Source: Candidatus Woesearchaeota archaeon (GTDB taxonomy: Archaea; Nanobdellota; Nanobdellia; Woesearchaeales; ARS49). From it: DNA of 64,000 nucleotides. The stretch lies in contig JAWCRZ010000003.1 in the NCBI GenBank assembly GCA_038868995.1, forward strand, positions 2,109 through 66,108. The letters are read 5' to 3'. The position numbers were made by a program, and so were the translations under genes. Below the pieces are notes generated by a model. It was not told the DNA's origin. It ran no database searches and saw nothing but the letters and a program-made list of their open reading frames with translations. This document shows positions 1-64,000 of the stretch, one piece after another (position 1 is the stretch's first letter; the number at the start of each line of letters is the position of its first letter).

Positions 1-207
1 TGGAATTGTTAGTTTTAGTTTCAGTTGTTCAAGCAACTTTCCGCAAATCTGTTGAATTGTCTTAAGTGGCAGTATGCTTGCTCCGATTGCCTGTGTGATG
101 CCTCCTGCTTCGCGTGCGGCAATTCCTGTGCCTCGTATCTTGTCCAGAAGCGATGTTTTTCCGTGGTCCACGTGGCCCATGATGGCCACTATTGGCTGCC
201 GTATCAT
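1..207 (-). CDS. infB: translation initiation factor aIF5B (IF-2 family GTPase), N-terminal part; continues beyond left edge
   Basis: Reverse translation from ATG at 207 gives [43 protein letters not shown]. It has the G1 P-loop GHVDHGKT and the GGITQxIGA motif. The frame is open to position 1. Confidence 0.8.
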
Positions 208-386
208 GCTTTTGTTTTTTTTATGTTTCATTAAAAATCTTTTGAGGGGAAAGAGCCACTCATGAAACGTAACTATAAGTTGTTACTATGCAATACTAAA
301 AAGACAGAAACCTTTATATATGGGTTATACTTTGTGAGTGGTAACAACTCTAAAACTTACGAAAATATCGTCGGGGGGAATTACAA

Positions 387-1349
387 ATGAAAGCATTAAC
401 GACACTGTTGTTTTGCGTGATGTTTGTGTTGTCATCCGTCATGGTTTCAGCACAGAGTCACGTGACTCCGGTTGCCATTGAGCAGGCGGAAATTGACGGC
501 ACAGAAATCGAGCCATTTGGTGTTAACCAGCTGGACCTCGAGCGCGACCAGGAATTCGAGCTGCGCCTTGAATTGATGGCCTGGGAAGAGGCAAAAGATG
601 TCGAAATCCGTGCATTCATTTCTGGCTACGAATATAATGATGTGAAATCAATTGCAGACCAGATTGGTCCATTTGACTTCAGGGAAAACGTAACGTATGT
701 CAAGAAACTCCACATTTCCCTCCCTGATGATGTTGATGTTGATGACTACCAGTTGCGCGTTATCATTTCTGACAGAAATGGCTGGGAATTGGTTTACAAT
801 TACCAGTTGCAGGTGAACACCAAGCGGCACCTCCTGAAGATTGATGATGTCTATCTCAGTGCGCACTCAGTGCAGGCAGGTCAGGCAGTTACTGCAGTTG
901 TCCGCCTTGAAAATCAAGGCCAGAAGGACGAAAAAGACGTCAAAGTCGCAGTCAGCATTCCTGGCTTGGGCGTGTCAGGTGTTGATTATATTGATGAAAT
1001 CGAGAATGATGAGGAGGAGGAAACAGAGGAAATATTCCTCCGCACTCCTCGATGTGCAGAGCCGGGCGTGTATGACGTAAAGATTGATGCCTGGTACAAT
1101 AAGGGCCACAGCAAGGTGTCTGGAGAGAGCAAGCTGACTGTTCTTGAGAACCCGGCCTGTGCGCCTGAGCCGGCACCAGTGGTTGTTGTTCAGCCGGCAC
1201 AGAATGCAACGTCAGCCGAAGCTCCGGCTTCTTCTGCATCTGCAGGCAAGTTGCGCAGCGCATTGGAAATTATCCTGTTGGTGCTTGTTGCGCTCTTGGT
1301 GATTGTCGGCCTGATAATCGGCTTCTCCCGCATGCGCGGAGAGGAGTGA
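387..1349 (+). CDS. secreted surface protein with N-terminal signal peptide and C-terminal TM anchor, function unknown
   Basis: 320-aa ORF. It has a hydrophobic N-terminus ending VSAQS, an acidic stretch, a Pro/Ala-rich linker and a C-terminal hydrophobic helix followed by RMRGEE. A TATA-like box lies upstream. Confidence 0.6.
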   Translation: MKALTTLLFCVMFVLSSVMVSAQSHVTPVAIEQAEIDGTEIEPFGVNQLDLERDQEFELRLELMAWEEAKDVEIRAFISGYEYNDVKSIADQIGPFDFRENVTYVKKLHISLPDDVDVDDYQLRVIISDRNGWELVYNYQLQVNTKRHLLKIDDVYLSAHSVQAGQAVTAVVRLENQGQKDEKDVKVAVSIPGLGVSGVDYIDEIENDEEEETEEIFLRTPRCAEPGVYDVKIDAWYNKGHSKVSGESKLTVLENPACAPEPAPVVVVQPAQNATSAEAPASSASAGKLRSALEIILLVLVALLVIVGLIIGFSRMRGEE

Positions 1350-1369
1350 TTTTTTTTTATTCTCTTTTT
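1350..1369 (+). terminator. oligo-T tract directly after stop codon (archaeal-type termination signal)
   Basis: T9 run followed by ATTCTCTTTTT, immediately after the TGA at 1347-1349. Confidence 0.4.
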
Positions 1370-1371
1370 AG

Positions 1372-1405
1372 GGTTAAGTCAAGTTTCTGGTGCTGGCTGT
1401 CCGCC
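1372..1405. mobile_element. internally deleted remnant of the family-1 hairpin MITE (left terminus only)
   Basis: GGTTAAGTCAAGTTTCTGGTGCTGGCTG is identical to the left terminus of the copies at 17091 and 55747. It is flanked by the direct repeat CTTTTTAG (1364-1371 and 1406-1413). Confidence 0.6.
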
Positions 1406-1416
1406 CTTTTTAGTTA

Positions 1417-1427
1417 CTTTTTTAAAC
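1417..1427 (+). promoter_or_regulatory. TATA-like box for alaS
   Basis: CTTTTTTAAAC is centred about 28 nt upstream of the ATG at 1450, the same spacing seen at most genes in this window. Confidence 0.4.
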
Positions 1428-1449
1428 AACTTCACTTCTGTTCTCGTCT

Positions 1450-3963
1450 ATGGACGAGTCAAAAATCAAAGAGGAAGTGCGTTTGAATGCTTCCTTGAAT
1501 CCTGAAAAGTTTTTCCCTGTTGATACGCTGAAGAAGCGAGGTTTTTCCCGTCATCAGTGCTCTAAATGCCTGCGTTTCTTCTGGTCTGTCCACAAGCAGG
1601 ATGTTTGTGGCGACCCTGCCTGTTCCGGCGGCTTTCGCTTTATTGGCCATCCTATGAAGAGGCAGCTTGATTATATTCAGGTCTGGCAGGAATTTGCGCG
1701 TATTCACAGGAAGCTTGGTTATACTCCAATAAAGCGCTATCCTGTTATAGCCCGCTGGAATCCCACAACTGATTTTACAATTGCCTCTATTGCCGCGTTC
1801 CAGCCGTTTGTGGTTTCTGGTGAAATCGCTCCTCCTGCAAATCCTCTTGTTATTCCTCAGATGTGTGTTCGGTTCCCTGATATTGACAATGTTGGCATTA
1901 CAGGTCATTGTGTTGCTTTTGTGATGATGGGCCAGCATGGCTTTTTCCCTCCAAAGCAGTATGATGTTAACAAGTATTGTGATGACCACCTGGTTTGGCT
2001 GCATGAGGGGATGGGCTTGCAGATGCAGGATATCACTGTCCATGAGGATGTCTGGGCTGGCGGAGGCAATCTTGGCCCGTGTATGGAGTTTTTCTCGAGG
2101 GGCCTTGAAATTTCCAATCAAGTGTATATGCAATATGAAATCACTTCTTCAGGATTGAAAGAGCTGAACATCAAGGTGCTTGATATGGGTCAGGGCCAGG
2201 AGCGCGTGGCTTGGTTTACTTCTGGCAAGCCATCTATTTATGAGTGTGTCTTTCCTCCGGTCATAAGGAAGATGCGTGAGGTGACTGGCGTAGAATATGA
2301 TGAAGAGTTCATGAAGAAATTCACTCCTCTTGCTCCTTATCTCAACATTGGGGAAGCGAAGGATATCAATGCTGCGTGGAAGTTTGTCGCAGACAAGCTT
2401 AAGATGGATGTTAAATCCTTGAGAGACAAAATTCTGCCGCTTGCTGCCTTGTATGCTGTTGCCGAGCACAGTCGTGCGCTTCTTTTCGCGATTAATGACG
2501 GTGGCCTTCCTTCAAATGTTGGCGGCATGTATAATTTGCGCGTCATTCTGCGCAGAGCGCTCGGATTCATTGAAAAGTACGGCTGGAAGCTTGGTTTGCC
2601 GGAGATTTGCAGGTGGCATGCTGATTATCTTGAGCCACTGTATCCTGAATTGCAGGAAAATATTGATGAAGTGTGTGAGATTCTGGATGTTGAGCGCAGG
2701 AAGTACGAGGCGACTCGTGAAAAGACAAAGTCCTTGCTGCCTCGTCTGCTTGAAAGGAAGCTTTCAACTGAAGACCTTATTACTATTTATGACAGTCAGG
2801 GAATTGCTCCTGAGCTGATACGCGATGAGGCGGCGAAAATTGGAAAGGATGTTGTAATTCCTGAGAATTTTTATGCATTGGTTGCTGCCAGGCATGAAGC
2901 AAAGGAGCAGGAGCATGCTACTGTGCGTGCTGAGTCCCTGCCTATTCCTCCAACTGTTCCGCACACCAAAGCATTGTACTTTGACGATTATGCCAAATCC
3001 TCTTTTGACGGCAAAGTCGTTGAAATCATTGGTAACAATGTCATCTTGGACCAAACTGCTTTCTATCCCACTTCTGGAGGCCAGTTGTCTGACCGCGGAA
3101 CATTGGAAGGTAGCAAAGTTGTAGATGTCTTCAAACAGGGTCCTTATATCGTTCACGTGCTTGATGGAAAACCCAAGTTTCATGCTGGAGATACAGTGCA
3201 TGGTGATGTTGATTTCGAGCGGAGGGTCCAGCTTGCCCAGCACCATACTGCTGCGCATATTATCAATGCTGCTGCCCGTGCTGTCCTTGGCCCACATGTT
3301 AATCAGGCCTCTGCGAAGAAGGATGTTGACAAGGCACATATTGACATTACTCATTATGAAAGTTTGACTGACGAGCAGCTTGAACGTATTGAAGAGGAAG
3401 CCAACAGGATTGTTCGGCAGGGCATTAAGACGAGATTGCATTTTATGCCGCGTGAAGAAGCTGAAAAGATTTATGGAATGGCTATTTATCAGGGTGGAGT
3501 TGCTCCAGGCAAGCAATTGCGTATTGTCGAGATTCCAGGCATTGATGTTGAGGCGTGCGGTGGCACTCATCTCAAGAGTACTTTGGAAGCTGGCAGAATC
3601 AAGTTGTTGAAATCATCAAAAGTAAAGGATGGCATAGTGCGTATTGTATTTGCTGCCGGTCGTGCAGCTGAGAATGTTGCCAATGCTGAGAAGCAGGTGC
3701 TTGACAAAGCTGCTGCCCTTCTTAAATGTGATGTGCATCAAGTTCCAGGCCGTGCTGCTGAGCTTTTTGAAATTTGGAAGAAGGCAAGGAAAGCATTTCA
3801 GAAAAAGCAGCCATTGCCTGACTTGACCCTTAAATCAACTGTTGCAACCGCGACTGATATCATTCAGAAGACAGCTGAAGCCCTTCAAACCCAGCCGGAA
3901 GTTGTTGTCAAGACAATTGAGAGATTCTTGGCTGACTTGGAGAAGTTCAAACTTCAACGCTGA
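1450..3963 (+). CDS. alaS: alanyl-tRNA synthetase, archaeal type
   Basis: 837 aa. The editing-domain motifs HHTAAHIINAA and CGGTHL are present, with archaeal AlaRS N-terminal architecture. Confidence 0.95.
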   Translation: MDESKIKEEVRLNASLNPEKFFPVDTLKKRGFSRHQCSKCLRFFWSVHKQDVCGDPACSGGFRFIGHPMKRQLDYIQVWQEFARIHRKLGYTPIKRYPVIARWNPTTDFTIASIAAFQPFVVSGEIAPPANPLVIPQMCVRFPDIDNVGITGHCVAFVMMGQHGFFPPKQYDVNKYCDDHLVWLHEGMGLQMQDITVHEDVWAGGGNLGPCMEFFSRGLEISNQVYMQYEITSSGLKELNIKVLDMGQGQERVAWFTSGKPSIYECVFPPVIRKMREVTGVEYDEEFMKKFTPLAPYLNIGEAKDINAAWKFVADKLKMDVKSLRDKILPLAALYAVAEHSRALLFAINDGGLPSNVGGMYNLRVILRRALGFIEKYGWKLGLPEICRWHADYLEPLYPELQENIDEVCEILDVERRKYEATREKTKSLLPRLLERKLSTEDLITIYDSQGIAPELIRDEAAKIGKDVVIPENFYALVAARHEAKEQEHATVRAESLPIPPTVPHTKALYFDDYAKSSFDGKVVEIIGNNVILDQTAFYPTSGGQLSDRGTLEGSKVVDVFKQGPYIVHVLDGKPKFHAGDTVHGDVDFERRVQLAQHHTAAHIINAAARAVLGPHVNQASAKKDVDKAHIDITHYESLTDEQLERIEEEANRIVRQGIKTRLHFMPREEAEKIYGMAIYQGGVAPGKQLRIVEIPGIDVEACGGTHLKSTLEAGRIKLLKSSKVKDGIVRIVFAAGRAAENVANAEKQVLDKAAALLKCDVHQVPGRAAELFEIWKKARKAFQKKQPLPDLTLKSTVATATDIIQKTAEALQTQPEVVVKTIERFLADLEKFKLQR

Positions 3964-4222
3964 ACACAGGTTCAGTAATCTTCTCTGATTTGCATTCCGG
4001 ACATTTGCTTGGTCTTTTATGGCGTTCTCTTTTCTTGAAAACAAATCCGCACCCTCTGCACGTGCTGGGCTCCATTACCAGGCGTGCAGGTCTTACAGAT
4101 TGAGCTATGTGTTCCAAATCAATAAGAATGTCCCTTGCATCTGTGTGGAACCATTCTGCAAGTTCTCTGACAGTCATTGATTGTTGTGAGAGTAGTTTGA
4201 TGATGTCCTGCCTTCTGGTCAT
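3947..4222 (-). CDS. small transcriptional regulator, winged-HTH fused to a C-terminal Zn-ribbon
   Basis: 91 aa. The N-terminal RRQDIIKLLSQQSMTVRELAEWF is HTH-like. The C-terminus carries CRGC...CPEC (four Cys). It overlaps the upstream gene by 4 nt (ATGA). Confidence 0.6.
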   Translation of the reverse strand: MTRRQDIIKLLSQQSMTVRELAEWFHTDARDILIDLEHIAQSVRPARLVMEPSTCRGCGFVFKKRERHKRPSKCPECKSEKITEPVFSVEV

Positions 4223-4890
4223 CTGAACAGTTTGTCTAAAATATCAAGCGTGTAGAGCACGATTGCTTCTGCCTGTGTCTTGCTGGGGCTGAAACTGTCT
4301 TTTTTCGTGTGCACGCTGAACACTCTTACCTGATTTATCAAATGAATCTGATTTGGCAGTCCGGGGTCTAACCTGACTCCATGTTCTGACAATTTTGCTA
4401 TCAGCGTGCCCAGTCCGGTTCCCGGAGCTTTTTCCAGCAAATCATTTCCGGTCGCCTCAAAGTATTTTCTGTGTAGTGCTGTCTCCATCACTCTGCCGCA
4501 CAGCACAACAGCACTTCTGTAGCATCCCGCATTGATGCACTTTTGTATTTCCAGCAAATCTGCAGTAACGTCTTCCTTTATTTCTGCTGGCAGTTTTGGC
4601 ATTTTGAAGCTCTTTTTCTGTTCATTTGTCTCACCTGCTATCATATCTGCCAGTTTTTCCACATACCCGATAATTTCCTCTGTTTTTGCAACAGCAAGTT
4701 TCTGCGCAATAGAGTGGGCTTCAGGATTATTCTTTGTTTCCTGCAACAGCCGCTGTATTGCTCCTTTGAGCATCAGCCGTGCTCCTTCCTTTTTTTGTTT
4801 CTTGAAATTGGTAATCAGGCCTTTGCCGTAATCTTCTTGCGCTTGCTTGGCTGCCTGTTGTATATCGACGAGAATGTGGTGGATGTCCAT
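4219..4890 (-). CDS. helical protein with DUF4145/HEPN-like C-terminal domain
   Basis: 223 aa. The N-terminal half is coiled-coil-like. The C-terminal half has an R-x4-H motif (RVFSVH) in a helical context resembling DUF4145. The family assignment is from memory only. Confidence 0.4.
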   Translation of the reverse strand: MDIHHILVDIQQAAKQAQEDYGKGLITNFKKQKKEGARLMLKGAIQRLLQETKNNPEAHSIAQKLAVAKTEEIIGYVEKLADMIAGETNEQKKSFKMPKLPAEIKEDVTADLLEIQKCINAGCYRSAVVLCGRVMETALHRKYFEATGNDLLEKAPGTGLGTLIAKLSEHGVRLDPGLPNQIHLINQVRVFSVHTKKDSFSPSKTQAEAIVLYTLDILDKLFR

Positions 4891-4942
4891 GTTATTAACG
4901 ACACCATAAACATTTATATAGTTATTGATTCTCGACTATATT

Positions 4943-5557
4943 ATGAAGCAAGTGTTATTTTTCGTGTTATTATTGCTCGTTGCATGCGCTCCTGCAGCGC
5001 CGCTGCCGCCAAAGACGACCGCTCCTCCTTCAGGCGAGCCTGCAGTTACTGCTCAGGAAGAGGTTGTTTCTCCGCCGCAGGAATTGCCTCCTGCAGTAAT
5101 CACTACTGGTGATGATGAAACTCCTTTGGTGTCTGCTGGCAGGAAGATTGACCCGTACAGCGAGCTTGGCTGCGGTCAGTTGCTTACTGCGCAGGAGTTT
5201 GCAGACGCCTGTGGAAAAGACCCTGCATCATTCCTGGTGACGCATAAGACCGGCACGCGCAATTGTTACGTTAATGCTAAGGATTATCAGGATAACCGTC
5301 TGACTGCGGGCGTTTCATTGACCGGCTTTAAGGACGCTTTTGAGGCGAGGGAGGAGTTTGACCGCCGCCTTGTTGTCCTGAAGGTTGGTGCTGACAAGAG
5401 TGTCGGAGAGCGCGCTTATACTTTCCCAAAAGCTGACCGTCATATTATTTACTTTGTCCGCAACCACTTTATCGTTGAGGTTGGTGCTGATACTCGCTTG
5501 TGCTCAAAAGATGACCTGTTGAATGTCGCACGCATTGTTGACAGTCATCTCAATTAA
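4943..5557 (+). CDS. secreted lipoprotein-like protein, unknown function
   Basis: The ATG at 4943 gives MKQVLFFVLLLLVACAP, a signal peptide with a lipobox-like Cys, followed by a Pro-rich linker. The track ORF starts at an upstream TTG (4925). Confidence 0.55.
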   Translation: MKQVLFFVLLLLVACAPAAPLPPKTTAPPSGEPAVTAQEEVVSPPQELPPAVITTGDDETPLVSAGRKIDPYSELGCGQLLTAQEFADACGKDPASFLVTHKTGTRNCYVNAKDYQDNRLTAGVSLTGFKDAFEAREEFDRRLVVLKVGADKSVGERAYTFPKADRHIIYFVRNHFIVEVGADTRLCSKDDLLNVARIVDSHLN

Positions 5558-6719
5558 AACCGCTTAGAACTTTTTGTTTTTCTCTCAATAATTTGCTTTT
5601 TTGTAAAATTGGTATAATATCAATGCCAAATTTCTTTTTTGCAAGCAGTTTTGCGTAATTGAGCATTAATTCTTTGCTTGCAAATTTTATCGGCTTGGCC
5701 GTTAGCGCTTTTCTTGTCGCTTCTCTCGTCACCCAGACACCCAATGGTAGAACATATTCATCTGTGATGAAGCGCAATGCCAGTACTGTATTCTGTTTTT
5801 TCTGTTGCAGCAAATGTTCAGCTATTGCCATTCTTACAGTATAATATCCGCCTGCGCAGTTTTCTGCATAATCCTTCCTCCCATTAAACCCTTCATAATC
5901 CGTGCTGTATTCCAATACGCCTGGTTTTACGTACATCTCAAATAATTCGTAGCTCCATTGCTCTGGGAAAAAGAGCAGAAGATAATAGTTTCCCAAATAA
6001 TTTCCAAAGTATGCGGCATATTCTCCAATCTTCTGTTCTCTGACTTTTTCAAGGAAATTTTTCGCCAGAATGTCATCTGTCGCTGTTATGCTCCATCTGG
6101 TTGGCACTAATTTGCGTTGTTTTCCAAACACTCCTACTGAAAGCATTCTGCTTAATGCATTCTCATCAAATGAGTGCTCATAAAGCGTTGTGACTGCTTC
6201 TGCTGCCCGCACATCAGTATCGTCAAAGAATTTCTGCACTTTCGTCGGCACGCGCGGATTGCTTGCCAGCTTCAGCTGCTTCAATTTTGCCTGTGGTCCC
6301 ATTGGTGCAACCCATCTGTCCGTTTGCAAGTTTAAGCTGGGTTTTTTCTCAAGCTCTACTTCAATGTCAACTGGTTTTGCTGCCATTGCAACATCCTGTG
6401 CTATCTCCACCAGTTTGTCTGGCTTTTTGATGTTGCTGGTGAATCTGCTGTTGACCAAGCTTGCCCTGAATGCTGCAACATCTGCAATGCCCATATTCTG
6501 TTGTGCCCAGTGTCGTGGCGCGTCATATTCCCATGCGTTCTCATCATGTTGCTGCGGCGCCAATATTCCTACATTGACATAAGGATATCCAAATCTGCCG
6601 ACAAACGGCGCAGGTGCAGTGCCGGTAAACTCTTGCTGTCCAGTAAGCGGTTTTGCCTTGAAGAGGGCGTGCTGGAGAATTCGTTCTTTTTCCTTGTAGC
6701 TGACCCCCTTTACGTACAT
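5550..6719 (-). CDS. Nre-family (NreA-like, DUF650/DUF651) putative DNA repair protein
   Basis: 389 aa. The N-terminal segment APAPFVGRFGYPYVNVGILAP resembles the conserved Nre motif. The assignment is by recollection of the family signature. Confidence 0.45.
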   Translation of the reverse strand: MYVKGVSYKEKERILQHALFKAKPLTGQQEFTGTAPAPFVGRFGYPYVNVGILAPQQHDENAWEYDAPRHWAQQNMGIADVAAFRASLVNSRFTSNIKKPDKLVEIAQDVAMAAKPVDIEVELEKKPSLNLQTDRWVAPMGPQAKLKQLKLASNPRVPTKVQKFFDDTDVRAAEAVTTLYEHSFDENALSRMLSVGVFGKQRKLVPTRWSITATDDILAKNFLEKVREQKIGEYAAYFGNYLGNYYLLLFFPEQWSYELFEMYVKPGVLEYSTDYEGFNGRKDYAENCAGGYYTVRMAIAEHLLQQKKQNTVLALRFITDEYVLPLGVWVTREATRKALTAKPIKFASKELMLNYAKLLAKKKFGIDIIPILQKSKLLREKQKVLSGFN

Positions 6720-6750
6720 GACATTAACGAATTGAAAGAACTATAAAATC

Positions 6751-6903
6751 TTAATGCTGTATGTGTATCAATTGCTCTCCATGGAAGTGCGGCTCATCTT
6801 CTGCTGTTCTTTTGAACTGTGAGCATCGTTTTTTGTTCTCCCAGTAAAACCAGCATTTGTTGCCGAAGACCTTGTAGGTGTGGCAGTTTTCGCAGACGCT
6901 CAT
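6751..6903 (-). CDS. small Cys-rich protein (50 aa), not in ORF track
   Basis: Reverse frame gives MSVCENCHTYKVFGNKCWFYWENKKRCSQFKRTAEDEPHFHGEQLIHIQH. A TATA-like GCTATATAAACC lies about 30 nt upstream, back-to-back with the promoter of the protease gene. Confidence 0.3.
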   Translation of the reverse strand: MSVCENCHTYKVFGNKCWFYWENKKRCSQFKRTAEDEPHFHGEQLIHIQH

Positions 6904-6978
6904 AATCTTTTTCTTGGGCAATGTGGTTTATATAGCTTTTGCAATATATTTTTAAATTACTGCGCTGAACAAACAGGC

Positions 6979-7914
6979 ATGAAACCGGTTCATGCAGTGT
7001 TGTGGGGAGCGCTGATTTCGATTGTGTTGGTTGGAGCGCTTGGTTTTTGGCAGTCTTATGAACTGCGCGAGGCGCGTACCGAGATTGCTGAAGCGTTGCA
7101 GGCTTTGCGCACAGTTGATGCAGAACTAAGTGCTGGTTTGAAAGAAGTAAGCGAAGCATTCCGGACAAGCGAGCAGCAAACCGCCGATGCGTTTGGCAAG
7201 ATTAATGCTTCCTTGTCAAAGCTGGGGCAAAATATTAACTTGGTGTATGAGGAGAGCCAGCGCAAGACGCAGGAGCTTGCAGGCCGGCTGCAATTGGTTC
7301 AGCAGGAGAGTGCTGAGAAGATTTCTGAGCTTGAGAGCCGGCTGAAGTTGAATTTGAAGTCAGGTGATTTTTCAGGGATTGTTGATGATGTTATCAATGG
7401 TGTGGTGAGCATCAGGACAAACAAGGGGATTGGCTCTGGGGCGATTGTCACGTCTGACGGTTATATTGTGACGAATTACCATGTTATTGATGGGGCATCT
7501 TCAGGGGCAGTGAGGACATATGATGGCAAAGTGCACGACGTGTCGGTTATTGGTTACGATGTCAAGAAAGATATTGCTGTGTTGAAGATTGAGGGTTCAT
7601 TTAATCGTTTGCGGTTTTCAAATAGCGATGGTGTGACTGCCGGGGAGCGTGTTATTGCCCTTGGAAGTCCTGCTGGCTTGGAATTTAGTGTTAACGAGGG
7701 GATTGTCTCAGCGAGGCGTATTCTGGACAATGTTGAGTATTTACAGATAGATGTTGCTTTAAATCCTGGCAATAGCGGCGGTCCTGTTGTTGATGCTTCT
7801 GGTAAGATTGTTGGCATCAGCAATTGGAAATTGAAAGAGTATGAGGGTTTGAGCTTTGCAATTGCAGGCAATGAGGCAAAGGCAGTTGTTGCCAAGTTTG
7901 TGGAGCAAATCTGA
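6979..7914 (+). CDS. membrane-anchored trypsin-like serine protease (HtrA/DegP S1C family, no PDZ seen)
   Basis: GSGAIVTSDGYIVTNYHVI (His), DIAVLKI (Asp) and GNSGGPVVDASGKIVGI (Ser) are present. The ATG at 6979 gives an N-terminal TM helix followed by a coiled coil. The track ORF begins at an upstream GTG (6880). Confidence 0.8.
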   Translation: MKPVHAVLWGALISIVLVGALGFWQSYELREARTEIAEALQALRTVDAELSAGLKEVSEAFRTSEQQTADAFGKINASLSKLGQNINLVYEESQRKTQELAGRLQLVQQESAEKISELESRLKLNLKSGDFSGIVDDVINGVVSIRTNKGIGSGAIVTSDGYIVTNYHVIDGASSGAVRTYDGKVHDVSVIGYDVKKDIAVLKIEGSFNRLRFSNSDGVTAGERVIALGSPAGLEFSVNEGIVSARRILDNVEYLQIDVALNPGNSGGPVVDASGKIVGISNWKLKEYEGLSFAIAGNEAKAVVAKFVEQI

Positions 7915-8954
7915 TGTTAACGCTCTCAGAGGTTGCAAAAGTTAAGGAAGAACTAACAAATTGCCAGCGCCCGCTGTTCATCTTTCACGATGACCCCGAT
8001 GGTCTTGCAAGCTTTCTGTTGTGCTATCGTTTTGTCAAGGAAGGTCGTGGCATTCCAGTCAAGGCATACCCAAGAGTTACCGTCGAGCCGTATGCGAGGA
8101 AGGTTGAGGAATACGGTGCTGACAAGGTGTTTGTTCTTGATGTAGCAATAGTGGAGCAGGATTTCATCGATGCTGTAAACGTGCCTGTCATTTGGATTGA
8201 CCATCATTCTGTGCTTGAAAGAGACAGAGTTCAGTATTTCAATCCGCAAAAGCGCGGCGTTAATATTCCAACTCCTGTATTAATCTGGCAAATCACAGGT
8301 GAAGAGCGTCCTGAGGACTTGTGGATTGCTGCAACTGGCGCGATTGGTGATTGGTATTTTCCTCCGTTTGCTGCTGCTTTTCAGCAGGCGTACCCAGAGT
8401 TGCTGCCGCCAACATGTGCTGGTGTTGAAGATGCTTTGTTTAACACAAAAATTGGCACTTTGGTCAAGGTTTTCTCCTTTAATTTGAAAGGCGCAATGTC
8501 TGAAGTTACACGGTCAGTAAAAGTTCTCACAAGAATTGATGACCCGTACGAGATTTTGGAACAGCGCACTCCAAAGGGCAGATTGCTCTGGAAGAAATAC
8601 CTGCAGGTCAATAAAGTGTATGAAGATATGCTTGCTAAAGCTCTTAAGCGCGATTCCAAAGATCCGTTGTTTGTTTACACGTATCAGGATGACACTTTGA
8701 GTTTGACAAAGGACTTGGCAAACGAGCTTTTGTACAAGTTGAATAAGGTGATTATTGTTGGCAGGGAAAAGTCAGGCGAAGTGCGTTGTTCTTTGCGCGC
8801 TCCTGGCGGGATTGAGCTTTCAAAAGCCTTAGAACGCGCCCTGGTCGGAATTGATGGCTATGGCGGCGGCCACGCGCAGGCCTGCGGCGCAGGCATCAAG
8901 AAAGATGACTTCAAGCGTTTTCTGGAAAATTTGAGGAAAGAATTGAAGTTGTGA
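7914..8954 (+). CDS. DHH/DHHA1 family phosphoesterase (RecJ-like)
   Basis: The motifs FHDDPDGLAS, WIDHH and GGGHAQACG are present. Its start overlaps the protease stop (TGATG). Confidence 0.65.
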   Translation: MLTLSEVAKVKEELTNCQRPLFIFHDDPDGLASFLLCYRFVKEGRGIPVKAYPRVTVEPYARKVEEYGADKVFVLDVAIVEQDFIDAVNVPVIWIDHHSVLERDRVQYFNPQKRGVNIPTPVLIWQITGEERPEDLWIAATGAIGDWYFPPFAAAFQQAYPELLPPTCAGVEDALFNTKIGTLVKVFSFNLKGAMSEVTRSVKVLTRIDDPYEILEQRTPKGRLLWKKYLQVNKVYEDMLAKALKRDSKDPLFVYTYQDDTLSLTKDLANELLYKLNKVIIVGREKSGEVRCSLRAPGGIELSKALERALVGIDGYGGGHAQACGAGIKKDDFKRFLENLRKELKL

Positions 8955-8993
8955 TAACCTTTTTATACTCTATATAAAGAATTTTTCACATTC

Positions 8994-9064
8994 GCGTCGG
9001 TAGTATAATGGCAGTACATCAGCCTTCCAAGCTGATTGTCCGGGTTCGAATCCCGGCCGACGCA
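8994..9064 (+). tRNA. tRNA-Gly (anticodon UCC)
   Basis: Manual cloverleaf: acceptor GCGTCGG/CCGACGC, anticodon arm TCAGC-CTTCCAA-GCTGA, T arm CCGGG-TTCGAAT-CCCGG, discriminator A. No CCA is encoded. Confidence 0.9.
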
Positions 9065-9067
9065 TAC

Positions 9068-9712
9068 ATGGCAGAAACCATCCTGGCTATCGGCGCCCAT
9101 AACGACGACCATGTTATTGGTGCTGGCGGCGCTTTAACCAAATATGCAAAGGAAGGCAGGCGTGTCCGTACCATTATCTGTTCCTTTGGGGAGAAGTCGC
9201 ATCCTCATTTGAAGAAGGAAGTAATTATACGCCGAAGAGTGCAGGAAAGCCTGAAGGCAGATAAGGTTATGGGCTGCTCTGGAATTGTTTACCTTGGAGT
9301 AAGAGAAGGTCATTTTGATGAGGAATTTGCAACGCGGGATATTGCCCGGAAGATTGCATGGCTTATAAGAAAGGAAAATCCCTCAAAGATTTTCACTCAC
9401 GGGATTGATGATTTTCATCCCGACCATCAGGCGGTCCATCGTTTGGTGATGCGTCTTGCAAAAGAGGGGAAAATTAAGTGCCCAATCTACTCTTTTGAAA
9501 TCTGGTCTTTGGTGAAGTTGAGAAACCGCAACCTGCCGCGTCTGGTTGTTGACATCAGCAAGGAGCTCAATACTAAAATCAGGGCATTTCTTGTTCATGA
9601 GAGCCAGACAGCCACCATCTGGGCTTTGCTTTGGAAGCTTATTCTAAAGGACAAGCTTTCAGGTCTTATTCACGGCTATCGCTATGCTGAGGTGTTTTAC
9701 AGGTTAAAATGA
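9068..9712 (+). CDS. PIG-L/LmbE family N-acetylglucosaminyl deacetylase
   Basis: The ATG at 9068 gives MAETILAIGAHNDDHVIGAGG, an AHxDD motif, and HPDH occurs later. The track ORF start at 9008 would overlap the tRNA-Gly. Confidence 0.75.
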   Translation: MAETILAIGAHNDDHVIGAGGALTKYAKEGRRVRTIICSFGEKSHPHLKKEVIIRRRVQESLKADKVMGCSGIVYLGVREGHFDEEFATRDIARKIAWLIRKENPSKIFTHGIDDFHPDHQAVHRLVMRLAKEGKIKCPIYSFEIWSLVKLRNRNLPRLVVDISKELNTKIRAFLVHESQTATIWALLWKLILKDKLSGLIHGYRYAEVFYRLK

Positions 9713-10827
9713 AATTGGTTATTTCGACGGATTGCTTTCTGCCCCGTTGGGATGGCATTGCGCGTTATTTGTCGCAATTGTTGCCTGAGTTTGCAAGAGA
9801 TATGGAAATAACTGTCTTCGCTCCGAAATTCGAGGGCAGGGTTCCTTCATTTAAAGGGGTGAATGTTGTCCGTTTTCCATTGATTAACATCCAATTCGGG
9901 GATATTTTCTTTTGCAGTCCTGATAAGAGGTCAATGGAAAGTGCCATCGCTGCATCTGACATTGTATTCAACCAGACAATTGGTCCGGTTGGCGCTGCTG
10001 CAATCAAGATTGCAAGCAAATTGGGCAAGCCGATTGTCAGCTATATTCATAGTATTGACTGGGAGCTTGCAAGAAGGGCAGTCAAATTCAACAAAAATCT
10101 GGCTGCTTTGTACGTTAAAATGCGCGCACGGAGATTGTACAATAAATGCACACTTTTGCTCTGCCCTTCGAATGAGGTTGCAGATTTGCTTTCTCAAAAT
10201 AAGGTCAAGACGCGCAGGGAAATAGTGCATCTTGGTGTCCCGACTGAAAAGTTCTGCCCTCCTGCTTCAAAATCTGCTGCAAAGCGCAGCTTGGGCATTG
10301 ACCCTGGTTTCAAGATTGTTGGTTTTTGCGGCAGGATTGCAAGGGAAAAGGACTTGCCTACTTTGCACGAGGCTTTTCTCAAAGTTCATGCAAAGCATCG
10401 TGATACTGTGCTTTTGATTGTGGGCGAGGGCTTGGAAAGGGAGATTCCCGCTTCCCACACTGTTTTGCGCGTGGGCAGGCAGGATAATGTTGTTCCTTTT
10501 CTTCAGGCGATGGATATTTTTGTTCTTCCCAGCTTGACTGAAACTTCATCTCTGGCAACCATGGAGGCGATGGCTGTGGAATTGCCTGTAATAGTCACGC
10601 CTGTTGGCAGCATCCGCGAATACGTTGTTGACAAAAAGAACGGCTTGTTGTTTGACAGGCAGGATGTGACTGGGCTTGCTGAGAAGATTGAGTTTTTGTT
10701 GAAAAATCCGAAAATGCGCGTTGCATTGGGCAAAGCAGCAAGAAAGACAATTGTGTGTGATTATTCGTGGGAGCAGACAGTGCAGAAGATTAGGAAAGTT
10801 CTTACATCTTCAGACTTACCACGTTAG
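9709..10827 (+). CDS. glycosyltransferase family 4 (GT-B, group 1)
   Basis: 372 aa. The C-terminal half has FVLPSLTETSSLATMEAMAVELPVIVT, an E-x7-E type motif. It is coupled to the deacetylase gene by an ATGA overlap. Confidence 0.8.
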   Translation: MKLVISTDCFLPRWDGIARYLSQLLPEFARDMEITVFAPKFEGRVPSFKGVNVVRFPLINIQFGDIFFCSPDKRSMESAIAASDIVFNQTIGPVGAAAIKIASKLGKPIVSYIHSIDWELARRAVKFNKNLAALYVKMRARRLYNKCTLLLCPSNEVADLLSQNKVKTRREIVHLGVPTEKFCPPASKSAAKRSLGIDPGFKIVGFCGRIAREKDLPTLHEAFLKVHAKHRDTVLLIVGEGLEREIPASHTVLRVGRQDNVVPFLQAMDIFVLPSLTETSSLATMEAMAVELPVIVTPVGSIREYVVDKKNGLLFDRQDVTGLAEKIEFLLKNPKMRVALGKAARKTIVCDYSWEQTVQKIRKVLTSSDLPR

Positions 10828-13800
10828 ATAACCCTGTTTCCTGGTTCATGCTGACGCCGTAGAGAATATCACCTTCAGAAATTATGGCGTCGTTGTGTGA
10901 AATGACAACGTATTGTGCCTTGTTGCAATAGCTTCTGATTAGTTTCGCAAGTTTTTCGCTGTTGTGCTTGTCAAGCGCGGCGTCCACTTCGTCGAGAATG
11001 TAGAATGTTGCCGGTTCGTGCTCTTGGATTGCAAACAGGAATGCCAGTCCGGTGAGTGTTTTCTCTCCACCGCTCAAACTTCTTATATCAATAAACTTGT
11101 TGCCGCTTAGGCGTACGTTGAATTTTAGGCCTCCTGCAAACGGCTCTTCCTTGTTTTCAAGTTCAAGGTATGCTTCTCCTTTTGTTGTCAGTTGGTTGAA
11201 TATGCGCCTGAATTGTCCATCAACAGCTTGCAATGTCTTCAAGAACAGTTCTTTCTTGTTTCTTTCAATTTCATTCATCATTCCGACAACTGCATCTTTT
11301 TCTTTCAGCAGGACGTTCTTTTTCTCAAGCAATATTCCGTATTCTTTCTCCACCGTCTCATAAATCTCAAGTGCGCGCATATTGACGTTGCCTATTGTTA
11401 TAATCATTCTCTCAAAGTCAGCTATTTCCTTTTTGAGCTGTTCTTCCGGTTTTTCCATATCCAGTTCTACGCCTGAATATTGTTCGAATTCTGCATTCAG
11501 TCCAGCTGATTCTGCCTTTGCTTTTGCCTCTTCGATAGACAACAAATTGATCGTCATCTCTTCTTTTCTGCTCACTTCATCTATGTTCAATATTCTTGCC
11601 TCTTTGTCGCTTGCTTCCTTGTCAAGCTTGTTTCTTTTCTCAATTAATCCTTTGAACTGGCTTAAAAACTGCATTTGTTCTTTTTCCTTGCCAGACAGTT
11701 CTGATTCTTGCCCCGCAATAAGTTTGTTTAAATTTTCTATTTCCCCTTTGAATGCTTCTTCCTCTTTTTCCATGTCTTTTAGCAGCTTGCCCATATTCTC
11801 TTTGTCTCTGCCTAGAATATCGGTCAGCTGAACATCAATGCCTTTTTGTTCTCCTTCAATGCGTATTTTTTCCTGTTCAAGCTGTTTTCTTTTTTCTTCA
11901 AATGCATTCAGCTCCGCCAGAACTCTTGGATTCCTCAATTCAGCAATTTTGTTCCGGATGGTCTGCTTCTCAATTTTCAGGTCGGTGAGCGCTTTTGTTT
12001 CGACTGCTATCTGTTCTTCAAGCGATTCAATGTCTTTGCCTATCTGCTTGATGGTCTTGGTTAATTCTTCCTTGTAGTTTTTTGTCGCTTCCAAATCTCC
12101 TGTATCCAGATGCAAACTTTTTTCCTGTTTGATAATGTCTCCTTCTAAATTCGCCTTTAGCTCCCGCAATTTTGCTATCTTGTCCTCGTTTGCTTTTCTG
12201 TTTCTTTCAAGAGTGTTCAGTCTGTCTTCAAGCGCTGCAACCTGTTTTCTTGTGTCTTCAAGTTTGCCTTCTATTTCTTTTTCCTTGAAGCTTCCTGCTT
12301 TCTTTGCTCTGAAACCTCCTGTCATTGCTCCTGAAAGCTCACACATGTCTCCATCAAGGGTGACCATGCGTGCTTTACCGATGCCAATGCGCCGTGCTGT
12401 TTCAATATCTTCCACAATAAGCGTGTTTCCAAACACATGCGAGAATACATTCTTGAATTTTGGATCAAAATCCAGTAAATCTATGGCAAATCCGTGGACT
12501 CCTTTTTCTTTTGCCAGTTTTTTAAGTTCTTCTTTGACAGGGGTGGGCTTTATTTTGTTCAATGGAAGAAATGTCGCAAATCCAAACTTGCCTGCTTTCA
12601 GGAATTTGATTGCCTGTGCCGCTGTTTTGTCTTCGTCTACAACTATGCTGTGAATTTTCTGCGAGGCGGCTATCTCAAGCGCCAGCGCGTATTTGCTTTC
12701 CGAGCTTCCCAATTCAGAAACAGTTCCATATACTTCGCCGAATTTTTGTCTGTTCTCCAAAACTTTTTTTACAGCAATGTTTGCAGATATTTGTTCCTGC
12801 ACTGATGCCTGCTTGATGCTCAACTTGCTTTCTTCTTCTCGCATTGAGTGCAGTTCTGCCCTGCCTTTTGCGAGCGTATTTGCGTCTTTGCTGTCCTGAT
12901 TCAGAAGTTCATTGAGTTCAAGGACAATTTTCTTGAATTGTTCTTTCTTGTTCTTCAGCTCCCGTAATTCTTCTGTATGTGCGCTCTCAAGTTCTTTGAC
13001 TTTTGCTATTTTCTCGTCCATTGTTGCTATCTGGAATTCTGCCTTGTCTTTTTCGCGCACGAGTGCCTGTTGTTTTTCACGCAGTATTTGTATCTCCCGT
13101 TGTTTTTCCTCTGCTCTTTTGTCAAGTTCTTCAAATTGCTTGTCGATATCGGCATCATCCTGTAAATCATGTTTTGCCTTGAATTCCTTTATTTTTGAAT
13201 CCAGTTCTGCAATGGTTTTGCCCATTGCTTCCAGCTGTGCTGTCTGCTGTCTTTTCTGCTCGTTGAGTTCCTTTATTTTGTCATCAACTTCTTCCATGTT
13301 CTTTTGCAGCTGTTCTTTGCGCTGGCAGATTCTGTCAATTTCTGTCTTGCAGGTGCTTATGCGCTGTTTGTGCATCGCTAACTGGATTTTGAGTTGTTCG
13401 ACTTCCTTCTGGATTTTTATCTGTTCAACTTCCCCCCTTCTTTCAATTTCAGAATTTATCTCCTGTATTGTTTTTTTGCATTCTGCAATCTCGTTGCGCA
13501 ATCTTTGTATCTGCTGCTGGTATTTTGCAAGCTTTTCTTTGTGCTCTGAGCTTTTGTCCTCTAATTTTTTAAGTTCAGCATCTTTCTTGTTCAACTGTCT
13601 TTTGAGATAGCTTGCCTTGTTCTGCTTTATCTTGTCATTCAATTCTTTGTACTTCAGTGCCTGGTCCCTGTCTTTTTTCAGTTCTTTCAGGTATGATTCT
13701 CTTTCTTTCAAAATAATCTCTGCCTCGTTCAATTTCGCTCCGACTTTTTCAAGCTCATTTAGCGCTTGCTGTTTTTTCTCTTCATATATTCCAATGCCTG

Positions 13801-14356
13801 CTATTTCTTCAACAAGCTGTCTAAGTTCAATGCCGCTCATCATTACCAGCCTTGTTATATCTCCTTGCAGAATTATGTTGTAGCCTTCCGGGTTGATTTT
13901 TGCAGCACTTAATAACTCAAGTATTTCCTGCCTTGTTTTTGTCTTGCCGTTTATCTTGTATTTGCCTGTTCCGTCAGCTCTGACTATTCTTGTTATTTTT
14001 ACTTCCTCTTCCTCAATCGGGAATATTTTTTGCCTGTTGTCAAAGACAATGCTTACTTCTGCTTCTTTTGCCGGCTGTTTTGTCTTGCCGCCGTTGTAGA
14101 TTAGGTTCGCGCTTTTTTCTGCTCGCAATTGCTTTGAAGAACTCTTTCCAAGTACAAAACATAGTGCATCCAGAACGTTTGACTTGCCGCTTCCGTTTGG
14201 CCCAAGAATGACGTTGAAGTCGTCTCCAAACAGCAGTTCTGTGTATTTTCCAAAGCTCTTGAACCCGTTAAGGATTAGTTTTGTTATCTTTGTGGCTTTA
14301 GCTACTTTGGGTATTTCCGTCTCTGGTGTAGTTACTACCCCTGTTTCCATCTTCAT
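10802..14356 (-). CDS. smc: chromosome segregation protein SMC
   Basis: 1184 aa. It has the Walker A GPNGSGKSNVLDA, long Lys/Glu coiled coils, a hinge, the signature LSGGEKTLTGLAFLFA and the Walker B FYILDEVDAALD. Confidence 0.95.
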   Translation of the reverse strand: MKMETGVVTTPETEIPKVAKATKITKLILNGFKSFGKYTELLFGDDFNVILGPNGSGKSNVLDALCFVLGKSSSKQLRAEKSANLIYNGGKTKQPAKEAEVSIVFDNRQKIFPIEEEEVKITRIVRADGTGKYKINGKTKTRQEILELLSAAKINPEGYNIILQGDITRLVMMSGIELRQLVEEIAGIGIYEEKKQQALNELEKVGAKLNEAEIILKERESYLKELKKDRDQALKYKELNDKIKQNKASYLKRQLNKKDAELKKLEDKSSEHKEKLAKYQQQIQRLRNEIAECKKTIQEINSEIERRGEVEQIKIQKEVEQLKIQLAMHKQRISTCKTEIDRICQRKEQLQKNMEEVDDKIKELNEQKRQQTAQLEAMGKTIAELDSKIKEFKAKHDLQDDADIDKQFEELDKRAEEKQREIQILREKQQALVREKDKAEFQIATMDEKIAKVKELESAHTEELRELKNKKEQFKKIVLELNELLNQDSKDANTLAKGRAELHSMREEESKLSIKQASVQEQISANIAVKKVLENRQKFGEVYGTVSELGSSESKYALALEIAASQKIHSIVVDEDKTAAQAIKFLKAGKFGFATFLPLNKIKPTPVKEELKKLAKEKGVHGFAIDLLDFDPKFKNVFSHVFGNTLIVEDIETARRIGIGKARMVTLDGDMCELSGAMTGGFRAKKAGSFKEKEIEGKLEDTRKQVAALEDRLNTLERNRKANEDKIAKLRELKANLEGDIIKQEKSLHLDTGDLEATKNYKEELTKTIKQIGKDIESLEEQIAVETKALTDLKIEKQTIRNKIAELRNPRVLAELNAFEEKRKQLEQEKIRIEGEQKGIDVQLTDILGRDKENMGKLLKDMEKEEEAFKGEIENLNKLIAGQESELSGKEKEQMQFLSQFKGLIEKRNKLDKEASDKEARILNIDEVSRKEEMTINLLSIEEAKAKAESAGLNAEFEQYSGVELDMEKPEEQLKKEIADFERMIITIGNVNMRALEIYETVEKEYGILLEKKNVLLKEKDAVVGMMNEIERNKKELFLKTLQAVDGQFRRIFNQLTTKGEAYLELENKEEPFAGGLKFNVRLSGNKFIDIRSLSGGEKTLTGLAFLFAIQEHEPATFYILDEVDAALDKHNSEKLAKLIRSYCNKAQYVVISHNDAIISEGDILYGVSMNQETGLSNVVSLKM

Positions 14357-14396
14357 TTTTGGTATATTTAGGGTATATAAAGACTGTGGTAGAAAG

Positions 14397-14530
14397 GCTG
14401 TATTGAAAAGTTTTCAATGGGCCCTGGTCTCACAGCGTGAGACTTCCTTTTTTCCTCGCCTGCGCAGGGGAGAAAAAAGGAACCTTGGCTTTGCCAGGGC
14501 GGGGTCTGCGCTGAACCTTTCAATACAGCC
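14397..14530. mobile_element. family-2 hairpin MITE (134 bp) with 9-bp target-site duplication
   Basis: The termini are GCTGTATTGAAAAG and CTTTCAATACAGCC, forming inverted repeats. It is flanked by GGTAGAAAG at 14388-14396 and 14531-14539. Its core is homologous to family 1. Confidence 0.75.
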
Positions 14531-14539
14531 GGTAGAAAG

Positions 14540-14549
14540 TTATTTAAAG
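14540..14549 (+). promoter_or_regulatory. TATA-like box for the parvulin gene
   Basis: TTATTTAAAG is centred about 26 nt upstream of the ATG at 14571 and directly abuts the MITE duplication. Confidence 0.45.
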
Positions 14550-14570
14550 CCTATATTTGGCGCTACAGTT

Positions 14571-14852
14571 ATGACATCTAAAGTACACGCGGCGCATATT
14601 CTGGTGAAAACTGAGCAGGAAGCCTTTGGTTTGCTCTATGACATCAACCACGGCAAAGACTTTGCAGAAGTTGCCAAAGCCAAATCCCTCTGCCCTTCCG
14701 GCAAAAATGGCGGAGATTTGGGCTGGTTCGGCCGCGGCATGATGGTCAAGGAATTTGAACAAGCTGCCTTCGCAATGAAACCAGGAGAACTTTCAAAGCC
14801 GGTCAAAACACAATTCGGCTGGCATATTATTAAAGTGATGGAAGTTAAGTGA
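14571..14852 (+). CDS. parvulin-type peptidyl-prolyl cis-trans isomerase (PpiC)
   Basis: 93 aa. The sequence MTSKVHAAHILV...GGDLGWFGRGMMVKEFEQAAF...QFGWHIIKV matches the parvulin pattern. The longer track ORF (14184) runs through the MITE and is rejected. Confidence 0.85.
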   Translation: MTSKVHAAHILVKTEQEAFGLLYDINHGKDFAEVAKAKSLCPSGKNGGDLGWFGRGMMVKEFEQAAFAMKPGELSKPVKTQFGWHIIKVMEVK

Positions 14853-15078
14853 TTATTTTGTGCGATTGACTGCGATATTCCATCTGGTTTTTCTTATGTT
14901 GTGGATCTTGAATCCTGATTTCTTGAGGGATTTATTAATTCATTTTTTGAATGCGTAATGCGGGATTCTGTCCTTTTCCTGAGCAGACCTCGAGTATTTT
15001 CTTTACTCTTCTGTGTGAGAATAAATTGAGTTATTTTTTGTCCTTGTTCTGTATTTGTGTGGGTTTAACATTAACTTT

Positions 15079-15732
15079 TCAATATTCTCCGATTTTTTTC
15101 TGTTTTTTCAGTCCTGCCGCTTCTTTGTAAGTGCTCCAGCTGTGCCTGAAAATTTCCGGATGCTTGTCCCAGTATTTTTCCACAAATGCTTTGGTTATCG
15201 GGTTTGCAGGATAGCCTGGGCCTACATCCACTCCAACATGTTTTTTTATCTGTTCAATTGCTGCATCTCTTTCTACTTTCGCTAAAATCGATGCTGCTGC
15301 AACTACCGGATATTTGAAATCTGCCTTGTGTTCTGTTATGATTTTGGTTTTTTTGTGCAATAATCTCTCAACGATGTATTCATGGTAGGCTTTTGTGTTT
15401 GGGCTTGGGCAGTCAATTATCACTTTGTCCGGCTGTAAAATATTAACAAGCTCAACAGCTTTGTTTGCCTCTAGCCAGTTCAAATTGCTGCCATTGTTTC
15501 CTCCAACATTGTCGTCAATTTCTTTTGGCGAGAGCACAATCAACTGATATTTTACTATTTTCTTGAGCGCTGATGCAATTCTTTCGCGTTGTTTTGGTGA
15601 AAGCAGTTTGGAATCCTTTACGCCTAATTCCTTTAACTTCCCCTCTTCTTTCTCATCTATTAGAACTCCACAAAGCACAAGTGGTCCAACTACTGCCCCT
15701 CTGCCTGCTTCGTCTATGCCGCATAGTTTCAT
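15079..15732 (-). CDS. rnhB: ribonuclease HII
   Basis: The N-terminus MKLCGIDEAGRGAVVGPLVLCGV is the RNase HII catalytic motif. Length is 217 aa. Confidence 0.9.
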   Translation of the reverse strand: MKLCGIDEAGRGAVVGPLVLCGVLIDEKEEGKLKELGVKDSKLLSPKQRERIASALKKIVKYQLIVLSPKEIDDNVGGNNGSNLNWLEANKAVELVNILQPDKVIIDCPSPNTKAYHEYIVERLLHKKTKIITEHKADFKYPVVAAASILAKVERDAAIEQIKKHVGVDVGPGYPANPITKAFVEKYWDKHPEIFRHSWSTYKEAAGLKKQKKIGEY

Positions 15733-15752
15733 AAGGTCTTTTTTGCTGTTTG

Positions 15753-15762
15753 TCTTTAAAAT
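15753..15762 (-). promoter_or_regulatory. TATA-like box for rnhB
   Basis: The reverse strand reads ATTTTAAAGA, centred about 25 nt upstream of the ATG at 15732 and 3 bp from the MITE duplication. Confidence 0.45.
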
Positions 15763-15773
15763 CTTTGCCTGCG

Positions 15774-15898
15774 GGTGCTGTCAACTTAATGGTGCCGCGC
15801 TGGCCTGACTTTTCTTCTCCCCTTGCAAGTGCGGGGTGAGAAAAGTCATCTCGGCAACGTCGAGGCAGCGCGGCCAGCACCAGAGAGTTGACTTAACC
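15774..15898. mobile_element. family-1 hairpin MITE (125 bp) with perfect 9-bp target-site duplication
   Basis: It runs GGTGCTGTCAACTTAATGGTGC...CACCAGAGAGTTGACTTAACC and is flanked by TTGCCTGCG at 15765-15773 and 15899-15907. Confidence 0.85.
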
Positions 15899-15911
15899 TT
15901 GCCTGCGAAAT

Positions 15912-15921
15912 GTTTATATAC
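15912..15921 (+). promoter_or_regulatory. TATA-like box for the 15943 gene
   Basis: GTTTATATAC is centred about 26 nt upstream of the ATG at 15943. Confidence 0.45.
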
Positions 15922-15942
15922 ACTCGGAATTCCTGAAATTTT

Positions 15943-16299
15943 ATGTCAAGAACAAATCCGCGCCCATCTGCCGAAATTATTCAGTTTGTCGGTGTTTCTG
16001 ACCTTGATGCTGAGGAGCAGGCTACAGTACATGCCATAACAACTGAGCATTTTGCTAAAATCAAGCGTGACTTGCAGAACATTACCAATATGACTGTTCA
16101 CGTTAAATGTTATCAGAAAGAGGGGGGCAGGAAGAAGTATTCTATGCACGTCAAGGTTGCCGCGCCGACAAGAATTTTTGACAGTTCTAACGCTGATGAC
16201 TGGGAGCTTCCAAGAGCTTTGCACAAAGCATTTGAGGATATCCGTCATCAGATTCAGCACAAGTTGCATACTGATAGTACAAGGCCGGATAGACTGTAA
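15943..16299 (+). CDS. small protein with possible HPF/RaiA (ribosomal S30AE-like) fold
   Basis: 118 aa. The predicted strand-helix-three-strands-helix pattern and the C-terminal helix WELPRALHKAFEDIRHQIQHK are colinear with bacterial YfiA/HPF. This rests on pattern resemblance alone. Confidence 0.3.
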   Translation: MSRTNPRPSAEIIQFVGVSDLDAEEQATVHAITTEHFAKIKRDLQNITNMTVHVKCYQKEGGRKKYSMHVKVAAPTRIFDSSNADDWELPRALHKAFEDIRHQIQHKLHTDSTRPDRL

Positions 16300-16366
16300 T
16301 TCTTTCAACTGGACAGTGGACAGTTGTTCATAGCGAATTTAAGCCAATTCTTTCCCGATATTGAGT

Positions 16367-16915
16367 ATGCAACTAACCCCAGAACTTGTTCGAATTCACG
16401 CGCATCTTTGTGGAGACGGCAGCATTTGTGAATACAAATCTTCCGAAAAAGACCATAAAAGACGCGCGGCGGTTCTTTATTGGAATACGAACTCAGAACT
16501 CATAGAGTCTTTTAGACGAGATATGACTGCAGAATTTGGAGTGAAGATGACATATAGCCCTAAAAGTTGCAGAGTGGCAGTCCGGAGTTTAAGGATTGCG
16601 AGACGATTGCTGTCTTTGTCACAATATAAAACTCGAACTTGGCGTGTGCCCGAACGCATCAAGAAGGCTTCACGCGAGTTGCAGATTGAATGGATTAAGG
16701 CATTCTCATATGATGATGGGTATACTCCGAGGGAAAGAAAAGTTATACGACTCAAGTGCATGAACTACCATGGACTTAAAGACGTCAAAGAAATGGTTGA
16801 CAAATTAAGAATAAAAAACTCATTCACTGGACCTAATTGTGATGGGACTTGGTATTTGAATATTCACAAGCAAAAAGAGTTATTTGATTTTGTCAAGAAA
16901 CCTTCAAGAAAATAA
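16367..16915 (+). CDS. free-standing double-motif LAGLIDADG homing endonuclease-like protein
   Basis: There are two LAGLIDADG-like motifs about 100 aa apart: HAHLCGDGS and IKAFSYDDGY. An alternative TTG start lies at 16361. Confidence 0.6.
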   Translation: MQLTPELVRIHAHLCGDGSICEYKSSEKDHKRRAAVLYWNTNSELIESFRRDMTAEFGVKMTYSPKSCRVAVRSLRIARRLLSLSQYKTRTWRVPERIKKASRELQIEWIKAFSYDDGYTPRERKVIRLKCMNYHGLKDVKEMVDKLRIKNSFTGPNCDGTWYLNIHKQKELFDFVKKPSRK

Positions 16916-16939
16916 GAGGGGCCCTGGAAAGCCCCAGTA

Positions 16940-17045
16940 TAGCGGGAGGTGGAAGTTCAGCCGGCGCAGTCAAGCACACGGGCATTTGAACCACCGAGCT
17001 ATGGGTTATGAGCCCATCGGGAACTCCAGACTTCCCTACCCCGCT
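16940..17045 (-). tRNA. initiator tRNA-Met (CAU) containing a 31-nt non-canonical intron at position 59/60
   Basis: Acceptor AGCGGGG/TCCCGCT with an A1:U72 pair. The anticodon arm ATGGG-CTCATAA-CCCAT has three G:C pairs. The T arm GGTGG-TTCAAA[intron]T-CCACC is interrupted at plus-strand positions 16954-16984. The mature length would be 75 nt. Confidence 0.8.
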
Positions 17046-17070
17046 GTAATGATAACTGCTCTTTGTGCTG

Positions 17071-17080
17071 TTTTATAAAT
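17071..17080 (-). promoter_or_regulatory. TATA-like box for initiator tRNA-Met
   Basis: The reverse strand reads ATTTATAAAA, centred about 30 nt upstream of the tRNA 5' end (17045) and directly next to the MITE duplication. Confidence 0.45.
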
Positions 17081-17090
17081 GTTTGCTCAG

Positions 17091-17232
17091 GGTTAAGTCA
17101 AGTTTCTGGTGCTGGCTGGCCGCTCTGGTCCTCTGGACTCATTTTTCTCTCCTCCTCGCAGGTGCGGAGGAGAGAAAAATGACCTCAGCGAAGCTGAGGC
17201 TGAGCGGCCAGCACAATTAAGTTGACAGCACC
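17091..17232. mobile_element. family-1 hairpin MITE (142 bp) with perfect 9-bp target-site duplication
   Basis: It runs GGTTAAGTCAAGTTTCTGGTGCTGGC...GCACAATTAAGTTGACAGCACC and is flanked by TTTGCTCAG at 17082-17090 and 17233-17241. The central 17-bp stem is perfect. Confidence 0.9.
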
Positions 17233-17244
17233 TTTGCTCAGTAA

Positions 17245-17255
17245 CCTTTAAATAT
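17245..17255 (+). promoter_or_regulatory. TATA-like box for tRNA-Ser
   Basis: CCTTTAAATAT is centred about 30 nt upstream of the tRNA 5' end at 17280. Confidence 0.45.
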
Positions 17256-17279
17256 GCTCGATAAGGTGCTTTTCTTCAT

Positions 17280-17365
17280 GCCGGCGTGGCACAACCTGGT
17301 ACTGCGCGGGATTGCTAATCCCGTTTCTCGCAAGAGATTTCCCGGTTCAAATCCGGGCGCCGGCG
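17280..17365 (+). tRNA. tRNA-Ser (anticodon GCU)
   Basis: Acceptor GCCGGCG/CGCCGGC, anticodon arm CGGGA-TTGCTAA-TCCCG, a long variable arm (TCTC-GCAA-GAGA), T arm CCCGG-TTCAAAT-CCGGG, discriminator G. Confidence 0.9.
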
Positions 17366-17411
17366 TATTTTTGTCAGAAAGCTTTAATATGTTTGATGCT
17401 CTTGTTGAAAT

Positions 17412-17795
17412 ATGGAAGTTGATTCTGATACGCTTGACACTTTGCTCGCGCCTGTTGTAATTTCGTGTGATGGGAAGGAAGTGTTGATGCATGGCAATAC
17501 TGCTTTTTTTGTCTATTATGCAGGCAGAAAAGTTATGCTGAATGAGAATTATTTTCCTTTTAGGCGCGATGATATTATTGGACTATGGGGTTATAATGGC
17601 GCGCAGAAAAAGTATGTTTTCACTGCATACAAGCCGGATAGCATGCTTCCGAGCGTGCGCATTATTCCTGCTAAGAAGCAGGTTGTGGCTAATTATTCCG
17701 TGCTGGCTGATTCCGGCGAGATTGTAAAGGTTCAAAATCATGAGCGCATCATTGTCTTTTCCTTGAATATAGTCAAAAGGAAATTCATTGGGTAA
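17412..17795 (+). CDS. hypothetical protein
   Basis: 127-aa ORF with no recognisable motif. It occupies otherwise unassigned space and ends at the glucokinase start. Confidence 0.4.
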   Translation: MEVDSDTLDTLLAPVVISCDGKEVLMHGNTAFFVYYAGRKVMLNENYFPFRRDDIIGLWGYNGAQKKYVFTAYKPDSMLPSVRIIPAKKQVVANYSVLADSGEIVKVQNHERIIVFSLNIVKRKFIG

Positions 17796-17796
17796 A

Positions 17797-18738
17797 ATGC
17801 AAAAAGAGGTTTTTCAAATGCCGAAATCAGCAGTATTTGCCGCGGACATAGGAGGAACAAATACGAACATCGGGCTTTGTTCTGTTAATGGAAAAATAGT
17901 TACGATTCACAAAAAATACCGTTTTGAGACGAATAGAGTGAAAAATTTTGCAAATCTTGTAAAATCTGTTCTCAAGGATGCAAATGTCAAAATATCTGCC
18001 GCTTGTATTGCTGCTGCCGGTCCCGTCTCTGCAGACCGTACAAAATGCAAGATTACCAATGCCAAATTGACTGTTGATGTTGGAAAACTTCCATTCAGTG
18101 CAAAACTTTTGAATGATTTCGAGGCATTGGGTTACGCAGTTAATGTTCTGCAGCCGGGAGATATGAAAATTATCCGCAAGGGCAAAAGCAACAAGCAGCC
18201 AATTGCGCTATTGGGGGCTGGAACGGGTCTGGGAAAATCCTTGCTTTATTATCACAATGCCTATTATCCGCATGCTTCTGAGGGCGGTCACGCCGACCTT
18301 CCAATAACTGCAGAAGAAGCTGATTTCCTGCTTTGGTGCAAAAAGCCGGTTGTGGAGTATGAGGATGTTCTGTCTGGTCGAGGTATTGCGCATATTTACA
18401 AGTTTATGCTCACAAAGTATGAAGGCAGCGGTACCTCAGATTCTGCTGAAATAATGAGGGAAAATTCTCCTGCGGGAGAGCACACAAGAAAGCAGTTCAT
18501 CAGGTTTTATGCGCGTTGTGCAAAGAATTTCGTTCTTGACGGTCTTGCCAGGGATGGCGTTATTATAGGGGGTGGAATTGCAGCCAAGCATTCGTATTTG
18601 TTTAATGCTGATTTTGTAAATGAATTCATGCGCAATGAAACGCAGAAAGCGTGGCTTTCAAAAGTTCCGATAAAGGTTATTACGAATAATGATGCGGGCT
18701 TGCTGGGCGCAGCGTTTGCATCACGCGCACGCATCTAA
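17797..18738 (+). CDS. glk: glucokinase (Glk family)
   Basis: AADIGGTNTNIGLC is the ATP-binding motif and IIGGGIA occurs near the C-terminus, consistent with bacterial-type Glk. The track ORF starts at a TTG at 17788, and an alternative ATG lies at 17818. Confidence 0.7.
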   Translation: MQKEVFQMPKSAVFAADIGGTNTNIGLCSVNGKIVTIHKKYRFETNRVKNFANLVKSVLKDANVKISAACIAAAGPVSADRTKCKITNAKLTVDVGKLPFSAKLLNDFEALGYAVNVLQPGDMKIIRKGKSNKQPIALLGAGTGLGKSLLYYHNAYYPHASEGGHADLPITAEEADFLLWCKKPVVEYEDVLSGRGIAHIYKFMLTKYEGSGTSDSAEIMRENSPAGEHTRKQFIRFYARCAKNFVLDGLARDGVIIGGGIAAKHSYLFNADFVNEFMRNETQKAWLSKVPIKVITNNDAGLLGAAFASRARI

Positions 18739-19728
18739 TTGTTTTTTCATCTCTTTTGGCTTTATTTTTGTTCCAATAAAAACAACTCGTGTCTCTTTTT
18801 TTTCTCCTTCTTCCCATGGTCGTGTAAAGTCCATATCCCAGTGTTTGCCGACTTTGTTGAATGAAACTCGCAACTCATCTCCCGCGCCTGGCTTGCTTTC
18901 CTTTATGCATATGATTCCTTTTGCGCGGAAGATGTTTTCCGGCAGGTTAATCCAGAATTCCTGGAATTTGTCTGAGTCAACTGGACCAATTATAAACGAA
19001 GCTGTTTGCACGCCGGCATGGTGTGCGTGGTCGTGTTCCTTTTTGTTCCATTCGAGTTGTTTGTTTGGGTCAAACTTTCCAACACCGAGCAATAACTTCA
19101 GGTTTGCCTGTCCTTTGATTGTCTCTATTATTTGCGCTTTTGGAACGTATTTCTTTATCTCTTTTTTTACCTGTTCAGCTTTATTCTTGTCCACCAAATC
19201 CACTTTGTTCAGCAGAACAATATCTGAACATTGCAGTTGTTCAAGTGCTGTTGCATTTCTTTTGAGGTTGTCATCAAAATATACCGCATCGATGATGCAG
19301 ATTATGCTGTCAAGTTCTGTCTGGTCAACAAGCGGCTGTACGTTGAATGTCTGTGCAACAGGAATTGCTTCTGCCAGTCCTGATGTTTCTACCATTAGAT
19401 AATCTATTTTGCCTGTATTTATCAATTGCTGTGCTGCTTCCAGCAAATCTCCTCTCACAGTACAGCATATGCATCCGTTGGGTAGTTCTATCATTTTCTC
19501 TTTTGTCGTCATCATCAGGGCCCCGTCTATACCGACTTCTCCGTATTCATTCACAATTACGCCGACGCGCAGTCCGTGCTCTGCTGTCAGGACATAATTT
19601 ACAAAAGTGGTTTTTCCTGCCCCTAACGCGCCTGTTACTATTGTGACGGGTATTTTTTCCATTTTTCCCTGTTGCGCGACATCTTGAGCCGGGAGAAGAG
19701 TTTTATTCCTGTGACCGAAGGGAGTCAT
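18721..19728 (-). CDS. CobW/COG0523 family metallochaperone GTPase
   Basis: It has the P-loop VTGALGAGKTTFVNYVL, a GCICCT metal-binding motif, and a His-rich stretch HDHAHH before the C-terminal domain. An alternative start at 19662 (MEKIPVT) is possible. Confidence 0.85.
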   Translation of the reverse strand: MTPFGHRNKTLLPAQDVAQQGKMEKIPVTIVTGALGAGKTTFVNYVLTAEHGLRVGVIVNEYGEVGIDGALMMTTKEKMIELPNGCICCTVRGDLLEAAQQLINTGKIDYLMVETSGLAEAIPVAQTFNVQPLVDQTELDSIICIIDAVYFDDNLKRNATALEQLQCSDIVLLNKVDLVDKNKAEQVKKEIKKYVPKAQIIETIKGQANLKLLLGVGKFDPNKQLEWNKKEHDHAHHAGVQTASFIIGPVDSDKFQEFWINLPENIFRAKGIICIKESKPGAGDELRVSFNKVGKHWDMDFTRPWEEGEKKETRVVFIGTKIKPKEMKKQLDACA

Positions 19729-19818
19729 AGGATTAAATGCTTCTCGAGGCTAAACGAAGAGCGCCTTTTCAAAAGTTTGTAGGTAAGCTTTTTAAATTAT
19801 ACTTTTCATTGCAGTCGT

Positions 19819-20472
19819 ATGCAAAAAACAGTGGTGATGTCTGTTGGCGGTAGTTTAATCAATCCCGGCAAGATTCAAGTCGGCTTTCTTAGGCACCTTA
19901 AAAAGTTTGTGAGCAGGAGCCAGCACAAGTTCATTATTGTTTGTGGCGGTGGTTATAATGCCCGCGCCTATCCTTCCGCTGCAAAACTTTTTGGTGTGGA
20001 TAATGTCGGGCGTGATGAAATAGGAATTAAGGCGACTGTTCTTAACGCTGAACTTCTGCGCCAGATTTTCAGGGCAATGCCTGTGCAGCAAATGCCAAGA
20101 AGAATTTCTTTTAGAAAGATTATGGTAGCTGCTGGCTGGAAGCCGGGCTGCTCTACCGATTACGACGCTGTTCTGTGGGCAAAAAAGTTTGGTGTGAAGG
20201 ACGTTATCAATCTCAGCAACACTGATTATATTTACACAAAAGACCCAAAAAAGTTCGAGGATGCAAGGCCTTTGAAGAAAATCTCGTGGAAAGCATACAG
20301 AAAAATGATTTCTGCAAAATGGTCTGCAGGGCTTTCAACGCCGTTTGACCCAATTGCTTCAAGGGTTGCTGAAAAGTGGAAAATGAGGGTTTTGTGCATA
20401 AATGGAAAAAAGCTTAATGAGTTGTCAAAAGCTTTTGCAGGAAGGAAATTTGTTGGCACGGTGATTGGATGA
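19819..20472 (+). CDS. pyrH: UMP kinase, archaeal type
   Basis: 217 aa. The N-terminus VVMSVGGSLINPG and IIVCGGG indicate the amino-acid-kinase fold typical of archaeal PyrH. Confidence 0.8.
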   Translation: MQKTVVMSVGGSLINPGKIQVGFLRHLKKFVSRSQHKFIIVCGGGYNARAYPSAAKLFGVDNVGRDEIGIKATVLNAELLRQIFRAMPVQQMPRRISFRKIMVAAGWKPGCSTDYDAVLWAKKFGVKDVINLSNTDYIYTKDPKKFEDARPLKKISWKAYRKMISAKWSAGLSTPFDPIASRVAEKWKMRVLCINGKKLNELSKAFAGRKFVGTVIG

Positions 20473-22406
20473 AAAAGCTTCTTATGCTGCTGTTACTGGT
20501 CCCGCTGGTCCTCGCCCAACCGACTGATTGGTTTAAGGCGGGCTTGGTTAAGACGAGGATGGAAGCATCCTCTGTTATTGAATTGCAACCGCGCGGACCA
20601 AATCCTTTTGTTGAGTCAATCCGGACAGACGTTATTTTTGTTCCTCAAAACTCCGAGTTTTCTGCTGTGAGGAGTTTTGATGCGACACCTTCTGCCATTG
20701 CCACTGGCGATCGTGTCCGGTTTGAATGGCGCGCTCCGCAGATAGGAAAATTGTCATACAAATACCAGGCAATTGTTGAAACCGCTAATAATGCTCCAAG
20801 GGTTGCTGCAAAGATTCCATATCCTTTTAAAGTGCCTCCTAATCTTGAAAAGTATGTCAAACCTACACAAAATATTGATTCTAACAATCCAAAGGTGTTG
20901 GGTCAGGCGTATGCCTTGGCACAGGGTGAGGATGACTTGTTTTTGTTGGTAAGCAAGATTGCAATATGGACCAAGAATAATGTTAGGTATAACCTAAGCA
21001 CGCTGACGGCTGATGTTTCCCAGCCGGCCTCCTGGGTGCTCGAAAACAGGTATGGTGTTTGTGATGAGATTACCGGCTTGTTTATTGCTATGCTGCGTGC
21101 ATTGAAGATTCCGGCAAAATTTGTTTCTGGCATTGCATTCACCAATTCTGTTGAGTTTCCGCAAGGGTGGGGCGCGCACGGCTGGGCTGAGGTGTATTTT
21201 CCTGGTGTTGGCTGGGTTCCTTTTGACCCTACTTTCGGTGAATATGGCTGGGTTGACCCGAGCCATATCAAGCTGAAGGAAAGTTTTGATCCTCAGGAGC
21301 CGACTACTGTGTTTGAATGGAAGGCGCGGGATGTCGATGTCAGGGTTGAGGACTTGAAGCTGGGCGCTGAGAAAATCGACCAGTCGGGCAGTGTGCCTTT
21401 TGAGCTTAAGTTGTCTGCCGCTCCGTTGAGGCCGCGCGTTGGCTTTGGCAGCTTCAATGGTGTTGTCCTGAACATTGAAAATCTTGCTGACTATTATGTT
21501 GGGGCTGAGTTCAGCTTGTCTCGGGTTACTGATATGACTATTCTTGACGGGGAATCAAAGCAGATTGCCCTGCCTCCGAAAGGGCGTGGACGTCTGTTTT
21601 GGAAGGTGAAAGTGCGGGAAAATCTTGACCCGCATTTCCAGTATGAACTGCCGATTCGCATTTACACAATTAGGAATGATACTGTTGAGACCGCGTTTGG
21701 AGTTGGCCAGTGGGATATCGTGTTTTCGCAGGCGGACATAGATACTGAAATAACCAGGCTTTCGGCAACCCAGCGCGATCCGTTGCAGTTGGCGTGCGTG
21801 CTGAAGGATGACATGATTTGGGATGATGTTGGCAGGGTTGATTGCCTTGTACAAAACAAGGGAGAAAAAGAGCTTCCTGTGAAAGTGTGTTTTGGGCAGT
21901 GCCGTGAGGCGATTGTTCCAGGTAATTCAAACTTGCCTGTATCCTTTGACATTCCAATGCCAGGCCCTGGCCAGAAGGAAGTTGTTGTGACTGCTTCTTC
22001 CGGTGACTTGGAGAAAAAGGCAGTGCTCACCTTGGTGCGCTTGGAAGAGCCGCGCATTGCCATTAAGGATATATCATTGCCTGAGCGCATCCTGTACGGG
22101 GATACTTTTACTTTGCTGTTCACTTTGTCGCGTGAAAGCATCTCGCTTCCTGAAAACGTCACTGTTAATGTCGAAGGTGGTGGAGCAAAGGCAAAAGTTG
22201 AGGTTGGTGACCTTTTAATCGATCAGGAAGTGCACGTCAACATCCGCTCTGACCAGTTGTATTCCGGTAATCCGTTGTTTGACATTGATGTTACGTATCA
22301 GGATCCATTCGGCCAGCAGTATCACGAAAGCGCTTCTGCTTCCACATTTGTTTCAGATGTGCCATGGTATAAGCGTTTCCTCGGCTGGTTTATTGACCTC
22401 TTTTGA
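20469..22406 (+). CDS. secreted transglutaminase-like domain protein
   Basis: It has a signal peptide. The transglutaminase core is YGVCDEITGLFIAMLRALKIPAKFVSG...HGWAEVYFPGVGWVPFDPT, giving the Cys-His-Asp triad. It overlaps pyrH by ATGA. Confidence 0.8.
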   Translation: MKKLLMLLLLVPLVLAQPTDWFKAGLVKTRMEASSVIELQPRGPNPFVESIRTDVIFVPQNSEFSAVRSFDATPSAIATGDRVRFEWRAPQIGKLSYKYQAIVETANNAPRVAAKIPYPFKVPPNLEKYVKPTQNIDSNNPKVLGQAYALAQGEDDLFLLVSKIAIWTKNNVRYNLSTLTADVSQPASWVLENRYGVCDEITGLFIAMLRALKIPAKFVSGIAFTNSVEFPQGWGAHGWAEVYFPGVGWVPFDPTFGEYGWVDPSHIKLKESFDPQEPTTVFEWKARDVDVRVEDLKLGAEKIDQSGSVPFELKLSAAPLRPRVGFGSFNGVVLNIENLADYYVGAEFSLSRVTDMTILDGESKQIALPPKGRGRLFWKVKVRENLDPHFQYELPIRIYTIRNDTVETAFGVGQWDIVFSQADIDTEITRLSATQRDPLQLACVLKDDMIWDDVGRVDCLVQNKGEKELPVKVCFGQCREAIVPGNSNLPVSFDIPMPGPGQKEVVVTASSGDLEKKAVLTLVRLEEPRIAIKDISLPERILYGDTFTLLFTLSRESISLPENVTVNVEGGGAKAKVEVGDLLIDQEVHVNIRSDQLYSGNPLFDIDVTYQDPFGQQYHESASASTFVSDVPWYKRFLGWFIDLF

Positions 22407-22534
22407 GAGTCAAGTTTCTGGTGCTGGCTGCTCTTGTCCTTTGGACTCATTTTTCTCTCGCAGGTGAGGAGGATAGAAAAATGACCTCGGCGAAGCTGAG
22501 GCAGAGCGCCCAGCGCCATTAATTTGACAGCGCC
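22407..22534. mobile_element. family-1 hairpin MITE (128 bp, left tip shortened)
   Basis: It runs GAGTCAAGTTTCTGGTGCTGGCTG...CCATTAATTTGACAGCGCC. The flanks CTCTTTTGA (22398-22406) and CTCTTCTGA (22535-22543) match at 8 of 9 positions. Confidence 0.75.
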
Positions 22535-22546
22535 CTCTTCTGATAA

Positions 22547-22557
22547 GCTTTATAAAC
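22547..22557 (+). promoter_or_regulatory. TATA-like box for the 22579 gene
   Basis: GCTTTATAAAC is centred about 27 nt upstream of the ATG at 22579 and 3 bp after the MITE duplication. Confidence 0.45.
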
Positions 22558-22578
22558 ACCTGTTCTTCTTTTTACGGC

Positions 22579-24408
22579 ATGTCAAAGAGTGTGGTGGAAA
22601 AGCTTGTTCCTGACACCTCTGTTATCATTCAGGGGCTGGTAAGCGAGCAGTTGACCAAGGGAGAATTGCAGGTTGGAGAAGTCATTATACACGAGGCTGT
22701 TCTTGCCGAGCTTGAGCACCAGGCTAATGCAGGGCGTGCTTCCGGCTATGTTGGTCTTGATGAGGTTAAGCGCTTGCACGAGATGTCTGAGAAGAAGCGC
22801 ATTTCTGTGAGGTACGCAGGTCATCGTCCGGGAGCAGGTGAAATAAGGTATGCCAAGCTTGGAGAGATTGACAGTATTATCCGCCAGCTTGCGTATGACG
22901 AAGACGCCTCTTTGTTCACAGCTGATAAAGTTCAGGCAAAGGTTGCAGAGGCAAGGGGCATTAAGGTTATCTTTGTTCCGCAGAAGGAGTATTGCCCAAA
23001 GCCGTTGAAGATTGATAATTATTTTGATGAAACAACAATGTCTGTTCATTTGCGCGAAAAAGTTCTGCCTATGGCAAAGAAGGGAGCGCCGGGCAACTGG
23101 GTGTTTGTCCCGATTAAGAACAAAGCAATGACTTCTGATGAAATCAAGGATATTTCGCGCGAGATGATTGAGGAAGCTGGCTGCAGAACTGATGGCTTTT
23201 TGGAAATCCAGCGCGAGGGCTCAACAATTGTTCAATTGGGATTGTACAGGACAGTTATTTTGCGCCCGCCTTTCAGTGACAATTGGGAAATCACTTGTGT
23301 CAGGCCTGTCAGAAAGCTTACTTTGAAGGATTATGAGATGTCTGAAAAATTGCGTGATAGAATCTCTTCACAGGCAGAAGGCATTCTTATTGCGGGTGCT
23401 CCTGGAATGGGCAAGTCAACTTTTGCGCAGGCATTGGTTGAGCATTACGCTGAGGCAGGCAAGATTGTAAAGACGGTTGAGGCGCCTAGGGACCTTGTTT
23501 TGCCTGACACAATAACCCAGCTTTCTTACAGCAGGAGTTCTCCTGAGGAAGTGCATGATGTCCTATTGCTCTCGCGTCCAGATTACTCTTTATTCGACGA
23601 AATGCGTAACGTACCTGATTTTTTGTTATTCACTGACATGCGTCTTGCCGGTGTCGGCATGATTGGTGTAGTTCACGGCACTAATCCGTTGGACGCCATC
23701 CAAAGGTTTATCGGCAAGATTGATTTGGGAGTTATTCCGCATGTTGTTGATACTGTTGTTTTTATCAGCAAGGGAAGGGTTGACAAGGTGTTAAGCATCT
23801 CAATGATTGTGAAAGTTCCTGCAGGCATGACAGAAGCAGACCTTGCCCGTCCGGTTGTTGTCATCAGCGATTTTGAAACTAACAAGGCAGTTGCAGAAAT
23901 TTATTCATATGGAGAAGAAACAGTGGTCGTTCCAGTTCAGGAAACCAGGCCCACCGGCGCGCACGGTCTTGCTGCAAAGCAGATTGAGAGGATTTTTCAG
24001 AAATACAGCGAGAATGTTAGGGTTGAAATGATTTCCGACCAGAAAGCAGCTGTTTACGTTCCTGAAAAATACATTCCTTCAATTATCGGCCAGGGCGGCA
24101 AGAACATTCAGGCATTGGAACAGCAGTTGGGCATTGGCCTTGATGTGCGCCCTTTGGGCGCGGAGCCAAGAAAGTCCGTCGGCGCAGGAATTCCATATAA
24201 GGTGTCTGGCAGCAGCAAGCATGTTGAATTTCTGCTTGGCGACCAATATTCAGGCAAGGATGTTGACTTGTTTGTCAATGACGAGTATCTTGCAACCTTT
24301 GCTGTAAGCAAGAAAGGCGTAGTAAGAATTAAGAAATCCAACAAATTGGGCAAGGTTGTGATTGATGCTATGGACCACGGCGAAAAAATCTCTTTTGTAG
24401 GTGCGTAA
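22579..24408 (+). CDS. PIN domain - PilT-like ATPase - KH domain protein (COG1855-type)
   Basis: 609 aa. It has an N-terminal PIN-like region (VPDTSVIIQG), a Walker A IAGAPGMGKSTF, and a C-terminal KH motif IIGQGGKNIQALE. Confidence 0.75.
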   Translation: MSKSVVEKLVPDTSVIIQGLVSEQLTKGELQVGEVIIHEAVLAELEHQANAGRASGYVGLDEVKRLHEMSEKKRISVRYAGHRPGAGEIRYAKLGEIDSIIRQLAYDEDASLFTADKVQAKVAEARGIKVIFVPQKEYCPKPLKIDNYFDETTMSVHLREKVLPMAKKGAPGNWVFVPIKNKAMTSDEIKDISREMIEEAGCRTDGFLEIQREGSTIVQLGLYRTVILRPPFSDNWEITCVRPVRKLTLKDYEMSEKLRDRISSQAEGILIAGAPGMGKSTFAQALVEHYAEAGKIVKTVEAPRDLVLPDTITQLSYSRSSPEEVHDVLLLSRPDYSLFDEMRNVPDFLLFTDMRLAGVGMIGVVHGTNPLDAIQRFIGKIDLGVIPHVVDTVVFISKGRVDKVLSISMIVKVPAGMTEADLARPVVVISDFETNKAVAEIYSYGEETVVVPVQETRPTGAHGLAAKQIERIFQKYSENVRVEMISDQKAAVYVPEKYIPSIIGQGGKNIQALEQQLGIGLDVRPLGAEPRKSVGAGIPYKVSGSSKHVEFLLGDQYSGKDVDLFVNDEYLATFAVSKKGVVRIKKSNKLGKVVIDAMDHGEKISFVGA

Positions 24409-25677
24409 ATGCTGGACATTAATTATATCCGCAGGTATCCAGATGTCGTGCGCGAAAACCTGCGGCGCAGGCAGGTTCCTGAATACCTCGTCTATTTGGA
24501 TAGCTTGCTAAAAACAGATGAGCTTTGGCGCAGCTTGAAGCAGAAGGTGGATCAAGCCAGGGCAAGAAGGAACAAGATTTCTCAGGAAATAAACGAAGCG
24601 AAAAAATCAGGCAAGGACGCCTCCAAAATTATCAGGGAAGCCGCTGAAATTCCTAAAATTATCGCGCAGGCAGAGAAGGAGCTTGCTGACTTGCAGGAAA
24701 AGATGAAGACCTTGCTGTATAAAATCCCGAATCTGGTCCATCAAAGCGTGCCGTATGGAAGGGACGATACCGAAAATAAAGTCATTAAAACTGTTGGCAA
24801 AAAACCGTCTTTCAGGTTCACTCCTTTAAGCCATGTTGACTTGATGATGAAAAACAATTGGGTTGACTTGGACCGTGCTGCCAAAATCGCCGGCGCCAGA
24901 TGGTATTTCCTGAAGGGTGATTTGGCAATTCTTGAGCTTGCATTGGTCAAGTATGCCATGGATTTCATGCGCAAGAAAGGTTTTACTCCTGTTATTCCTC
25001 CTTATATGATGTCTCACAATGCTTACAATGGTGTTGTTTCTCTTGATGATTTTGAAAACGTCATGTATAAAATTCAGGGGGAGGACTTGTATGCGATTGC
25101 AACTTCAGAGCATCCGTTGACAGCAATGCATATGGACGAGGTTTTGGAAGAAAGGGACTTGCCTGTCAAACTGGCTGGCTTTTCAACGAATTTCAGGAAG
25201 GAAGCAGGTGCGCACGGCAGGGACCAAAAAGGCATTTTCCGTGTGCATCAATTCAGCAAAGTCGAGCAGATTGTTATTTGCAAGCCGGAGGAATCCTGGC
25301 ATTTCCATGAGGAATTGTTGAATAATGCAGTTGAGTTTTTTGAGAGTTTGGGCTTGCATTTCCGTGTGGTGAATGTCTGCACCGGCGATTTGGGCATTAT
25401 TGCTGCGAAAAAATACGATTTGGAGGCGTGGTATCCTGTGCAGGATGCCTTCCGTGAGGTTGTCAGCTGTTCCAATTGCACGAGTTATCAGGCAGTGCGC
25501 TCTAACATCCGTTTCCAGCACGGCAACGAGCGTCTTTACGTGCACACCTTGAACTCTACCTGTGTTGCAACTACGCGCGCTCTTGTTGCTATTATGGAGA
25601 ACTTTCAAAATGATGATGGTTCTGTTGAAGTGCCGAAGGTGCTGCAAAAGTATGCTGGCTTCAAGATTATGAAATAG
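24409..25677 (+). CDS. serS: seryl-tRNA synthetase
   Basis: 422 aa. It has an N-terminal coiled-coil arm and class II motifs (FRKEAGAHGRDQKGIFRVHQF, motif 3 region TLNSTCVATTRALVAIMEN). Confidence 0.95.
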   Translation: MLDINYIRRYPDVVRENLRRRQVPEYLVYLDSLLKTDELWRSLKQKVDQARARRNKISQEINEAKKSGKDASKIIREAAEIPKIIAQAEKELADLQEKMKTLLYKIPNLVHQSVPYGRDDTENKVIKTVGKKPSFRFTPLSHVDLMMKNNWVDLDRAAKIAGARWYFLKGDLAILELALVKYAMDFMRKKGFTPVIPPYMMSHNAYNGVVSLDDFENVMYKIQGEDLYAIATSEHPLTAMHMDEVLEERDLPVKLAGFSTNFRKEAGAHGRDQKGIFRVHQFSKVEQIVICKPEESWHFHEELLNNAVEFFESLGLHFRVVNVCTGDLGIIAAKKYDLEAWYPVQDAFREVVSCSNCTSYQAVRSNIRFQHGNERLYVHTLNSTCVATTRALVAIMENFQNDDGSVEVPKVLQKYAGFKIMK

Positions 25678-25703
25678 TTTCACAGCGGAAAAAAGAGGCG
25701 GAT

Positions 25704-26006
25704 ATGGCGGAAATTCCCTGGTGGGTTTGGACTGGCGTTGGTTTGTTTGTAGCCATTAGTGCCGCTTTTTCAGGTGGCAAGCTGACTTTGTTTGCCTGGG
25801 TTGGTCTTTTGTTCATTGCCATCGGCATCGGCAAAATCGTCTACTTGTTTGTCGCGAAGGAGAAATCATCTCCAAAAGAGCAGCGAATTGTTCACCCGCC
25901 GCATGTTCAGCCCGTTATGCCGCAGGGCCATTTCTGCCCTAGATGCAGGGTTACAGTCATGCCTACCGACCATTTCTGCCGTTATTGCGGGACACGGTTG
26001 CGGTAG
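25704..26006 (+). CDS. small membrane protein with C-terminal zinc-ribbon
   Basis: 100 aa. It has two hydrophobic helices followed by CPRC...CRYCG. Confidence 0.5.
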   Translation: MAEIPWWVWTGVGLFVAISAAFSGGKLTLFAWVGLLFIAIGIGKIVYLFVAKEKSSPKEQRIVHPPHVQPVMPQGHFCPRCRVTVMPTDHFCRYCGTRLR

Positions 26007-26048
26007 ACCACCGCAAATATTTTATACCCTCGCTTCTGCATTTTTGAT

Positions 26049-27119
26049 ATGGGGTTGCGTGATTTGCCTGCAGGCGAAGGCCTGTTCAAAAATGAGGAGT
26101 CGTTGGATCCTGAGTGGTTGCCTAAGAATTTGCCGTTCAGGGAGGCGCAGCATCATCAGATTGCAAACTGCATAAAGCCGCTCTTGCAGGGGCGCACAGG
26201 AAGAAACTGTATAATCTCCGGTGCTCCTGGAATTGGAAAGACCGCCGCAGTGAAGCTTGTCCTGAAGGAATTGGAAGACAATCCTGACGTAAATGCTCCA
26301 GACATATACGTTTTGTACGTCAATTGCTGGCAGAAAAACACGACTTACAAGATTTTTGTTGATTTTTGCGAGCAATTGGGCTATAAGTTCACCCAGAACA
26401 AGAATACCGAAGACCTTTTCAAGATTATAGAGAACATTGTCAATAAGAAAGCGGCTGTTTTTGCGTTTGACGAGGTTGACAAGGTTGAAGACGTTGATTT
26501 CCTTTATCATATTTACACAGACATCCTTAAGAAAACAATTCTGATGATTACCAATCATCCCTTGTGGTACGCTTCTGTTGACGAGCGCATTCGTTCAAGA
26601 TTGATTCCTGAAAAAATTGTTTTTCAGCAGTATTCAAGGGATGAAATCAGGGGAATTCTCAAGCATCGTATGGATGCTGCATTCTCCGCCAACCGGTGGG
26701 ACGATGCTGCTTTTGAGATGATTGTTGACAAGACCGTTTCAGCAGGCGATGTTCGCATTGGTCTTCACTTGTTGAGGGAAGCAGGTATGGCTGCAGAGGA
26801 TGAGAGTGCGAGGAGAATTACAGTATTTCACGCCGAGCGTGCTCTGTCCAAACTGTCGGAATTTTCAATTAAGCCGGAAGAGGCGTTGTCTGAGGATGCG
26901 CGGGTAATTCTCAAGCTGGTTAAGTCCCAGTCGGGCAGGATTGGCGACCTTTTCAGGGCATACCAGGATCAGGGCGGAACTGGAACGTATAAGACATTCC
27001 AGAGACGGATTGAAACTTTGGAAAAGGGCGGTTTTGTTGAGACAAAGAAGATAGTTGGAGGCAAGGAAGGCACCACCACTTTGGTCAGTGGCAAGAACAA
27101 GTCATTGGATGATTATTGA
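26049..27119 (+). CDS. cdc6: Orc1/Cdc6 replication initiator
   Basis: It has the AAA+ Walker A ISGAPGIGKTAAV, the Walker B FAFDEVD, and a C-terminal winged-helix region. Confidence 0.9.
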   Translation: MGLRDLPAGEGLFKNEESLDPEWLPKNLPFREAQHHQIANCIKPLLQGRTGRNCIISGAPGIGKTAAVKLVLKELEDNPDVNAPDIYVLYVNCWQKNTTYKIFVDFCEQLGYKFTQNKNTEDLFKIIENIVNKKAAVFAFDEVDKVEDVDFLYHIYTDILKKTILMITNHPLWYASVDERIRSRLIPEKIVFQQYSRDEIRGILKHRMDAAFSANRWDDAAFEMIVDKTVSAGDVRIGLHLLREAGMAAEDESARRITVFHAERALSKLSEFSIKPEEALSEDARVILKLVKSQSGRIGDLFRAYQDQGGTGTYKTFQRRIETLEKGGFVETKKIVGGKEGTTTLVSGKNKSLDDY

Positions 27120-27751
27120 TTGAGTTCTTCATCGCGCAGGTCAAGCACTTCTGGCTCTGTAAACTCCAGTATCTCGTGCTTTTTTGGCAGGGCTTCAGCG
27201 GCTGCTGTAATGTCTTTTAGCGTTTCCTCTATTCCTTCGGTCACAAGCTCGATTTTTACAGTCGCGTGTGATTCCAGAAGCGTGTAATCTTTTGTGCCGT
27301 ATTGGTGGACGACAACCCATTCCTCCATTTTTTTTAGCAGTTCTGGAAGCTGTTTGTCAAGTTTTTCTTTTTTTTGGAATTCGTGTACAGCTATGTCGCG
27401 TTTTCCGTTGGTTGTGCAATATCCAATTGCAACCCATTTCCCGTTTTTTTCTGCAGGCACCTTATCTGCAATGCTGGTCAGGCAGTCAAATCTGTTGGAT
27501 CCGCGTTCATGCACTACTGTGCGTCCGTTGTATGTTGCGCGTACTTCTTCTGTGAATAGTTTTTCATATTCTTTTTTGTTAGCGTAAATCTGTCGCGGGT
27601 GGATTATGGCATTGCCGCTTTTCGTTCGCCCCCTGTACTCAAGAATAAAAACTGGTCTTCGCATCGGTCCTTCAATGTTTAAACCTTTCGCTTTGGAAAT
27701 GAGGTCTTTTATTGCTTGGTCTTCAACCACGCGCTTGTATAAGTCCCGCAT
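27113..27751 (-). CDS. hypothetical protein with acidic C-terminal tail
   Basis: 212-aa ORF, convergent with cdc6 and overlapping it by 7 nt. No recognisable motif. Confidence 0.5.
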   Translation of the reverse strand: MRDLYKRVVEDQAIKDLISKAKGLNIEGPMRRPVFILEYRGRTKSGNAIIHPRQIYANKKEYEKLFTEEVRATYNGRTVVHERGSNRFDCLTSIADKVPAEKNGKWVAIGYCTTNGKRDIAVHEFQKKEKLDKQLPELLKKMEEWVVVHQYGTKDYTLLESHATVKIELVTEGIEETLKDITAAAEALPKKHEILEFTEPEVLDLRDEELNQ

Positions 27752-27828
27752 GTGTTCACTTGAGGGTTAAAATAGGTTTGTCGTATTAAAACTTAACCTT
27801 TAAATACTTTCCAGATAGTTGCTGTCAT

Positions 27829-28422
27829 ATGCCAAAAAAGGTGAGTTTGGAAGAGGTTAACAAAAAGCTTGACAGGTTGCTTGCTGTCCAGAAGCGGTTG
27901 ATTGCAAAAGAGGAGCGTATTGCCAGGGCAGAGGAAAAGGTTGAAAGGGAAGAGGAAACAGAGTTGCAGAAGCTTAAGGAGCTTGAGTCGTTTGAGCGCG
28001 AGATTATAAGAGAGGTTGGTGCTCATCCTTTGCGCCAGCTTACATATAAGGATGTTGTGAAGGGTTGTATTGGCGCGTTTATCGGGGTTGCCGCGCATTA
28101 TTCTTTTGTCTATGGTGTTAAGGTTGCTGCAGAGATTGACATTTTGCGCGCAACCCTGCTGTTTCCAATATCATATGCCTTTGGCGGAATTTTTATGTAT
28201 TTGACTGGCTTCAGGCGGATTAAAGACCCGAAAATTATGTCTTTTTTGCCGGTACGGCTTACTGTGTTGTATGTTGTTGCGGTTATTACATCCATTCTTG
28301 TCTTGTGGCTTTTCAATCCTGAATTTTTGCACGAGTTTTGGCCTACTTACAAGCAGGTTGCAACAGTCAGCTTGAGCGCGGTTATTGGCGCTTGCACCGC
28401 TGACTTGATTGGAAAAGAATGA
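27829..28422 (+). CDS. membrane protein: N-terminal coiled coil plus a multi-TM domain paralogous to 34213-34689
   Basis: 197 aa. The TM domain ends ...GACTADLIGKE, compared with ...GAAAADLLGKY in the 34213 gene. It may be DUF2391-like, which is from memory. Confidence 0.5.
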   Translation: MPKKVSLEEVNKKLDRLLAVQKRLIAKEERIARAEEKVEREEETELQKLKELESFEREIIREVGAHPLRQLTYKDVVKGCIGAFIGVAAHYSFVYGVKVAAEIDILRATLLFPISYAFGGIFMYLTGFRRIKDPKIMSFLPVRLTVLYVVAVITSILVLWLFNPEFLHEFWPTYKQVATVSLSAVIGACTADLIGKE

Positions 28423-28820
28423 TAAGCGAAAAGGAATTTCATGCATTGCAGGAAGCAAAGATTGAGCGTGCCAAGCGTTTGCTTAATATTGTCACGCGCA
28501 TTGGTGCTGCTGAAATTGCTGGTGAAAGGGAAGTGCTGGAAAAGGGCATTCATATTCTTGCTGACCATTTGCCGTTGCTGTTAGACAAGATTAAGGCACA
28601 GCAGAAATTGTGCGGAAAGGACAACCAGTGCATTGCGTTGATTGATGAGGAGATTTCTGCATTGTCCGGCCGAAATAAGGAATTGGGGACCAGCTTGATA
28701 GAGCACGTCAGGCAGGCGGAGCGTGGGATTGTGCGTTTGCAGGTGTTTCCAGTAAGCCAGGCGCTTATCCTTATTCTGGGTCGTGAAAAGTCATTGAAGA
28801 AGCTCTATGCCGCTGCATAG
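28419..28820 (+). CDS. hypothetical helical protein
   Basis: 133-aa ORF coupled to the upstream membrane protein by an ATGA overlap. Confidence 0.45.
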   Translation: MISEKEFHALQEAKIERAKRLLNIVTRIGAAEIAGEREVLEKGIHILADHLPLLLDKIKAQQKLCGKDNQCIALIDEEISALSGRNKELGTSLIEHVRQAERGIVRLQVFPVSQALILILGREKSLKKLYAAA

Positions 28821-29111
28821 CACTGGACACTGGACATTTTCCTTCTTGAGCTATTTAAAGCCAACCGGCTGATGTTCTTTCTGAGGTGATACAAATGGAA
28901 AATATCCAGGAAATATTTTTTGAGCAAATAAAGGCATTGACGCGGGAGACCTGCAGGCAGGGATTGAGGCTGAGATAATGGCGGACATCTATGACGACAA
29001 CGCCATCGACTATTTTGAGGACGATGACGACCTTGATTCTGCCGATGCTGCCTTTATGCACGGCTACCTGTCAGCATAAAATTTTTATTTTGTCTCATTT
29101 GAAGCTTTTCT

Positions 29112-29675
29112 ATGCGCATTGTATCAAAGAACGATGTCATTAATAGCAGGCCTGAATTTGTAAAGGAAATACTTGCAGGCGCTGTCTTCATTTACCCAAC
29201 AGACACAATCTATGGTATTGGCTGCGATGCTACAAACGGAGCCTCAGTTAAGAGAATACGTGAATTGAAAAATCGTGATAAGAAGCCGTTCTCTGTTATT
29301 GCTCCTTCAATCGAATGGGTTCGTGAACATTGCATTCTGTCAGATAAGGCAAAAACGTGGTTGCTTAAATTGCCAGGGCCGTATACGCTTGTTTTGAAAA
29401 TGAAAAATCCAACAGTTGTCTCTGCTCAAACAAATATGGGAATGAAGACAATTGGCGTGCGTCTTCCCGACCATTGGATTGCAGAATTTGTTGCAAGTGT
29501 TGGAAAGCCAATCATTACTACCTCAGTTAACAAGGCGGGCAAGCCGCCTGCTGCAATAAAGCAGGAACTCGAAATGTTCGACGTTGACTTCATTATTTAC
29601 GAGGGTGACAAGCAGGGTAAGCCCAGTACCATTGTTGACCTGACTGGTGGCGAAAAAATTATTCAGCGCCAGTGA
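29112..29675 (+). CDS. tsaC: L-threonylcarbamoyladenylate synthase (Sua5/YrdC/TsaC family)
   Basis: It has the YrdC-domain motifs IYPTDTIYGIGCDATN and ITTSVNKAGKPP. Confidence 0.85.
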   Translation: MRIVSKNDVINSRPEFVKEILAGAVFIYPTDTIYGIGCDATNGASVKRIRELKNRDKKPFSVIAPSIEWVREHCILSDKAKTWLLKLPGPYTLVLKMKNPTVVSAQTNMGMKTIGVRLPDHWIAEFVASVGKPIITTSVNKAGKPPAAIKQELEMFDVDFIIYEGDKQGKPSTIVDLTGGEKIIQRQ

Positions 29676-29793
29676 TTTTAAATATCTCTTCTCTGTTTAT
29701 TGCAAGATTTTATGCGTTTTAAAAAGTTGATTCTGGTTTTGGTTGCTGTCTTGGTGTTCGATGGTTGCTGAGGCGTATGTTTGCCGGACTATC

Positions 29794-29830
29794 GAGGCAG
29801 AGCGGCCAGAACCATTAATTTGACAGCACC
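29794..29830. mobile_element. right-arm fragment of family-1 MITE
   Basis: GAGGCAGAGCGGCCAGAACCATTAATTTGACAGCACC aligns with the right arms of the copies at 22407 and 55747. No matching left arm or duplication was found. Confidence 0.6.
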
Positions 29831-29842
29831 GTCCGATAGAAA

Positions 29843-29855
29843 CCTTTTTAAATGG
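29843..29855 (+). promoter_or_regulatory. TATA-like box for aIF5A
   Basis: CCTTTTTAAATGG is centred about 28 nt upstream of the ATG at 29877 and 12 bp after the MITE fragment. Confidence 0.45.
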
Positions 29856-29876
29856 ACTATTTTCTTTCCCTTTTCC

Positions 29877-30278
29877 ATGACGACGAAAGTAGTTGGGGCT
29901 GGAAGCGTTAAGGAGGGCAGTTTTATCGTTATTGACGGGGTTGCCTGCAAGGTTGCAAGCGCTGAAACCTCAAAATCGGGAAAGCACGGTCATGCAAAAG
30001 CACGGATTGTGGCTATCGGCTTGCTTGACAATAAGAAGCGCGAGATAGTGCTTCCGGCACACGACAATGTCGAAGTTCCTATTATTGAGAAGAAGTCAGC
30101 ACAGGTGTTGAGCGTATCTGGCGACATGGCTAATGTTATGGATGATGAGACGTACGAGACATTTGACTTGAAGATTCCTGAAGAGCTTAAGGGTTCTGTC
30201 GTGCCAAACTGCAAGATTCTCTACTGGACAATTCTGGGTGAAAAGGTAATGAAGCAGTTGAAGGGAGGCGCTGAGTAA
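29877..30278 (+). CDS. eif5a: translation initiation factor 5A (aIF5A)
   Basis: The ATG at 29877 gives MTTKVVGAGSVKEGSFIVIDGVACKV...TSKSGKHGHAKARIV, which includes the hypusination loop. The track ORF start (29781, TTG) runs through the MITE fragment. Confidence 0.9.
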   Translation: MTTKVVGAGSVKEGSFIVIDGVACKVASAETSKSGKHGHAKARIVAIGLLDNKKREIVLPAHDNVEVPIIEKKSAQVLSVSGDMANVMDDETYETFDLKIPEELKGSVVPNCKILYWTILGEKVMKQLKGGAE

Positions 30279-30439
30279 TGGTGAAGTTTCCTGAAGCGGA
30301 CGCGCGGATGTTCAAGAACAAGTTTGTCTGCAGGAGATGCAAGGCCGTTATCCGTGCTCCCTCAAGAAAGATTGCTGAGGGCGAAATCAAGTGCCGCGCA
30401 TGCGCTGGAAAGAAATTTAAACCAAAGCGCAAGAAGTAA
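30278..30439 (+). CDS. rpl40e: ribosomal protein L40e (eL40)
   Basis: 53 aa, not in the ORF track: MVKFPEADARMFKNKFVCRRCKAVIRAPSRKIAEGEIKCRACAGKKFKPKRKK. It has a C4 zinc ribbon and a TAATG overlap with aIF5A. Confidence 0.85.
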   Translation: MVKFPEADARMFKNKFVCRRCKAVIRAPSRKIAEGEIKCRACAGKKFKPKRKK

Positions 30440-30444
30440 TTGCC

Positions 30445-31617
30445 ATGAGTGTTGACGGCATTGCAGCAATCATTTTTGTCATTCTGCTTGGCTTGTTTTT
30501 GTGGAAAAAGCGTAATCAGGTTCATCTGCAAAAGGCGCTGTTTCCAATTTTGTATGTTGTGATGTACAAATCGTCTTTTGGCCTGCGCTCTATGGAGCGT
30601 ATTTCAAAAAAATTCCCAAGGATGCTTCGCCTGCTTGCCGACATTGCTGTCATTCTGGGCTTTATAGGTATGGTCTTTATTTGTGCGCAGCTGCTGCTCG
30701 TCACAGTTGAGGTGTTTACAAAGCCAGGTGGCATACCGGGCATTCAGCCGGTGCTGCCTATTGAGGCAAAGGGTGTCTTTTTTGTTCCGTTCCTGTACTG
30801 GATTTTGAGCATTTTCCTGCTTGCATTGTTTCACGAGTTTGCCCATGGTGTTGTCGCACGTGTCTATAATATTCCTGTTAGGAGCAGTGGTTTTGCTTTT
30901 CTCTGTATTGTCCTGCCTGTCATTCCTGCTGCTTTTGTCGAGCCCGATGAGAAGGTAGTGCAGAGGCGTTCTTATCGTCAGCAGCTTGGCGTGTTTGCTG
31001 CCGGTCCTATTGCGAATATGCTTTTTGCCGCAGCAATGATTGGTGTTTTTTTTCTGGTGTCTCCTATTCTGTCATCTGCTTTTGAGCCACAAGGTGTTGA
31101 GGTGGTGAAGATAACTCCCGGCGGTCCTGCTGCCCTGGCAGGAATTAAGGAAGGTGACATTATTACCTATATTGACAATGTTCAGGTATCTTCAGTTGAG
31201 AATATGACTGCAATTCTCAAGCAGGCAGCGCCCGGCGACCATCTGTTGTTTCAAACATCTGCTTCATATGCCGTGACTCTTGGTGAAAACCCTCAGAATG
31301 CTTCTAAGGCTTTTCTTGGGGTGCAGACTCGTACCCATCTTGTTCCTAAAGAAGTTTTTGTTGAGCGCTATGGCGCCTGGCTTCCGTTGTTGCTTAAATG
31401 GGTTGCTGGCCTTATTTTCTGGCTGTTTATGCTGAATGTAGGTATTGGCCTTTTCAATCTGTTGCCAATTGGCCCGCTTGATGGGGGCAGGATGTTCCAA
31501 TTGGTTTGTTTCAAATTGTTTAAGAACAAGTCCACTGCTGTCCGCGTCTGGGCTTTTGTTAGCGTGTTTTTCGTTGCTATTATTCTGGCAAATATGCTTG
31601 TTGGCTTCTTCCGCTAG
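30445..31617 (+). CDS. site-2 protease family (M50) membrane metalloprotease with PDZ domain
   Basis: HEFAHGVVA (HExxH) sits in a TM helix. There is a PDZ-like segment ITPGGPAALAGIKEGDIITYIDN and a LDGG motif near the C-terminus. Confidence 0.85.
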   Translation: MSVDGIAAIIFVILLGLFLWKKRNQVHLQKALFPILYVVMYKSSFGLRSMERISKKFPRMLRLLADIAVILGFIGMVFICAQLLLVTVEVFTKPGGIPGIQPVLPIEAKGVFFVPFLYWILSIFLLALFHEFAHGVVARVYNIPVRSSGFAFLCIVLPVIPAAFVEPDEKVVQRRSYRQQLGVFAAGPIANMLFAAAMIGVFFLVSPILSSAFEPQGVEVVKITPGGPAALAGIKEGDIITYIDNVQVSSVENMTAILKQAAPGDHLLFQTSASYAVTLGENPQNASKAFLGVQTRTHLVPKEVFVERYGAWLPLLLKWVAGLIFWLFMLNVGIGLFNLLPIGPLDGGRMFQLVCFKLFKNKSTAVRVWAFVSVFFVAIILANMLVGFFR

Positions 31618-33077
31618 CCCTTTACATTCCCAATCGGCTTGAACGCGACTATTTTCTTGCTAATGCCTGCCTTATCCATTGTGTCCACTACTTCAGAAAT
31701 TGGTTTGTAGGCAAAGCCAGCTTCTTCCGCAAGGCCTGAATAGCTGGCTGTTCTGACGTAAATGCCTCTTTTCTGCATTTCTTTTTGCAGTTGCTCTCCG
31801 CGCACTTCTTTCCTTGCTTTTGTCCTGCTCATCGTTCTTCCGCTTCCATGTGCAGTGCTGCCGAATGTCTCCTCGAGTGCTTTGTCGGTTCCCAAAAGCA
31901 GGTAGCTTCCTGTTTCCATGCTCCCTCCCACAATCACCGGCTGTCCAATCTTTCTGAATCGCGGTGCAAGCTCTGTTCTGCTTGGCCCGAAGCATCTTGT
32001 TGCGCCTTTTCTGTGTACTACAAGCTTTTTCTCTTTTTTTCCCAGCGTATGCTTTTCAAACTTTGCTACATTGTGTGCAACGTCGTATACAAGATGCATT
32101 TCCATTTCTTCAGGGCTTTTTTGGAATATGTTTTTGAAGCATTCGCGTATTCTGTGCAGTATGACCTGCCTGTTTGCGAATGCGGTGTTTGCAGCGCAGG
32201 CCATTGCATGGTAATAGTTCTGTCCTTCTTTGCTTGAGAATGGCGCGCATGCCAGTTCTGGGTCGCGTACTTTTATTTCATATTTTTTCATTGCTTCTGA
32301 GAATATTTTAAGGTAATCAGTGCCGATTTGGTGTCCAAATCCCCTGCTCCCGCAGTGCACCATGATGCATATTTGGTCTTCACTTGTTATGCCTAGCTTT
32401 TCAGCAACTTTCTTGTCAAATATCTGTCCTGCGTATTGGATTTCAAGATAGTGGTTTCCGCTTCCAAGTGTTCCGAGTTGGTTGATGCCCCTGCTTATTG
32501 CTTTTTCGCTTACTTTGTCCGGTTCTGCGTGGTCTATGCATCCGTAGTCCTCTGTGCGTTCAAGGTCTTCCTCCCATCCGTACCCGTTCTCAATGCACCA
32601 TTTTGAGCCGTTTTTCATCACTTCTCTGAATGTTTGCGGCGTGAGCTTTACAAAGCCCTTGCAGCCGACGCCTGAAGGGACTTGCTGGAAAAGCATATCA
32701 ACCAGTACTTTTAATTTTGGCTCCATTTCTTTGTATGTCAGGTTTGTTGTTACCAGCCGCATGCCGCAGTTTATGTCAAAGCCGATTCCTCCTGGAGAGA
32801 TTACTCCTTCGTCTGGGTCAAATGCAGCCACTCCTCCTATTGGAAACCCGTAGCCCGAATGTGCATCTGGCATGCAAAGTGCATGATTCACAATGCCTGG
32901 CAGGCATGCAACATTGGTCAATTGGTCGTACACTGCCAAATCCATTTCTTTGATGAGTTTTTCAGTTGCGTAGATGCGTGCTGGCACGCGCATTCCTTTT
33001 TTGTACGCCATGGGGATGTCCCAGATGACGTCTCCTTTTCTTTCAAACTCAGGCACTTGAACATTGCGTTGCATCAT
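31614..33077 (-). CDS. rtcB: RNA-splicing ligase RtcB
   Basis: Conserved segments are present: CMPDAHSGYGFPIGGV, GFDINCGMR, GSGNHYLE, HCGSRGFGHQ, AHGSGR. The start at 33077 gives an ATGA overlap with the archease stop. The track ORF begins at 33104. Confidence 0.95.
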   Translation of the reverse strand: MMQRNVQVPEFERKGDVIWDIPMAYKKGMRVPARIYATEKLIKEMDLAVYDQLTNVACLPGIVNHALCMPDAHSGYGFPIGGVAAFDPDEGVISPGGIGFDINCGMRLVTTNLTYKEMEPKLKVLVDMLFQQVPSGVGCKGFVKLTPQTFREVMKNGSKWCIENGYGWEEDLERTEDYGCIDHAEPDKVSEKAISRGINQLGTLGSGNHYLEIQYAGQIFDKKVAEKLGITSEDQICIMVHCGSRGFGHQIGTDYLKIFSEAMKKYEIKVRDPELACAPFSSKEGQNYYHAMACAANTAFANRQVILHRIRECFKNIFQKSPEEMEMHLVYDVAHNVAKFEKHTLGKKEKKLVVHRKGATRCFGPSRTELAPRFRKIGQPVIVGGSMETGSYLLLGTDKALEETFGSTAHGSGRTMSRTKARKEVRGEQLQKEMQKRGIYVRTASYSGLAEEAGFAYKPISEVVDTMDKAGISKKIVAFKPIGNVKG

Positions 33078-33496
33078 ATGTCCAGCACCACCGTTGCCTG
33101 CCAAATGCCTTTTTTCTTTTCAACCATCCAGTAATGCATTGTTACTGCTTTCACGTCTTGGTTGAGCTCTTGCTCATCCGGTTTTATGGTGTCTCCGGTC
33201 AACAATGCAGTAACTTCCATTTTTTTTTCATCAACTTTCACTTCTGCCTTGTTGAAAACAATGGCATCCTTGTCTTTCAAATATATCATCTCCTCCAAAA
33301 AATCAAACAGCAGCTTGCTTGCATCCTTGTTCTTTATTTTAATCTCTTTTACAACAACCGGCTTGATGCTTTTCGGGTTTGCCATGCTTTCAATAACTGC
33401 GTCTGCAGCGCTTTGGAATAATTCGGTTAAATTTTTTCCTGTTGCCCTGAATGCAACATCTGCAATGGCTATGTCTTCGATGAATTTGAATGGCAT
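33074..33496 (-). CDS. archease (RtcB activator)
   Basis: 140 aa. The N-terminus MPFKFIEDIAIADVAFRATGKNLTELF and the C-terminus KAVTMHYW are typical of archease. Confidence 0.85.
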   Translation of the reverse strand: MPFKFIEDIAIADVAFRATGKNLTELFQSAADAVIESMANPKSIKPVVVKEIKIKNKDASKLLFDFLEEMIYLKDKDAIVFNKAEVKVDEKKMEVTALLTGDTIKPDEQELNQDVKAVTMHYWMVEKKKGIWQATVVLDI

Positions 33497-33519
33497 TAAG
33501 AAATTGCATCTTGGCGCAT

Positions 33520-34188
33520 TTATAAAAGTTTCTTCACGATTTCTGCTATTTTGGAGTGTATCTCATCAATTGTCATCAGCCGTTCTCCTTCCATGCAGCT
33601 GATAAGTGTGAATTTTTGTGGAAAAAGTTTTGTTATTTCAATATACACTTGTTCTGCGCGTTTCAAATGCTCAATATCTTTCTCGTGCAAATCTCTTTTT
33701 TGGCCTCCAACATAGGCCCTGCTGTCTTTTTTGTCGACAAGTTGTTGCGCGATTTCTGCTGGGATGTGCAAAATTATGTTCAAATCCGGTCTTGGTATTC
33801 CGAGAATACCGTACTCAAGGTTGTCGTTCCAGGCAAAATATTCCTGTCTTTTTTTGGCGTCACCAATTTTGCCTCCTTGGTGTGCCATGTTTGAAGCTAC
33901 GTATCTGTTGCTGACTACGATTTTTCCTTCTTCAAGCGCCTGCCTTATTTTGCTTCCTGCTTCAAACCTGTCGAGTGCGTAGAAAAGCGATGCTGTGTGC
34001 GGAGGCAATTGTCCATATGCGCCGTTCAGATACCTTTCAACAAAATAGCAGCTTGGCTGCCCGTATTGCGGAAAGTCAAATACCGCCACGTTTTTTCCTT
34101 GGCTTCTCAGAAATTCAACCAGTTTTTGTGTTTGTGTTGCTTTTCCAGTGCCGTCTGTTCCTTCTATTACAATAAAAACCCCTTTCAT
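33520..34188 (-). CDS. tmk: thymidylate kinase
   Basis: It has the P-loop FIVIEGTDGTGKATQ and the DRY-like region SNRYVASNMAHQG. Confidence 0.85.
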   Translation of the reverse strand: MKGVFIVIEGTDGTGKATQTQKLVEFLRSQGKNVAVFDFPQYGQPSCYFVERYLNGAYGQLPPHTASLFYALDRFEAGSKIRQALEEGKIVVSNRYVASNMAHQGGKIGDAKKRQEYFAWNDNLEYGILGIPRPDLNIILHIPAEIAQQLVDKKDSRAYVGGQKRDLHEKDIEHLKRAEQVYIEITKLFPQKFTLISCMEGERLMTIDEIHSKIAEIVKKLL

Positions 34189-34212
34189 GTATTTGCTGGA
34201 ATTGATGTTCTA

Positions 34213-34689
34213 TTAATATTTTCCTAAGAGGTCCGCTGCTGCCGCTCCTACTGCTGTTGGCAAACTGATGGCAATGACGAGTTTGAAAACGCTGTATGGG
34301 TCTGCCACGAATTTGCCGACTCCATATAGAGACAAGAGCATGAATGATGTGAACAGCGCGATGAAGTAGTATGCGAAGAATCTTTTTGCCCAGAACTGGC
34401 CGAACTTTCTTTTCTGTTGCTCTGCTTTGGGAACTCGTGCATAACCGACAAAGTAGATCTCTGCAGTGAGTATTATCCATGTTGCAAGCGTGAGCATTAT
34501 GAGTTCCCAGTTTGTGAGTGCAAATCCAACATCGAACAGCAGTCCTTTGAGCACGAAGGTGAACCCGAAGAAAAGTGCGCCAAAGAATGCAGTGATTACG
34601 TGACGCATGTCGAAATGGGTTGGTGTCTTTTCCACCATGTGCAGTCGTATTGTGCGCACGTTTTCTGCTATTTCATCTATTTTTTTCAT
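34213..34689 (-). CDS. multi-TM membrane protein, paralog of the 27829 gene's TM domain
   Basis: 158 aa with about four hydrophobic helices. The C-terminal motif AAAADLLGKY is shared with 27829-28422. Confidence 0.5.
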   Translation of the reverse strand: MKKIDEIAENVRTIRLHMVEKTPTHFDMRHVITAFFGALFFGFTFVLKGLLFDVGFALTNWELIMLTLATWIILTAEIYFVGYARVPKAEQQKRKFGQFWAKRFFAYYFIALFTSFMLLSLYGVGKFVADPYSVFKLVIAISLPTAVGAAAADLLGKY

Positions 34690-34690
34690 T

Positions 34691-34942
34691 CTAGTAAAAC
34701 TCTACTTGTGGAAAGTCCTCTTTTTTCTCTTCGGGCGGTGCCTGTTCTGGCGTGCTTGGTGCTGAGTCAAACATGCTCATGAGGTTGGGCACTGCAGGAC
34801 TTGGGCTGTCAAAGATGTTTTGTTGGACTGGTTTTTCGGGCTCATTTGTATAAACTTCATGGCCTACCAGCCCCATCAGTAATTTGATTGCTTTTCGTAT
34901 TTCATCTTTTGAATCTGTTTTGGTGTCAATTGTTATTCTCAT
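34691..34942 (-). CDS. small hypothetical protein
   Basis: 83-aa ORF tightly packed between neighbouring genes (1-nt gaps). The C-terminal half is Pro/Ser-rich. Confidence 0.4.
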   Translation of the reverse strand: MRITIDTKTDSKDEIRKAIKLLMGLVGHEVYTNEPEKPVQQNIFDSPSPAVPNLMSMFDSAPSTPEQAPPEEKKEDFPQVEFY

Positions 34943-34943
34943 T

Positions 34944-36203
34944 TTAGCAGGGTATTCCTGTCTTTGAAATTTCGCTTTTGAGTTGGTTGACGTTGAATGT
35001 GAAGGTTGCGCTGAGCGTTGTTGCGCGGCGTGCTGTGTCAGTGCTTAGTAACATTTGGTTGTTTAGGTAGTTGAAGTATGTTGTTTGTGCTGAATAGTCC
35101 GCCCCGCAGACCGGAAGGTTTGCATTTACGTTTGTGCAGCCGTCTATTACCGGCTCAATGATTGACTGCACTGTTGTACAGTAATTTTTTGCTGTTCTGG
35201 TTATGTAGTCAAGCCATTCGGTGAAGCGCTTGTTTCCTTCAGGAGGTGTAAACGTAATTTGTTGCTGTGCAAGGGGTGTTGGAGATACAAGGTTGCAAGT
35301 CGGCTGGTACGGGGTAAAGGTGGGGTCTGGGTAGAGCAGTGATATTTGGTACTGCAAGTATTGTAGGTCTGCCTGCGCTAATGCGAGCTGTTGTCCTTGT
35401 AGCTGGCTGCAGGTCGCAACTGCGTTTTCGAGAGATTTGATGTATGGTTCAACAGCGGATATTTTTATTTGGCAGTCGTTTTCCTTGTATATCTGGTCGG
35501 GGAACGGCACGTTCACGCTTGGTTTTGTTGGGCACGCCAGTCCTTGTACTCCTATGATGATGTTTGAAGGCGCCGGTGGTATTGTGATGCATCCTTGTGT
35601 GCTGCAGTATTGGTCTTGTCCGCAAACAGCAGTGGTTATCCATTGGTCTCCAATGCATGCTTGGAGGTTGTTGCCTCTGCAGCGCCTTTGTCCTGGCGTG
35701 CAGTTTGGCCTTGTCGGCTTGCAACCATCTGTCGTGCAGTAGCTTCCTGACCTGCAGGTCGCCATTACTTCCCATTGTCCGTTGATGCATCCTTCAAGGT
35801 TTATTCCTGAGCATCTTCTGTCGCCTGTCCTGCATCCTGGCTGTATTGCCTTGCACCCGCTTAGAGTGCATGTTGTTCCGGGCCTGCATACCGCCATTGT
35901 TATCCACTCGTTTCCTATGCATCCCTGAAGGTTTGTTCCAACGCATCTTCTTCCGCCTTCTTTGCACGCCGGCTTTGGAACTGGAAGTATGTGCACTTCG
36001 TCGTCTGGATAAATTGGTTTTGGCTTCGGATATGGCTTTATTTTTTCCGGTGAAGGAAGTATTCTCATCTCTCCGTCTTCCAGGATTGCGTTTCCGGAAA
36101 TCTTTGCGTGTGCAAATACAATAAGTGCGGTGACAACAAGAATGCTGATGATGGCGTACAAGGCAAACGTCTTGACTTTCATATAACCTCTTTTGTCCAA
36201 CAC
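34944..36203 (-). CDS. membrane-anchored secreted protein with three tandem Cys-rich modules
   Basis: 419 aa with an N-terminal TM anchor. There are three modules of about 42-45 aa with the pattern C-x6-C-x7-C-x11-C-x6-C-x4-C. Confidence 0.6.
   Translation of the reverse strand: MLDKRGYMKVKTFALYAIISILVVTALIVFAHAKISGNAILEDGEMRILPSPEKIKPYPKPKPIYPDDEVHILPVPKPACKEGGRRCVGTNLQGCIGNEWITMAVCRPGTTCTLSGCKAIQPGCRTGDRRCSGINLEGCINGQWEVMATCRSGSYCTTDGCKPTRPNCTPGQRRCRGNNLQACIGDQWITTAVCGQDQYCSTQGCITIPPAPSNIIIGVQGLACPTKPSVNVPFPDQIYKENDCQIKISAVEPYIKSLENAVATCSQLQGQQLALAQADLQYLQYQISLLYPDPTFTPYQPTCNLVSPTPLAQQQITFTPPEGNKRFTEWLDYITRTAKNYCTTVQSIIEPVIDGCTNVNANLPVCGADYSAQTTYFNYLNNQMLLSTDTARRATTLSATFTFNVNQLKSEISKTGIPC
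35589..35966 (-). repeat. intragenic tandem triplication encoding the Cys-rich modules
   Basis: Residues about 80-205 of the 34944-36203 protein are CKEGGRRCVGTNLQGCIGNEWITMAVCRPGTTCTLSGC / CRTGDRRCSGINLEGCINGQWEVMATCRSGSYCTTDGC / CTPGQRRCRGNNLQACIGDQWITTAVCGQDQYCSTQGC. Confidence 0.6.
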
Positions 36204-36240
36204 ATCGAAAATTCACTATAAATACTTTGCTAATTGTAAA

Positions 36241-36311
36241 TGGGGCTGCGGAGGATCGAACTCCGGTCACAAGGTCCCGAACCTTGTATCTTGCCACTGG
36301 ACCACAGCCCC
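36241..36311 (-). tRNA. tRNA-Pro (anticodon CGG)
   Basis: Acceptor GGGGCTG/CAGCCCC, anticodon arm CAAGG-TTCGGGA-CCTTG, T arm CGGAG-TTCGATC-CTCCG, discriminator A. Confidence 0.9.
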
Positions 36312-36312
36312 G

Positions 36313-36384
36313 TGAGCCCGGCCAGATTCGAACTGGCGACCTTCTCCCTGTGAAGGAGACGTCATACCGCTAGACCACGGGCTC
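36313..36384 (-). tRNA. tRNA-Val (anticodon CAC)
   Basis: Acceptor GAGCCCG/CGGGCTC, anticodon arm TCTCC-TTCACAG-GGAGA, T arm GCCAG-TTCGAAT-CTGGC, discriminator A. It lies 1 nt upstream of tRNA-Pro. Confidence 0.9.
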
Positions 36385-36439
36385 CTGTTTTGTTTGCTCT
36401 ATAGAAGGGTTTAAAAGGTTTTTCAGGCAGAGACGGTTT

Positions 36440-37024
36440 ATGGAATGGGTAAACCATATTTATTTGAGAAATGTCGGTGGTTTGAAACAGCAGTTTAAGT
36501 CAAATAAGCCGTTTCCCCATCTTGTGCTTCCAGGTTTTTTTACTGGCAAAATCAATCGTGTTGCAGAGCAGGTTCTCAATGAGAAATTTGTTGAGCAGAA
36601 CTCTGATTTGTTCCAGTTCCAGCAGACAGACGATTGCAGGAAGGCAACACAGCCCGCTGTCAGGGATTTTTACAAGTTTTTTTCTTCAAAAGAGTTTATT
36701 TCTTTTATTTCACAAATAACCGGCGTGAAACTGGAATGGATTGATATGTCTGCTTTCATCTATGATGATACCGATTACCTGCTTCCGCACGATGACCGCC
36801 TGGAAGGCAGGAAAATAGCGTATGTAGTTCAGGTTGGCGATAATTTCAGCTTAAAGGATGGAGGCGCGCTGCAGTTTTTCAGGGATAAAAAAGTTGTAAA
36901 ATCCATTTTGCCCACATACAATACCTTTACTATTTTCAAAGTGTCTTCAAAATCCTGGCACCAAGTGCAGGAAGTGATGTGCAACAAGAGGCGTGTTTCA
37001 TTTGCAGGTTGGTTCCATGGCTAA
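36440..37024 (+). CDS. 2OG-Fe(II) oxygenase, prolyl-hydroxylase/Tpa1-OGFOD1 N-terminal-domain-like
   Basis: 194 aa. It has the N-terminal PFPHLVLPGFF, an H-x-D motif (LPHDD), and a distal His (SWHQV). Confidence 0.65.
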   Translation: MEWVNHIYLRNVGGLKQQFKSNKPFPHLVLPGFFTGKINRVAEQVLNEKFVEQNSDLFQFQQTDDCRKATQPAVRDFYKFFSSKEFISFISQITGVKLEWIDMSAFIYDDTDYLLPHDDRLEGRKIAYVVQVGDNFSLKDGGALQFFRDKKVVKSILPTYNTFTIFKVSSKSWHQVQEVMCNKRRVSFAGWFHG

Positions 37025-37547
37025 GCTCAATCCAGTATATAATGATGCGGTTGTTGCACAGGCAGCCGCTCATTTGAAAAAAAAGGGCAGTGTTCAGTTA
37101 ACTGAAATTCTCGTGCCCGGTGCATTGCGTGTTTTTGAAAATCTTAAATGGAAAAGAGCATATTATCCTGATAAATTCTCATTGCATTACTCCCATCCTC
37201 CTGTTGTTTGGAAGGAATTTCAAAAGCTTGTTTCAAAGCTGATAGGCAAGAAAGTGCATTGCAGCATGCAGTGCATTGCTCTTATGCCTGGCGATTATTC
37301 GCTTTTATACGATGCATTGAGGCATGGCAAGGGCTTTATTTTTATGTTCGATGTAAACACTGTTCCCGAGAGCTGCGGCGGCTATACAGTGTTTCTAAAG
37401 GGTAATGAGGAGGTTGTTCGTGTTGTTCCGAAGAGCAACACTTTTACAATTATAAATCAGTCCGGCTTGAAATCATTCCACAAGTATGTTAACCATCATG
37501 CCAAGAATCCAAGGATTTTTTTATGTGGTGTTGCGCTAGCTAAATAA
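37017..37547 (+). CDS. second double-stranded beta-helix-like protein lacking obvious metal ligands
   Basis: The ATG at 37017 overlaps the upstream oxygenase by 8 nt. GDYSLLYD sits where the H-x-D motif would be. This resembles the degenerate C-terminal domain of Tpa1/OGFOD1, which is inference. Confidence 0.4.
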   Translation: MAKLNPVYNDAVVAQAAAHLKKKGSVQLTEILVPGALRVFENLKWKRAYYPDKFSLHYSHPPVVWKEFQKLVSKLIGKKVHCSMQCIALMPGDYSLLYDALRHGKGFIFMFDVNTVPESCGGYTVFLKGNEEVVRVVPKSNTFTIINQSGLKSFHKYVNHHAKNPRIFLCGVALAK

Positions 37548-37578
37548 TTATATATCTCTTGTTTTGTTTTTTTTTGCA

Positions 37579-38148
37579 ATGCACTTAAGCAAAGAAATGG
37601 TGAAAAAGTTAATTCTCGAGCAGAACGCCATTACAAATTATTCTGATATTGAAGGCCAGCTTACCGCAAACGGCTTTGACGCGCGCCTTGCTGCTATTGT
37701 TGAGATTGAGAACGGTGGACGGCTTGCAATTTCAAAGAAGGACCATGTTGCGCCAAAACTGGGCAGTGCTGTTGTACTGAAGGGTTTTGAAGACCGGCTG
37801 TCTGGCTATGAAATGAAGGACGTGCAGGTCGTAGATACGGGTGTGGTAAAACTTGAGCGGCTGAAGCCCTATTTCGTGATAACCTGTGAAAAAGTGAATA
37901 CGCCAAGCAATTTGATGCTGCAGATTGCTCCAAGGACTTCCTTGTTCCGTCTTACGCAGTCCTTGCTTGGCTGCGGCCTTTCAGAAGCTGGCTATCAGGG
38001 TTTTCTTACTTTTATGATGGTGCCGCTGCTTGACAGTGAGATTGAGCTTGGCGCAAGGTTTGCTCAGTTGTCTTTTATCCGGTTGGATGGAGAGGCGTGT
38101 TACGGGCAGCAGAAGGAGTCAAGCTATCAGGGCGGGAAACTATTCTAG
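37579..38148 (+). CDS. dCTP deaminase/dUTPase superfamily protein
   Basis: The pattern NGFDARL...PYFVITCEKVNTPSNLMLQIAPRTSLFR...AGYQGFLTFMM...GARFAQLSF matches the dCTP deaminase fold. The track ORF begins at a TTG at 37564. Confidence 0.6.
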   Translation: MHLSKEMVKKLILEQNAITNYSDIEGQLTANGFDARLAAIVEIENGGRLAISKKDHVAPKLGSAVVLKGFEDRLSGYEMKDVQVVDTGVVKLERLKPYFVITCEKVNTPSNLMLQIAPRTSLFRLTQSLLGCGLSEAGYQGFLTFMMVPLLDSEIELGARFAQLSFIRLDGEACYGQQKESSYQGGKLF

Positions 38149-38939
38149 CCATAAATGCGCTGAAAGTTCAGCCAGACGTTGTTGGCAACTTCTTCAGGAG
38201 TGAAATTCTTCAACTGTGCGATTTTTTCAATAACTCCTTTGACATTTTCCGGCATGTTTGGAAAGCTTCCGTCTGGTGATAAATATGGCCCGTCTGTTTC
38301 CGTTGTTATCTGGTTGATTGGTGCCATTTCTGCCATTATTTGGAAATGCTGGCTGCGCGCGATGCTTGTCGGTATTGAAAAAATGTATCCGGTGTCTGCA
38401 GCTCTTTGTATCAGACTTTTTTTCCCTTCAAAGCAGTGGAGTACAACTTTCTTGAGTGTGCTTGATGTCAGCATGTTTATGCAGTCCTGTTCTGCTTTGC
38501 GCGTGTGGACAATAATTGGTTTTCTTAATTTTTCGGCAAACTCGATGATGCTTGCAAAATTATCCCGTTCCTGTTTTTGCAGTGCAGGATCTTTTACCCA
38601 GTGGTAGTCAAGTCCGATTTCTCCTACTGCTGCAATTTTATCTTTGTTTTTTTTGATAAACTCGAATTCGTTGTTCAAATCTATTGGTCCTTTGTGAGTG
38701 GTTAGTCCTGCTTCCACGTCTTGTACTATTCCAATAGCGTCAACAGGATATATGCCTAAACTTACACGTACAATATCTGGATATTTCTTTGCTATCTCTA
38801 ATGCTTCTCTGTTTGTTGGGGGGTTTATTCCGGAACAAATTATTGCTTTGACTCCTGCCTTCCTCGCATTGTTAATGACTTTGTCTAAGTCGGAATATGC
38901 CTTATGCATTAAGTGGCAGTGGTCGTCTATCAATATCAT
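38145..38939 (-). CDS. tatD: TatD family metal-dependent hydrolase/DNase
   Basis: It has the N-terminal ILIDDHCHL (HxH), EIGLDYHW, and later His and Asp motifs. Length is 264 aa. Confidence 0.85.
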   Translation of the reverse strand: MILIDDHCHLMHKAYSDLDKVINNARKAGVKAIICSGINPPTNREALEIAKKYPDIVRVSLGIYPVDAIGIVQDVEAGLTTHKGPIDLNNEFEFIKKNKDKIAAVGEIGLDYHWVKDPALQKQERDNFASIIEFAEKLRKPIIVHTRKAEQDCINMLTSSTLKKVVLHCFEGKKSLIQRAADTGYIFSIPTSIARSQHFQIMAEMAPINQITTETDGPYLSPDGSFPNMPENVKGVIEKIAQLKNFTPEEVANNVWLNFQRIYG

Positions 38940-39769
38940 AAGTGCTTCTTGAAGAATTCGCGCACGCGCTGTTTATATTCTTTGGGGTTTGCAGCGTAGC
39001 TCATGCCGTGGTCGATTCCAGGTATTATCCATATTTCTGCCATTTCTTTGTTTGTTGCATAAATTTTCTGTGACTGTTGTGGAGGAATCTGGCTGTCTTT
39101 GCCTCCGTGTATCAGCAACGTTGGCACGGTTACATGTGCAACGTATTTTTTGCTGTCTATTCCAAGGAAAATCCTGCCGTAAAGTTCTGTCATCCATACA
39201 AAAGGCGCCTTGAATGGTCCGAGGTAGGAGTACATTCTGCTGATGATGTCGTGTATGCTCGCATATCCGCTGTCTGCCACGATTGCCCTGATGTCCGGGT
39301 TGTTTGCTGCAATGAATGTGAATGCGCTGAGCGAAAACCCGTATGCCCCGAATATCTGGTTGATGTCTTTGCGTGTTTTCAGATATCTGACTGCCGCGTT
39401 GAAGTCCTCAATTTCCCGGGCGCCGCCGGTGGTTATATTGCCTTCGCTTTCTCCAAAGCTTCTGAAATCAAAGAAAAATAGATTGTAGTCCGGGTACAAG
39501 AACAGGGCAACGGGGAGGATGTTTCCCTTGTCAAATGGATAGCCGTGTCCTATAATAATTGTAGGGGCGTTCTTTTTTCCAAGAACCAGCCAGCCGGCGA
39601 GCGTGTAGCCGTCTGCTGTTTTGAACTTTATTTTTTCGTATTCGATGCCGTAGCTTTCAGGGGTTTCCCTGCTGCGGTATTTTGGAGGGTGTGTGTTCAG
39701 CCAGAAGTTGAACAGTGAGAAAAGTGCAATGAACAGGACAATATATAGCAGTATTTTCAAGGCGTTCAT
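38936..39769 (-). CDS. membrane-anchored alpha/beta hydrolase
   Basis: It has an N-terminal TM helix, a nucleophile elbow GFSLSA, and C-terminal GGKD and DHG motifs. Confidence 0.75.
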   Translation of the reverse strand: MNALKILLYIVLFIALFSLFNFWLNTHPPKYRSRETPESYGIEYEKIKFKTADGYTLAGWLVLGKKNAPTIIIGHGYPFDKGNILPVALFLYPDYNLFFFDFRSFGESEGNITTGGAREIEDFNAAVRYLKTRKDINQIFGAYGFSLSAFTFIAANNPDIRAIVADSGYASIHDIISRMYSYLGPFKAPFVWMTELYGRIFLGIDSKKYVAHVTVPTLLIHGGKDSQIPPQQSQKIYATNKEMAEIWIIPGIDHGMSYAANPKEYKQRVREFFKKHL

Positions 39770-40731
39770 ATGACTTTGTAAATTTCAATTGCAAGGAAGA
39801 TGAGGTATAATACGAGGAATGTCAGTCCGTGTTTCCAGGTAAGCTGTTTTTTGTTCATCCAGGCCATCATCAGTGTGATTGCCGTTGCAAGGAAGAATAA
39901 TGCATTTGCTGATTGTGCAAGGTTTATTTCAATCGGCTTTATTAGCGCGACAATTCCAAAGAAGAGAAGGAGTTCTATAATGAGCGAGCCGAGCAAATCT
40001 CCCAATCCAATGCTGGGGTGTGCTTTGAACAAACTTCGCAACTCAATTGCCACGTCTGGAATTGTTGTGCCTATTCCGATGACTGTGAGGGCGATAAAGA
40101 ATGATGGCAGTTCAAAATAGTTGGCTATCTGGACTGAGCTGAAAATGAGCCATCTTCCTGCAAGCATCAGCGCTGCAAGGCAGCCGAGGAAAATGAATGC
40201 GTCCCTCCAGAGCGATTTTAGCTCTATGTTTCTTCTTATGCGTCCCAGCGTGCCTTCCATCTGCCATAGCTTCATAAGATAGGCGATGAATGCGGCCACC
40301 ATGATGATTCCGTCTGCTCTGCTTAGCTGGCCATCGAGTGCCAGAACAAATGGCAGTATTAGTGCTATCCACATCAGGAGGCGTTTTCTTGTGAAAATGT
40401 TTGGCTCTAATTTGATTTTTTTGCCGATAACTGCAATAACTCCGAGTGCGAATGCTGCGTGCACCATGTTTGTTCCTATGATTGTTCCAAAGCCGATGCT
40501 TTCGTATCCTGTTAGGAATCCGGTGAGTGAGCTGATTATTTCTGGCGCCGATGCTGCCATTGCGACAACCACCAGTCCTATAATTGCGTCGCTTAGTCCT
40601 AATCGTCTGGCATAACGTGATATTCCATATACGAGCAAGTCAGCGCTTTTGAATAATATGAATAAGCTTGCAATTAGCACTATGCTGTTGAAAATCAGTG
40701 GGTGTGCAAGTTCTGCAGGTATGAATGGCAT
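39766..40731 (-). CDS. Ca2+/cation antiporter (CaCA, YrbG-like)
   Basis: It has two alpha-repeat motifs, GLSDAIIGLVVVAMAASAPEI and GDLLGSLIIELLL. The start at 40731 avoids overlap with the upstream gene. The track start is 40812. Confidence 0.75.
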   Translation of the reverse strand: MPFIPAELAHPLIFNSIVLIASLFILFKSADLLVYGISRYARRLGLSDAIIGLVVVAMAASAPEIISSLTGFLTGYESIGFGTIIGTNMVHAAFALGVIAVIGKKIKLEPNIFTRKRLLMWIALILPFVLALDGQLSRADGIIMVAAFIAYLMKLWQMEGTLGRIRRNIELKSLWRDAFIFLGCLAALMLAGRWLIFSSVQIANYFELPSFFIALTVIGIGTTIPDVAIELRSLFKAHPSIGLGDLLGSLIIELLLFFGIVALIKPIEINLAQSANALFFLATAITLMMAWMNKKQLTWKHGLTFLVLYLIFLAIEIYKVI

Positions 40732-40733
40732 TG

Positions 40734-41951
40734 TCAGAGCTCCGGCGGAGGTGGCGGCGAGGTGAAGAACTCGCAGTCCTGTTTTGTTGCAATGTCTGTG
40801 ATAAGCATGCATATGTTTTTATCGCCTGTCACAAGCCCGTATGCGGCATAGCAGTCGTCTTTTGATGGTGCTGTTTCGCATGCCTCTTTGTTGGCTTGCT
40901 GTCCTGCGATTGTGCCGATGCAGTTTGATTTCTCCTTGTAATCGCTTATTATGGCGCACAGGCCTGCGTCGTTCTTTCTTGCTGCAACAGTGCTGTAGCA
41001 CATGTCTTTGCTGTATGTGTCGGTTATCTTTCCGCAGTATTTTTCATCGCGCTGTGCTGCTGCCAGGTCTGCGTTGTAGTTGTTCAGGCACGTGTTGAGG
41101 GTGTTTGTGCATCCTTCGCTTGTGATGCCATGTGCCATTACTGCATAGCACCATTGGCCAGGGCTTTTTTCAGTGCATGCTGTTGTTTGTGGCGTGATTG
41201 TTGTGCTGGCTGCCTGTGCGATTGCCTGCGGCTCTCTTATGCCTAACAGCAAAAGGATTAGGAGGGCAAAAAGCAGGATGAAAATGCTTGGCAGAAGAAT
41301 GCTTATGAGTGCTCTTGCCTTGCTTATTCCGTGCATTATTGAAATGCCGGTTATTATGACTGCGAGTGTCCAAACTCCAATCACTATTTGTCCGGCAATT
41401 GGTATGAGTGATATCAGCATTCCTGGGATTGCGAGCGCTGTTGCGTATGCCAAGACTCTGTACGTTTGGTAAAACCGTCCTGTGCCTCCGAGTGCTATTG
41501 TTGAAACATGGAATATGCCTGCGCCTATGAAGGTGAAAGCGAACAGGAATATGATGAAACCAAATGTAATAACTGGCGTCAACAGCAAAACTGACTCCCT
41601 AACTAGTATTGAAAGGATGGGATATGCTTGAACCAATACTTGCAGTGCTATCACCCAGATTGAAGACAGCATTGCGCCGAGTATCAGCCCGGTAATCGCA
41701 ATGAAAAGCACCGGCTCTCCCATTCCTGTTTCCTCTTTTGCTGCACTGAATAATTGTCTTGGCGCCAAAATTGCTTTGCCTGCACGCCAGAAGTAGCCGC
41801 GCTTTTCAATTGGTGGTATTGCTATTTCTTCAAATGCTTTCTTGATGTCATCTTCAGCATAACCCGCATCTCTTAGCGCTTGTTTTACTTGTTCTGGCTT
41901 GAATCCTTTGGAGAGAACACTCTGTATGTACTCTATCAGCTCTTTTTTCAT
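40734..41951 (-). CDS. multi-TM (Yip1-like) membrane protein with extracellular Cys-rich repeats
   Basis: 405 aa. It has an N-terminal soluble helical segment, five or more TM helices, and a C-terminal series of roughly 17-aa repeats, each ending in Cys (DxC..., KxxC...). Confidence 0.5.
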   Translation of the reverse strand: MKKELIEYIQSVLSKGFKPEQVKQALRDAGYAEDDIKKAFEEIAIPPIEKRGYFWRAGKAILAPRQLFSAAKEETGMGEPVLFIAITGLILGAMLSSIWVIALQVLVQAYPILSILVRESVLLLTPVITFGFIIFLFAFTFIGAGIFHVSTIALGGTGRFYQTYRVLAYATALAIPGMLISLIPIAGQIVIGVWTLAVIITGISIMHGISKARALISILLPSIFILLFALLILLLLGIREPQAIAQAASTTITPQTTACTEKSPGQWCYAVMAHGITSEGCTNTLNTCLNNYNADLAAAQRDEKYCGKITDTYSKDMCYSTVAARKNDAGLCAIISDYKEKSNCIGTIAGQQANKEACETAPSKDDCYAAYGLVTGDKNICMLITDIATKQDCEFFTSPPPPPEL

Positions 41952-42031
41952 TAGATGCTTTCCAATAAAAGTTGATTTATAAAGGTTATTGATTCGTAAA
42001 CCTTATATATTGGCTGTCTTCCCATCGAAGC

Positions 42032-42439
42032 ATGCCAGTAGTCGGATTGCAGTTCAATAAGATTACCGTTGAAAAGGTAGCCCCGGTAAAAGGCAAAGTT
42101 TCTGTTAACAATAACGTTGCAATTAAGGATGTTGAAAAAACCGACTTGTCGATTGGTGCTTCGAAGCAGGGTGCTTTAAAGTTCCATTTTGAGTTTACCG
42201 CTAATTATGAGCCAAAGATTGCAAACATTACGATTCTTGGTTTTTTGACTTTTTTTGAAAAGCCCGAGCAGGTAAAGTCCATTGCAGATGGTTGGAAGAA
42301 GGACAAGAAGCTTCCAAAGGAAGTAATGTCTAGTGTCCTTAATACAGTATTATCCCGTTGTAATATAGAGGCAATGCTGTTTGCACGGGAAGTCAATCTT
42401 CCTCCGCCAATTCCTTTGCCCAAGGTTCAAGTTAAGTGA
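42032..42439 (+). CDS. hypothetical protein
   Basis: 135-aa ORF upstream of cdc48 with no motif recognised. Confidence 0.45.
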   Translation: MPVVGLQFNKITVEKVAPVKGKVSVNNNVAIKDVEKTDLSIGASKQGALKFHFEFTANYEPKIANITILGFLTFFEKPEQVKSIADGWKKDKKLPKEVMSSVLNTVLSRCNIEAMLFAREVNLPPPIPLPKVQVK

Positions 42440-42508
42440 TTTTCTTCACTTATTAGGGAAAACTTTTTATATGGCAATTGATATAATAATATGTGATTTT
42501 GAGGGGTT

Positions 42509-44758
42509 ATGCAAGATATTAAACTGAAAGTTGCAGAAGCTATACAGGACGACGTTAATAAGGGAATTGTTCGTGTAGACAGCAGTTTCATGCGCGAGAT
42601 AGATGTCCGTCCGGGTGATATTGTTGAAATTGAGGGCGCGCGCAAGACGGTCGCGATTGTTGACCGTGCCTATCCAGGGGATATAGGCCTTAATATTATC
42701 CGTATGGATGGTCTTGCAAGGAAGAACGCGCGTACTTCTATTGGAGAGCTTACTTCTGTGAGAAAAGCCAAGGTAGAGCCGGCCAAAAAAGTCATAATCG
42801 CTCCAGCGCGCGAGGGCATCGTTGTCCGCGCTTCTCCAATCTTGTTTAAGCAGAATTTGCTTGGCCGCGCTATGACAAAGGGTGACATTATTGCTTTGGG
42901 TGGCCCTAGAAAGCGCAGGAATTTTGATGACGTGTTCAATCTGCTGGAAGATCAAATGATGGCTGTTGGCTTTGGCGACTTGAAGTTTATTGTTGCCGAG
43001 ACCACTCCAAAGCAGCCGGTTATTGTAACCGAGCAGACCGAAGTTGTTCTTAATCCTGAAGCGATTGAAGTTAATGAGGAGGCTTTGCCAGGCGTTACTT
43101 ATGAAGACATTGGTGGCCTTCAGTCGGAGATTACCAAGATTCGTGAGATGATTGAGCTTCCCTTGAAGCATCCTGAGATTTTTGAGCGCTTGGGTGTTGA
43201 GCCGCCAAAGGGGGTTCTGCTTCATGGTCCGCCAGGAACAGGCAAGACATTGCTTGCAAAGGCGGTCGCAAACGAGACAAATGCGCATTTTATTCTGATT
43301 AATGGTCCTGAAATTATGTCAAAGTATTACGGCCAGTCAGAGGAAAACTTGAGGAAGAAGTTTGAGGAAGCTGAGAAAAACGCTCCTGCCATTATTTTTG
43401 TTGATGAAATTGACGCTATTGCTACAAAGCGTGAGGAGACAAAGGGAGAGGTTGAGCGTCGTGTTGTTGCGCAGCTTCTTGCATTGCTTGATGGTCTTAA
43501 GTCAAGGGGAAAAGTTGTCGTTATTGCCGCGACCAACGTGCCTAATATTCTTGACCCTGCTTTGCGCAGGCCTGGCAGGTTTGATAGAGAGCTTGAAATC
43601 GGTGTTCCAAACAAGGAGGGTCGTCTCAATATTCTGAAGATTCATACGAGGAATATGCCGTTGGCAAAGGATGTTAACCTGAAGGAGCTTGCTTCAGTCA
43701 CTCATGGTTTTGTGGGGGCTGATCTTGCTGCTCTGGCAAAGGAAGCTGCAATGATTGTGCTGCGTCGTGTGTTGCCCGATTTGAAATACGACAAGGATGA
43801 GCCTCTGCCTAAGGAAATTCTTGAAAAGCTGTTTATTTCAAAGAAGGATTTCCGTGATGCTTTGAAGGTTGTCAGGCCATCCGCTCTCCGCGAGGTGCTT
43901 GTTGAGATTCCGAATGTGAAATGGTCTGATATTGGCGGCCTTGAGGGGCCGAAGCAGGAGCTGAAGGAGGCGGTTGAATGGCCTTTGCAGCATCCTGACT
44001 CGTTCAAGCGGCTTGGCGTGAAGCCGCCAAAGGGCATCTTGCTGTACGGTCCGCCGGGCACTGGCAAGACAATGCTTGCGAAGGCTGTTGCGAATGAGAG
44101 CCAGGCGAATTTTATCTCAATTAAGGGTCCTGAGCTTCTTAGCAAGTGGGTCGGTGAGTCGGAGAAGGCGGTTCGTGAGGTTTTCAAGAAGGCAAGGCAG
44201 ACAGCTCCGACAATTATTTTCTTTGATGAGATTGATTCTTTGGCTCCGCGGCGCGGAATGAGCAGTGATACCAATGTGACCGAGCGGGTTGTTAATCAGT
44301 TGTTGACCGAGATTGATGGCCTTGAGGGTATGAATGACATTGTTATCGTTGGAGCCACCAATCGTCCCGATATGCTTGATACTGCTTTGCTTCGCCCTGG
44401 CAGGTTTGACCGCATTATTCTGCTGCCGTCTCCTGATTATGCCGCCCGCCTTGAAATCTTTAAGGTGCACACCAAGGGCATGCCTTTGAAAAATGTTGAT
44501 ATTGAGGAGCTTGCTCGCAGGACGGAAGGTTATGTTGGTGCTGACATAGAGGCGGTCTGCCGTGAAGCGGCAATTCTCGCCTTGCGCGAAAACATTGGCG
44601 CAAAGGAGGTGCTTATGGAGCATTTTGAGGAAGCGATGAAGAAAGTGCATGCTTCCGTTACCAAGGATGTTGAAAAGATGTATGTTGACTTGCAGGAGCG
44701 TTTCAGGGGCGCACGTGCCAAGGAAATGAAGCAGGAGCTGCCGATTTATTTCGGTTAG
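42509..44758 (+). CDS. cdc48: CDC48/VCP-like AAA+ ATPase
   Basis: 749 aa. It has an N-domain and two AAA modules, each with GPPGTGKT Walker A and DEID Walker B motifs. SRH regions are present. Confidence 0.95.
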
Positions 44759-44789
44759 TTTTTATATCTCTTCTTTTCTCCCGTTCACA

Positions 44790-46298
44790 ATGGTCTCACA
44801 TTTGATTGCTGATTTGCAGAAATTTGACGAGGCGCTCTCGCGTGAGCATTATCTGAATAGTTCTGGTCAGAAGGATGAGCTTGAAAGCTCCAAGATTTAC
44901 AGACGGTTCAAGCATTTGTTCTCAAAGGAGCATATTGCTGAGGCATACAAAAACATTTCGAACAAGCAGGGACGTCTGCTCTGGGATGCTTTTGTAGGTA
45001 ATTTTATCGGCAATCAGCTGAAGGGCATTTCTGACAAGTCAAATTCTTACGAGGCGGCAGCCATGATAGATGTTAACGGCCAGCAGGTTCCTTTCAGGCA
45101 GGTTTCAATGCTTGTAATGAACGAAGACATCAGGGAAAAGCGCAAGATGCTGTATGATGCCGCCAGGCCGGTCAAGAAAAAGTTGACTTCTTTTGAAAAG
45201 CGTTCGTGGAAAAAAGTGTACCAGCTCGTTCAGGAACTTTCTGGCAAGTCGTATGTTGATTATCTTTCATTTGTGAAAGACGTGAATTATGATGGCCTCA
45301 GTGTTCAGTTGCGTGATTTTCTTGTTAAAACAGAAGAATTGCACAAGTCGCAGATGGAGAAGAATATGGCATCTATTGGTGTTCGCCTTAAGGATGCGCA
45401 GCCATATGATTATGCATATTTTGCACGTGCAAAGCCGTTTGACGCTTTTTTCAAGAAGGAAAAGCTGGTTGAAACTGCGAAAAACTTCTGGAAAGACATT
45501 GGTTTTGATATCGACAATCAGAATAACGTCGTTGTTGATGTTGAGGAGCGTCCAAAGAAGGTGCCGCGTGCTTTCTGCATGCCTGTCAGAGTTCCTGAAG
45601 AGGTTATCCTTGTTATCAAGCCGCAGGGCGGCCAGGATGACTATCAGGCATTCTTCCACGAGTCAGGTCATACCGAGCATTTTGCCAATACTGATGCAAA
45701 TCTGCCGTATGAGTTCAGGAATCTTGGCGACCATAGCGTATCAGAAAGTTATGCTTTTCTGATAGAGTATCTGCTTGCCAACACTTTATTCCTGCAGAAA
45801 TATCTTGGCATGTCTGAAGTTGACGCAAAAAGATTCTCCCAGTTTATCATGGAACAGAAATTGCAGGCATTCCGACGATATGCTGCAAAAGTTCTGTATG
45901 AGCTCAAGCTCCACAGAAATGATTTGACAAAACTTGACGATAACTTCCAGCCGGAGAGCGGAAAATATTCTTCTTCTGCAAAAATGTATGTTGATATTCT
46001 TACAAAAGCAACCAAAATCAATTACAAGCCTGATAGTTATTTGCTTGATGTTGATTCCGGTCTTTATGCTGCTGACTATTGCCGCGCCTGGATGTTTGAG
46101 GTGATGATTCGTAAAAAACTTGAGGAAAAGTTTGGAAAGGATTGGTTTGGGAAACCTGAAGCAGGCGTCTTCTTGAAGGAAATGTGGCGGTGGGGCAGTT
46201 CTGGAAAGAGCGTGAACGAGCTTGCGAATATGATTGGGTACGATAAGGTTGACATTTCTTATATAACGCAAGACTTTATTGACTTCTTTAAGCAGTAA
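44790..46298 (+). CDS. putative zinc metallopeptidase (M3/oligoendopeptidase-like)
   Basis: 502 aa. It has an HExxH motif (FFHESGHTEHF) with a downstream Glu (SVSESYAF). Confidence 0.5.
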   Translation: MVSHLIADLQKFDEALSREHYLNSSGQKDELESSKIYRRFKHLFSKEHIAEAYKNISNKQGRLLWDAFVGNFIGNQLKGISDKSNSYEAAAMIDVNGQQVPFRQVSMLVMNEDIREKRKMLYDAARPVKKKLTSFEKRSWKKVYQLVQELSGKSYVDYLSFVKDVNYDGLSVQLRDFLVKTEELHKSQMEKNMASIGVRLKDAQPYDYAYFARAKPFDAFFKKEKLVETAKNFWKDIGFDIDNQNNVVVDVEERPKKVPRAFCMPVRVPEEVILVIKPQGGQDDYQAFFHESGHTEHFANTDANLPYEFRNLGDHSVSESYAFLIEYLLANTLFLQKYLGMSEVDAKRFSQFIMEQKLQAFRRYAAKVLYELKLHRNDLTKLDDNFQPESGKYSSSAKMYVDILTKATKINYKPDSYLLDVDSGLYAADYCRAWMFEVMIRKKLEEKFGKDWFGKPEAGVFLKEMWRWGSSGKSVNELANMIGYDKVDISYITQDFIDFFKQ

Positions 46299-46330
46299 AT
46301 TTTTAAACCGTTGTCTTTCTTAGTAAGTCG

Positions 46331-47602
46331 ATGAAACCAAAAGCAGGCGACAGGGTAAAGCTTACAACTTCTGACGGTGAATTTGAGGGTATCTTATTGC
46401 CAAGGCCTGAGCTTTTGTCTCAGGACATTACTGTTCTCAAGCTTAAAACCGGCTATAATATAGGAATTGAGTCTAGGAAAATTAATAAAACTGAGATATT
46501 GGAAGCGTACAAAGCTCCGGTTGCAAAGGCAAGAAAATTAAAGCCAAATCCCGACTTGCCAACTGTTGCAATTCTCTCAACTGGTGGCACTATTTCATCA
46601 CGTGTTGATTACCGCACTGGTGGCGTTTATGCGGACTATGCTGCTGAAGATTTTGTTGCGATGTGTCCCGAACTTGAAGGCATTGCCAACATCAGGGCAG
46701 CGAAAGTGATGAGCGTTATGTCCGAGGACGCCATGTCTTCCGACTGGGTGCGTATGGCAGAGGAAATTCTCAATGTTATCAAGGATGTTGATGGCATTGT
46801 TATCACTCACGGCACTGACACTATGCACTTCACCAGTGCTGCATTGTCTTTTATCCTCAAAGACCTGAACAAGCCGGTTGTCATTACCGGCGCCCAGCGT
46901 TCCATTGACCGTGGCTCTTCTGATGCTTTCATGAATCTCACTTGTGCAGTTATTGCTGCTGCAAAATGGGATGGTGCGGGTGTAGTAATCTGCATGCATG
47001 GCACCATGTCTGATGATTTTTGCAATCTGACGCGCGGTACAAAAGTCAGGAAGATGCACACATCAAGGCGCGATGCCTTCCGCGCGATTAATGATGAGCC
47101 GTTGGCAAAGATATTCACTGATGGAAGAATCGAAATCACAAATGAGGATTATCAGAAACGTTTCAAAGCTGCGCCGTCTATCCGTAAACTTGACCCGAAA
47201 GTTGCTTTGGTCTATTCTTATCCTGACATGGACCCTGGAATTATCGAATATTTTGTCAAGCAGAAAGTGCACGGTATGGTGCTGGTGGGCACCGGTCTTG
47301 GCCATGTTCCAACAAACAATCCGAAATCTCTTGAGCCGGCTTTGAAAAAGGCAGCGAAAGCCGGAATTAAAGTTTGTGTTTGTGCGCAGACATTGTATGG
47401 CCGTGTTCACCCTTATGTCTATGCAAACCTGCGAAAGCTAAGTATTGGCATTGGTGCGATTTATCTTGCTGATATGCTTCCTGAAGTTGCTTATGTCAAG
47501 TTAATGGTTGCATTAAAGCAGAAAAATCCAGAAGAATTCATGTTAACAAACATTGCAGGGGAAATCAGCAGTCGGGAAGTCGATGACTGCTTCCTGAGAT
47601 GA
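46331..47602 (+). CDS. gatD: Glu-tRNA(Gln) amidotransferase subunit D
   Basis: It has an N-terminal beta-barrel-like domain followed by an asparaginase fold, with ILSTGGTISS and HGTDTM motifs. Confidence 0.9.
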   Translation: MKPKAGDRVKLTTSDGEFEGILLPRPELLSQDITVLKLKTGYNIGIESRKINKTEILEAYKAPVAKARKLKPNPDLPTVAILSTGGTISSRVDYRTGGVYADYAAEDFVAMCPELEGIANIRAAKVMSVMSEDAMSSDWVRMAEEILNVIKDVDGIVITHGTDTMHFTSAALSFILKDLNKPVVITGAQRSIDRGSSDAFMNLTCAVIAAAKWDGAGVVICMHGTMSDDFCNLTRGTKVRKMHTSRRDAFRAINDEPLAKIFTDGRIEITNEDYQKRFKAAPSIRKLDPKVALVYSYPDMDPGIIEYFVKQKVHGMVLVGTGLGHVPTNNPKSLEPALKKAAKAGIKVCVCAQTLYGRVHPYVYANLRKLSIGIGAIYLADMLPEVAYVKLMVALKQKNPEEFMLTNIAGEISSREVDDCFLR

Positions 47603-47826
47603 AGCCAATACAAGATGTGCTTAACCGGATTAAGTGGGATAAGAAGCTCAAGCCAGGTGATTATACTATAGAATATCTTGACTTTGGCAAGCTCAAGGCA
47701 ATGGCATATACTGATATCAAAAGAATTGAAGAGGGCTTTATGATTGTCGGGGCAGACGAAGCGCATATTCCCCTGCACAGAGTCAGAATAGTGAGAAAAA
47801 AAGGAGAAATTGTATGGCAAAGATAA
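47599..47826 (+). CDS. DUF504/UPF0248 family small protein
   Basis: 75 aa. It has NRIKWD and the C-terminal IPLHRVRIVRKKGEIVWQR signature. It overlaps gatD (ATGA) and gatE (13 nt). Confidence 0.65.
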   Translation: MKPIQDVLNRIKWDKKLKPGDYTIEYLDFGKLKAMAYTDIKRIEEGFMIVGADEAHIPLHRVRIVRKKGEIVWQR

Positions 47827-49628
47827 AGTGCGGTTTGGAAATCCACCAGCAGCTTGATACGAAAAAGCTGTTTTGTGAATGTGATTCTGTTATTCAGGAG
47901 AATAATCCGCTTTACACAATTATGCGCAAGCTCCGTGCAGTTGTTGGTGAAACAGGGGAGGTTGATGTTGCTGCTGCTCAGGAGGCAATGAAAGGCAAAA
48001 AGTATTTGTATGAGGGCTATGACGAAAACTGCTGTCTGATTGAGCTTGACGAAGAGCCGCCGCGTGGTTTGAGGAGCGAAGCTTTAACTGCCGCAATACA
48101 AGTCGCAAAACTCTTCAAGGCAAAATTTGTTGATGAAGTTCAGGTAATGCGCAAGACGGTTGTTGACGGTTCAAACACTTCTGGCTTTCAAAGGACTGCA
48201 TTGGTTGCGTATAATGGCAAGATTGACTCAACGCTTGGCATTGTCTCAATTCCTTCTATTATTGTGGAAGAAGACAGTTGCAGGATTATCAACGATGAGC
48301 CGGACCAGTCAACATTCCGTCTTGACCGTCTTGGAATTCCATTGCTTGAAATCTCGACTGCGCCTGACATTGTTTCTCCTGGGCACGCGCAGGAGGTTGC
48401 AGAAAAGATTGGCCTTTTGTTGAGAAGCACTGGTAAGGTCAAGCGCGGTCTGGGCACTATCCGTCAGGACCTTAATGTCTCGATTGAGGATGGCGAGCGT
48501 GTTGAGATCAAGGGCGCTCAAGATCTTAAGTTGATTCCAAAGCTGGTCGAGCTTGAAGCGCTTCGCCAGCAGAACCTGCTTGATATCAAAAAAGAGCTTG
48601 AAAAGCGCAATGTGCGTGATGTAATCGCGCAAATTATGGATTGCACCAGGTTATTGATAAATTCCAAGGCCAAAATCATTCAGTCGACAATTGCAAAAGG
48701 TGGTGTTGTTCTTGGCATTAAGCTTTCAGAGTTTAAGGGGCTTATTGGAAAAGAAGTCCAGCCCGGCAGGCGTCTCGGCACTGAGTTTTCTGACCGTGCC
48801 AGGGTTGCTGCTGGTGTAGGCGGTATTTTCCACAGTGATGAGTTGCCCAATTATGGCATCCTGCCAGATGAAGTTGATAAAATTGCTAAGCATCTTGACT
48901 GCGGTGCTCGTGACGCCTTTGTTCTTGTTGCAGATATGAAGTCAAAGGCAGAGCGTGCTTTGCAGGCCGTTATTGTGCGTGCAAAGGATGCATTGCATGG
49001 TGTTCCAAAGGAGGTTCGCCGTGCAAATGATGACGGCACAACTGCTTTTATGCGTCCGATGCCCGGCGCTGCAAGAATGTATCCTGAAACTGATGTTCTT
49101 CCTATTCGTTTGACAAAGAAAATGATTGATGAGGTTGAGCTTCCAGAGCTTATTGAGCACCGAATTGCCAGATATGAAAAGCTCGGTCTTGGTCATGACC
49201 TTGCAGAGCTGACTGCAAAGTCAGACCGTTCTGCATTGTTTGATGACTTTGTCAAGTCGTTCAAAGGGCTGAAGCCGGCGTATATTGCAGAGCTTTTGAT
49301 GACTGCGGAGCGCACCATCAAGCGCCAGTTTGGCATTGAAATCTGTCCTTCAGACGAGGATTATTGCGCTATTTTGCAGGCGCTTGAGCATGAAGAAATC
49401 TCAAAAGAAAGCATTCTTGAAATATTAAAGGAAAAAAAGCCGGTCAGGGATATTCTTCACAAGTACCGTTTGATGTCCGAGGGAGAATTATTGCGAGCCC
49501 TTACACGGATTGTTGAGAACAATAAGGGATTGCCATTTAATGCTTTGATTGGCAAAGCCATGGCAGAGCTGAGAGGCAAAGCTTCAGGCCAGAAGATTGT
49601 GGAACTTCTCAAAAAACTAGCGCGTTAA
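47814..49628 (+). CDS. gatE: Glu-tRNA(Gln) amidotransferase subunit E
   Basis: The N-terminus reads KCGLEIHQQL and the architecture is GatB/E-like. Length is 604 aa. Confidence 0.9.
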   Translation: MAKIKCGLEIHQQLDTKKLFCECDSVIQENNPLYTIMRKLRAVVGETGEVDVAAAQEAMKGKKYLYEGYDENCCLIELDEEPPRGLRSEALTAAIQVAKLFKAKFVDEVQVMRKTVVDGSNTSGFQRTALVAYNGKIDSTLGIVSIPSIIVEEDSCRIINDEPDQSTFRLDRLGIPLLEISTAPDIVSPGHAQEVAEKIGLLLRSTGKVKRGLGTIRQDLNVSIEDGERVEIKGAQDLKLIPKLVELEALRQQNLLDIKKELEKRNVRDVIAQIMDCTRLLINSKAKIIQSTIAKGGVVLGIKLSEFKGLIGKEVQPGRRLGTEFSDRARVAAGVGGIFHSDELPNYGILPDEVDKIAKHLDCGARDAFVLVADMKSKAERALQAVIVRAKDALHGVPKEVRRANDDGTTAFMRPMPGAARMYPETDVLPIRLTKKMIDEVELPELIEHRIARYEKLGLGHDLAELTAKSDRSALFDDFVKSFKGLKPAYIAELLMTAERTIKRQFGIEICPSDEDYCAILQALEHEEISKESILEILKEKKPVRDILHKYRLMSEGELLRALTRIVENNKGLPFNALIGKAMAELRGKASGQKIVELLKKLAR

Positions 49629-50303
49629 TTTTGAATGTTTCTCATCCTGCTCGAAATAATGCGCTTTTTCTGCTTTTTTGCGCGTTAGCCGCAGTATAAT
49701 CATGATGAACATTCCCGCCAGTATGCCTATTGTGTTAAATATGAAGTCCCACCCCTCGTTTATCCATCCGCCGCCAAGCGCGTCTATCAAGTCGCTTCCT
49801 TCTTTGCCTTCAATTCCATCCCCGGGTCCGAACTGGAATGTGCCTTCTCCGAATCCGAGCTGTAAATAGCCGATGAATTCTGAAATCTCAACCACTGCTC
49901 CCACTCCGGTTGCCGCCAAAAACACCGCCATCCACAGGAGCAGGTTTTTCTTTGTGCAGAACTGGGAGTCCATCCATTGTCCAAAGAAACGTGAGAACAG
50001 AAGTGCAAATGGCAGCGCTCCGAAGAAGTGTGTCAAATGGTCCCATTGTATTGGCACTGGCGAAATGTGATACCATCCAAAAATGCCGCCAGCGTGCAGG
50101 ATGTGCCCGATTATCAGGAGCGTGAATATAGGCATGTTCATTCTGAACAAGTTATATGTCCATCTGTAAAACAGCGTTAAAATGATGAACGTTGCCAAGT
50201 CAGGAATAAAGCCGTATACCCCGTTTATCAGCGCCAGGGGTATCATGAGTATGAAAATTAGCACGCTGATTATTGTCAGTGCATTAAGGTAGCTGTCCCC
50301 CAT
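49617..50303 (-). CDS. multi-TM membrane protein, unknown function
   Basis: It has hydrophobic helices throughout. The start is trimmed to the ATG at 50303 (MGDSYLN), because the track start at 50552 would overlap the divergent GT2 gene by 176 nt. Confidence 0.45.
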   Translation of the reverse strand: MGDSYLNALTIISVLIFILMIPLALINGVYGFIPDLATFIILTLFYRWTYNLFRMNMPIFTLLIIGHILHAGGIFGWYHISPVPIQWDHLTHFFGALPFALLFSRFFGQWMDSQFCTKKNLLLWMAVFLAATGVGAVVEISEFIGYLQLGFGEGTFQFGPGDGIEGKEGSDLIDALGGGWINEGWDFIFNTIGILAGMFIMIILRLTRKKAEKAHYFEQDEKHSKLTR

Positions 50304-50376
50304 AAGTGAAAATGGCTGGTTATTGTATATATAATTAGCGTAACCTTTATAAGGAGTTGTAAGGTATTTTTCCTTT

Positions 50377-51609
50377 ATGTTGCAGTACATAATATGGGGT
50401 ATTTCCTTTGTGACCCTTTGGCTGATATTAATCTGGCTGAACTTTTTGTACGCAAAGCCGGCTAAAAACAAGCTTGGGAAACTGCCGAAAATAACTTTTG
50501 GCATTCCTGCCCACAATGAAGAATCCACAATTCTCAAGGCAGTTAAATCCATTCTTGCCGCTGATTATCCTTTGGAGAAAAAGGAGATTATTGTGGTTGA
50601 TGACGGCTCCATTGACAATACTGCTTCTGTTGTTAAGGCATTTGCTGCAAAAAATCCTGCGGTTAGACTTATAATGAAGAAAAAGGGAGGTAAGGCCTCT
50701 GCTTTGAACGCGGCACTTGACAGCGCATCTGGTGAGTTTTTTGCTGTTGTCGATGCCGATAGCCGGATTTCTTTTAACAGCATTAAAAAGTCATTGGCTC
50801 ATTTTTCAGTTAAATCAGTTGGTGCTGTTATCAGCCGTGTTCGTGTTGACAATCCAAGGAACTTTTTGGAGCGCATTCAGCGGTTTGAGTACATTATGTC
50901 AAGCATGATTCGGAAGATTATGTGCAATTTTGGCACTTTGTATATGACTCCTGGTGTTTTGTCAATCTACCGCACTTCAGTCCTTAAAAAACTTGGCGGC
51001 TTTACTCGTGATCCTAAAAACTTGACTGAGGACCTTGAGATTGCGATGCGCCTGAAACATAACGGTTATGATATCCGTATGGAGAAGGAAAGCATTACGT
51101 ACACCCATGTTCCAGATTCCCTGTCAGGGTTGTGGAATCAGCGGATGCGATGGGCGAGAGGATACATTTACAATCATATCAAGTACAAGGACATGTTCTT
51201 TTCAAGCAAACACGGTATGTATGGTTTGTTCCAGATGCCGTTGAACGTGCTTGCCGTAATTTTGCTTATTGCAAACATCGGAATCATCGCTTATGACTTG
51301 TTGAACAGGTCTTTTGATTTCATCTTTAGAAGCATTACGATTCCTGATTATTTCTGGACAACAATTACCGACTGGCCTTCGGTGAAGGAGTTTGTTCTTG
51401 GTCATAACATTCAGGTGTATCTTCCAATTATGATTGCTTTTGTTTTGGGAATTTATTTGATTGTTTTCTCCCATCGTTTTTTCCATGAGAGGTTCAGAAG
51501 CCAGATTGCTCCATTGCTCGCTTATGTTGTTGTCATGCCTTATTTCTCTACAGTTAATTGGGTGTCTTCTATCGTACAGGAAGTTGCCCGTTCAAAGCGT
51601 AAGTGGTAA
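50377..51609 (+). CDS. membrane glycosyltransferase family 2 (processive, IcaA/cellulose-synthase-like)
   Basis: It has the VVDDGSID and VVDAD (DxD) motifs and Q-R-x-RW (NQRMRWARG), with flanking TM helices. Confidence 0.8.
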   Translation: MLQYIIWGISFVTLWLILIWLNFLYAKPAKNKLGKLPKITFGIPAHNEESTILKAVKSILAADYPLEKKEIIVVDDGSIDNTASVVKAFAAKNPAVRLIMKKKGGKASALNAALDSASGEFFAVVDADSRISFNSIKKSLAHFSVKSVGAVISRVRVDNPRNFLERIQRFEYIMSSMIRKIMCNFGTLYMTPGVLSIYRTSVLKKLGGFTRDPKNLTEDLEIAMRLKHNGYDIRMEKESITYTHVPDSLSGLWNQRMRWARGYIYNHIKYKDMFFSSKHGMYGLFQMPLNVLAVILLIANIGIIAYDLLNRSFDFIFRSITIPDYFWTTITDWPSVKEFVLGHNIQVYLPIMIAFVLGIYLIVFSHRFFHERFRSQIAPLLAYVVVMPYFSTVNWVSSIVQEVARSKRKW

Positions 51610-51610
51610 G

Positions 51611-51685
51611 CGCGCCGGGGAGGATTTGAACCCCCGATCTTCGGTTTAGGAAACCGCTGCTCTATCCAAGCTGAGCTACCGGCGC
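51611..51685 (-). tRNA. tRNA-Arg (anticodon CCU)
   Basis: Acceptor GCGCCGG/CCGGCGC, D arm GCTC-AGCTTGGATA-GAGC, anticodon loop TTCCTAA, T arm GGGGG-TTCAAAT-CCTCC, discriminator G. Confidence 0.9.
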
Positions 51686-51739
51686 ATGGTTTTGTCGCTT
51701 CTAGAAGATTATTTAAACTTTTACAATCGCCGTCGGTTT

Positions 51740-52663
51740 ATGTATGTCATAAAGCACCTTCCAGAGGACTTTGTAGTTGAGGAAGTCAGCACGGTCAAGC
51801 CGTCTTCCGGCTCTTTTGCGTACGTGAATGTCTGGAAGCGTGGCATTGCAACGCTTGAAGCAATGCAGAAGATTGCTGTTGCGTTGAATCTGCCCTTAAG
51901 GGAAATTTCCTGTGCTGGAAACAAGGACAAGAGGGCAGTGACTGAGCAGGTTATGGGCATTCATAATGTCTCTAAATATCGTATTGAACAGCTTTCTTTC
52001 ATTAACATGAAGCTTGCATTCCTTGGCTATGGTCCTGAGCCGGTGCATTTGGGCGACTTGGAGGGCAACAAGTTCAAAATCACAGTGAGAAATATTGACA
52101 AGCTTCCCAAAATCTCTGCAAGATTCCGCAATCTGTTTGGAGAGCAGCGTTTCAGCACTAGAAATGCAGAGATTGGAAAACTGTTGGTTAAACGCGATTT
52201 CGAGAAAGCCGCTTTGCTGATGGCAAAGCTTCACCCTGGAATTAAAAGAATCTATGCTCACCTTGACCGGCGTGATTATATTGGTGCATTGCGCTGCCTG
52301 CCGAGGAAATTGCTGCTGTTGTTCGTGCATGCCTATCAGAGCATGCTTTGGAACAGGGCAGCAATGCAGTCAAATGAGGAAGTTCTGCCGATTGTGGGCT
52401 TTGGTTCTGTTGTTTCTGATAATGTCACAAAAAAAATTCTTGCTGAGGAAAATCTGAAGCCATCTGATTTTGTTATTCGTGAATTGCCTGAAATAAGCGC
52501 TGAGGGTTCTGAACGGAATGTTTGGTCTGAGGCGAAGGACTTGAAAGTTGGCAAATTGGAGAAAGATGAATATTTTGAAGGCAAGTCAAAAGTGAAATTG
52601 GAATTTTTCCTGCCAAAGGGCAGTTATGCAACAGAGTTTATCCGTCAGAGCTTCGGGGTTTGA
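51740..52663 (+). CDS. truD: tRNA pseudouridine synthase D (TruD/Pus7 family)
   Basis: The ATG at 51740 gives MYVIKHLPEDFVVEE. The catalytic motif AGNKDKRAVTEQ is present. The track start (51686) abuts the tRNA. Confidence 0.8.
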   Translation: MYVIKHLPEDFVVEEVSTVKPSSGSFAYVNVWKRGIATLEAMQKIAVALNLPLREISCAGNKDKRAVTEQVMGIHNVSKYRIEQLSFINMKLAFLGYGPEPVHLGDLEGNKFKITVRNIDKLPKISARFRNLFGEQRFSTRNAEIGKLLVKRDFEKAALLMAKLHPGIKRIYAHLDRRDYIGALRCLPRKLLLLFVHAYQSMLWNRAAMQSNEEVLPIVGFGSVVSDNVTKKILAEENLKPSDFVIRELPEISAEGSERNVWSEAKDLKVGKLEKDEYFEGKSKVKLEFFLPKGSYATEFIRQSFGV

Positions 52664-52682
52664 GTTAAAATCGGTATGATTG

Positions 52683-53318
52683 CTATTCTTTGAATCGACT
52701 TTCTATTTCATCAATAATCCTGCATATTTCCTTGAAGACCGCGTTTATGCTTTTGTTGCCGTCTACACGCCTTACTATTTTTCTTGGCTTGTAATATTCA
52801 AGCAGCGGTTCTGTTTCGTCGTGATATTTTGCGAGCCGTTTTTTGATTGCTTCGGGCTTGTCGTCTTCGCGTTGTTCGAGTTTTCCTCCGCACCTGTTGC
52901 AGATTCCTTTTTTGCGAGGTGGGTTTTCAGTTCCGAATATTGCGTGGCATTGCGTGCATTCTCTTCTTTCTGACAGGCGTTTCACAGCTTCTGTGTCTGT
53001 TATGTCCAGCTCTATTACCAGGTCTATCTGCACTTTTTCGTCCAGCGCTTCTGCCTGCGCCAGTGTTCTTGGGAATCCGTCAAAAATGTTGCCTGTTTCG
53101 CTTAGGTGTCTTTCCACCATTTTGACTGCGAATTTGTCAGGAATGAATCCTCCCTTGTCGACGTGTTCCTTCATTTTGAGGATTTCCGGCTCTTTGTTGC
53201 GGATTCCTTCCCTGTATAATTGCCCTGTAGAAATGTGTTTCCAGCCGTATTTTTGTGCAAGCAGTTGTGCCTGTGTTCCCTTGCCGCTTCCTTGCGGCCC
53301 AATAAGGATAATGTTCAT
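52683..53318 (-). CDS. adk: adenylate kinase with Zn-binding lid
   Basis: The ATG at 53318 gives MNIILIGPQGSGKGTQAQ. The lid carries CTQC...CNRCGG. It overlaps the upstream gene by ATGA. Confidence 0.9.
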   Translation of the reverse strand: MNIILIGPQGSGKGTQAQLLAQKYGWKHISTGQLYREGIRNKEPEILKMKEHVDKGGFIPDKFAVKMVERHLSETGNIFDGFPRTLAQAEALDEKVQIDLVIELDITDTEAVKRLSERRECTQCHAIFGTENPPRKKGICNRCGGKLEQREDDKPEAIKKRLAKYHDETEPLLEYYKPRKIVRRVDGNKSINAVFKEICRIIDEIESRFKE

Positions 53319-53848
53319 CCAAGGTACTCCAGTAGTTCTTTTGGCTCGACGTGTTTCTGCCAGCACTCGCGCATTTTCCTGATAAGTGGCGCTATTTGTT
53401 TTTTGTCCTGCTGCCAAAGGTCGTGTATTTTGCGTATTAATTCCGCGTCAAGCTTATCATCCGCAATGACGTCTGTTTCCATAATTGCTCTGTATTGTTC
53501 CATCAAATGCCTGAAAATGTCAATTAGTTGTTTTTTCTCTCCGTTTGTGTAGCATCTGCATTCGTACATTGCTGTGAAGCTGTTCGGGTCAGGAGTGATT
53601 GCGCTTTCAAACAAGTCGAGTACTTGTTCAATTTTTTCTCCTATTTTGCGCTTGACCTGTCTTAAAATGAATGCTTTTTGTTCAATTAGCTCAAGTTCGA
53701 ATTCATTGTTTATTTTGTTCCATTCCGGCAGGATTGGGTGCTCTTTTCGTGCTTTTTCATATGCGTCTTTTATCATGGTTTTATTTCTCTTGCTGTCGTA
53801 TATAAAATTTGCGTCAGGAAAGGTTTTTATAGAGTTCTTTTGGAACAT
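53315..53848 (-). CDS. hypothetical helical protein translationally coupled to adk
   Basis: The ORF is trimmed to the ATG at 53848 so that it does not run through the tRNA-Thr. No motif was recognised. Confidence 0.45.
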   Translation of the reverse strand: MFQKNSIKTFPDANFIYDSKRNKTMIKDAYEKARKEHPILPEWNKINNEFELELIEQKAFILRQVKRKIGEKIEQVLDLFESAITPDPNSFTAMYECRCYTNGEKKQLIDIFRHLMEQYRAIMETDVIADDKLDAELIRKIHDLWQQDKKQIAPLIRKMRECWQKHVEPKELLEYLG

Positions 53849-53871
53849 ATTGTCAAACTTTCCCAAATTTT

Positions 53872-53944
53872 GCCACCGTAGCTCAGTAGCCAGAGCAGCT
53901 GACTTGTAATCAGCAGGTCGAGGGTGCAACTCCCTCCGGTGGCT
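53872..53944 (+). tRNA. tRNA-Thr (anticodon UGU) with atypical D and T loops
   Basis: All four stems are perfect: GCCACCG/CGGTGGC, GCTC/GAGC, GCTGA/TCAGC and GAGGG/CCCTC. The anticodon loop is CTTGTAA. The D loop AGTAGCCA lacks GG, and the T loop is TGCAACT rather than TTCRAAT. Confidence 0.8.
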
Positions 53945-54729
53945 TACCTCACCACACACGCCCCATCCTGGCATCCTTTCACGCATAGGTATTCAGCAAT
54001 GTATCCTGCCTTGTAAGAATCTTTGTCGCAAACCCCTTCAAGCAGTCCGTTCTCTCTGGGTATTCCTTGGCGTGCAATGTACTCAAAAGTGATGTCCTTC
54101 AAACACACATCCGTCCATTGCGTAAAGTTTGTTCCTATTTTTACGCGTGTTGTTGTTCCTTTGAGATATCTGTCGTTTCCATCGGAATCAATGCATCTGT
54201 CAGGAACCAGATCGGACGGATACTTTATTAGATACGCTTCAACTATCTCTCTTTCAACAAAGTCCGGTCTGAATGTCTCAACGTATACCAAAGTTGTGCC
54301 GCTGCTCCATAGTGCTGAGCGGTGGTCGTCAACAGTCAGGTATATTGCAATTAAATGTCCTTGGTGCCTGCTGATTCCTTTGTTGACGATGTCGTAAAGT
54401 TCCGATTTCAAAACTAAGTTTAGCTCTGCGCGTGTTGAAAATTTGAAAATTTGTACCAAAACAGTTGTGTCTGCTGCTTGGTAGCGTGCATCATATCTTT
54501 CAACAGGTATTATTCCGAATTTGTCCCGGACGGCGTCGGTTAGCACGGGCATGAAAGCTTCAATTGGTTTGTTAATTATGTGCGCGTTGATGTTTTCCAG
54601 TAATTTGGCATCTCGTATTGTTGTTTGGAGGACTTGTATTGGCGTTGCAGCGGGTGTTGGCTCAGATGTCAATTGCGGCTGTTGTGTGCACGCTATTATA
54701 AATAATAACAGCCAGTATCTTTTTCGCAT
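53944..54729 (-). CDS. secreted lipoprotein-like protein, unknown function
   Basis: 261 aa. The N-terminus is MRKRYWLLLFIIACTQ, a signal peptide with a Cys. Confidence 0.5.
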   Translation of the reverse strand: MRKRYWLLLFIIACTQQPQLTSEPTPAATPIQVLQTTIRDAKLLENINAHIINKPIEAFMPVLTDAVRDKFGIIPVERYDARYQAADTTVLVQIFKFSTRAELNLVLKSELYDIVNKGISRHQGHLIAIYLTVDDHRSALWSSGTTLVYVETFRPDFVEREIVEAYLIKYPSDLVPDRCIDSDGNDRYLKGTTTRVKIGTNFTQWTDVCLKDITFEYIARQGIPRENGLLEGVCDKDSYKAGYIAEYLCVKGCQDGACVVR

Positions 54730-54803
54730 AATGTGATGTGGTGAGTGAGTGTTAAAAAAGTTTATTAACTATGTAAAAATGAATGATTTGTGAGGTGGAT
54801 TAA

Positions 54804-55193
54804 ATGATAAAACTTGAAAGATATGGTGATTCATTTTACGCGGTGTTCCGCATTTTTGTCGGCTTGCTGTTTATGCAGCATGGCTTGCAGAAATTGTTTG
54901 GCTTGATTGGAGGTAATGCCGCTTCTGCGTTCAGCTTGATGTGGTTTGCAGGACTGATTGAGTTTGCTGGTGGCTTGTTGATAGCCGTCGGCTTGTTCAC
55001 GCGAATTGTTTCATTCATTGCAGGTGTTGAAATGCTTGTTGCGTATTTCAAGGCGCACTTTCCTCAGGGCTGGGTTCCGATTATGAACAGGGGTGAGTTG
55101 GCTTTGCTTTTCTTCGCGGCATTTCTGGTGTTGATGTCGCAGGGCGCTAAGAAGTGGTCTTTTGACAGTATTTGTTCAAGAAATAATCAGTAA
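54804..55193 (+). CDS. DoxX family membrane protein
   Basis: 129 aa. It has RIFVGLLFMQHGLQKLFG and four hydrophobic helices. Confidence 0.75.
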   Translation: MIKLERYGDSFYAVFRIFVGLLFMQHGLQKLFGLIGGNAASAFSLMWFAGLIEFAGGLLIAVGLFTRIVSFIAGVEMLVAYFKAHFPQGWVPIMNRGELALLFFAAFLVLMSQGAKKWSFDSICSRNNQ

Positions 55194-55702
55194 TTGCAGG
55201 GTCCTGGCGTCATGCCGATGATTCGTCCGGTCGAGCCGCAGATACGCTGGCAGACCATGCGCGCTTGTCCTTCATTGTCTGCGGTGATTGCTTCTGTTGG
55301 ACAGCTGCACGTGTAGCATTCCTGTCCTTGGGATGGATGCGGCATTATTCCTGCTTGGCAGTCGGCAAGGCATTGCCGCAGTGCTTCTCCTCCGAGTGGC
55401 TGTTGTCCGACTGATGGCCTTCCTGGTTCTGTTCCAAAGCATGCTGCCTGACAGTCGGTTACACTGCCGGGTGTTCCTATCATATATCTCCCCGGCTGGT
55501 CTTCTGTTGGTATCATTCCGCCGGCATATGCTTCGTATGGGCTTTGGAATTGGCTTGGGTCCAGTGGTATGCTGCCGTACGGTGGTCCGCGGTATGCCAT
55601 GCCTTCTGGTATTCCGTACAGCATGGTATATGTTAGTCCGATTGCCGCTATGAGCGCGAACGCAAGAAACAGGTATAGTTCTACTCTCCCTCTTTTTGGC
55701 AT
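55187..55702 (-). CDS. membrane-anchored Cys-rich protein, unknown function
   Basis: The ATG at 55702 (MPKRGRVELYLFLAF...) lies 26 nt downstream of a TATA-like box (reverse strand TTTTTAAATG). The C-terminal half has 12 Cys. The track start is a TTG at 55714. Confidence 0.5.
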   Translation of the reverse strand: MPKRGRVELYLFLAFALIAAIGLTYTMLYGIPEGMAYRGPPYGSIPLDPSQFQSPYEAYAGGMIPTEDQPGRYMIGTPGSVTDCQAACFGTEPGRPSVGQQPLGGEALRQCLADCQAGIMPHPSQGQECYTCSCPTEAITADNEGQARMVCQRICGSTGRIIGMTPGPCNY

Positions 55703-55746
55703 GGAAGGAAGCAATTATCGCTCATTTAAAAATTTTTTTAATCCAC

Positions 55747-55871
55747 GGTTAAGTCAAGTTTCTGGTGCTGGCTGCTCTTGTCCTTTGGACTCATTTTTCT
55801 CTCGCAGATGCGGAAAAATGACCTCGGCAAAGCCAAGGCTGAGCGGCCAGCACCATTAAGTTGACAGCACC
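55747..55871. mobile_element. family-1 hairpin MITE (125 bp) with perfect 9-bp target-site duplication
   Basis: It runs GGTTAAGTCAAGTTTCTGGTGCTGGCTG...CAGCACCATTAAGTTGACAGCACC and is flanked by TTAATCCAC at 55738-55746 and 55872-55880. Confidence 0.9.
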
Positions 55872-56144
55872 TTAATCCACAGTCAGCAATTCGTCCAGTT
55901 CTTTCTGCCATAGGGCGATTTGCTGGTTGATAATCTTGAGTATTAGGTTTATGTTTACTTTTTGGAAGGGGATTAGAATGTTTGCTTCAAATTTGAGTTT
56001 GAGGTCATGGTCGGCGAGCAATGGAAGTATTGCCTTGAGGTCGTCTGTGTTTTGGAATCATCTTTTCATCAATGCGCGGAGGGTATCTATTTGTTCTTGT
56101 ATGTCTGCTGGTGACTTTGTTGGGTAGCGGACATTTGTTGTCAT
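55872..56144 (-). pseudogene. 90-codon reading frame interrupted by one in-frame TGA (possible decayed small gene)
   Basis: Reverse frame gives MTTNVRYPTKSPADIQEQIDTLRALMKR*FQNTDDLKAILPLLADHDLKLKFEANILIPFQKVNINLILKIINQQIALWQKELDELLTVD. The TGA is at 56058-56060. The terminal TAA lies inside the MITE duplication. Confidence 0.25.
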
Positions 56145-56258
56145 ATGGCTTGATTGTATTGTGGAGTATTAAAACATTGTTAAAATGGTCTTTGTTTTTA
56201 TTGCACGCAACAACATTTATATAGCATCAGGGCTTTCGAATCCAAAAAGGTGATTGTG

Positions 56259-57389
56259 ATGAAACGCTTGCTGTTCCTCATCGTTCTTTTGGTTTCAGTT
56301 ACTGTTGTTTTTGCACAGTATTGTCCTTCTCCCAAGGTTGTTGATGGCGAACGTTCGCAAACGTTGCATCTGAACCGGCAGGAAACAGAGTTGTGGCTGA
56401 GATATGGCAATAATCAGAATGCTTTGCACCGTCTTGCTTCTCAGCAGGGTTATGTTGCCGTGCAGGCAGCCGAGCAGTTGAAGATGCTGGAGCGTATTTT
56501 GGCGCGCGTTGAGCAGGCGCATGAGCAGAACAAGCAGGCGATTGAGCGCCAGTTGTATCAGGACAAGTGCAAGAGCACATTTGCGATTAATGCAAAGGGC
56601 CAGTGCACTTCCCAGTTAATGCTGAGCCCTGACTGGAAGAAAAAGGCTGAATACTTTCCTGAGGGTGTCTATTCAGGCGGCTTAAAGGTTACAACTTCTG
56701 GTGTTGGCGAGTGCAGCTACCTTGCCCAAAATGTTATTGTGCCTGAAAAGCAGGGGCCGAAATACGTGATTGAGGATAGCGGTCCTTATTTTGACTGCAA
56801 TAATCCGCCTCCATTGTCGTTCTATTCACGCACTTACACAAGCGTTCACAAGGGCAGGAGCGTTATATTCCGTGTTTTTTCATATAATGACTGGGAAATT
56901 CATTGCGCGAATTTGGGAGCAAATTTCTGGGAACTCGTGAAGAAAGTTCAGTATCCTTCTTATCCTGTTGTTCAGCCTGCTCCTGTTACCGGAGGCGCTG
57001 CAGGTATTGGTAAGATTGAAACCATTCAGCGCCTTCCTGAGGGAAAGTTGACTGGCGTGTTGGTGCGCACGGATGGGAAAGGGTATCAGACGCGCTATAA
57101 TTATGTTGTGAAGAATGTTGCGTTGCGCCGTGACCAGAAGGTTGAGTTTGCGCAGGATGCGTCTGGGCTTGTGACGTCTATTGCGCCGGTGGATGATTCG
57201 ATTGGCAGGGTAGAGACGGTCAAAATGCTTCCAGGAGGCATGGTTTCGGGTGTTATTACGCGTGTTACAGGCGATGGCTCGCAGCGTTTGAATTTTTTGG
57301 TGAGCGACATGAAACTGCGGCAGGGTCAGAAGGTGAAGTTTAGGCAGTCGGCAACGGGCTTGGTTACCTCGGTTGAGTTGGTTTCTTGA
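56259..57389 (+). CDS. secreted protein with duplicated C-terminal ~62-aa domain
   Basis: The ATG at 56259 gives the signal peptide MKRLLFLIVLLVSVTVVFA. The C-terminal repeats are IGKIETIQRLPEGKLTGVLVRTDG... and IGRVETVKMLPGGMVSGVITRVTG.... Confidence 0.55.
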   Translation: MKRLLFLIVLLVSVTVVFAQYCPSPKVVDGERSQTLHLNRQETELWLRYGNNQNALHRLASQQGYVAVQAAEQLKMLERILARVEQAHEQNKQAIERQLYQDKCKSTFAINAKGQCTSQLMLSPDWKKKAEYFPEGVYSGGLKVTTSGVGECSYLAQNVIVPEKQGPKYVIEDSGPYFDCNNPPPLSFYSRTYTSVHKGRSVIFRVFSYNDWEIHCANLGANFWELVKKVQYPSYPVVQPAPVTGGAAGIGKIETIQRLPEGKLTGVLVRTDGKGYQTRYNYVVKNVALRRDQKVEFAQDASGLVTSIAPVDDSIGRVETVKMLPGGMVSGVITRVTGDGSQRLNFLVSDMKLRQGQKVKFRQSATGLVTSVELVS

Positions 57390-57774
57390 GTATGCTTGAT
57401 TTGTATTTTTCCGGCTGGTAGGCATGCGCTCTGATAATTTCAGGGTGTAGTCCTCTCTGCGCCAGAATTTCTTTCAGCTTTTCTTCATCCACTTGTTGGT
57501 CGTATCCGAGGCAGATGACGTCGGGTTTTTCCTGCTCTACAATCTTTAGTTTGTCTCTTTCGTTGCCGAGTAATGCCTTGTCAACAATTTTTTGCTCTGC
57601 AACGCGCGCAAGGCGTTCTTTTTCTTTAAATTGCGGATTTTTTCCTTCTTTTCTCGCATTTGACTCGCGCGCCACTACAACAAGATAATCGCCGTGTTTT
57701 TTCGCTTCTTCAAAATAATGTAGATGTCCTAAGTGCAAAAGGTCAAACGTGCCTGTGCACATTACTTTTCTCAT
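57364..57774 (-). CDS. ribL: cytidylyltransferase-fold nucleotidyltransferase, likely FAD synthase RibL
   Basis: 136 aa. [33 protein letters not shown] carries the (H/T)xGH motif. Its size and layout match archaeal RibL. Confidence 0.7.
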   Translation of the reverse strand: [136 protein letters not shown]

Positions 57775-58027
57775 GGTCGTATTGTATGTACGTCAGAAAT
57801 ATATCTGTCTTTCTTTTAAGGTTAAGTTATGTGGAAAGAACAGTGACGGATAAGCGCTGGTTGACGCGTGCGCAAACTCCCAGCTGCAACACGGGCCCTG
57901 TGCTGAGCGCTTGGCTAAACGCCTGGACCCCTCCTCGTTGTTCTTTTTACAGTTATAATTTCAAAGAACGAGTCCTGCCATCGTAATGTGTGTTATTGTC
58001 CGAAGGGCTCAAATGCAGAGATAAAAA

Positions 58028-58228
58028 TTATTTCGCTTTTTTCTGGAACTCGGTATACCCGCATCCGCCACAGTACAATCTGTCTTTGTGCTGTGCCATG
58101 AAGAATCCTTGGCCGCATTTTGGGCAGCTTTTGTTTTTCCTTTCTAATTTCTCGCCTTTCTTTTCGTATAATTTCCATGCGCCTTTTTCTGGGGGTCCTT
58201 TTTTCTCCGGTTTTTTTGCTTCTGGCAT
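58028..58228 (-). CDS. rps27ae: ribosomal protein S27ae (eS31)
   Basis: 66 aa. It has the zinc ribbon CPKCGQGFFMAQHKDRLYCGGCGYT. Confidence 0.9.
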   Translation of the reverse strand: MPEAKKPEKKGPPEKGAWKLYEKKGEKLERKNKSCPKCGQGFFMAQHKDRLYCGGCGYTEFQKKAK

Positions 58229-58234
58229 TTGTCA

Positions 58235-58525
58235 TCACTTCGCTGGTGCCTGTGCAGGCGCTGCTTTCTTTTCTTTTTTCTTCGGCTCTATCTTGTCAAA
58301 TTGTTCTTTAGAGGCATACGCGACTGCTTCAAAGCTCGCTTTTCCACCGCCGAATGAGCCATAGATATGTCTTATAGCAACCAATTCAGGTGCAACTCCA
58401 AGTTTTTTTCCTAATTCTTCCTGCAATTGTTTGTTGCTGGGTGTTGCTCCCTGGAATGTTATTTCTCCTGTTATTTCCTGCCTTTTCAATAATGGGTTTT
58501 CTTTCTTTTCTATTTTTAGTTCCAT
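58235..58525 (-). CDS. rps24e: ribosomal protein S24e (eS24)
   Basis: 96 aa. The N-terminus reads MELKIEKKENPLLKRQEITGEITFQGATPS. Confidence 0.9.
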   Translation of the reverse strand: MELKIEKKENPLLKRQEITGEITFQGATPSNKQLQEELGKKLGVAPELVAIRHIYGSFGGGKASFEAVAYASKEQFDKIEPKKKEKKAAPAQAPAK

Positions 58526-58714
58526 TTAGGTCACCTTGATGGCGTATTCGCCGTCTGCTTCTGCTCCGATTTTCTTTGCTATTCCTGATTGTTTTGTGTC
58601 AACAATGTAGATGCGTCCTTTCCAGTTGGTTACGGATTGTGATGTCTTGCAGTTTGGGCATTCTTCCCCTTCGAAGAAGTATTTGCATTTCTTGCACGCT
58701 TTTTTCTTGCTCAT
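58526..58714 (-). CDS. spt4: transcription elongation factor Spt4 (RpoE'')
   Basis: 62 aa. It has CKKCKYFFEGEECPNC followed by WKGRIYIVD. Confidence 0.85.
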   Translation of the reverse strand: MSKKKACKKCKYFFEGEECPNCKTSQSVTNWKGRIYIVDTKQSGIAKKIGAEADGEYAIKVT

Positions 58715-59292
58715 TTCTCTTTCTCCTTGGCTTTCTTCTCAGCTTTTTCTTCCTTTGCAGCCGCTTCTTCTGCAAGCCACTCGAGCTTGCCCAGCCCTGG
58801 CTGCCGCATTGTTAGGCCAATCTTTGGGTTGGTAACATCTTTGAATGATACTGCTATTACTCTTGCCCTGCACGTGTCTCCTACTTTTAATACTCTTTTG
58901 CTGTCTCTGCCTGAAAGAGTCTTGTCTTTTGCAAAACTGACAAAGTCGTCCATTGTCTGCGAGATGTGTATCATGCCGTCAATTGGACCCAGCGTGATAA
59001 ATGCGCCGAAATCTGCAATGTCCTTTATTTTGCCCTGGCACACTTCTGACATTTCTGGTGTGAATGCCAATAACTCAAAGGTCGTATCGTAATAGCTTGC
59101 GCCATCGCCCGGAATAATAACCCCTTCGCCAATCTCTTTGATGTTCGCAACGTCTATTACAACTCCAAGGTTTGGGTCTATTAAGCCGTCATATTTCTGC
59201 TTGACTGCCTTCAGAACTGCTTCATTTACATCGAATGCAAACAGCCTGGGCGGTACTCTGATGTGGTCTTTGACTTCTACTTTGTAAAACAT
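58711..59292 (-). CDS. rpoE1: RNA polymerase subunit Rpo7 (RpoE')
   Basis: The N-terminus reads MFYKVEVKDHIRVPPRLF. It has an S1 domain (GKIKDIADFGAFITLGPIDGMIHISQ) and a Lys/Glu-rich tail. Confidence 0.9.
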   Translation of the reverse strand: MFYKVEVKDHIRVPPRLFAFDVNEAVLKAVKQKYDGLIDPNLGVVIDVANIKEIGEGVIIPGDGASYYDTTFELLAFTPEMSEVCQGKIKDIADFGAFITLGPIDGMIHISQTMDDFVSFAKDKTLSGRDSKRVLKVGDTCRARVIAVSFKDVTNPKIGLTMRQPGLGKLEWLAEEAAAKEEKAEKKAKEKEK

Positions 59293-59376
59293 TTTGTGGT
59301 CTCCATCAATAACGGCAGGAAGAGAACCCCCGTTATCTCATCTGCAGATGGAAAACCAGCTGCCCCTTTATAAAGG

Positions 59377-59760
59377 TTACGCCTTCACAACTGCAAGCTT
59401 TTTCTGCCCTCTGATTATTACAACATCCTGTTTTTTCTTCTTGAGCTTTTGTTTCAGTGCCTTGTCCATAGTGGCTATTATGTGTCGTTCATCGGCTTTT
59501 TCAAGCAATAGCTTGTCTGTATGCCCGCCGGATGTTGCAATTATTGTTACGTGCTTTGTAAGCAATATTGTCTTCGCAAGTTTTGCCCATTGTCCTTCTT
59601 TTTTTCCACGCGCGATTATTGCATCCAATTCTTCCAGTGTCCTGTCAAGCACAGCAACTTCAAATGAAGTGTCCAATATTCTTGTCAGTTCTGCGTGTAT
59701 GTCTATCTTGTGCTTTGCGCATTCTATTAGGAAGTTAGTGTCCACGAGTACGGTTTTCAT
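59377..59760 (-). CDS. PIN-domain nuclease, Fcf1/Utp24-like
   Basis: The ATG at 59760 gives MKTVLVDTNFLIE. It heads the conserved PIN-Rpo7-Spt4-S24e-S27ae cluster. Confidence 0.75.
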   Translation of the reverse strand: MKTVLVDTNFLIECAKHKIDIHAELTRILDTSFEVAVLDRTLEELDAIIARGKKEGQWAKLAKTILLTKHVTIIATSGGHTDKLLLEKADERHIIATMDKALKQKLKKKKQDVVIIRGQKKLAVVKA

Positions 59761-60913
59761 GGCTGCGTGCTGCAAAAGTTGTTATGGTTGCAAGAACAAT
59801 GCTGTAAAGGATGAATGTGAGTGTCATGTCAATGACGGTTGCGATTTCCGAGAGGTCGTATACTGCCAGTACAAAGACAACTGCAACGGAAGCCAGTCCT
59901 TTTGGCGCGCTTAATGTCATGAACATTTTTTCTGATGTGCTGTAATTGTCTCCCCACGTGCCGAGCGATACTGCTGCAAACCGTATTGCGAGATATGCTG
60001 CAAAGAGAAGCCCTGATGTGATGAAAAATTCAAAGGTGTAGGGAATGTCAATGATGACTCCTGTCAGTACAAACACAAGCACGTATAGCGCTTTTGTTAG
60101 TACACTTTCTGCTGTGAGCAGTTTGAATTTTTCTTTTACATAAACGTTGCCAAGGAAAAGGCCGAGTGTTGATGCTGCCAATACTCCTGCTCCTCCGAGG
60201 TTTTCTGCAAGGACGTATGCCAATAGCGCTGCAATGATGACTGCCAGTGGCGAATATACTTCTGTGTATGCATGCTGGACAAGTTTGAAGAGAATTACCC
60301 CGACAAATATGCCTGCGCCTAATCCTACAATTATGTTGAGCAAAAATGGTACGAGCTGCTCAAACAAACTGCTGAGTGCCATTGACGGCACGCTTTGCAT
60401 CAGCTTGATGACCAGGAATGGCAGGATTACTGTGAATGGTGTGTTGAAGATGCTTTCAAGACGCAATAGTGTTTTTGGGCGCGTTTTTGTTATCAGTCCA
60501 AGTGTAATTTCTGGTGCTGTGCCTATCATTATTGTTGCAAGCAATAAACTGCTGTAAATTGACAGACCGAGAAGGAACTGTGCGATTGTAGTGAAGAATA
60601 CGGCCAGGAATACGACGACGCAGATTGTCAGCTTGAATGCTTTTGCACTGAAGGTGTCCAGCTCGCGCAGACGTAATTGAGTTGTCGAGTCAAAGCTGAC
60701 CATTGCCAGTGCCAATATTGCCAGTCCGTTTAGGAATGTTATTGGCACTTGCACGACTGGCTGTCCGTGGTAGGTAAGTTGTGCGAGCAGCATGCCTGCA
60801 ATCAGAAGCAGGAGGACATCAGGCACTCTTAGTTTTTTTCCTATCCAGGAGCAGAGCACTCCGACGAATAACAACACTGAGATGGAGGTGATTATTAGCA
60901 ATGCTTCCTGCAT
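59735..60913 (-). CDS. cation:proton antiporter (Na+/H+ exchanger family)
   Basis: 392 aa with about 11-12 TM helices. The Gly/Ala-rich helices are typical of CPA transporters. Confidence 0.65.
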   Translation of the reverse strand: MQEALLIITSISVLLFVGVLCSWIGKKLRVPDVLLLLIAGMLLAQLTYHGQPVVQVPITFLNGLAILALAMVSFDSTTQLRLRELDTFSAKAFKLTICVVVFLAVFFTTIAQFLLGLSIYSSLLLATIMIGTAPEITLGLITKTRPKTLLRLESIFNTPFTVILPFLVIKLMQSVPSMALSSLFEQLVPFLLNIIVGLGAGIFVGVILFKLVQHAYTEVYSPLAVIIAALLAYVLAENLGGAGVLAASTLGLFLGNVYVKEKFKLLTAESVLTKALYVLVFVLTGVIIDIPYTFEFFITSGLLFAAYLAIRFAAVSLGTWGDNYSTSEKMFMTLSAPKGLASVAVVFVLAVYDLSEIATVIDMTLTFILYSIVLATITTFAARSHENRTRGH

Positions 60914-61052
60914 GTGCTGTGTGCAGCGCGAATGCTATATAAACTTTCGTCACGACCGCCCGGGGTGCAAGGTCGATGCAATGTAGCACGCTCTGTATGA
61001 TTACTCAGTCCAAACTCTATAACTTTTTAAACAAGCCAGTGATAGCACACGT

Positions 61053-62276
61053 ATGCGTTATCAAAAGATTTTCAAAGAGGTTCTTGCCGAAATTGTTCCT
61101 TCAAGGGAAGAGCGCCAGAAATTGTTCAGTCAGGTGAACATGTTTATAGCGGACCTGAACAGGGAACTTGCACGCACTCGTGTCAGCGCTAAGGCGGTGC
61201 TGGGCGGCAGTTATGCCAAGGATACCTGGCTTTCTGGTGATTATGATGTTGACATTTTTGTTAAATTCAACCTTGCCCATAAAGAGCAGAATCTTTCAGA
61301 TATTCTTGAGCGCGCCTTGAAGAAATGGCGGCATGTGCGCATTCATGGTAGCCGTGATTATTTCTGGGTAAGTAATGGCATAAAATATGAAATTGTACCG
61401 GTGCTGGACATTCAGAAAACTGATGATGCTGAGAACGTGACTGATTTTTCTCCTTTGCACGTTGCCTGGGTGAACAGGAAGGGTTCAAGGTTCAAGAATG
61501 ATATCCGTCTGGCGAAAAAATTCTGCAAGGCAAGCAATTGTTATGGTGCTGAGAGCTATATTCGCGGTTTTTCAGGCCACGTGCTTGATATTCTGGTCAT
61601 TTATTACAAGGGCATCATTAATTTGTTAAAAGCAGCCAGGAATTGGAAGCCAAAGGTTGTGCTTGATTATAATAATGTGTACAAGGGCAGGGCTGCAATG
61701 ATGCTTAATAAGAGCAAGATAGAAGGTCCTTTGATTCTGGTTGATCCTGTCCAGCCGGGAAGGAATGCCGCTGCTGCGTTGACGCAGGAAAACTTTGACC
61801 GTTTTGTGGGAGCCGCAAAGAAGTTTCTTAAGAGGCCGAGCAAGGAATTTTTTGTTGAGAAAACCGTTGATTTTTCAGCATTGATAAAGAAAGGTCATCT
61901 TATTTTGGTTAAAGTTAAGACGTTGGACGAAAAGGAGGATGTTGCCGGTACAAAGTTTGTTCGCGCTTTTGAACACGTGCGTGCCCAGCTTGCTGATTTT
62001 AATGTTAAAGACGCTGGTTGGGTATGGGATAGAAGGGAAAACGGTGTCTGGTGGTTTGTTTTGGGCAAAAAGCAATTGCCTGCAATAATCGACTGGCCCG
62101 GCCCTCCGCTCAAGTTCTCTGAAGCTGTAAAAAAGTTCAAGAAAATCCACAAAAAGACATTTGCAAAGAAAGGGCGCGTTTGGGCAAAGGTGAAGCGTGA
62201 GGAAACAACTCCTGAGCAGGTGTTGAAGCGTGTCCTTAATTCCGATTTTGTCAAACAACGGGTGAAAAAAATATGA
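61053..62276 (+). CDS. cca: CCA-adding enzyme, archaeal class I tRNA nucleotidyltransferase
   Basis: GGSYAKDTWLSGDYDVDIFVKF is the nucleotidyltransferase G[SG] and DxD motif. Length is 407 aa with class I architecture. Confidence 0.9.
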   Translation: MRYQKIFKEVLAEIVPSREERQKLFSQVNMFIADLNRELARTRVSAKAVLGGSYAKDTWLSGDYDVDIFVKFNLAHKEQNLSDILERALKKWRHVRIHGSRDYFWVSNGIKYEIVPVLDIQKTDDAENVTDFSPLHVAWVNRKGSRFKNDIRLAKKFCKASNCYGAESYIRGFSGHVLDILVIYYKGIINLLKAARNWKPKVVLDYNNVYKGRAAMMLNKSKIEGPLILVDPVQPGRNAAAALTQENFDRFVGAAKKFLKRPSKEFFVEKTVDFSALIKKGHLILVKVKTLDEKEDVAGTKFVRAFEHVRAQLADFNVKDAGWVWDRRENGVWWFVLGKKQLPAIIDWPGPPLKFSEAVKKFKKIHKKTFAKKGRVWAKVKREETTPEQVLKRVLNSDFVKQRVKKI

Positions 62277-62740
62277 ATCCTCTTCTATGGGCTGCCTTGC
62301 TGAGCATGACTCCTGTTGTTGAGATGCAGGGCGGGATTCCTGTGGCGATTGCTGCCGGCTATCCCATCTGGGTTGCTCTGGCTGTCTGCCTAACTGCAAA
62401 TCTTCTTATTGTTCCTATTTTGTATTTCTTCCTTGAGGTTATTCACACGCGTATTCTGCACGTTAATCATACGTATCAATCCTTGTTTGACAAGGTGATG
62501 GAGCGCACGCGAAGAAAGACGCACAAATTGGTTGAGAAGTATGGGATGTATGGCGTGATTATTCTTGTGGCGCTTCCCGGTCCAGGTACAGGTGCCTACA
62601 CGGCAACGCTCGCCTCCTGGTTTTTTGGTATGAATAAGTGGAAGGCGTTCATCGCTATTTCAATTGGGATGTTTATTGCCGCGCTGGTTATTCTTGCAGC
62701 GACGCTTGGAATTATGAACGGCTGGAAGTTCTTTGCGTAA
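62273..62740 (+). CDS. small membrane protein (COG2426 small multidrug export-like)
   Basis: 155 aa. The N-terminus reads LLSMTPVVEMQGGIPVAIAAG and there are four TM helices. It overlaps cca by ATGA. Confidence 0.55.
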   Translation: MNPLLWAALLSMTPVVEMQGGIPVAIAAGYPIWVALAVCLTANLLIVPILYFFLEVIHTRILHVNHTYQSLFDKVMERTRRKTHKLVEKYGMYGVIILVALPGPGTGAYTATLASWFFGMNKWKAFIAISIGMFIAALVILAATLGIMNGWKFFA

Positions 62741-62792
62741 CTATATTTCAATTTACCAATAATGATTTTAATAAGTGTATTTTTCCAGAAGC

Positions 62793-63776
62793 ATGCACGT
62801 GTTTGACAAGCTTATTCCATTCTTATCAGAGCGTTTGCAGCGCCCCGGTTCTGCTGTTCTTGTCGGCTCTCACGAGCGCATTCCTATAAAGCGTGAGTTG
62901 TTCAGGCAGTTGGCTCCAATAACCAGCTCCCTGCTTGTTTTTGTTGACGGTGGAAATGGCGAAATTGTGAAAGGCCCTAACGTAAGTGTTCAGTTTGTCC
63001 GCTTGTATGCCACGTGGTATGAGCATGGTGTGCGTGTTTCACGGGAGCTGCGAGAAATGTACGTGGCAGTGCTTGCTTTTCAGAAGGGTCTTGACCTTGG
63101 TTTTGAGGCGACAGTTTTCAGCAATGAAGGTGCTGAGATGCAGAAGTTTTCTTTTGATGCGTATGATCCTGCTTTGTCTTTTGCAGGCAGGCGTGCCGAG
63201 CCGTCTGCTGTTGCCAATCACGTGAGAAAGCTTTTGGAGTTTCGTTTTGCTGATGAAATTTGCAGTAAAATGCCTTCTGGTATTTTGGTGCGTGATGGTG
63301 ATTTGGATGCGAGGGGAGAGGTTATGGAGGAGTCGTTTCGGCAGTTGCGTGTCACTGCCTTGCGCAAAAGCGTGGTTGTTCTTGGCTTGTCCAAGACATC
63401 CACGTTGTGCACTGATAGCGGTAATAGCGCGCTTGCCGTGCTGGGAGGGCTTGCGCCTGCTGGTGCGTGGTATTATTATGCTGGCGGGAATGTTGCGTTT
63501 GTGAAATTGCATCCCGGCTCAAGATATGTTTTCCGTTGTGATGTTTTTCCGCACGACCGTGAAAAATTGCCGGGTGCGTTGTCCGCCTTGGCTGCCAATG
63601 CAGCAGACCCTTCTTTGCTTGGCTATCCATATGGTCTTATTGATGCCGACAAATTCGCCCAAGTGACAAAAGATGAAACAGAGCAGCTGAGAGCTCGTTT
63701 TGCAGTGAAGTCAAGGGAGCTTTTCCGCAGTATCGAGGCAGCTGTCAATGCGCATGATGTATTAAACTCCTTCTGA
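62793..63776 (+). CDS. hypothetical protein, weak NurA-like nuclease resemblance
   Basis: The ORF starts at the ATG at 62793. VFVDGGNGEI resembles the NurA N-terminal Asp motif. No HerA partner is visible. The functional call has low confidence. Confidence 0.3.
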   Translation: MHVFDKLIPFLSERLQRPGSAVLVGSHERIPIKRELFRQLAPITSSLLVFVDGGNGEIVKGPNVSVQFVRLYATWYEHGVRVSRELREMYVAVLAFQKGLDLGFEATVFSNEGAEMQKFSFDAYDPALSFAGRRAEPSAVANHVRKLLEFRFADEICSKMPSGILVRDGDLDARGEVMEESFRQLRVTALRKSVVVLGLSKTSTLCTDSGNSALAVLGGLAPAGAWYYYAGGNVAFVKLHPGSRYVFRCDVFPHDREKLPGALSALAANAADPSLLGYPYGLIDADKFAQVTKDETEQLRARFAVKSRELFRSIEAAVNAHDVLNSF

Positions 63777-63835
63777 GTAATTACATATCTTTTTATGTCC
63801 CTTCTCGATAGGTTTGCCAAACGGAGGTTGATACT

Positions 63836-64000
63836 ATGGATGGGAAAGCAGGACATTGGGCATTCTTGATTGGTGTTGTATTGGCGGTTATTACGGGCTT
63901 TGTACCGCAGTTGCAGACGCCTACGGTCACCTGGATTCTGGTGTTGTTGGGTCTGATTGTCGGTTTCCTGAACATTACTGCCAAGGAAACGCAGGAATTC
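63836..64000 (+). CDS. membrane protein, N-terminal fragment running off the right edge
   Basis: The ATG at 63836 gives MDGKAGHWAFLIGVVLAVITGFVPQLQTPTVTWILVLLGLIVGFLNITAKETQEF. It has two hydrophobic helices and the frame is open to the window end. Confidence 0.4.
   Translation, partial: MDGKAGHWAFLIGVVLAVITGFVPQLQTPTVTWILVLLGLIVGFLNITAKETQEF

Follow-up and report, generated by a model that had tools for sequence, protein, structure and literature searches.

The analyzed window, a 64,000-nucleotide stretch of DNA, carries archaeal housekeeping genes (SMC, RNase HII, RtcB, archease, IF5A, GatD/E, Rpb7, and the CCA-adding enzyme, among others), is approximately 93% coding, and has a GC content of 45%, with 4,130 intergenic nt left once the elements described below are removed. 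Proteins labeled as Woesearchaeota or Nanoarchaeia are the best homologues of its PIN/KH ATPase, the closest at 90% identity, and another comparison matched one window protein at 100% identity to a protein from an NCBI MAG of a Candidatus Woesearchaeota archaeon. The host is an archaeon of the Woesearchaeota-type DPANN. Upstream of the gene for tRNA-Ser(GCT) lies a 142-bp element that serves as the type copy of a family of non-autonomous DNA transposons (MITEs), termed family 1 here. The features at this locus are as follows.

17091..17232, plus strand: family-1 MITE, type copy, 142 bp, with an internal palindrome; terminal repeats at 17091-17116 and 17207-17232
17082..17090: left 9-bp target-site duplication of the type copy, TTTGCTCAG
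17233..17241: right 9-bp target-site duplication of the type copy, TTTGCTCAG
17247..17254, plus strand: predicted TATA box TTTAAATA of tRNA-Ser(GCT) (17279-17366), 14 nt from the end of the 17091 element and preceded by a BRE-like TAACC

The original prediction had described imperfect 26-bp terminal inverted repeats framed by a perfect 9-bp direct repeat, and both descriptions hold: the left end, GGTTAAGTCAAGTTTCTGGTGCTGGC, and the reverse-complemented right end, GGTGCTGTCAACTTAATTGTGCTGGC, are identical by count at 19/26 positions, and the direct repeat is the duplication listed above. Its description of the 142 bp as a near-perfect hairpin was right about strong folding and needs a small correction as to shape. 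As single-stranded DNA, 17091-17232 folds at -50.6 kcal/mol, compared with a mean of -20.7 for dinucleotide shuffles (z = -10, with 0/200 shuffles equally good), and the predicted structure is a branched, imperfect hairpin.

The three further copies and the second family that had been predicted were all recovered by BLAST, and both predicted remnants are present as well. The remnant at 1372 is, however, an internally deleted copy rather than a mere end, because TCTTTTTAG and CCTTTTTAG still flank its 33 bp as a duplication. These elements are distributed over the window as follows.

15774..15898, minus strand: family-1 MITE, 125 bp; perfect duplication TTGCCTGCG at 15765-15773 and 15899-15907
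22407..22534, plus strand: family-1 MITE, 128 bp, left tip 4 nt short; 8/9 duplication, CTCTTTTGA at 22398-22406 and CTCTTCTGA at 22535-22543
55747..55871, plus strand: family-1 MITE, 125 bp; perfect duplication TTAATCCAC at 55738-55746 and 55872-55880
1372..1404, plus strand: internally deleted family-1 copy, left terminal repeat plus 7 nt (33 bp); 8/9 duplication, TCTTTTTAG at 1363-1371 and CCTTTTTAG at 1405-1413
29794..29830, plus strand: family-1 remnant, 37 bp, right end only
14397..14530, plus strand: family-2 MITE, 134 bp, with termini GGCTGTATTGAAA, between the divergent SMC and rotamase promoters; perfect duplication GGTAGAAAG at 14388-14396 and 14531-14539

Tabulating the flanks, as had been suggested with the prediction, revealed 9-bp duplications at family-1 and family-2 elements alike. 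Three are perfect and one is 8/9 in family 1, the deleted 1372 copy adds another 8/9, and the single family-2 duplication is perfect; the duplicated sequences are unrelated between sites. The family-1 terminal inverted repeats, approximately 26 bp long, are conserved across copies with the consensus GGTKMWGTCAASTYWMTKGTGCTGGC, and a degenerate 20-nt terminal-repeat pattern matched 10 times in the window against 0.11 matches expected. In the 15774 copy, the internal module runs in the plus orientation, but the termini are inverted with respect to those of the type copy. At the 22407 copy, the left duplication includes the stop codon of the ORF at 20469..22406, and the two duplicates differ only by a synonymous substitution, TTC>TTT, in the final sense codon of that upstream ORF. 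The left end at 1372 and the right end at 29830 were also considered as the bounds of one 28-kb composite element, a candidate that was rejected since their flanks share no duplication. No further MITE families were found in the window by intergenic self-BLAST and fold z-scores.

Altogether, seven elements lie in the 64 kb, the MITEs being 125-142 bp long and without coding capacity, and one more lies just outside. This seventh family-1 copy, the eighth element overall, is located approximately 2.1 kb ahead of the first window position and was seen on one of the short-read contigs that SRR27730035 provides for the organism (L038 1-85). Those contigs terminate within MITE copies, as a dispersed repeat would lead one to expect. 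The resulting density of approximately 109 per Mb agrees with the high density originally claimed, but it is not without precedent, since a 2024 census had assigned 105 MITEs/Mb to one Woesearchaeal genome, which ranks second among archaea (PMC11602168).

A related MITE of 145-147 bp occurs on two contigs of metagenome sample Ga0180432 (L013 1936-2080 and L025 1540-1686). Its termini are GGTGCAGTCAACTTAATTGTGCC / GGTGCAGTCAACTCAGATGTG, and its 9-bp duplications are ATTCTTTAG (perfect) at L013 and CTTTTTAAT/CTTTTTAAG at L025. The gene beside it has a Woesearchaeota protein as its closest named homologue (57% identity), and the contigs represent a different lineage, as judged from a GC content of 33-36% versus 45% in the window. 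These two contigs held the only real related MITE among 14 matches in a scan of JGI metagenomes, the other 12 being chance or uninterpretable. A scan of GTDB species representatives yielded only one chance match, in a Chloroflexia MAG, and two viral-contig scans, including IMG/VR, yielded chance 20-mers only; all of these scans required exact matches to the degenerate terminal-repeat pattern. As far as checked, the family is undescribed, with no true match in public representative genomes.

All six family-1 copies in the window, together with the L013 and L025 copies, share one layout with respect to a predicted promoter: the element end, 9 nt, 5 nt (WAAnn), and then a TATA box of the form TTTWWAWA. 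The distance from element end to TATA is 14 nt in 8/8 copies. The sites read as follows, each in the order of duplication, 5-nt spacer, TATA box, and downstream start.

1372 copy: CCTTTTTAG, TTACT, TTTTTAAA (1419-1426), AlaRS ATG at 1450
15774 copy: TTGCCTGCG, AAATG, TTTATATA (15913-15920), ATG at 15943
17091 copy: TTTGCTCAG, TAACC, TTTAAATA, tRNA 5' end at 17279
22407 copy: CTCTTCTGA, TAAGC, TTTATAAA (22549-22556), ATG at 22579
29794 remnant: GTCCGATAG (9 nt in the place of the duplication), AAACC, TTTTTAAA (29845-29852), IF5A ATG at 29877
55747 copy, read on the minus strand, its left end facing the promoter of gene 55187..55702: GTGGATTAA, AAAAA, TTTTTAAA (55725-55732), start at 55702
L013 copy: ATTCTTTAG, AAAAA, TTTTTAAA, start at 2125
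L025 copy: CTTTTTAAG, TAATA, TTTATATA, ATG at 1743

From the start of the TATA box to the start codon or tRNA 5' end the distance is 30-32 nt at 7/8 sites; at L025 the ATG lies 42 nt past the TATA start, which points to a short leader. Other predicted promoters in the window show the same spacing, which is, as far as sequence can tell, the geometry of archaeal promoters giving mostly leaderless transcripts. The 5-nt spacer fits the BRE-like WAASC present at other predicted promoters in the window. Among the six family-1 copies, the terminal repeat that faces the promoter is of the right type at four and of the left type at two. TTTWWAWA at this spacing is found at approximately 1% of intergenic positions, giving p ~1e-12 for 6/6 under a uniform-intergenic null, a value to be read with a register sample of n = 8 from two lineages, a motif and spacing defined post hoc, and promoters that are consensus predictions.

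The six copies mark approximately 13% of the TATA-motif matches in the intergenic DNA of the window (6/47). A search for excision footprints, in the form of tandem 9-mers 5 nt upstream of other TATA boxes in the window, found none. The single family-2 element (n = 1) has a divergent TATA box on either side, at distances of 9+3 and 9+6 nt instead of 9+5, and a degraded relative in L034-L036 lies approximately 16 nt from its TATA. This degraded element and the terminal-repeat-like matches in L016 and L021 are too decayed for register scoring. The fixed 14-bp register to the TATA box, which we rate as the most interesting feature of the family, went unmentioned in the original prediction.

That the elements are MITEs is almost certain. 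A relative represented by L008 (JGI 3300037465) and L009 (a Logan contig) shares approximately 90% amino-acid identity and the same gene order with the window, and in both contigs the 22407 locus is empty: CTCTTCTGA occurs there once, whereas the window carries CTCTTTTGA, the 128-bp element, and CTCTTCTGA. In this spacer, bounded by the transglutaminase-like gene and the PIN ATPase gene, the empty locus of the relative reads ...GACCTCTTCTGATAACCTTTATAAAC, and the filled locus of the window reads ...GACCTCTTTTGA, the 128-bp element, and CTCTTCTGATAAGCTTTATAAAC. The 14397 locus, in the SMC/rotamase spacer, is likewise empty in L008, with a single GGTAGAAAG in place of GGTAGAAAG, the 134-bp element, and GGTAGAAAG. 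Because these are clean empty sites at two insertions, the elements are read as MITEs and not as RNA genes. The prediction had called them MITE-like and non-autonomous and had looked to related genomes for empty sites; the terminal repeats, the 9-bp duplications, the two empty sites, and the lack of an ORF all bear this out. A reading as conserved genes for structured RNAs, or as regulatory hairpins of the host that are native to intergenic sites, would fit the strong fold, the invariably intergenic and promoter-proximal placement, and the oligo-T on each strand of the central palindrome in both families, which could be an archaeal terminator. However, perfect 9-bp duplications of unrelated sequence surround copies, the copies occur in both orientations, and they differ through indels that cut back the tip of the hairpin, not through compensatory changes. 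In addition, no MITE matched Rfam at E <= 1, and the syntenic DNA of four relatives, approximately 50 kb in all, contained no copy. The prediction had named an RNA gene conserved at orthologous sites as the finding that would overturn it, and the relatives are instead empty, with no compensatory changes seen. Structured RNA as the primary explanation is refuted by the empty sites, and we consider this reading extremely improbable, although MITEs may have been co-opted secondarily as terminators or insulators.

Since the TATA box is present at the empty site, it belongs to the target DNA and not to the element, and the question becomes what fixes the distance between the two. An ordinary MITE that is blind to promoters might acquire a 14-bp register as the residue of purifying selection in a genome that is approximately 93% coding, if insertions survived only in the gap of a few bases that separates a stop codon from the BRE after it. 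The spacers are indeed tiny: the empty site in L008 is a stop codon followed directly by TAACC-TTTATAAA, insertion at just one position at 22407 would leave the ORF whole and also keep 14 nt of native upstream promoter sequence, and several sites lie between divergent promoters just 16-18 nt apart. Yet, given the 9-bp duplication, an insertion could move by several nucleotides without harm, and still 8/8 copies keep a single register. Approximately 380 nt of non-coding DNA lie on the other side of 55747, and tolerated positions number approximately 20-30 at 1372 and approximately 9 each at L013 and L025. A rough product of such counts gives an estimated p < 1e-6, even under one-sided constraint, and a second lineage, with 33-36% GC, shows the register again. 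A single-nucleotide register in 8/8 copies is more than purifying selection explains by itself, and we regard such selection as an unlikely origin of the pattern. We consider it quite likely that the transposition machinery itself picks the register, that is, that insertion is actively targeted to promoters.

Under active targeting, a transposase encoded elsewhere would bind the terminal repeats and insert the element across a 9-bp staggered cut, the repair of which would produce the 9-bp duplication. In the observed pattern, the duplicated 9 bp always span -14 to -6 relative to the TATA box and adjoin the 5-nt BRE-like motif, and the element comes to lie between the stop codon on its upstream side and the downstream promoter, with neither disrupted. 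The transposition complex may read the promoter either as the BRE/TATA sequence itself or as DNA bound and bent by TBP/TFB, and the enzyme may, tentatively, be an IS256/Mutator-like DDE transposase. The terminal repeats, together with a duplication of fixed length, lead us to infer mobilization in trans by a DDE enzyme. We lean somewhat toward the more specific proposal of a Woesearchaeota DNA-transposon system whose transposase reads the basal promoter (BRE/TATA, or TBP/TFB-bound bent DNA) in a single-nucleotide register and duplicates -14 to -6. The explanation as a whole, namely, MITEs in a Woesearchaeota-type DPANN archaeon, promoter-register targeting, and a tentative IS256/Mutator-like enzyme, is in our judgment probable.

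The prediction that the window holds no transposase-like ORF was confirmed: no transposase domain was found by Pfam in approximately 60 window ORFs, and neither the window nor any fetched locus gave a tblastn match to the IS256 transposase. Pfam likewise found no transposase among 8 ORFs beside terminal-repeat matches in L021 and L025. No longer element with the same termini was found, by exact pattern, in the window, the fetched loci, GTDB species representatives, JGI metagenomes, or IMG/VR. The termini had not been recognized as those of any described IS or MITE family, and they now appear not wholly unfamiliar. They were compared with IS1A from E. coli and IS256 from pTEF1, that is, with two families represented by one reference each. 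IS256 is an element of Staphylococcus and Enterococcus, with ISH6 and ISM1 as archaeal relatives. Aligned without gaps and anchored at the tip, the four terminal-repeat types match the left and right IS256 inverted repeats at 9-15/24 positions, with most pairs at 12-15; shuffle p ranges from 1e-4 to approximately 0.09 and is <0.05 for all pairs but one, and the best offset is 0. The blocks held in common are T at 3, GTC at 7-9, and GTG at 19-21. The MITE terminal repeats are 26 bp long with both 3' ends reading ...CC, and the duplications are 9 bp; prokaryotic Mutator-like elements, whose transposases comprise IS256, ISH6, ISLre2/TnGBS, and ISKra4, are bounded by inverted repeats of 18-39 bp with a terminal C and make direct repeats of 8-9 bp (Guerillot et al. 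2014, PMC3942029). A Mutator-like enzyme is thus a serious but tentative candidate, judging from the termini, and the assignment to a family is tentative as well.

Alternatively, the MITEs might be deletion derivatives of an IS1-family insertion sequence, mobilized by an archaeal IS1 transposase. IS1-family transposases do exist in archaea, for example, in Sulfolobus (PMC3718332). IS1 duplications are 8-9 bp, as at the E. coli copy examined, and GGTG..CTG.CAACTTA is common to the MITE right repeat and the IS1 inverted repeats; the right repeat GGTGCTGTCAACTTAATGG and the IS1 left inverted repeat GGTGATGCTGCCAACTTACTGAT thereby share GGTG, CTG, and CAACTTA in a gapped alignment (shuffle p ~0.004). 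However, this likeness requires a 3-nt gap and involves one terminal-repeat type only: the left terminal repeat fails (p ~0.3), the Ga0180432 termini are weak, and IS256 matches better, ungapped and tip anchored, across all terminal-repeat types. To our knowledge, IS1 does not insert at a fixed distance from promoters. The MITE termini fit the IS256 inverted repeats better than the IS1 ones, which weakly favors a Mutator/IS256-like enzyme, and an IS1 origin seems to us rather improbable.

MITEs in archaea, and dense MITEs in a Woesearchaeal genome, were already known, and the new part, as far as the searchable literature shows, is the fixed register to the TATA box. Full-text literature searches returned no report of an archaeal transposon at a fixed register to BRE/TATA, and the promoter register appears to be undescribed for archaea. 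If the targeting is true, this would be the first case of archaeal promoter-register transposition and a counterpart, independent or homologous, of bacterial Mutator-like sigma-A targeting and yeast Ty3/TFIIIB targeting, so that safe-haven targeting (Ty3, Dictyostelium TREs, and TnGBS/ISLre2) would reach a third domain of life. Such a strategy would let a transposon build up to approximately 100 copies per Mb even where approximately 93% of the genome is coding, and it would account for the persistence of mobile DNA in streamlined genomes of DPANN symbionts. The elements would also be a natural probe of the archaeal pre-initiation complex, as the transposase must sense either BRE/TATA or TBP/TFB, and a promoter-targeting transposase is a candidate tool for low-damage insertion in archaea. 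On the practical side, MITE copies break short-read assemblies.

Several known systems resemble these elements in part. The IS256 family shares duplications of 8-9 bp and termini that align gap-free from the tip, but IS256 itself inserts apparently at random (PMC3942029), whereas the MITEs lie in a fixed register. The only archaeal observation given in that study is the duplication of an AT-rich 8-mer by ISH6 (PMC3942029); ISH6 differs in duplicating an 8-bp AT-rich motif, AANATNTT, whereas the MITEs insert beside one. The Sulfolobus MITEs SM1-SM4 and SMN1 and the DPANN MITEs of the census, compared here by description, are also short, non-coding, bounded by terminal repeats, flanked by duplications, and mobilized in trans, but the studies consulted report no fixed promoter register for them (PMC3718332; PMC11602168). 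Ty3 of yeast and the TRE elements of Dictyostelium take a fixed position relative to an initiation complex that is TBP/TFIIB-like (TFIIIB) and find a safe haven in a compact genome; these are, however, eukaryotic retroelements that use an integrase, and the analogy is one of strategy only.

The closest known behavior is that of bacterial elements. The TnGBS/ISLre2 group and part of ISKra4 insert 13-17 bp upstream of sigma-A promoters, with a peak at 16, the distance being that between the tip of the inverted repeat and the nearest promoter element, and the authors explain this by contact with the transcription initiation complex, comparing it to Ty3 and TFIIIB (PMC3942029). Elements with near-symmetric inverted repeats insert both ways round, and otherwise the right repeat adjoins the promoter (PMC3942029). 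The same authors tie promoter targeting to a transposase motif located between domains N1 and N2. TnGBS/ISLre2/ISKra4 (p-MULT 3 and 4) and the MITEs have in common 8-9-bp repeats, inverted repeats ending in C, and a fixed short distance to a promoter. They differ in that the former are bacterial and are positioned relative to the -35/-10 elements of sigma-A promoters, whereas the MITEs are archaeal and lie 14 bp from BRE/TATA. The former are, moreover, autonomous insertion sequences or ICEs, whereas only non-autonomous copies are seen here. The one-way orientation of the bacterial elements is not found among the MITEs (four right and two left), an exemption that elements with near-symmetric repeats also enjoy. 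By analogy, the MITEs described here appear to behave like an archaeal version of TnGBS/ISLre2/ISKra4.

Families 1 and 2 of the miniature elements have unrelated termini, but have in common a palindromic centre with the pattern TTTTT(T)CTC...GAG(A)AAAAA (17140-17185 in the family-1 type copy and 14445-14482 in family 2), which therefore presents an oligo-T tract of 5-6 nt on each strand. These tracts could separate the promoter from the gene upstream, serving as a bidirectional archaeal terminator or insulator. The likeness between the two palindromes (E = 0.29) is too short to prove a common origin. Within family 1, the terminal repeats of the copy at 15774-15898 are reversed relative to its internal module, which is asymmetric. 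The module gives its best alignment in plus orientation (score 73 versus 41), whereas the terminal repeats match those of the type copy in reverse orientation at 24/26 and 22/26 positions. This arrangement suggests that the inner palindrome was flipped or that inverted copies recombined.

A short-read contig from the same organism (L038) carries at one end another family-1 copy (1-85), which belongs to the 15774 subtype and maps about 2.1 kb upstream of window position 1. On the side that can be seen, this copy directly adjoins the stop codon of a convergent gene; the side expected to face a promoter is cut off. Further pieces were found on contigs of a third Woesearchaeote (L034-L036) and on two metagenome contigs (L016 and L021):

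L034 8476-8530, L035 99-153 and L036 2666-2720: degraded relative of the Ga0180432 MITE, 76% over 55 nt
L016 23-52 and L021 1429-1500: start of a GGTTAAGTCAA(S)TTAATTGTGCAAC terminus

The degraded Ga0180432-type element lies upstream of the Rpb7 gene, with about 16 nt separating its end from a TTTTTAAA box, close to, yet outside, the 14-nt register of element end, 9-bp duplication, 5 nt and TATA box. No recognisable partner end accompanies the L016 and L021 termini, and the ~70-bp L021 piece has TGGCTGTTTT at both flanks; these two pieces may represent the same superfamily in decayed form.

One tRNA gene in the window was detected neither by ARAGORN nor by Rfam:

16940-17045, minus strand: tRNA-Met(CAT) gene, with an insertion at about 16953-16983

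Its T-loop/T-stem is split by 31 nt (TTCAAAT-[GCCCGTGTGCTTGACTGCGCCGGCTGAACTT]-CCACC), and a relative carries the same gene without interruption (L010, 433-507). The insertion is probably a non-canonical intron. Adjoining the gene is an ORF (16361-16915) that is weakly LAGLIDADG-like. In L008, a locus from a relative with ~90% amino-acid identity, a second copy of the tRNA-Ser(GCT) promoter, together with the tRNA's first ~20 nt, precedes the complete gene by about 70 nt (6102-6298). The arrangement resembles a scar left by an element that had integrated into the tRNA.

Two of the MITE sites hold other DNA in relatives. Compared with window 15776-15908, L008 has two additional genes of 369 and 694 aa (1693-4941; about 3.2 kb), neither with a Pfam hit; they occupy exactly the position of the 15774 MITE in the interval between the RNase HII gene and a 118-aa gene, and this indel thus coincides with the MITE site. 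At the 22407 site, a single base, TTC>TTT, sets the left copy of the duplication (22398-22406) apart from both the right copy and the empty site in the relative. The change is synonymous and affects the final sense codon of the upstream ORF, which agrees with the left copy now being the true 3' end of that ORF. Another relative (L011, 3635-4099) has an unrelated ~430-bp insert with an 88-aa ORF at this same spot, which runs from the transglutaminase-like gene's stop codon as far as the promoter of the PIN ATPase. Insertions seem to land repeatedly in this narrow gap.

Follow-up and report, generated by a model that had tools for sequence, protein, structure and literature searches.

The hairpin at positions 17139-17182 of the analyzed window (a 64-kb stretch of genomic DNA from Candidatus Woesearchaeota archaeon) is helix P3, the long arm in the middle of a conserved four-helix interior. 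MITEs that home to promoters in Woesearchaeota-like archaea carry this interior, which, judged from its sequence, may plausibly act as a built-in two-way transcription stop signal, a reading that we put forward tentatively and weigh below against structural roles at the DNA and RNA levels and against a passive origin.

The hairpin is the central arm of a four-way junction in a MITE

Both the perfect 17-bp stem closing a 10-nt loop and the T5 on each strand that had been predicted for this site were confirmed (Table 1). Because the stem is a palindrome, the A5 in its 3' arm provides the T5 of the minus strand; with a homopyrimidine 5' arm opposite a homopurine 3' arm, both strands read TCATTTTTCTCTCCTCC. 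Among perfect stems with loops of 3-12 nt, none in the 64-kb window matches P3 in length, and ten shuffles reached no more than 8-11 bp. Folded as single-stranded DNA it has an energy of -17.4 kcal/mol (z = -6.7), and its palindrome comes as close as 2 nt to the dyad (GCA-GG-TGC). The family-1 form of the 3' arm, GGAGGAGAGAAAAATGA, contains GGAGG-N8-ATG, which amounts to a Shine-Dalgarno-like sequence followed by ATG.

The surrounding element has the properties of a MITE, namely terminal inverted repeats, a duplication of fixed length, many non-coding copies and empty sites in relatives. Its ends, GGTTAAGTCAAG... and ...GTTGACAGCACC (A and B), form an imperfect inverted repeat (GGTnnnGTCAA) that continues inward into P1, the left and right halves of family 1 are recognizably homologous inverted copies, and the target-site duplication TTTGCTCAG is perfect at this copy. 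Either strand is predicted to fold into a four-way junction of helices P1-P4 with hardly any unpaired linkers (-77.6 and -78.9 kcal/mol for the two strands, z = -7.8 and -9.4). P2 and P4 are not mirror copies of one another. Read on the minus strand, P4 is a GC hairpin followed by TCATTTTTC; it comprises 7 bp in the fold, and 8 in the terminator scan described below, which adds the neighboring G-T 17182/17200. No BRE/TATA was found inside the family-1 element, which is thus without a promoter of its own. Rfam gave no match over the element at gathering score and, at a loose threshold, only generic hairpin (miRNA precursor) matches of at most 30 bits against cut-offs of 37 to 96.

Table 1 Coordinates of the hairpin, its host element, the flanking promoters and related elements (positions in the window unless prefixed C2)
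Feature	Position	Strand	Remarks
Family-1 MITE, type copy, ends GGTTAAGTCAAG (A) and GTTGACAGCACC (B)	17091-17232	+	142 bp
Left copy of 9-bp target-site duplication TTTGCTCAG	17082-17090		single copy at empty sites
Right copy of 9-bp target-site duplication TTTGCTCAG	17233-17241		
P1 outer stem, 5' strand	17108-17125	+	pairs with 17202-17212 and 17226-17232; 9/9 modeled pairs covary
P2 small hairpin GTCC-TCT-GGAC	17128-17138	+	ends 3 nt before the plus-strand T5; 4 pairs covary
P3 hairpin, long central arm of the junction	17139-17182		17-bp perfect stem, 10-nt loop; 16/16 modeled pairs covary
P3 5' arm TCATTTTTCTCTCCTCC	17139-17155	+	sequence read
T5 tract	17142-17146	+	equivalent four columns T in 27-33/35 diverse modules
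P3 loop TCGCAGGTGC	17156-17165	+	sequence read
P3 3' arm GGAGGAGAGAAAAATGA	17166-17182	+	sequence read
A5 on plus strand, T5 tract of minus strand	17175-17179	-	sequence read
P4 mini-hairpin CCTCAGC-GAA-GCTGAGG	17183-17199	+	7 pairs covary
Initiator tRNA gene, intron-bearing	16920-17047	-	
TATA box TTTTATAAA of initiator tRNA gene	17071-17079	-	2 nt beyond left duplication; conserved in empty sites
TATA box TTTAAATA of tRNA-Ser	17247-17254	+	5 nt beyond right duplication
tRNA-Ser gene	17279-17366	+	
Family-2 MITE, ends GCTGTATTGAAAAG / CTTTCAATACAGC	14397-14529	+	same P2-P3-P4 interior
Family-1 subfamily, interior inverted relative to A/B termini	15774-15898	+	core T4 on both strands; 16 such copies
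Family-1 copy, shortened imperfect core	22408-22531	+	T5/A5 retained
Family-1 copy, subfamily with 9-bp core stem (TCATTTTTC / GAAAAATGA)	55747-55871	+	
Solo A-end	1372-1410		upstream of alaS
Solo A-end	C2:39136		

Copies within the genome keep the stem base and T-runs

Iterated nhmmer searches located 89 family-1 loci of ~125-142 bp in the host genome (0.94 Mb, 45% G+C, 20 contigs, 90% coding), about one per 10 kb. The window is C3:2109-66108 of this genome, whose alanyl-tRNA synthetase has its nearest matches among Woesearchaeota / Nanoarchaeia MAGs. Seventy-two copies are full length, and the 9-bp duplication is present with at most two mismatches in 58/72. Cores were taken from 88 copies by alignment-anchored extraction; a scan for perfect palindromes picked side hairpins in many copies. 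The conservation of stem and T-tract that had been anticipated for genome-wide copies was borne out, with a median stem of 15 bp (paired bases) and T-runs of at least four on both strands in 78/88 cores. Runs of at least five on both strands occur in 43/88, and the perfect 17-bp stem in 6/88.

Conservation differs along the core. The stem base (TCATTTTTC / GAAAAATGA) is as conserved in family 1 as the termini, with 2.7-3.7 differences per column vs a mean of 6.4, and carries 7 singleton (private) changes vs 12.8 expected (p = 0.048); the inner CT/GA part is rich in indels. In two subfamilies a deletion removed most of the inner P3 stem and left T5/A5 in place, and both went on to multiply. Four of these copies are without the 5' inner arm, and seven have a 9-bp stem; as the seven carry the same deletion, they must have transposed after the loss. 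That subfamilies with a crippled inner stem reached several copies speaks against P3 being indispensable for mobility.

Family 2 is represented by five loci, one of which is a chimera with a family-1 end. The T6 attributed to both strands of the family-2 element in the window is correct (T6 at 14448-14453, A6 at 14473-14478). The original prediction also held that the part conserved between families with different ends is exactly the hairpin module; this holds, and the shared part is wider, comprising the whole of P2-P3-P4 closed by P1 and not P3 alone.

Transposase and end searches found no parent insertion sequence or transposase for the family. The GGTGCTG end and 9-bp duplication had suggested IS1 parentage (a GGnnnTG end with an 8-9-bp duplication is a combination that we take to fit IS1), which was rejected because DDE_Tnp_IS1 (PF03400) is absent from this genome and from 21 other MITE-bearing genomes, while controls matched. 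The ISLre2-type transposase NF033529 had no match in the 22 MITE-bearing genomes, nor in any control genome. A search of this genome for a full-length element with the same ends returned only two solo A-ends.

The interior covaries across the order

When relatives were searched by BLAST, the interior alone was matched (query positions 28-118). A covariance model of the interior, built from 12 sequences, matched 18/301 sampled genomes of the order, spread over 17 genera and many families, and at least three kinds of outer arm (GGTTAAGTCAA-like, GGCTCTGTAGAAA-like and CTTATTGAAAACC-like) surround the interior. Standard pairs were formed by 95.2% of cells, vs 67.7% after shuffling and 43-56% in a slid control, compensatory changes were present in 36/36 pairs, and the covariation score was 0.711, vs 0.241 for shuffled alignments (0/500 reached the observed value) and at most 0.127 for slid ones; the alignment was fitted to the model, so all of these figures lean towards structure, and the margin is still very large. 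On the better strand of 35 distinct sequences, 95.5% of cells pair. As judged by this alignment, the covariation rules out an accidental palindrome.

The helices also differ in how freely their pairs change. Flips between G-C and C-G or between A-T and T-A are common in P1, P4 and the first four P3 pairs, whereas only ~2-3% of cells in the inner 12 P3 pairs are purine-5'/pyrimidine-3' (~97% Y-R). Since these inner pairs almost never flip, the 5' arm stays homopyrimidine and the 3' arm homopurine on both strands. The homopyrimidine 5' arm of both strands is evidently under constraint beyond mere pairing. At the base of the same arm, four consecutive columns are T:A in 77-94% of modules, and the apex is C:G.

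T-run lengths range from 2 to 8 across the order. Among 35 modules from 22 genomes, at least four T are found on both strands in 21 and at least five in 16. Eleven of the 35 (31%) have three or fewer on both strands, for example GAATTATCTCTCC, with pairing retained, and in some lineages TTTTT/AAAAA is replaced by TTATC/GATAA, again with pairing retained. On the better-scoring strand, 29 T-G wobble pairs were counted vs 15 C-A mismatches, a count biased by the choice of strand. The ATG in the 3' arm of P3 gives way to GTC, ATC, ATT or GAA in other lineages, and a role of P3 in hiding a ribosome-binding site and start codon was rejected on the ground that this ATG is not conserved outside family 1.

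Insertion is targeted to promoters

The site of the type copy is empty in seven congeneric genomes, which read TTTTATAAATGTTTGCTCAGTAAsCTTTAAATA, with one TTTGCTCAG between back-to-back TATA boxes; the copy must therefore have inserted recently between two promoters. The 7 congeners, which are without the element, have both tRNA promoters intact. A genome-wide test confirmed that a BRE/TATA accompanies the B end at a constant offset: the flank past this end consists of the 9-bp duplication, n, AA, nn and TTTATAAA in 53/66 copies. Beside the A end the same BRE/TATA test succeeded in 27 copies, and random positions passed it in 2.7% of cases; copies positive at B only outnumber those positive at A only by 36 to 10 (p = 1.6e-4). 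Insertion takes place ~10 nt upstream of a BRE/TATA, often directly 3' of the upstream gene's stop codon.

Gene context was assigned for 84 placed copies. Tandem gaps hold 49 of these loci, divergent gaps 32 and convergent gaps at most 3 (doubtful); the corresponding gap numbers are 665, 169 and 171 for all intergenic gaps and 234, 132 and 48 for the 414 gaps of at least 40 nt. The elements avoid convergent gaps, the very places in which a two-way terminator would bring the most benefit. The distribution of the MITEs is explained by promoter-targeted insertion and not by a need for terminators. The 49/84 tandem copies lie between the 3' end of an upstream gene and the next promoter, and as they often lie 0-8 nt from that gene's stop codon, its transcripts must run into them. 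Runs of at least five T were found on the strand receiving read-through in 28/48 cases, on the other strand also in 28/48, and in divergent contexts in 47/64. This comparison gave no sign of locus-level selection for T-runs where read-through arrives, the counts for the incoming and the other strand being equal.

For the hairpin at 17139-17182 itself, the terminator question is nearly moot, because the copy is sited between divergent promoters that work without the element in congeners; its T-runs are without an evident transcript to act on. U-tract terminators stand at the 3' ends of transcription units, a position that this copy, between divergent tRNA promoters, does not have.

Terminator-like features and host termination signals

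A generic terminator scan scored the element on both strands. On the plus strand it picked GGTCCTCTGGACT followed by CATTTTTCTC, that is, P2 and then TCA-TTTTT. On the minus strand (17200-17182), where the order is the complement of P4 and then TCA-TTTTT, it picked GCCTCAGCTTCGCTGAGGT followed by CATTTTTCTC, and this site ranked second among the terminator-like sites of 19 kb. The scan also scored the corresponding family-2 site with T6, and the spacer between hairpin and T-run is 2-4 nt throughout the order-wide set. P3 cannot be the hairpin of a terminator in the bacterial sense, because the T-run precedes its stem on both strands: a bacterial-type bidirectional intrinsic terminator has an A-run on the 5' side and a T-run on the 3' side, and only P2 and P4 precede T-runs here. 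At least four consecutive T on the non-template strand, as in archaeal U-tracts, are present in this copy as T5 on both strands.

The host appears to use T-tracts as termination signals. Runs of five or more T are concentrated in the first 10 nt past stop codons (98/971 genes), 17/44 tRNA genes are followed by T4-T7, with native 3' flanks ATTTTTG, TTATTTTCTTG and TTATTTTTCTCTT, and aCPSF1 is encoded at C2:64807-66690 (TIGR03675, 831.5 bits vs a cut-off of 580.2). The lower frequency of T5+ on the sense than on the antisense strand of coding regions (8% vs 24%) was set aside as weak evidence of oligo-T termination, as A-rich codon usage gives the same pattern. In Methanococcus maripaludis, the only archaeon with such measurements, U4-tracts together with aCPSF1 set termination efficiency. 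A single U4-5 tract is a weak to moderate terminator there, the median being 43% with one tract vs 30% with none, and good (strong) aCPSF1 binding takes two U-tracts (PMC8716108). Given these figures, the single T4-T6 tract on each MITE strand suggests a partial stop at best.

A candidate two-way stop signal and its alternatives

Under the reading that we tentatively favor, RNA polymerase moving along the plus strand would transcribe P2 and then meet TCAUUUUUC, and on the minus strand it would transcribe the complement of P4 and then meet the same TCAUUUUUC. This sequence is U-rich and pyrimidine-only, the type of tract at which archaeal RNA polymerase ends transcripts with the help of aCPSF1. 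A module that stops transcripts from either side would make insertion cheaper for the host, and the trait would be selected on the element lineage and not on each locus. We infer both that transcripts end at the core and that the module is kept for that reason. The two-way termination or insulation signal originally proposed stands in part: conservation of stem and T-tract, a hairpin before the T-run, pyrimidine 5' arms and an encoded aCPSF1 agree with it, whereas the placement of the elements, T-run lengths that do not track read-through and the position of this copy between divergent promoters do not. Strong selection on inner P3 pairing is not explained by a T-tract terminator, and it is this pairing constraint, together with T-poor lineages and the weak efficiency expected of single tracts, that keeps a two-way stop at no more than plausible. 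It is rather doubtful that the MITEs would carry, across this DPANN order, a portable and structurally conserved two-way terminator or insulator cassette in which the hairpins P2 and P4, with a U-tract after each and P3 as their clamp, seal the element off from transcription on both sides wherever it inserts.

The main rival, which we consider on the whole unlikely, is that the four-helix fold serves the element at the DNA level, as a folded single strand or cruciform that joins the ends or as a junction bound by a transposase or host protein, the T-runs being incidental to an AT-rich stem base. The covariation of all four helices across the order under different termini and the near absence of unpaired linkers at the junction both favor such a role, and the palindrome comes so close to the dyad (2 nt) that it fits duplex or cruciform DNA more readily than a loop in RNA. 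Inversion of the interior between the P1 arms in 16 copies is as expected of recombining inverted repeats, and the absence of a locus-level link between T-runs and transcriptional context points the same way. However, two subfamilies (seven copies with the 9-bp stem, four without the 5' inner arm) went on spreading once most of the inner stem of P3 was gone, the family has no known transposase, and a GC-rich apex is unfavorable for cruciform extrusion. A constraint on structure only would also leave unexplained why P3 never flips when P1 and P4 do, and why four columns are T. The pyrimidine/purine polarity, the T columns and the hairpin-then-T geometry fit the two-way stop better than they fit a structure-only role.

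A fold acting at the RNA level in read-through transcripts, as a 3'-end stabilizer, a nuclease-processing site (like REP, ERIC or Correia elements) or a source of small RNA and not as a terminator, is improbable. It would draw on the very stable RNA structure predicted for both strands, on the excess of T-G wobbles over C-A mismatches (29 vs 15, biased by strand choice), on the presence of tandem elements in the upstream 3' UTR, at least up to the core, and on bacterial precedents (PMC10969869). Against this, Rfam contributed no family, only miRNA-precursor hairpins far below threshold, the element has no internal BRE/TATA and hence no promoter of its own, and the 38% of copies flanked by divergent promoters would not be expected to receive read-through transcripts. 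More improbable still is that the module is a passive by-product: a MITE made from fused inverted insertion sequence ends is a palindrome by construction, and its T-runs could come from the parent ends, for example from a stem hiding the ribosome-binding site of the transposase, so that a present-day function would not be needed. The homologous inverted halves, the Shine-Dalgarno-like sequence and ATG in the family-1 arm GGAGGAGAGAAAAATGA, and the decay of copies after insertion (perfect stem in 6/88) agree with such an origin, but neutral decay would not be expected to yield compensatory changes in every pair across 17 genera, the ATG is replaced by GTC, ATC, ATT or GAA in other lineages, P2 and P4 are not mirror copies, and a parent insertion sequence was not found.

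If the interior is a two-way stop, it would show how a promoter-homing selfish element limits its own damage in a 90%-coding genome. Outside a handful of model species, the signals for archaeal termination are still ill-defined, and the dozens of copies, ranging from T2 to T8 and with or without inner stems, would then form a compact natural test set for such signals as well as a candidate part for archaeal genetic tools. The sealing cassette, if real, would give archaea their first described example of a mobile terminator module and would hint at a helping role of small hairpins in the U-tract termination of these organisms. If the interior is not a stop, its covariation and strict polarity would still mark a conserved nucleic-acid structure in an uncultured lineage, common to MITEs with different ends.

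Comparison with known systems

MITEs that resemble terminators or modulate transcription are already known in bacteria, and SPRITE, Correia and ERIC elements are examples (PMC10969869). SPRITE shares several traits with the elements described here: it is short and non-coding, occurs as many intergenic copies and has a conserved interior that resembles a transcription terminator. SPRITE, however, is bacterial, with a hairpin and then a U-run suited to bacterial RNA polymerase, whereas the present MITEs are archaeal, place a T-run at the 5' base of a long stem on both strands with small side hairpins upstream, duplicate 9 bp of their target and home to promoters. The Correia elements (CREE) of Neisseria are likewise MITEs of ~100-150 bp that fold end to end and adjoin genes. 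They differ in that they make a TA duplication, are bacterial and are without a conserved four-way junction interior, and their effects were shown experimentally, whereas the MITEs described here are known from sequence. Correia elements alter transcription through promoters, an IHF site and RNase III cleavage (PMC10969869).

Archaeal MITEs are known too, and have not been reported with such a module. Those listed are from Sulfolobus (SM1-SM4), Halobacterium and Haloquadratum (PMC10969869). They share with the present families a non-autonomous nature, inverted ends and target duplications. To our knowledge, neither an order-wide interior fold, nor a terminator-like module, nor promoter homing has been reported for any of them. 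TnGBS, ISLre2 and ISKra4 are bacterial transposons that target promoters, landing a short and constant distance upstream of the core promoter elements. Mutator-like elements make 9-bp duplications. The likeness to these elements concerns how the MITE lands, by promoter offset and 9-bp duplication, and not the role of its hairpin.

Archaeal U-tract terminators acting with aCPSF1/FttA (PMC8716108, PMC7515710) resemble the MITE core in having a run of at least four T on the non-template strand within a pyrimidine-rich context. The present genome encodes the factor, and its native 3' flanks look similar. Efficient native terminators usually have at least two U4 tracts and need no hairpin, whereas the MITEs carry one tract per strand within a stem, are mobile and are often without an incoming transcript. 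The likeness to bacterial bidirectional intrinsic terminators is that one palindromic module offers a T-run to polymerases on either strand. The polarity, in contrast, is reversed in P3, where the T-run precedes the stem and it is P2 and P4 that lie upstream of the T-runs.

Promoter-side insertion of the MITEs

Throughout the source genome, MITE insertion sites have a BRE/TATA element downstream at a constant distance, and the parts at the MITE flank are ordered as the 9-bp duplication followed by nAAnnTTTATAAA. Both TATA boxes beside the window's type copy of family 1 are instances of this fixed-distance insertion. In the BRE/TATA flank test, for which random positions score positive at 2.7%, the promoter-facing terminus was the 'B' end (GTTGACAGCACC) in 53 of 66 copies and the 'A' end in 27 of 66. 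This bias toward the promoter tracks the MITE termini and not the orientation of the interior.

Also genome-wide, the upstream stop codon lies inside or adjoins the 9-bp duplication in many tandem gene pairs, and in many such pairs only ~14 nt separate the stop codon from the next TATA box. Because of this short distance, a T-rich TATA box, for example TTTTTTAAA, may have a second role in this compact genome as the terminator of the upstream gene.

Rearranged, stacked and solo elements

In a 16-copy subfamily (window 15774-15898 and 15 other loci) the interior hairpins P2-P3-P4 are wholly inverted relative to both termini, an outcome that recombination between the inverted arms of the outer stem (P1) would produce. 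The stacked pairs look as if a single target had been hit repeatedly. The solo 'A' terminus in the window carries neither an interior nor a second end. Several contigs stop inside a MITE copy (C3:2-88, C4:77811-77906, C19:11686-11772 and C6:63463-63593); the repeat family probably caused these assembly breaks, and the real copy number may exceed 89.

Coordinates of MITE variants and neighboring features (C, contigs of the source genome)
Feature	Position	Strand	Description
TATA boxes	window 17071-17079, 17247-17254		beside type copy
Chimeric MITE	C14:13760-13900		family-1 'A' terminus (GGTTAAGTCAGGTTTCTGGTGCCGGCTGCC) fused to family-2 interior and right end (CTTTCAATACAGC)
Stacked MITE pairs	C2:7821-8115, C9:3979-4259, C4:54787-55028		different families, 7-16 nt apart, beside one promoter
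Solo family-1 'A' terminus	window 1372-1410		GGTTAAGTCAAGTTTCTGGTGCTGGCTGTCCGCCC; immediately upstream of alanyl-tRNA synthetase gene
Second solo family-1 end	C2:39136		
Initiator tRNA-Met gene	window 16920-17047	-	intron within T loop
Native hairpin	window 16918-16935	-	GGGGCTTTCCAGGGCCCC then TCTTATTTTC; directly 3' of initiator tRNA

A native hairpin next to the initiator tRNA

The initiator tRNA-Met gene was missed by both ARAGORN and Rfam. The native hairpin at its 3' side has a layout identical to that of MITE hairpin P4 and the T5 tract it precedes, namely a hairpin, a short spacer and a T-run.
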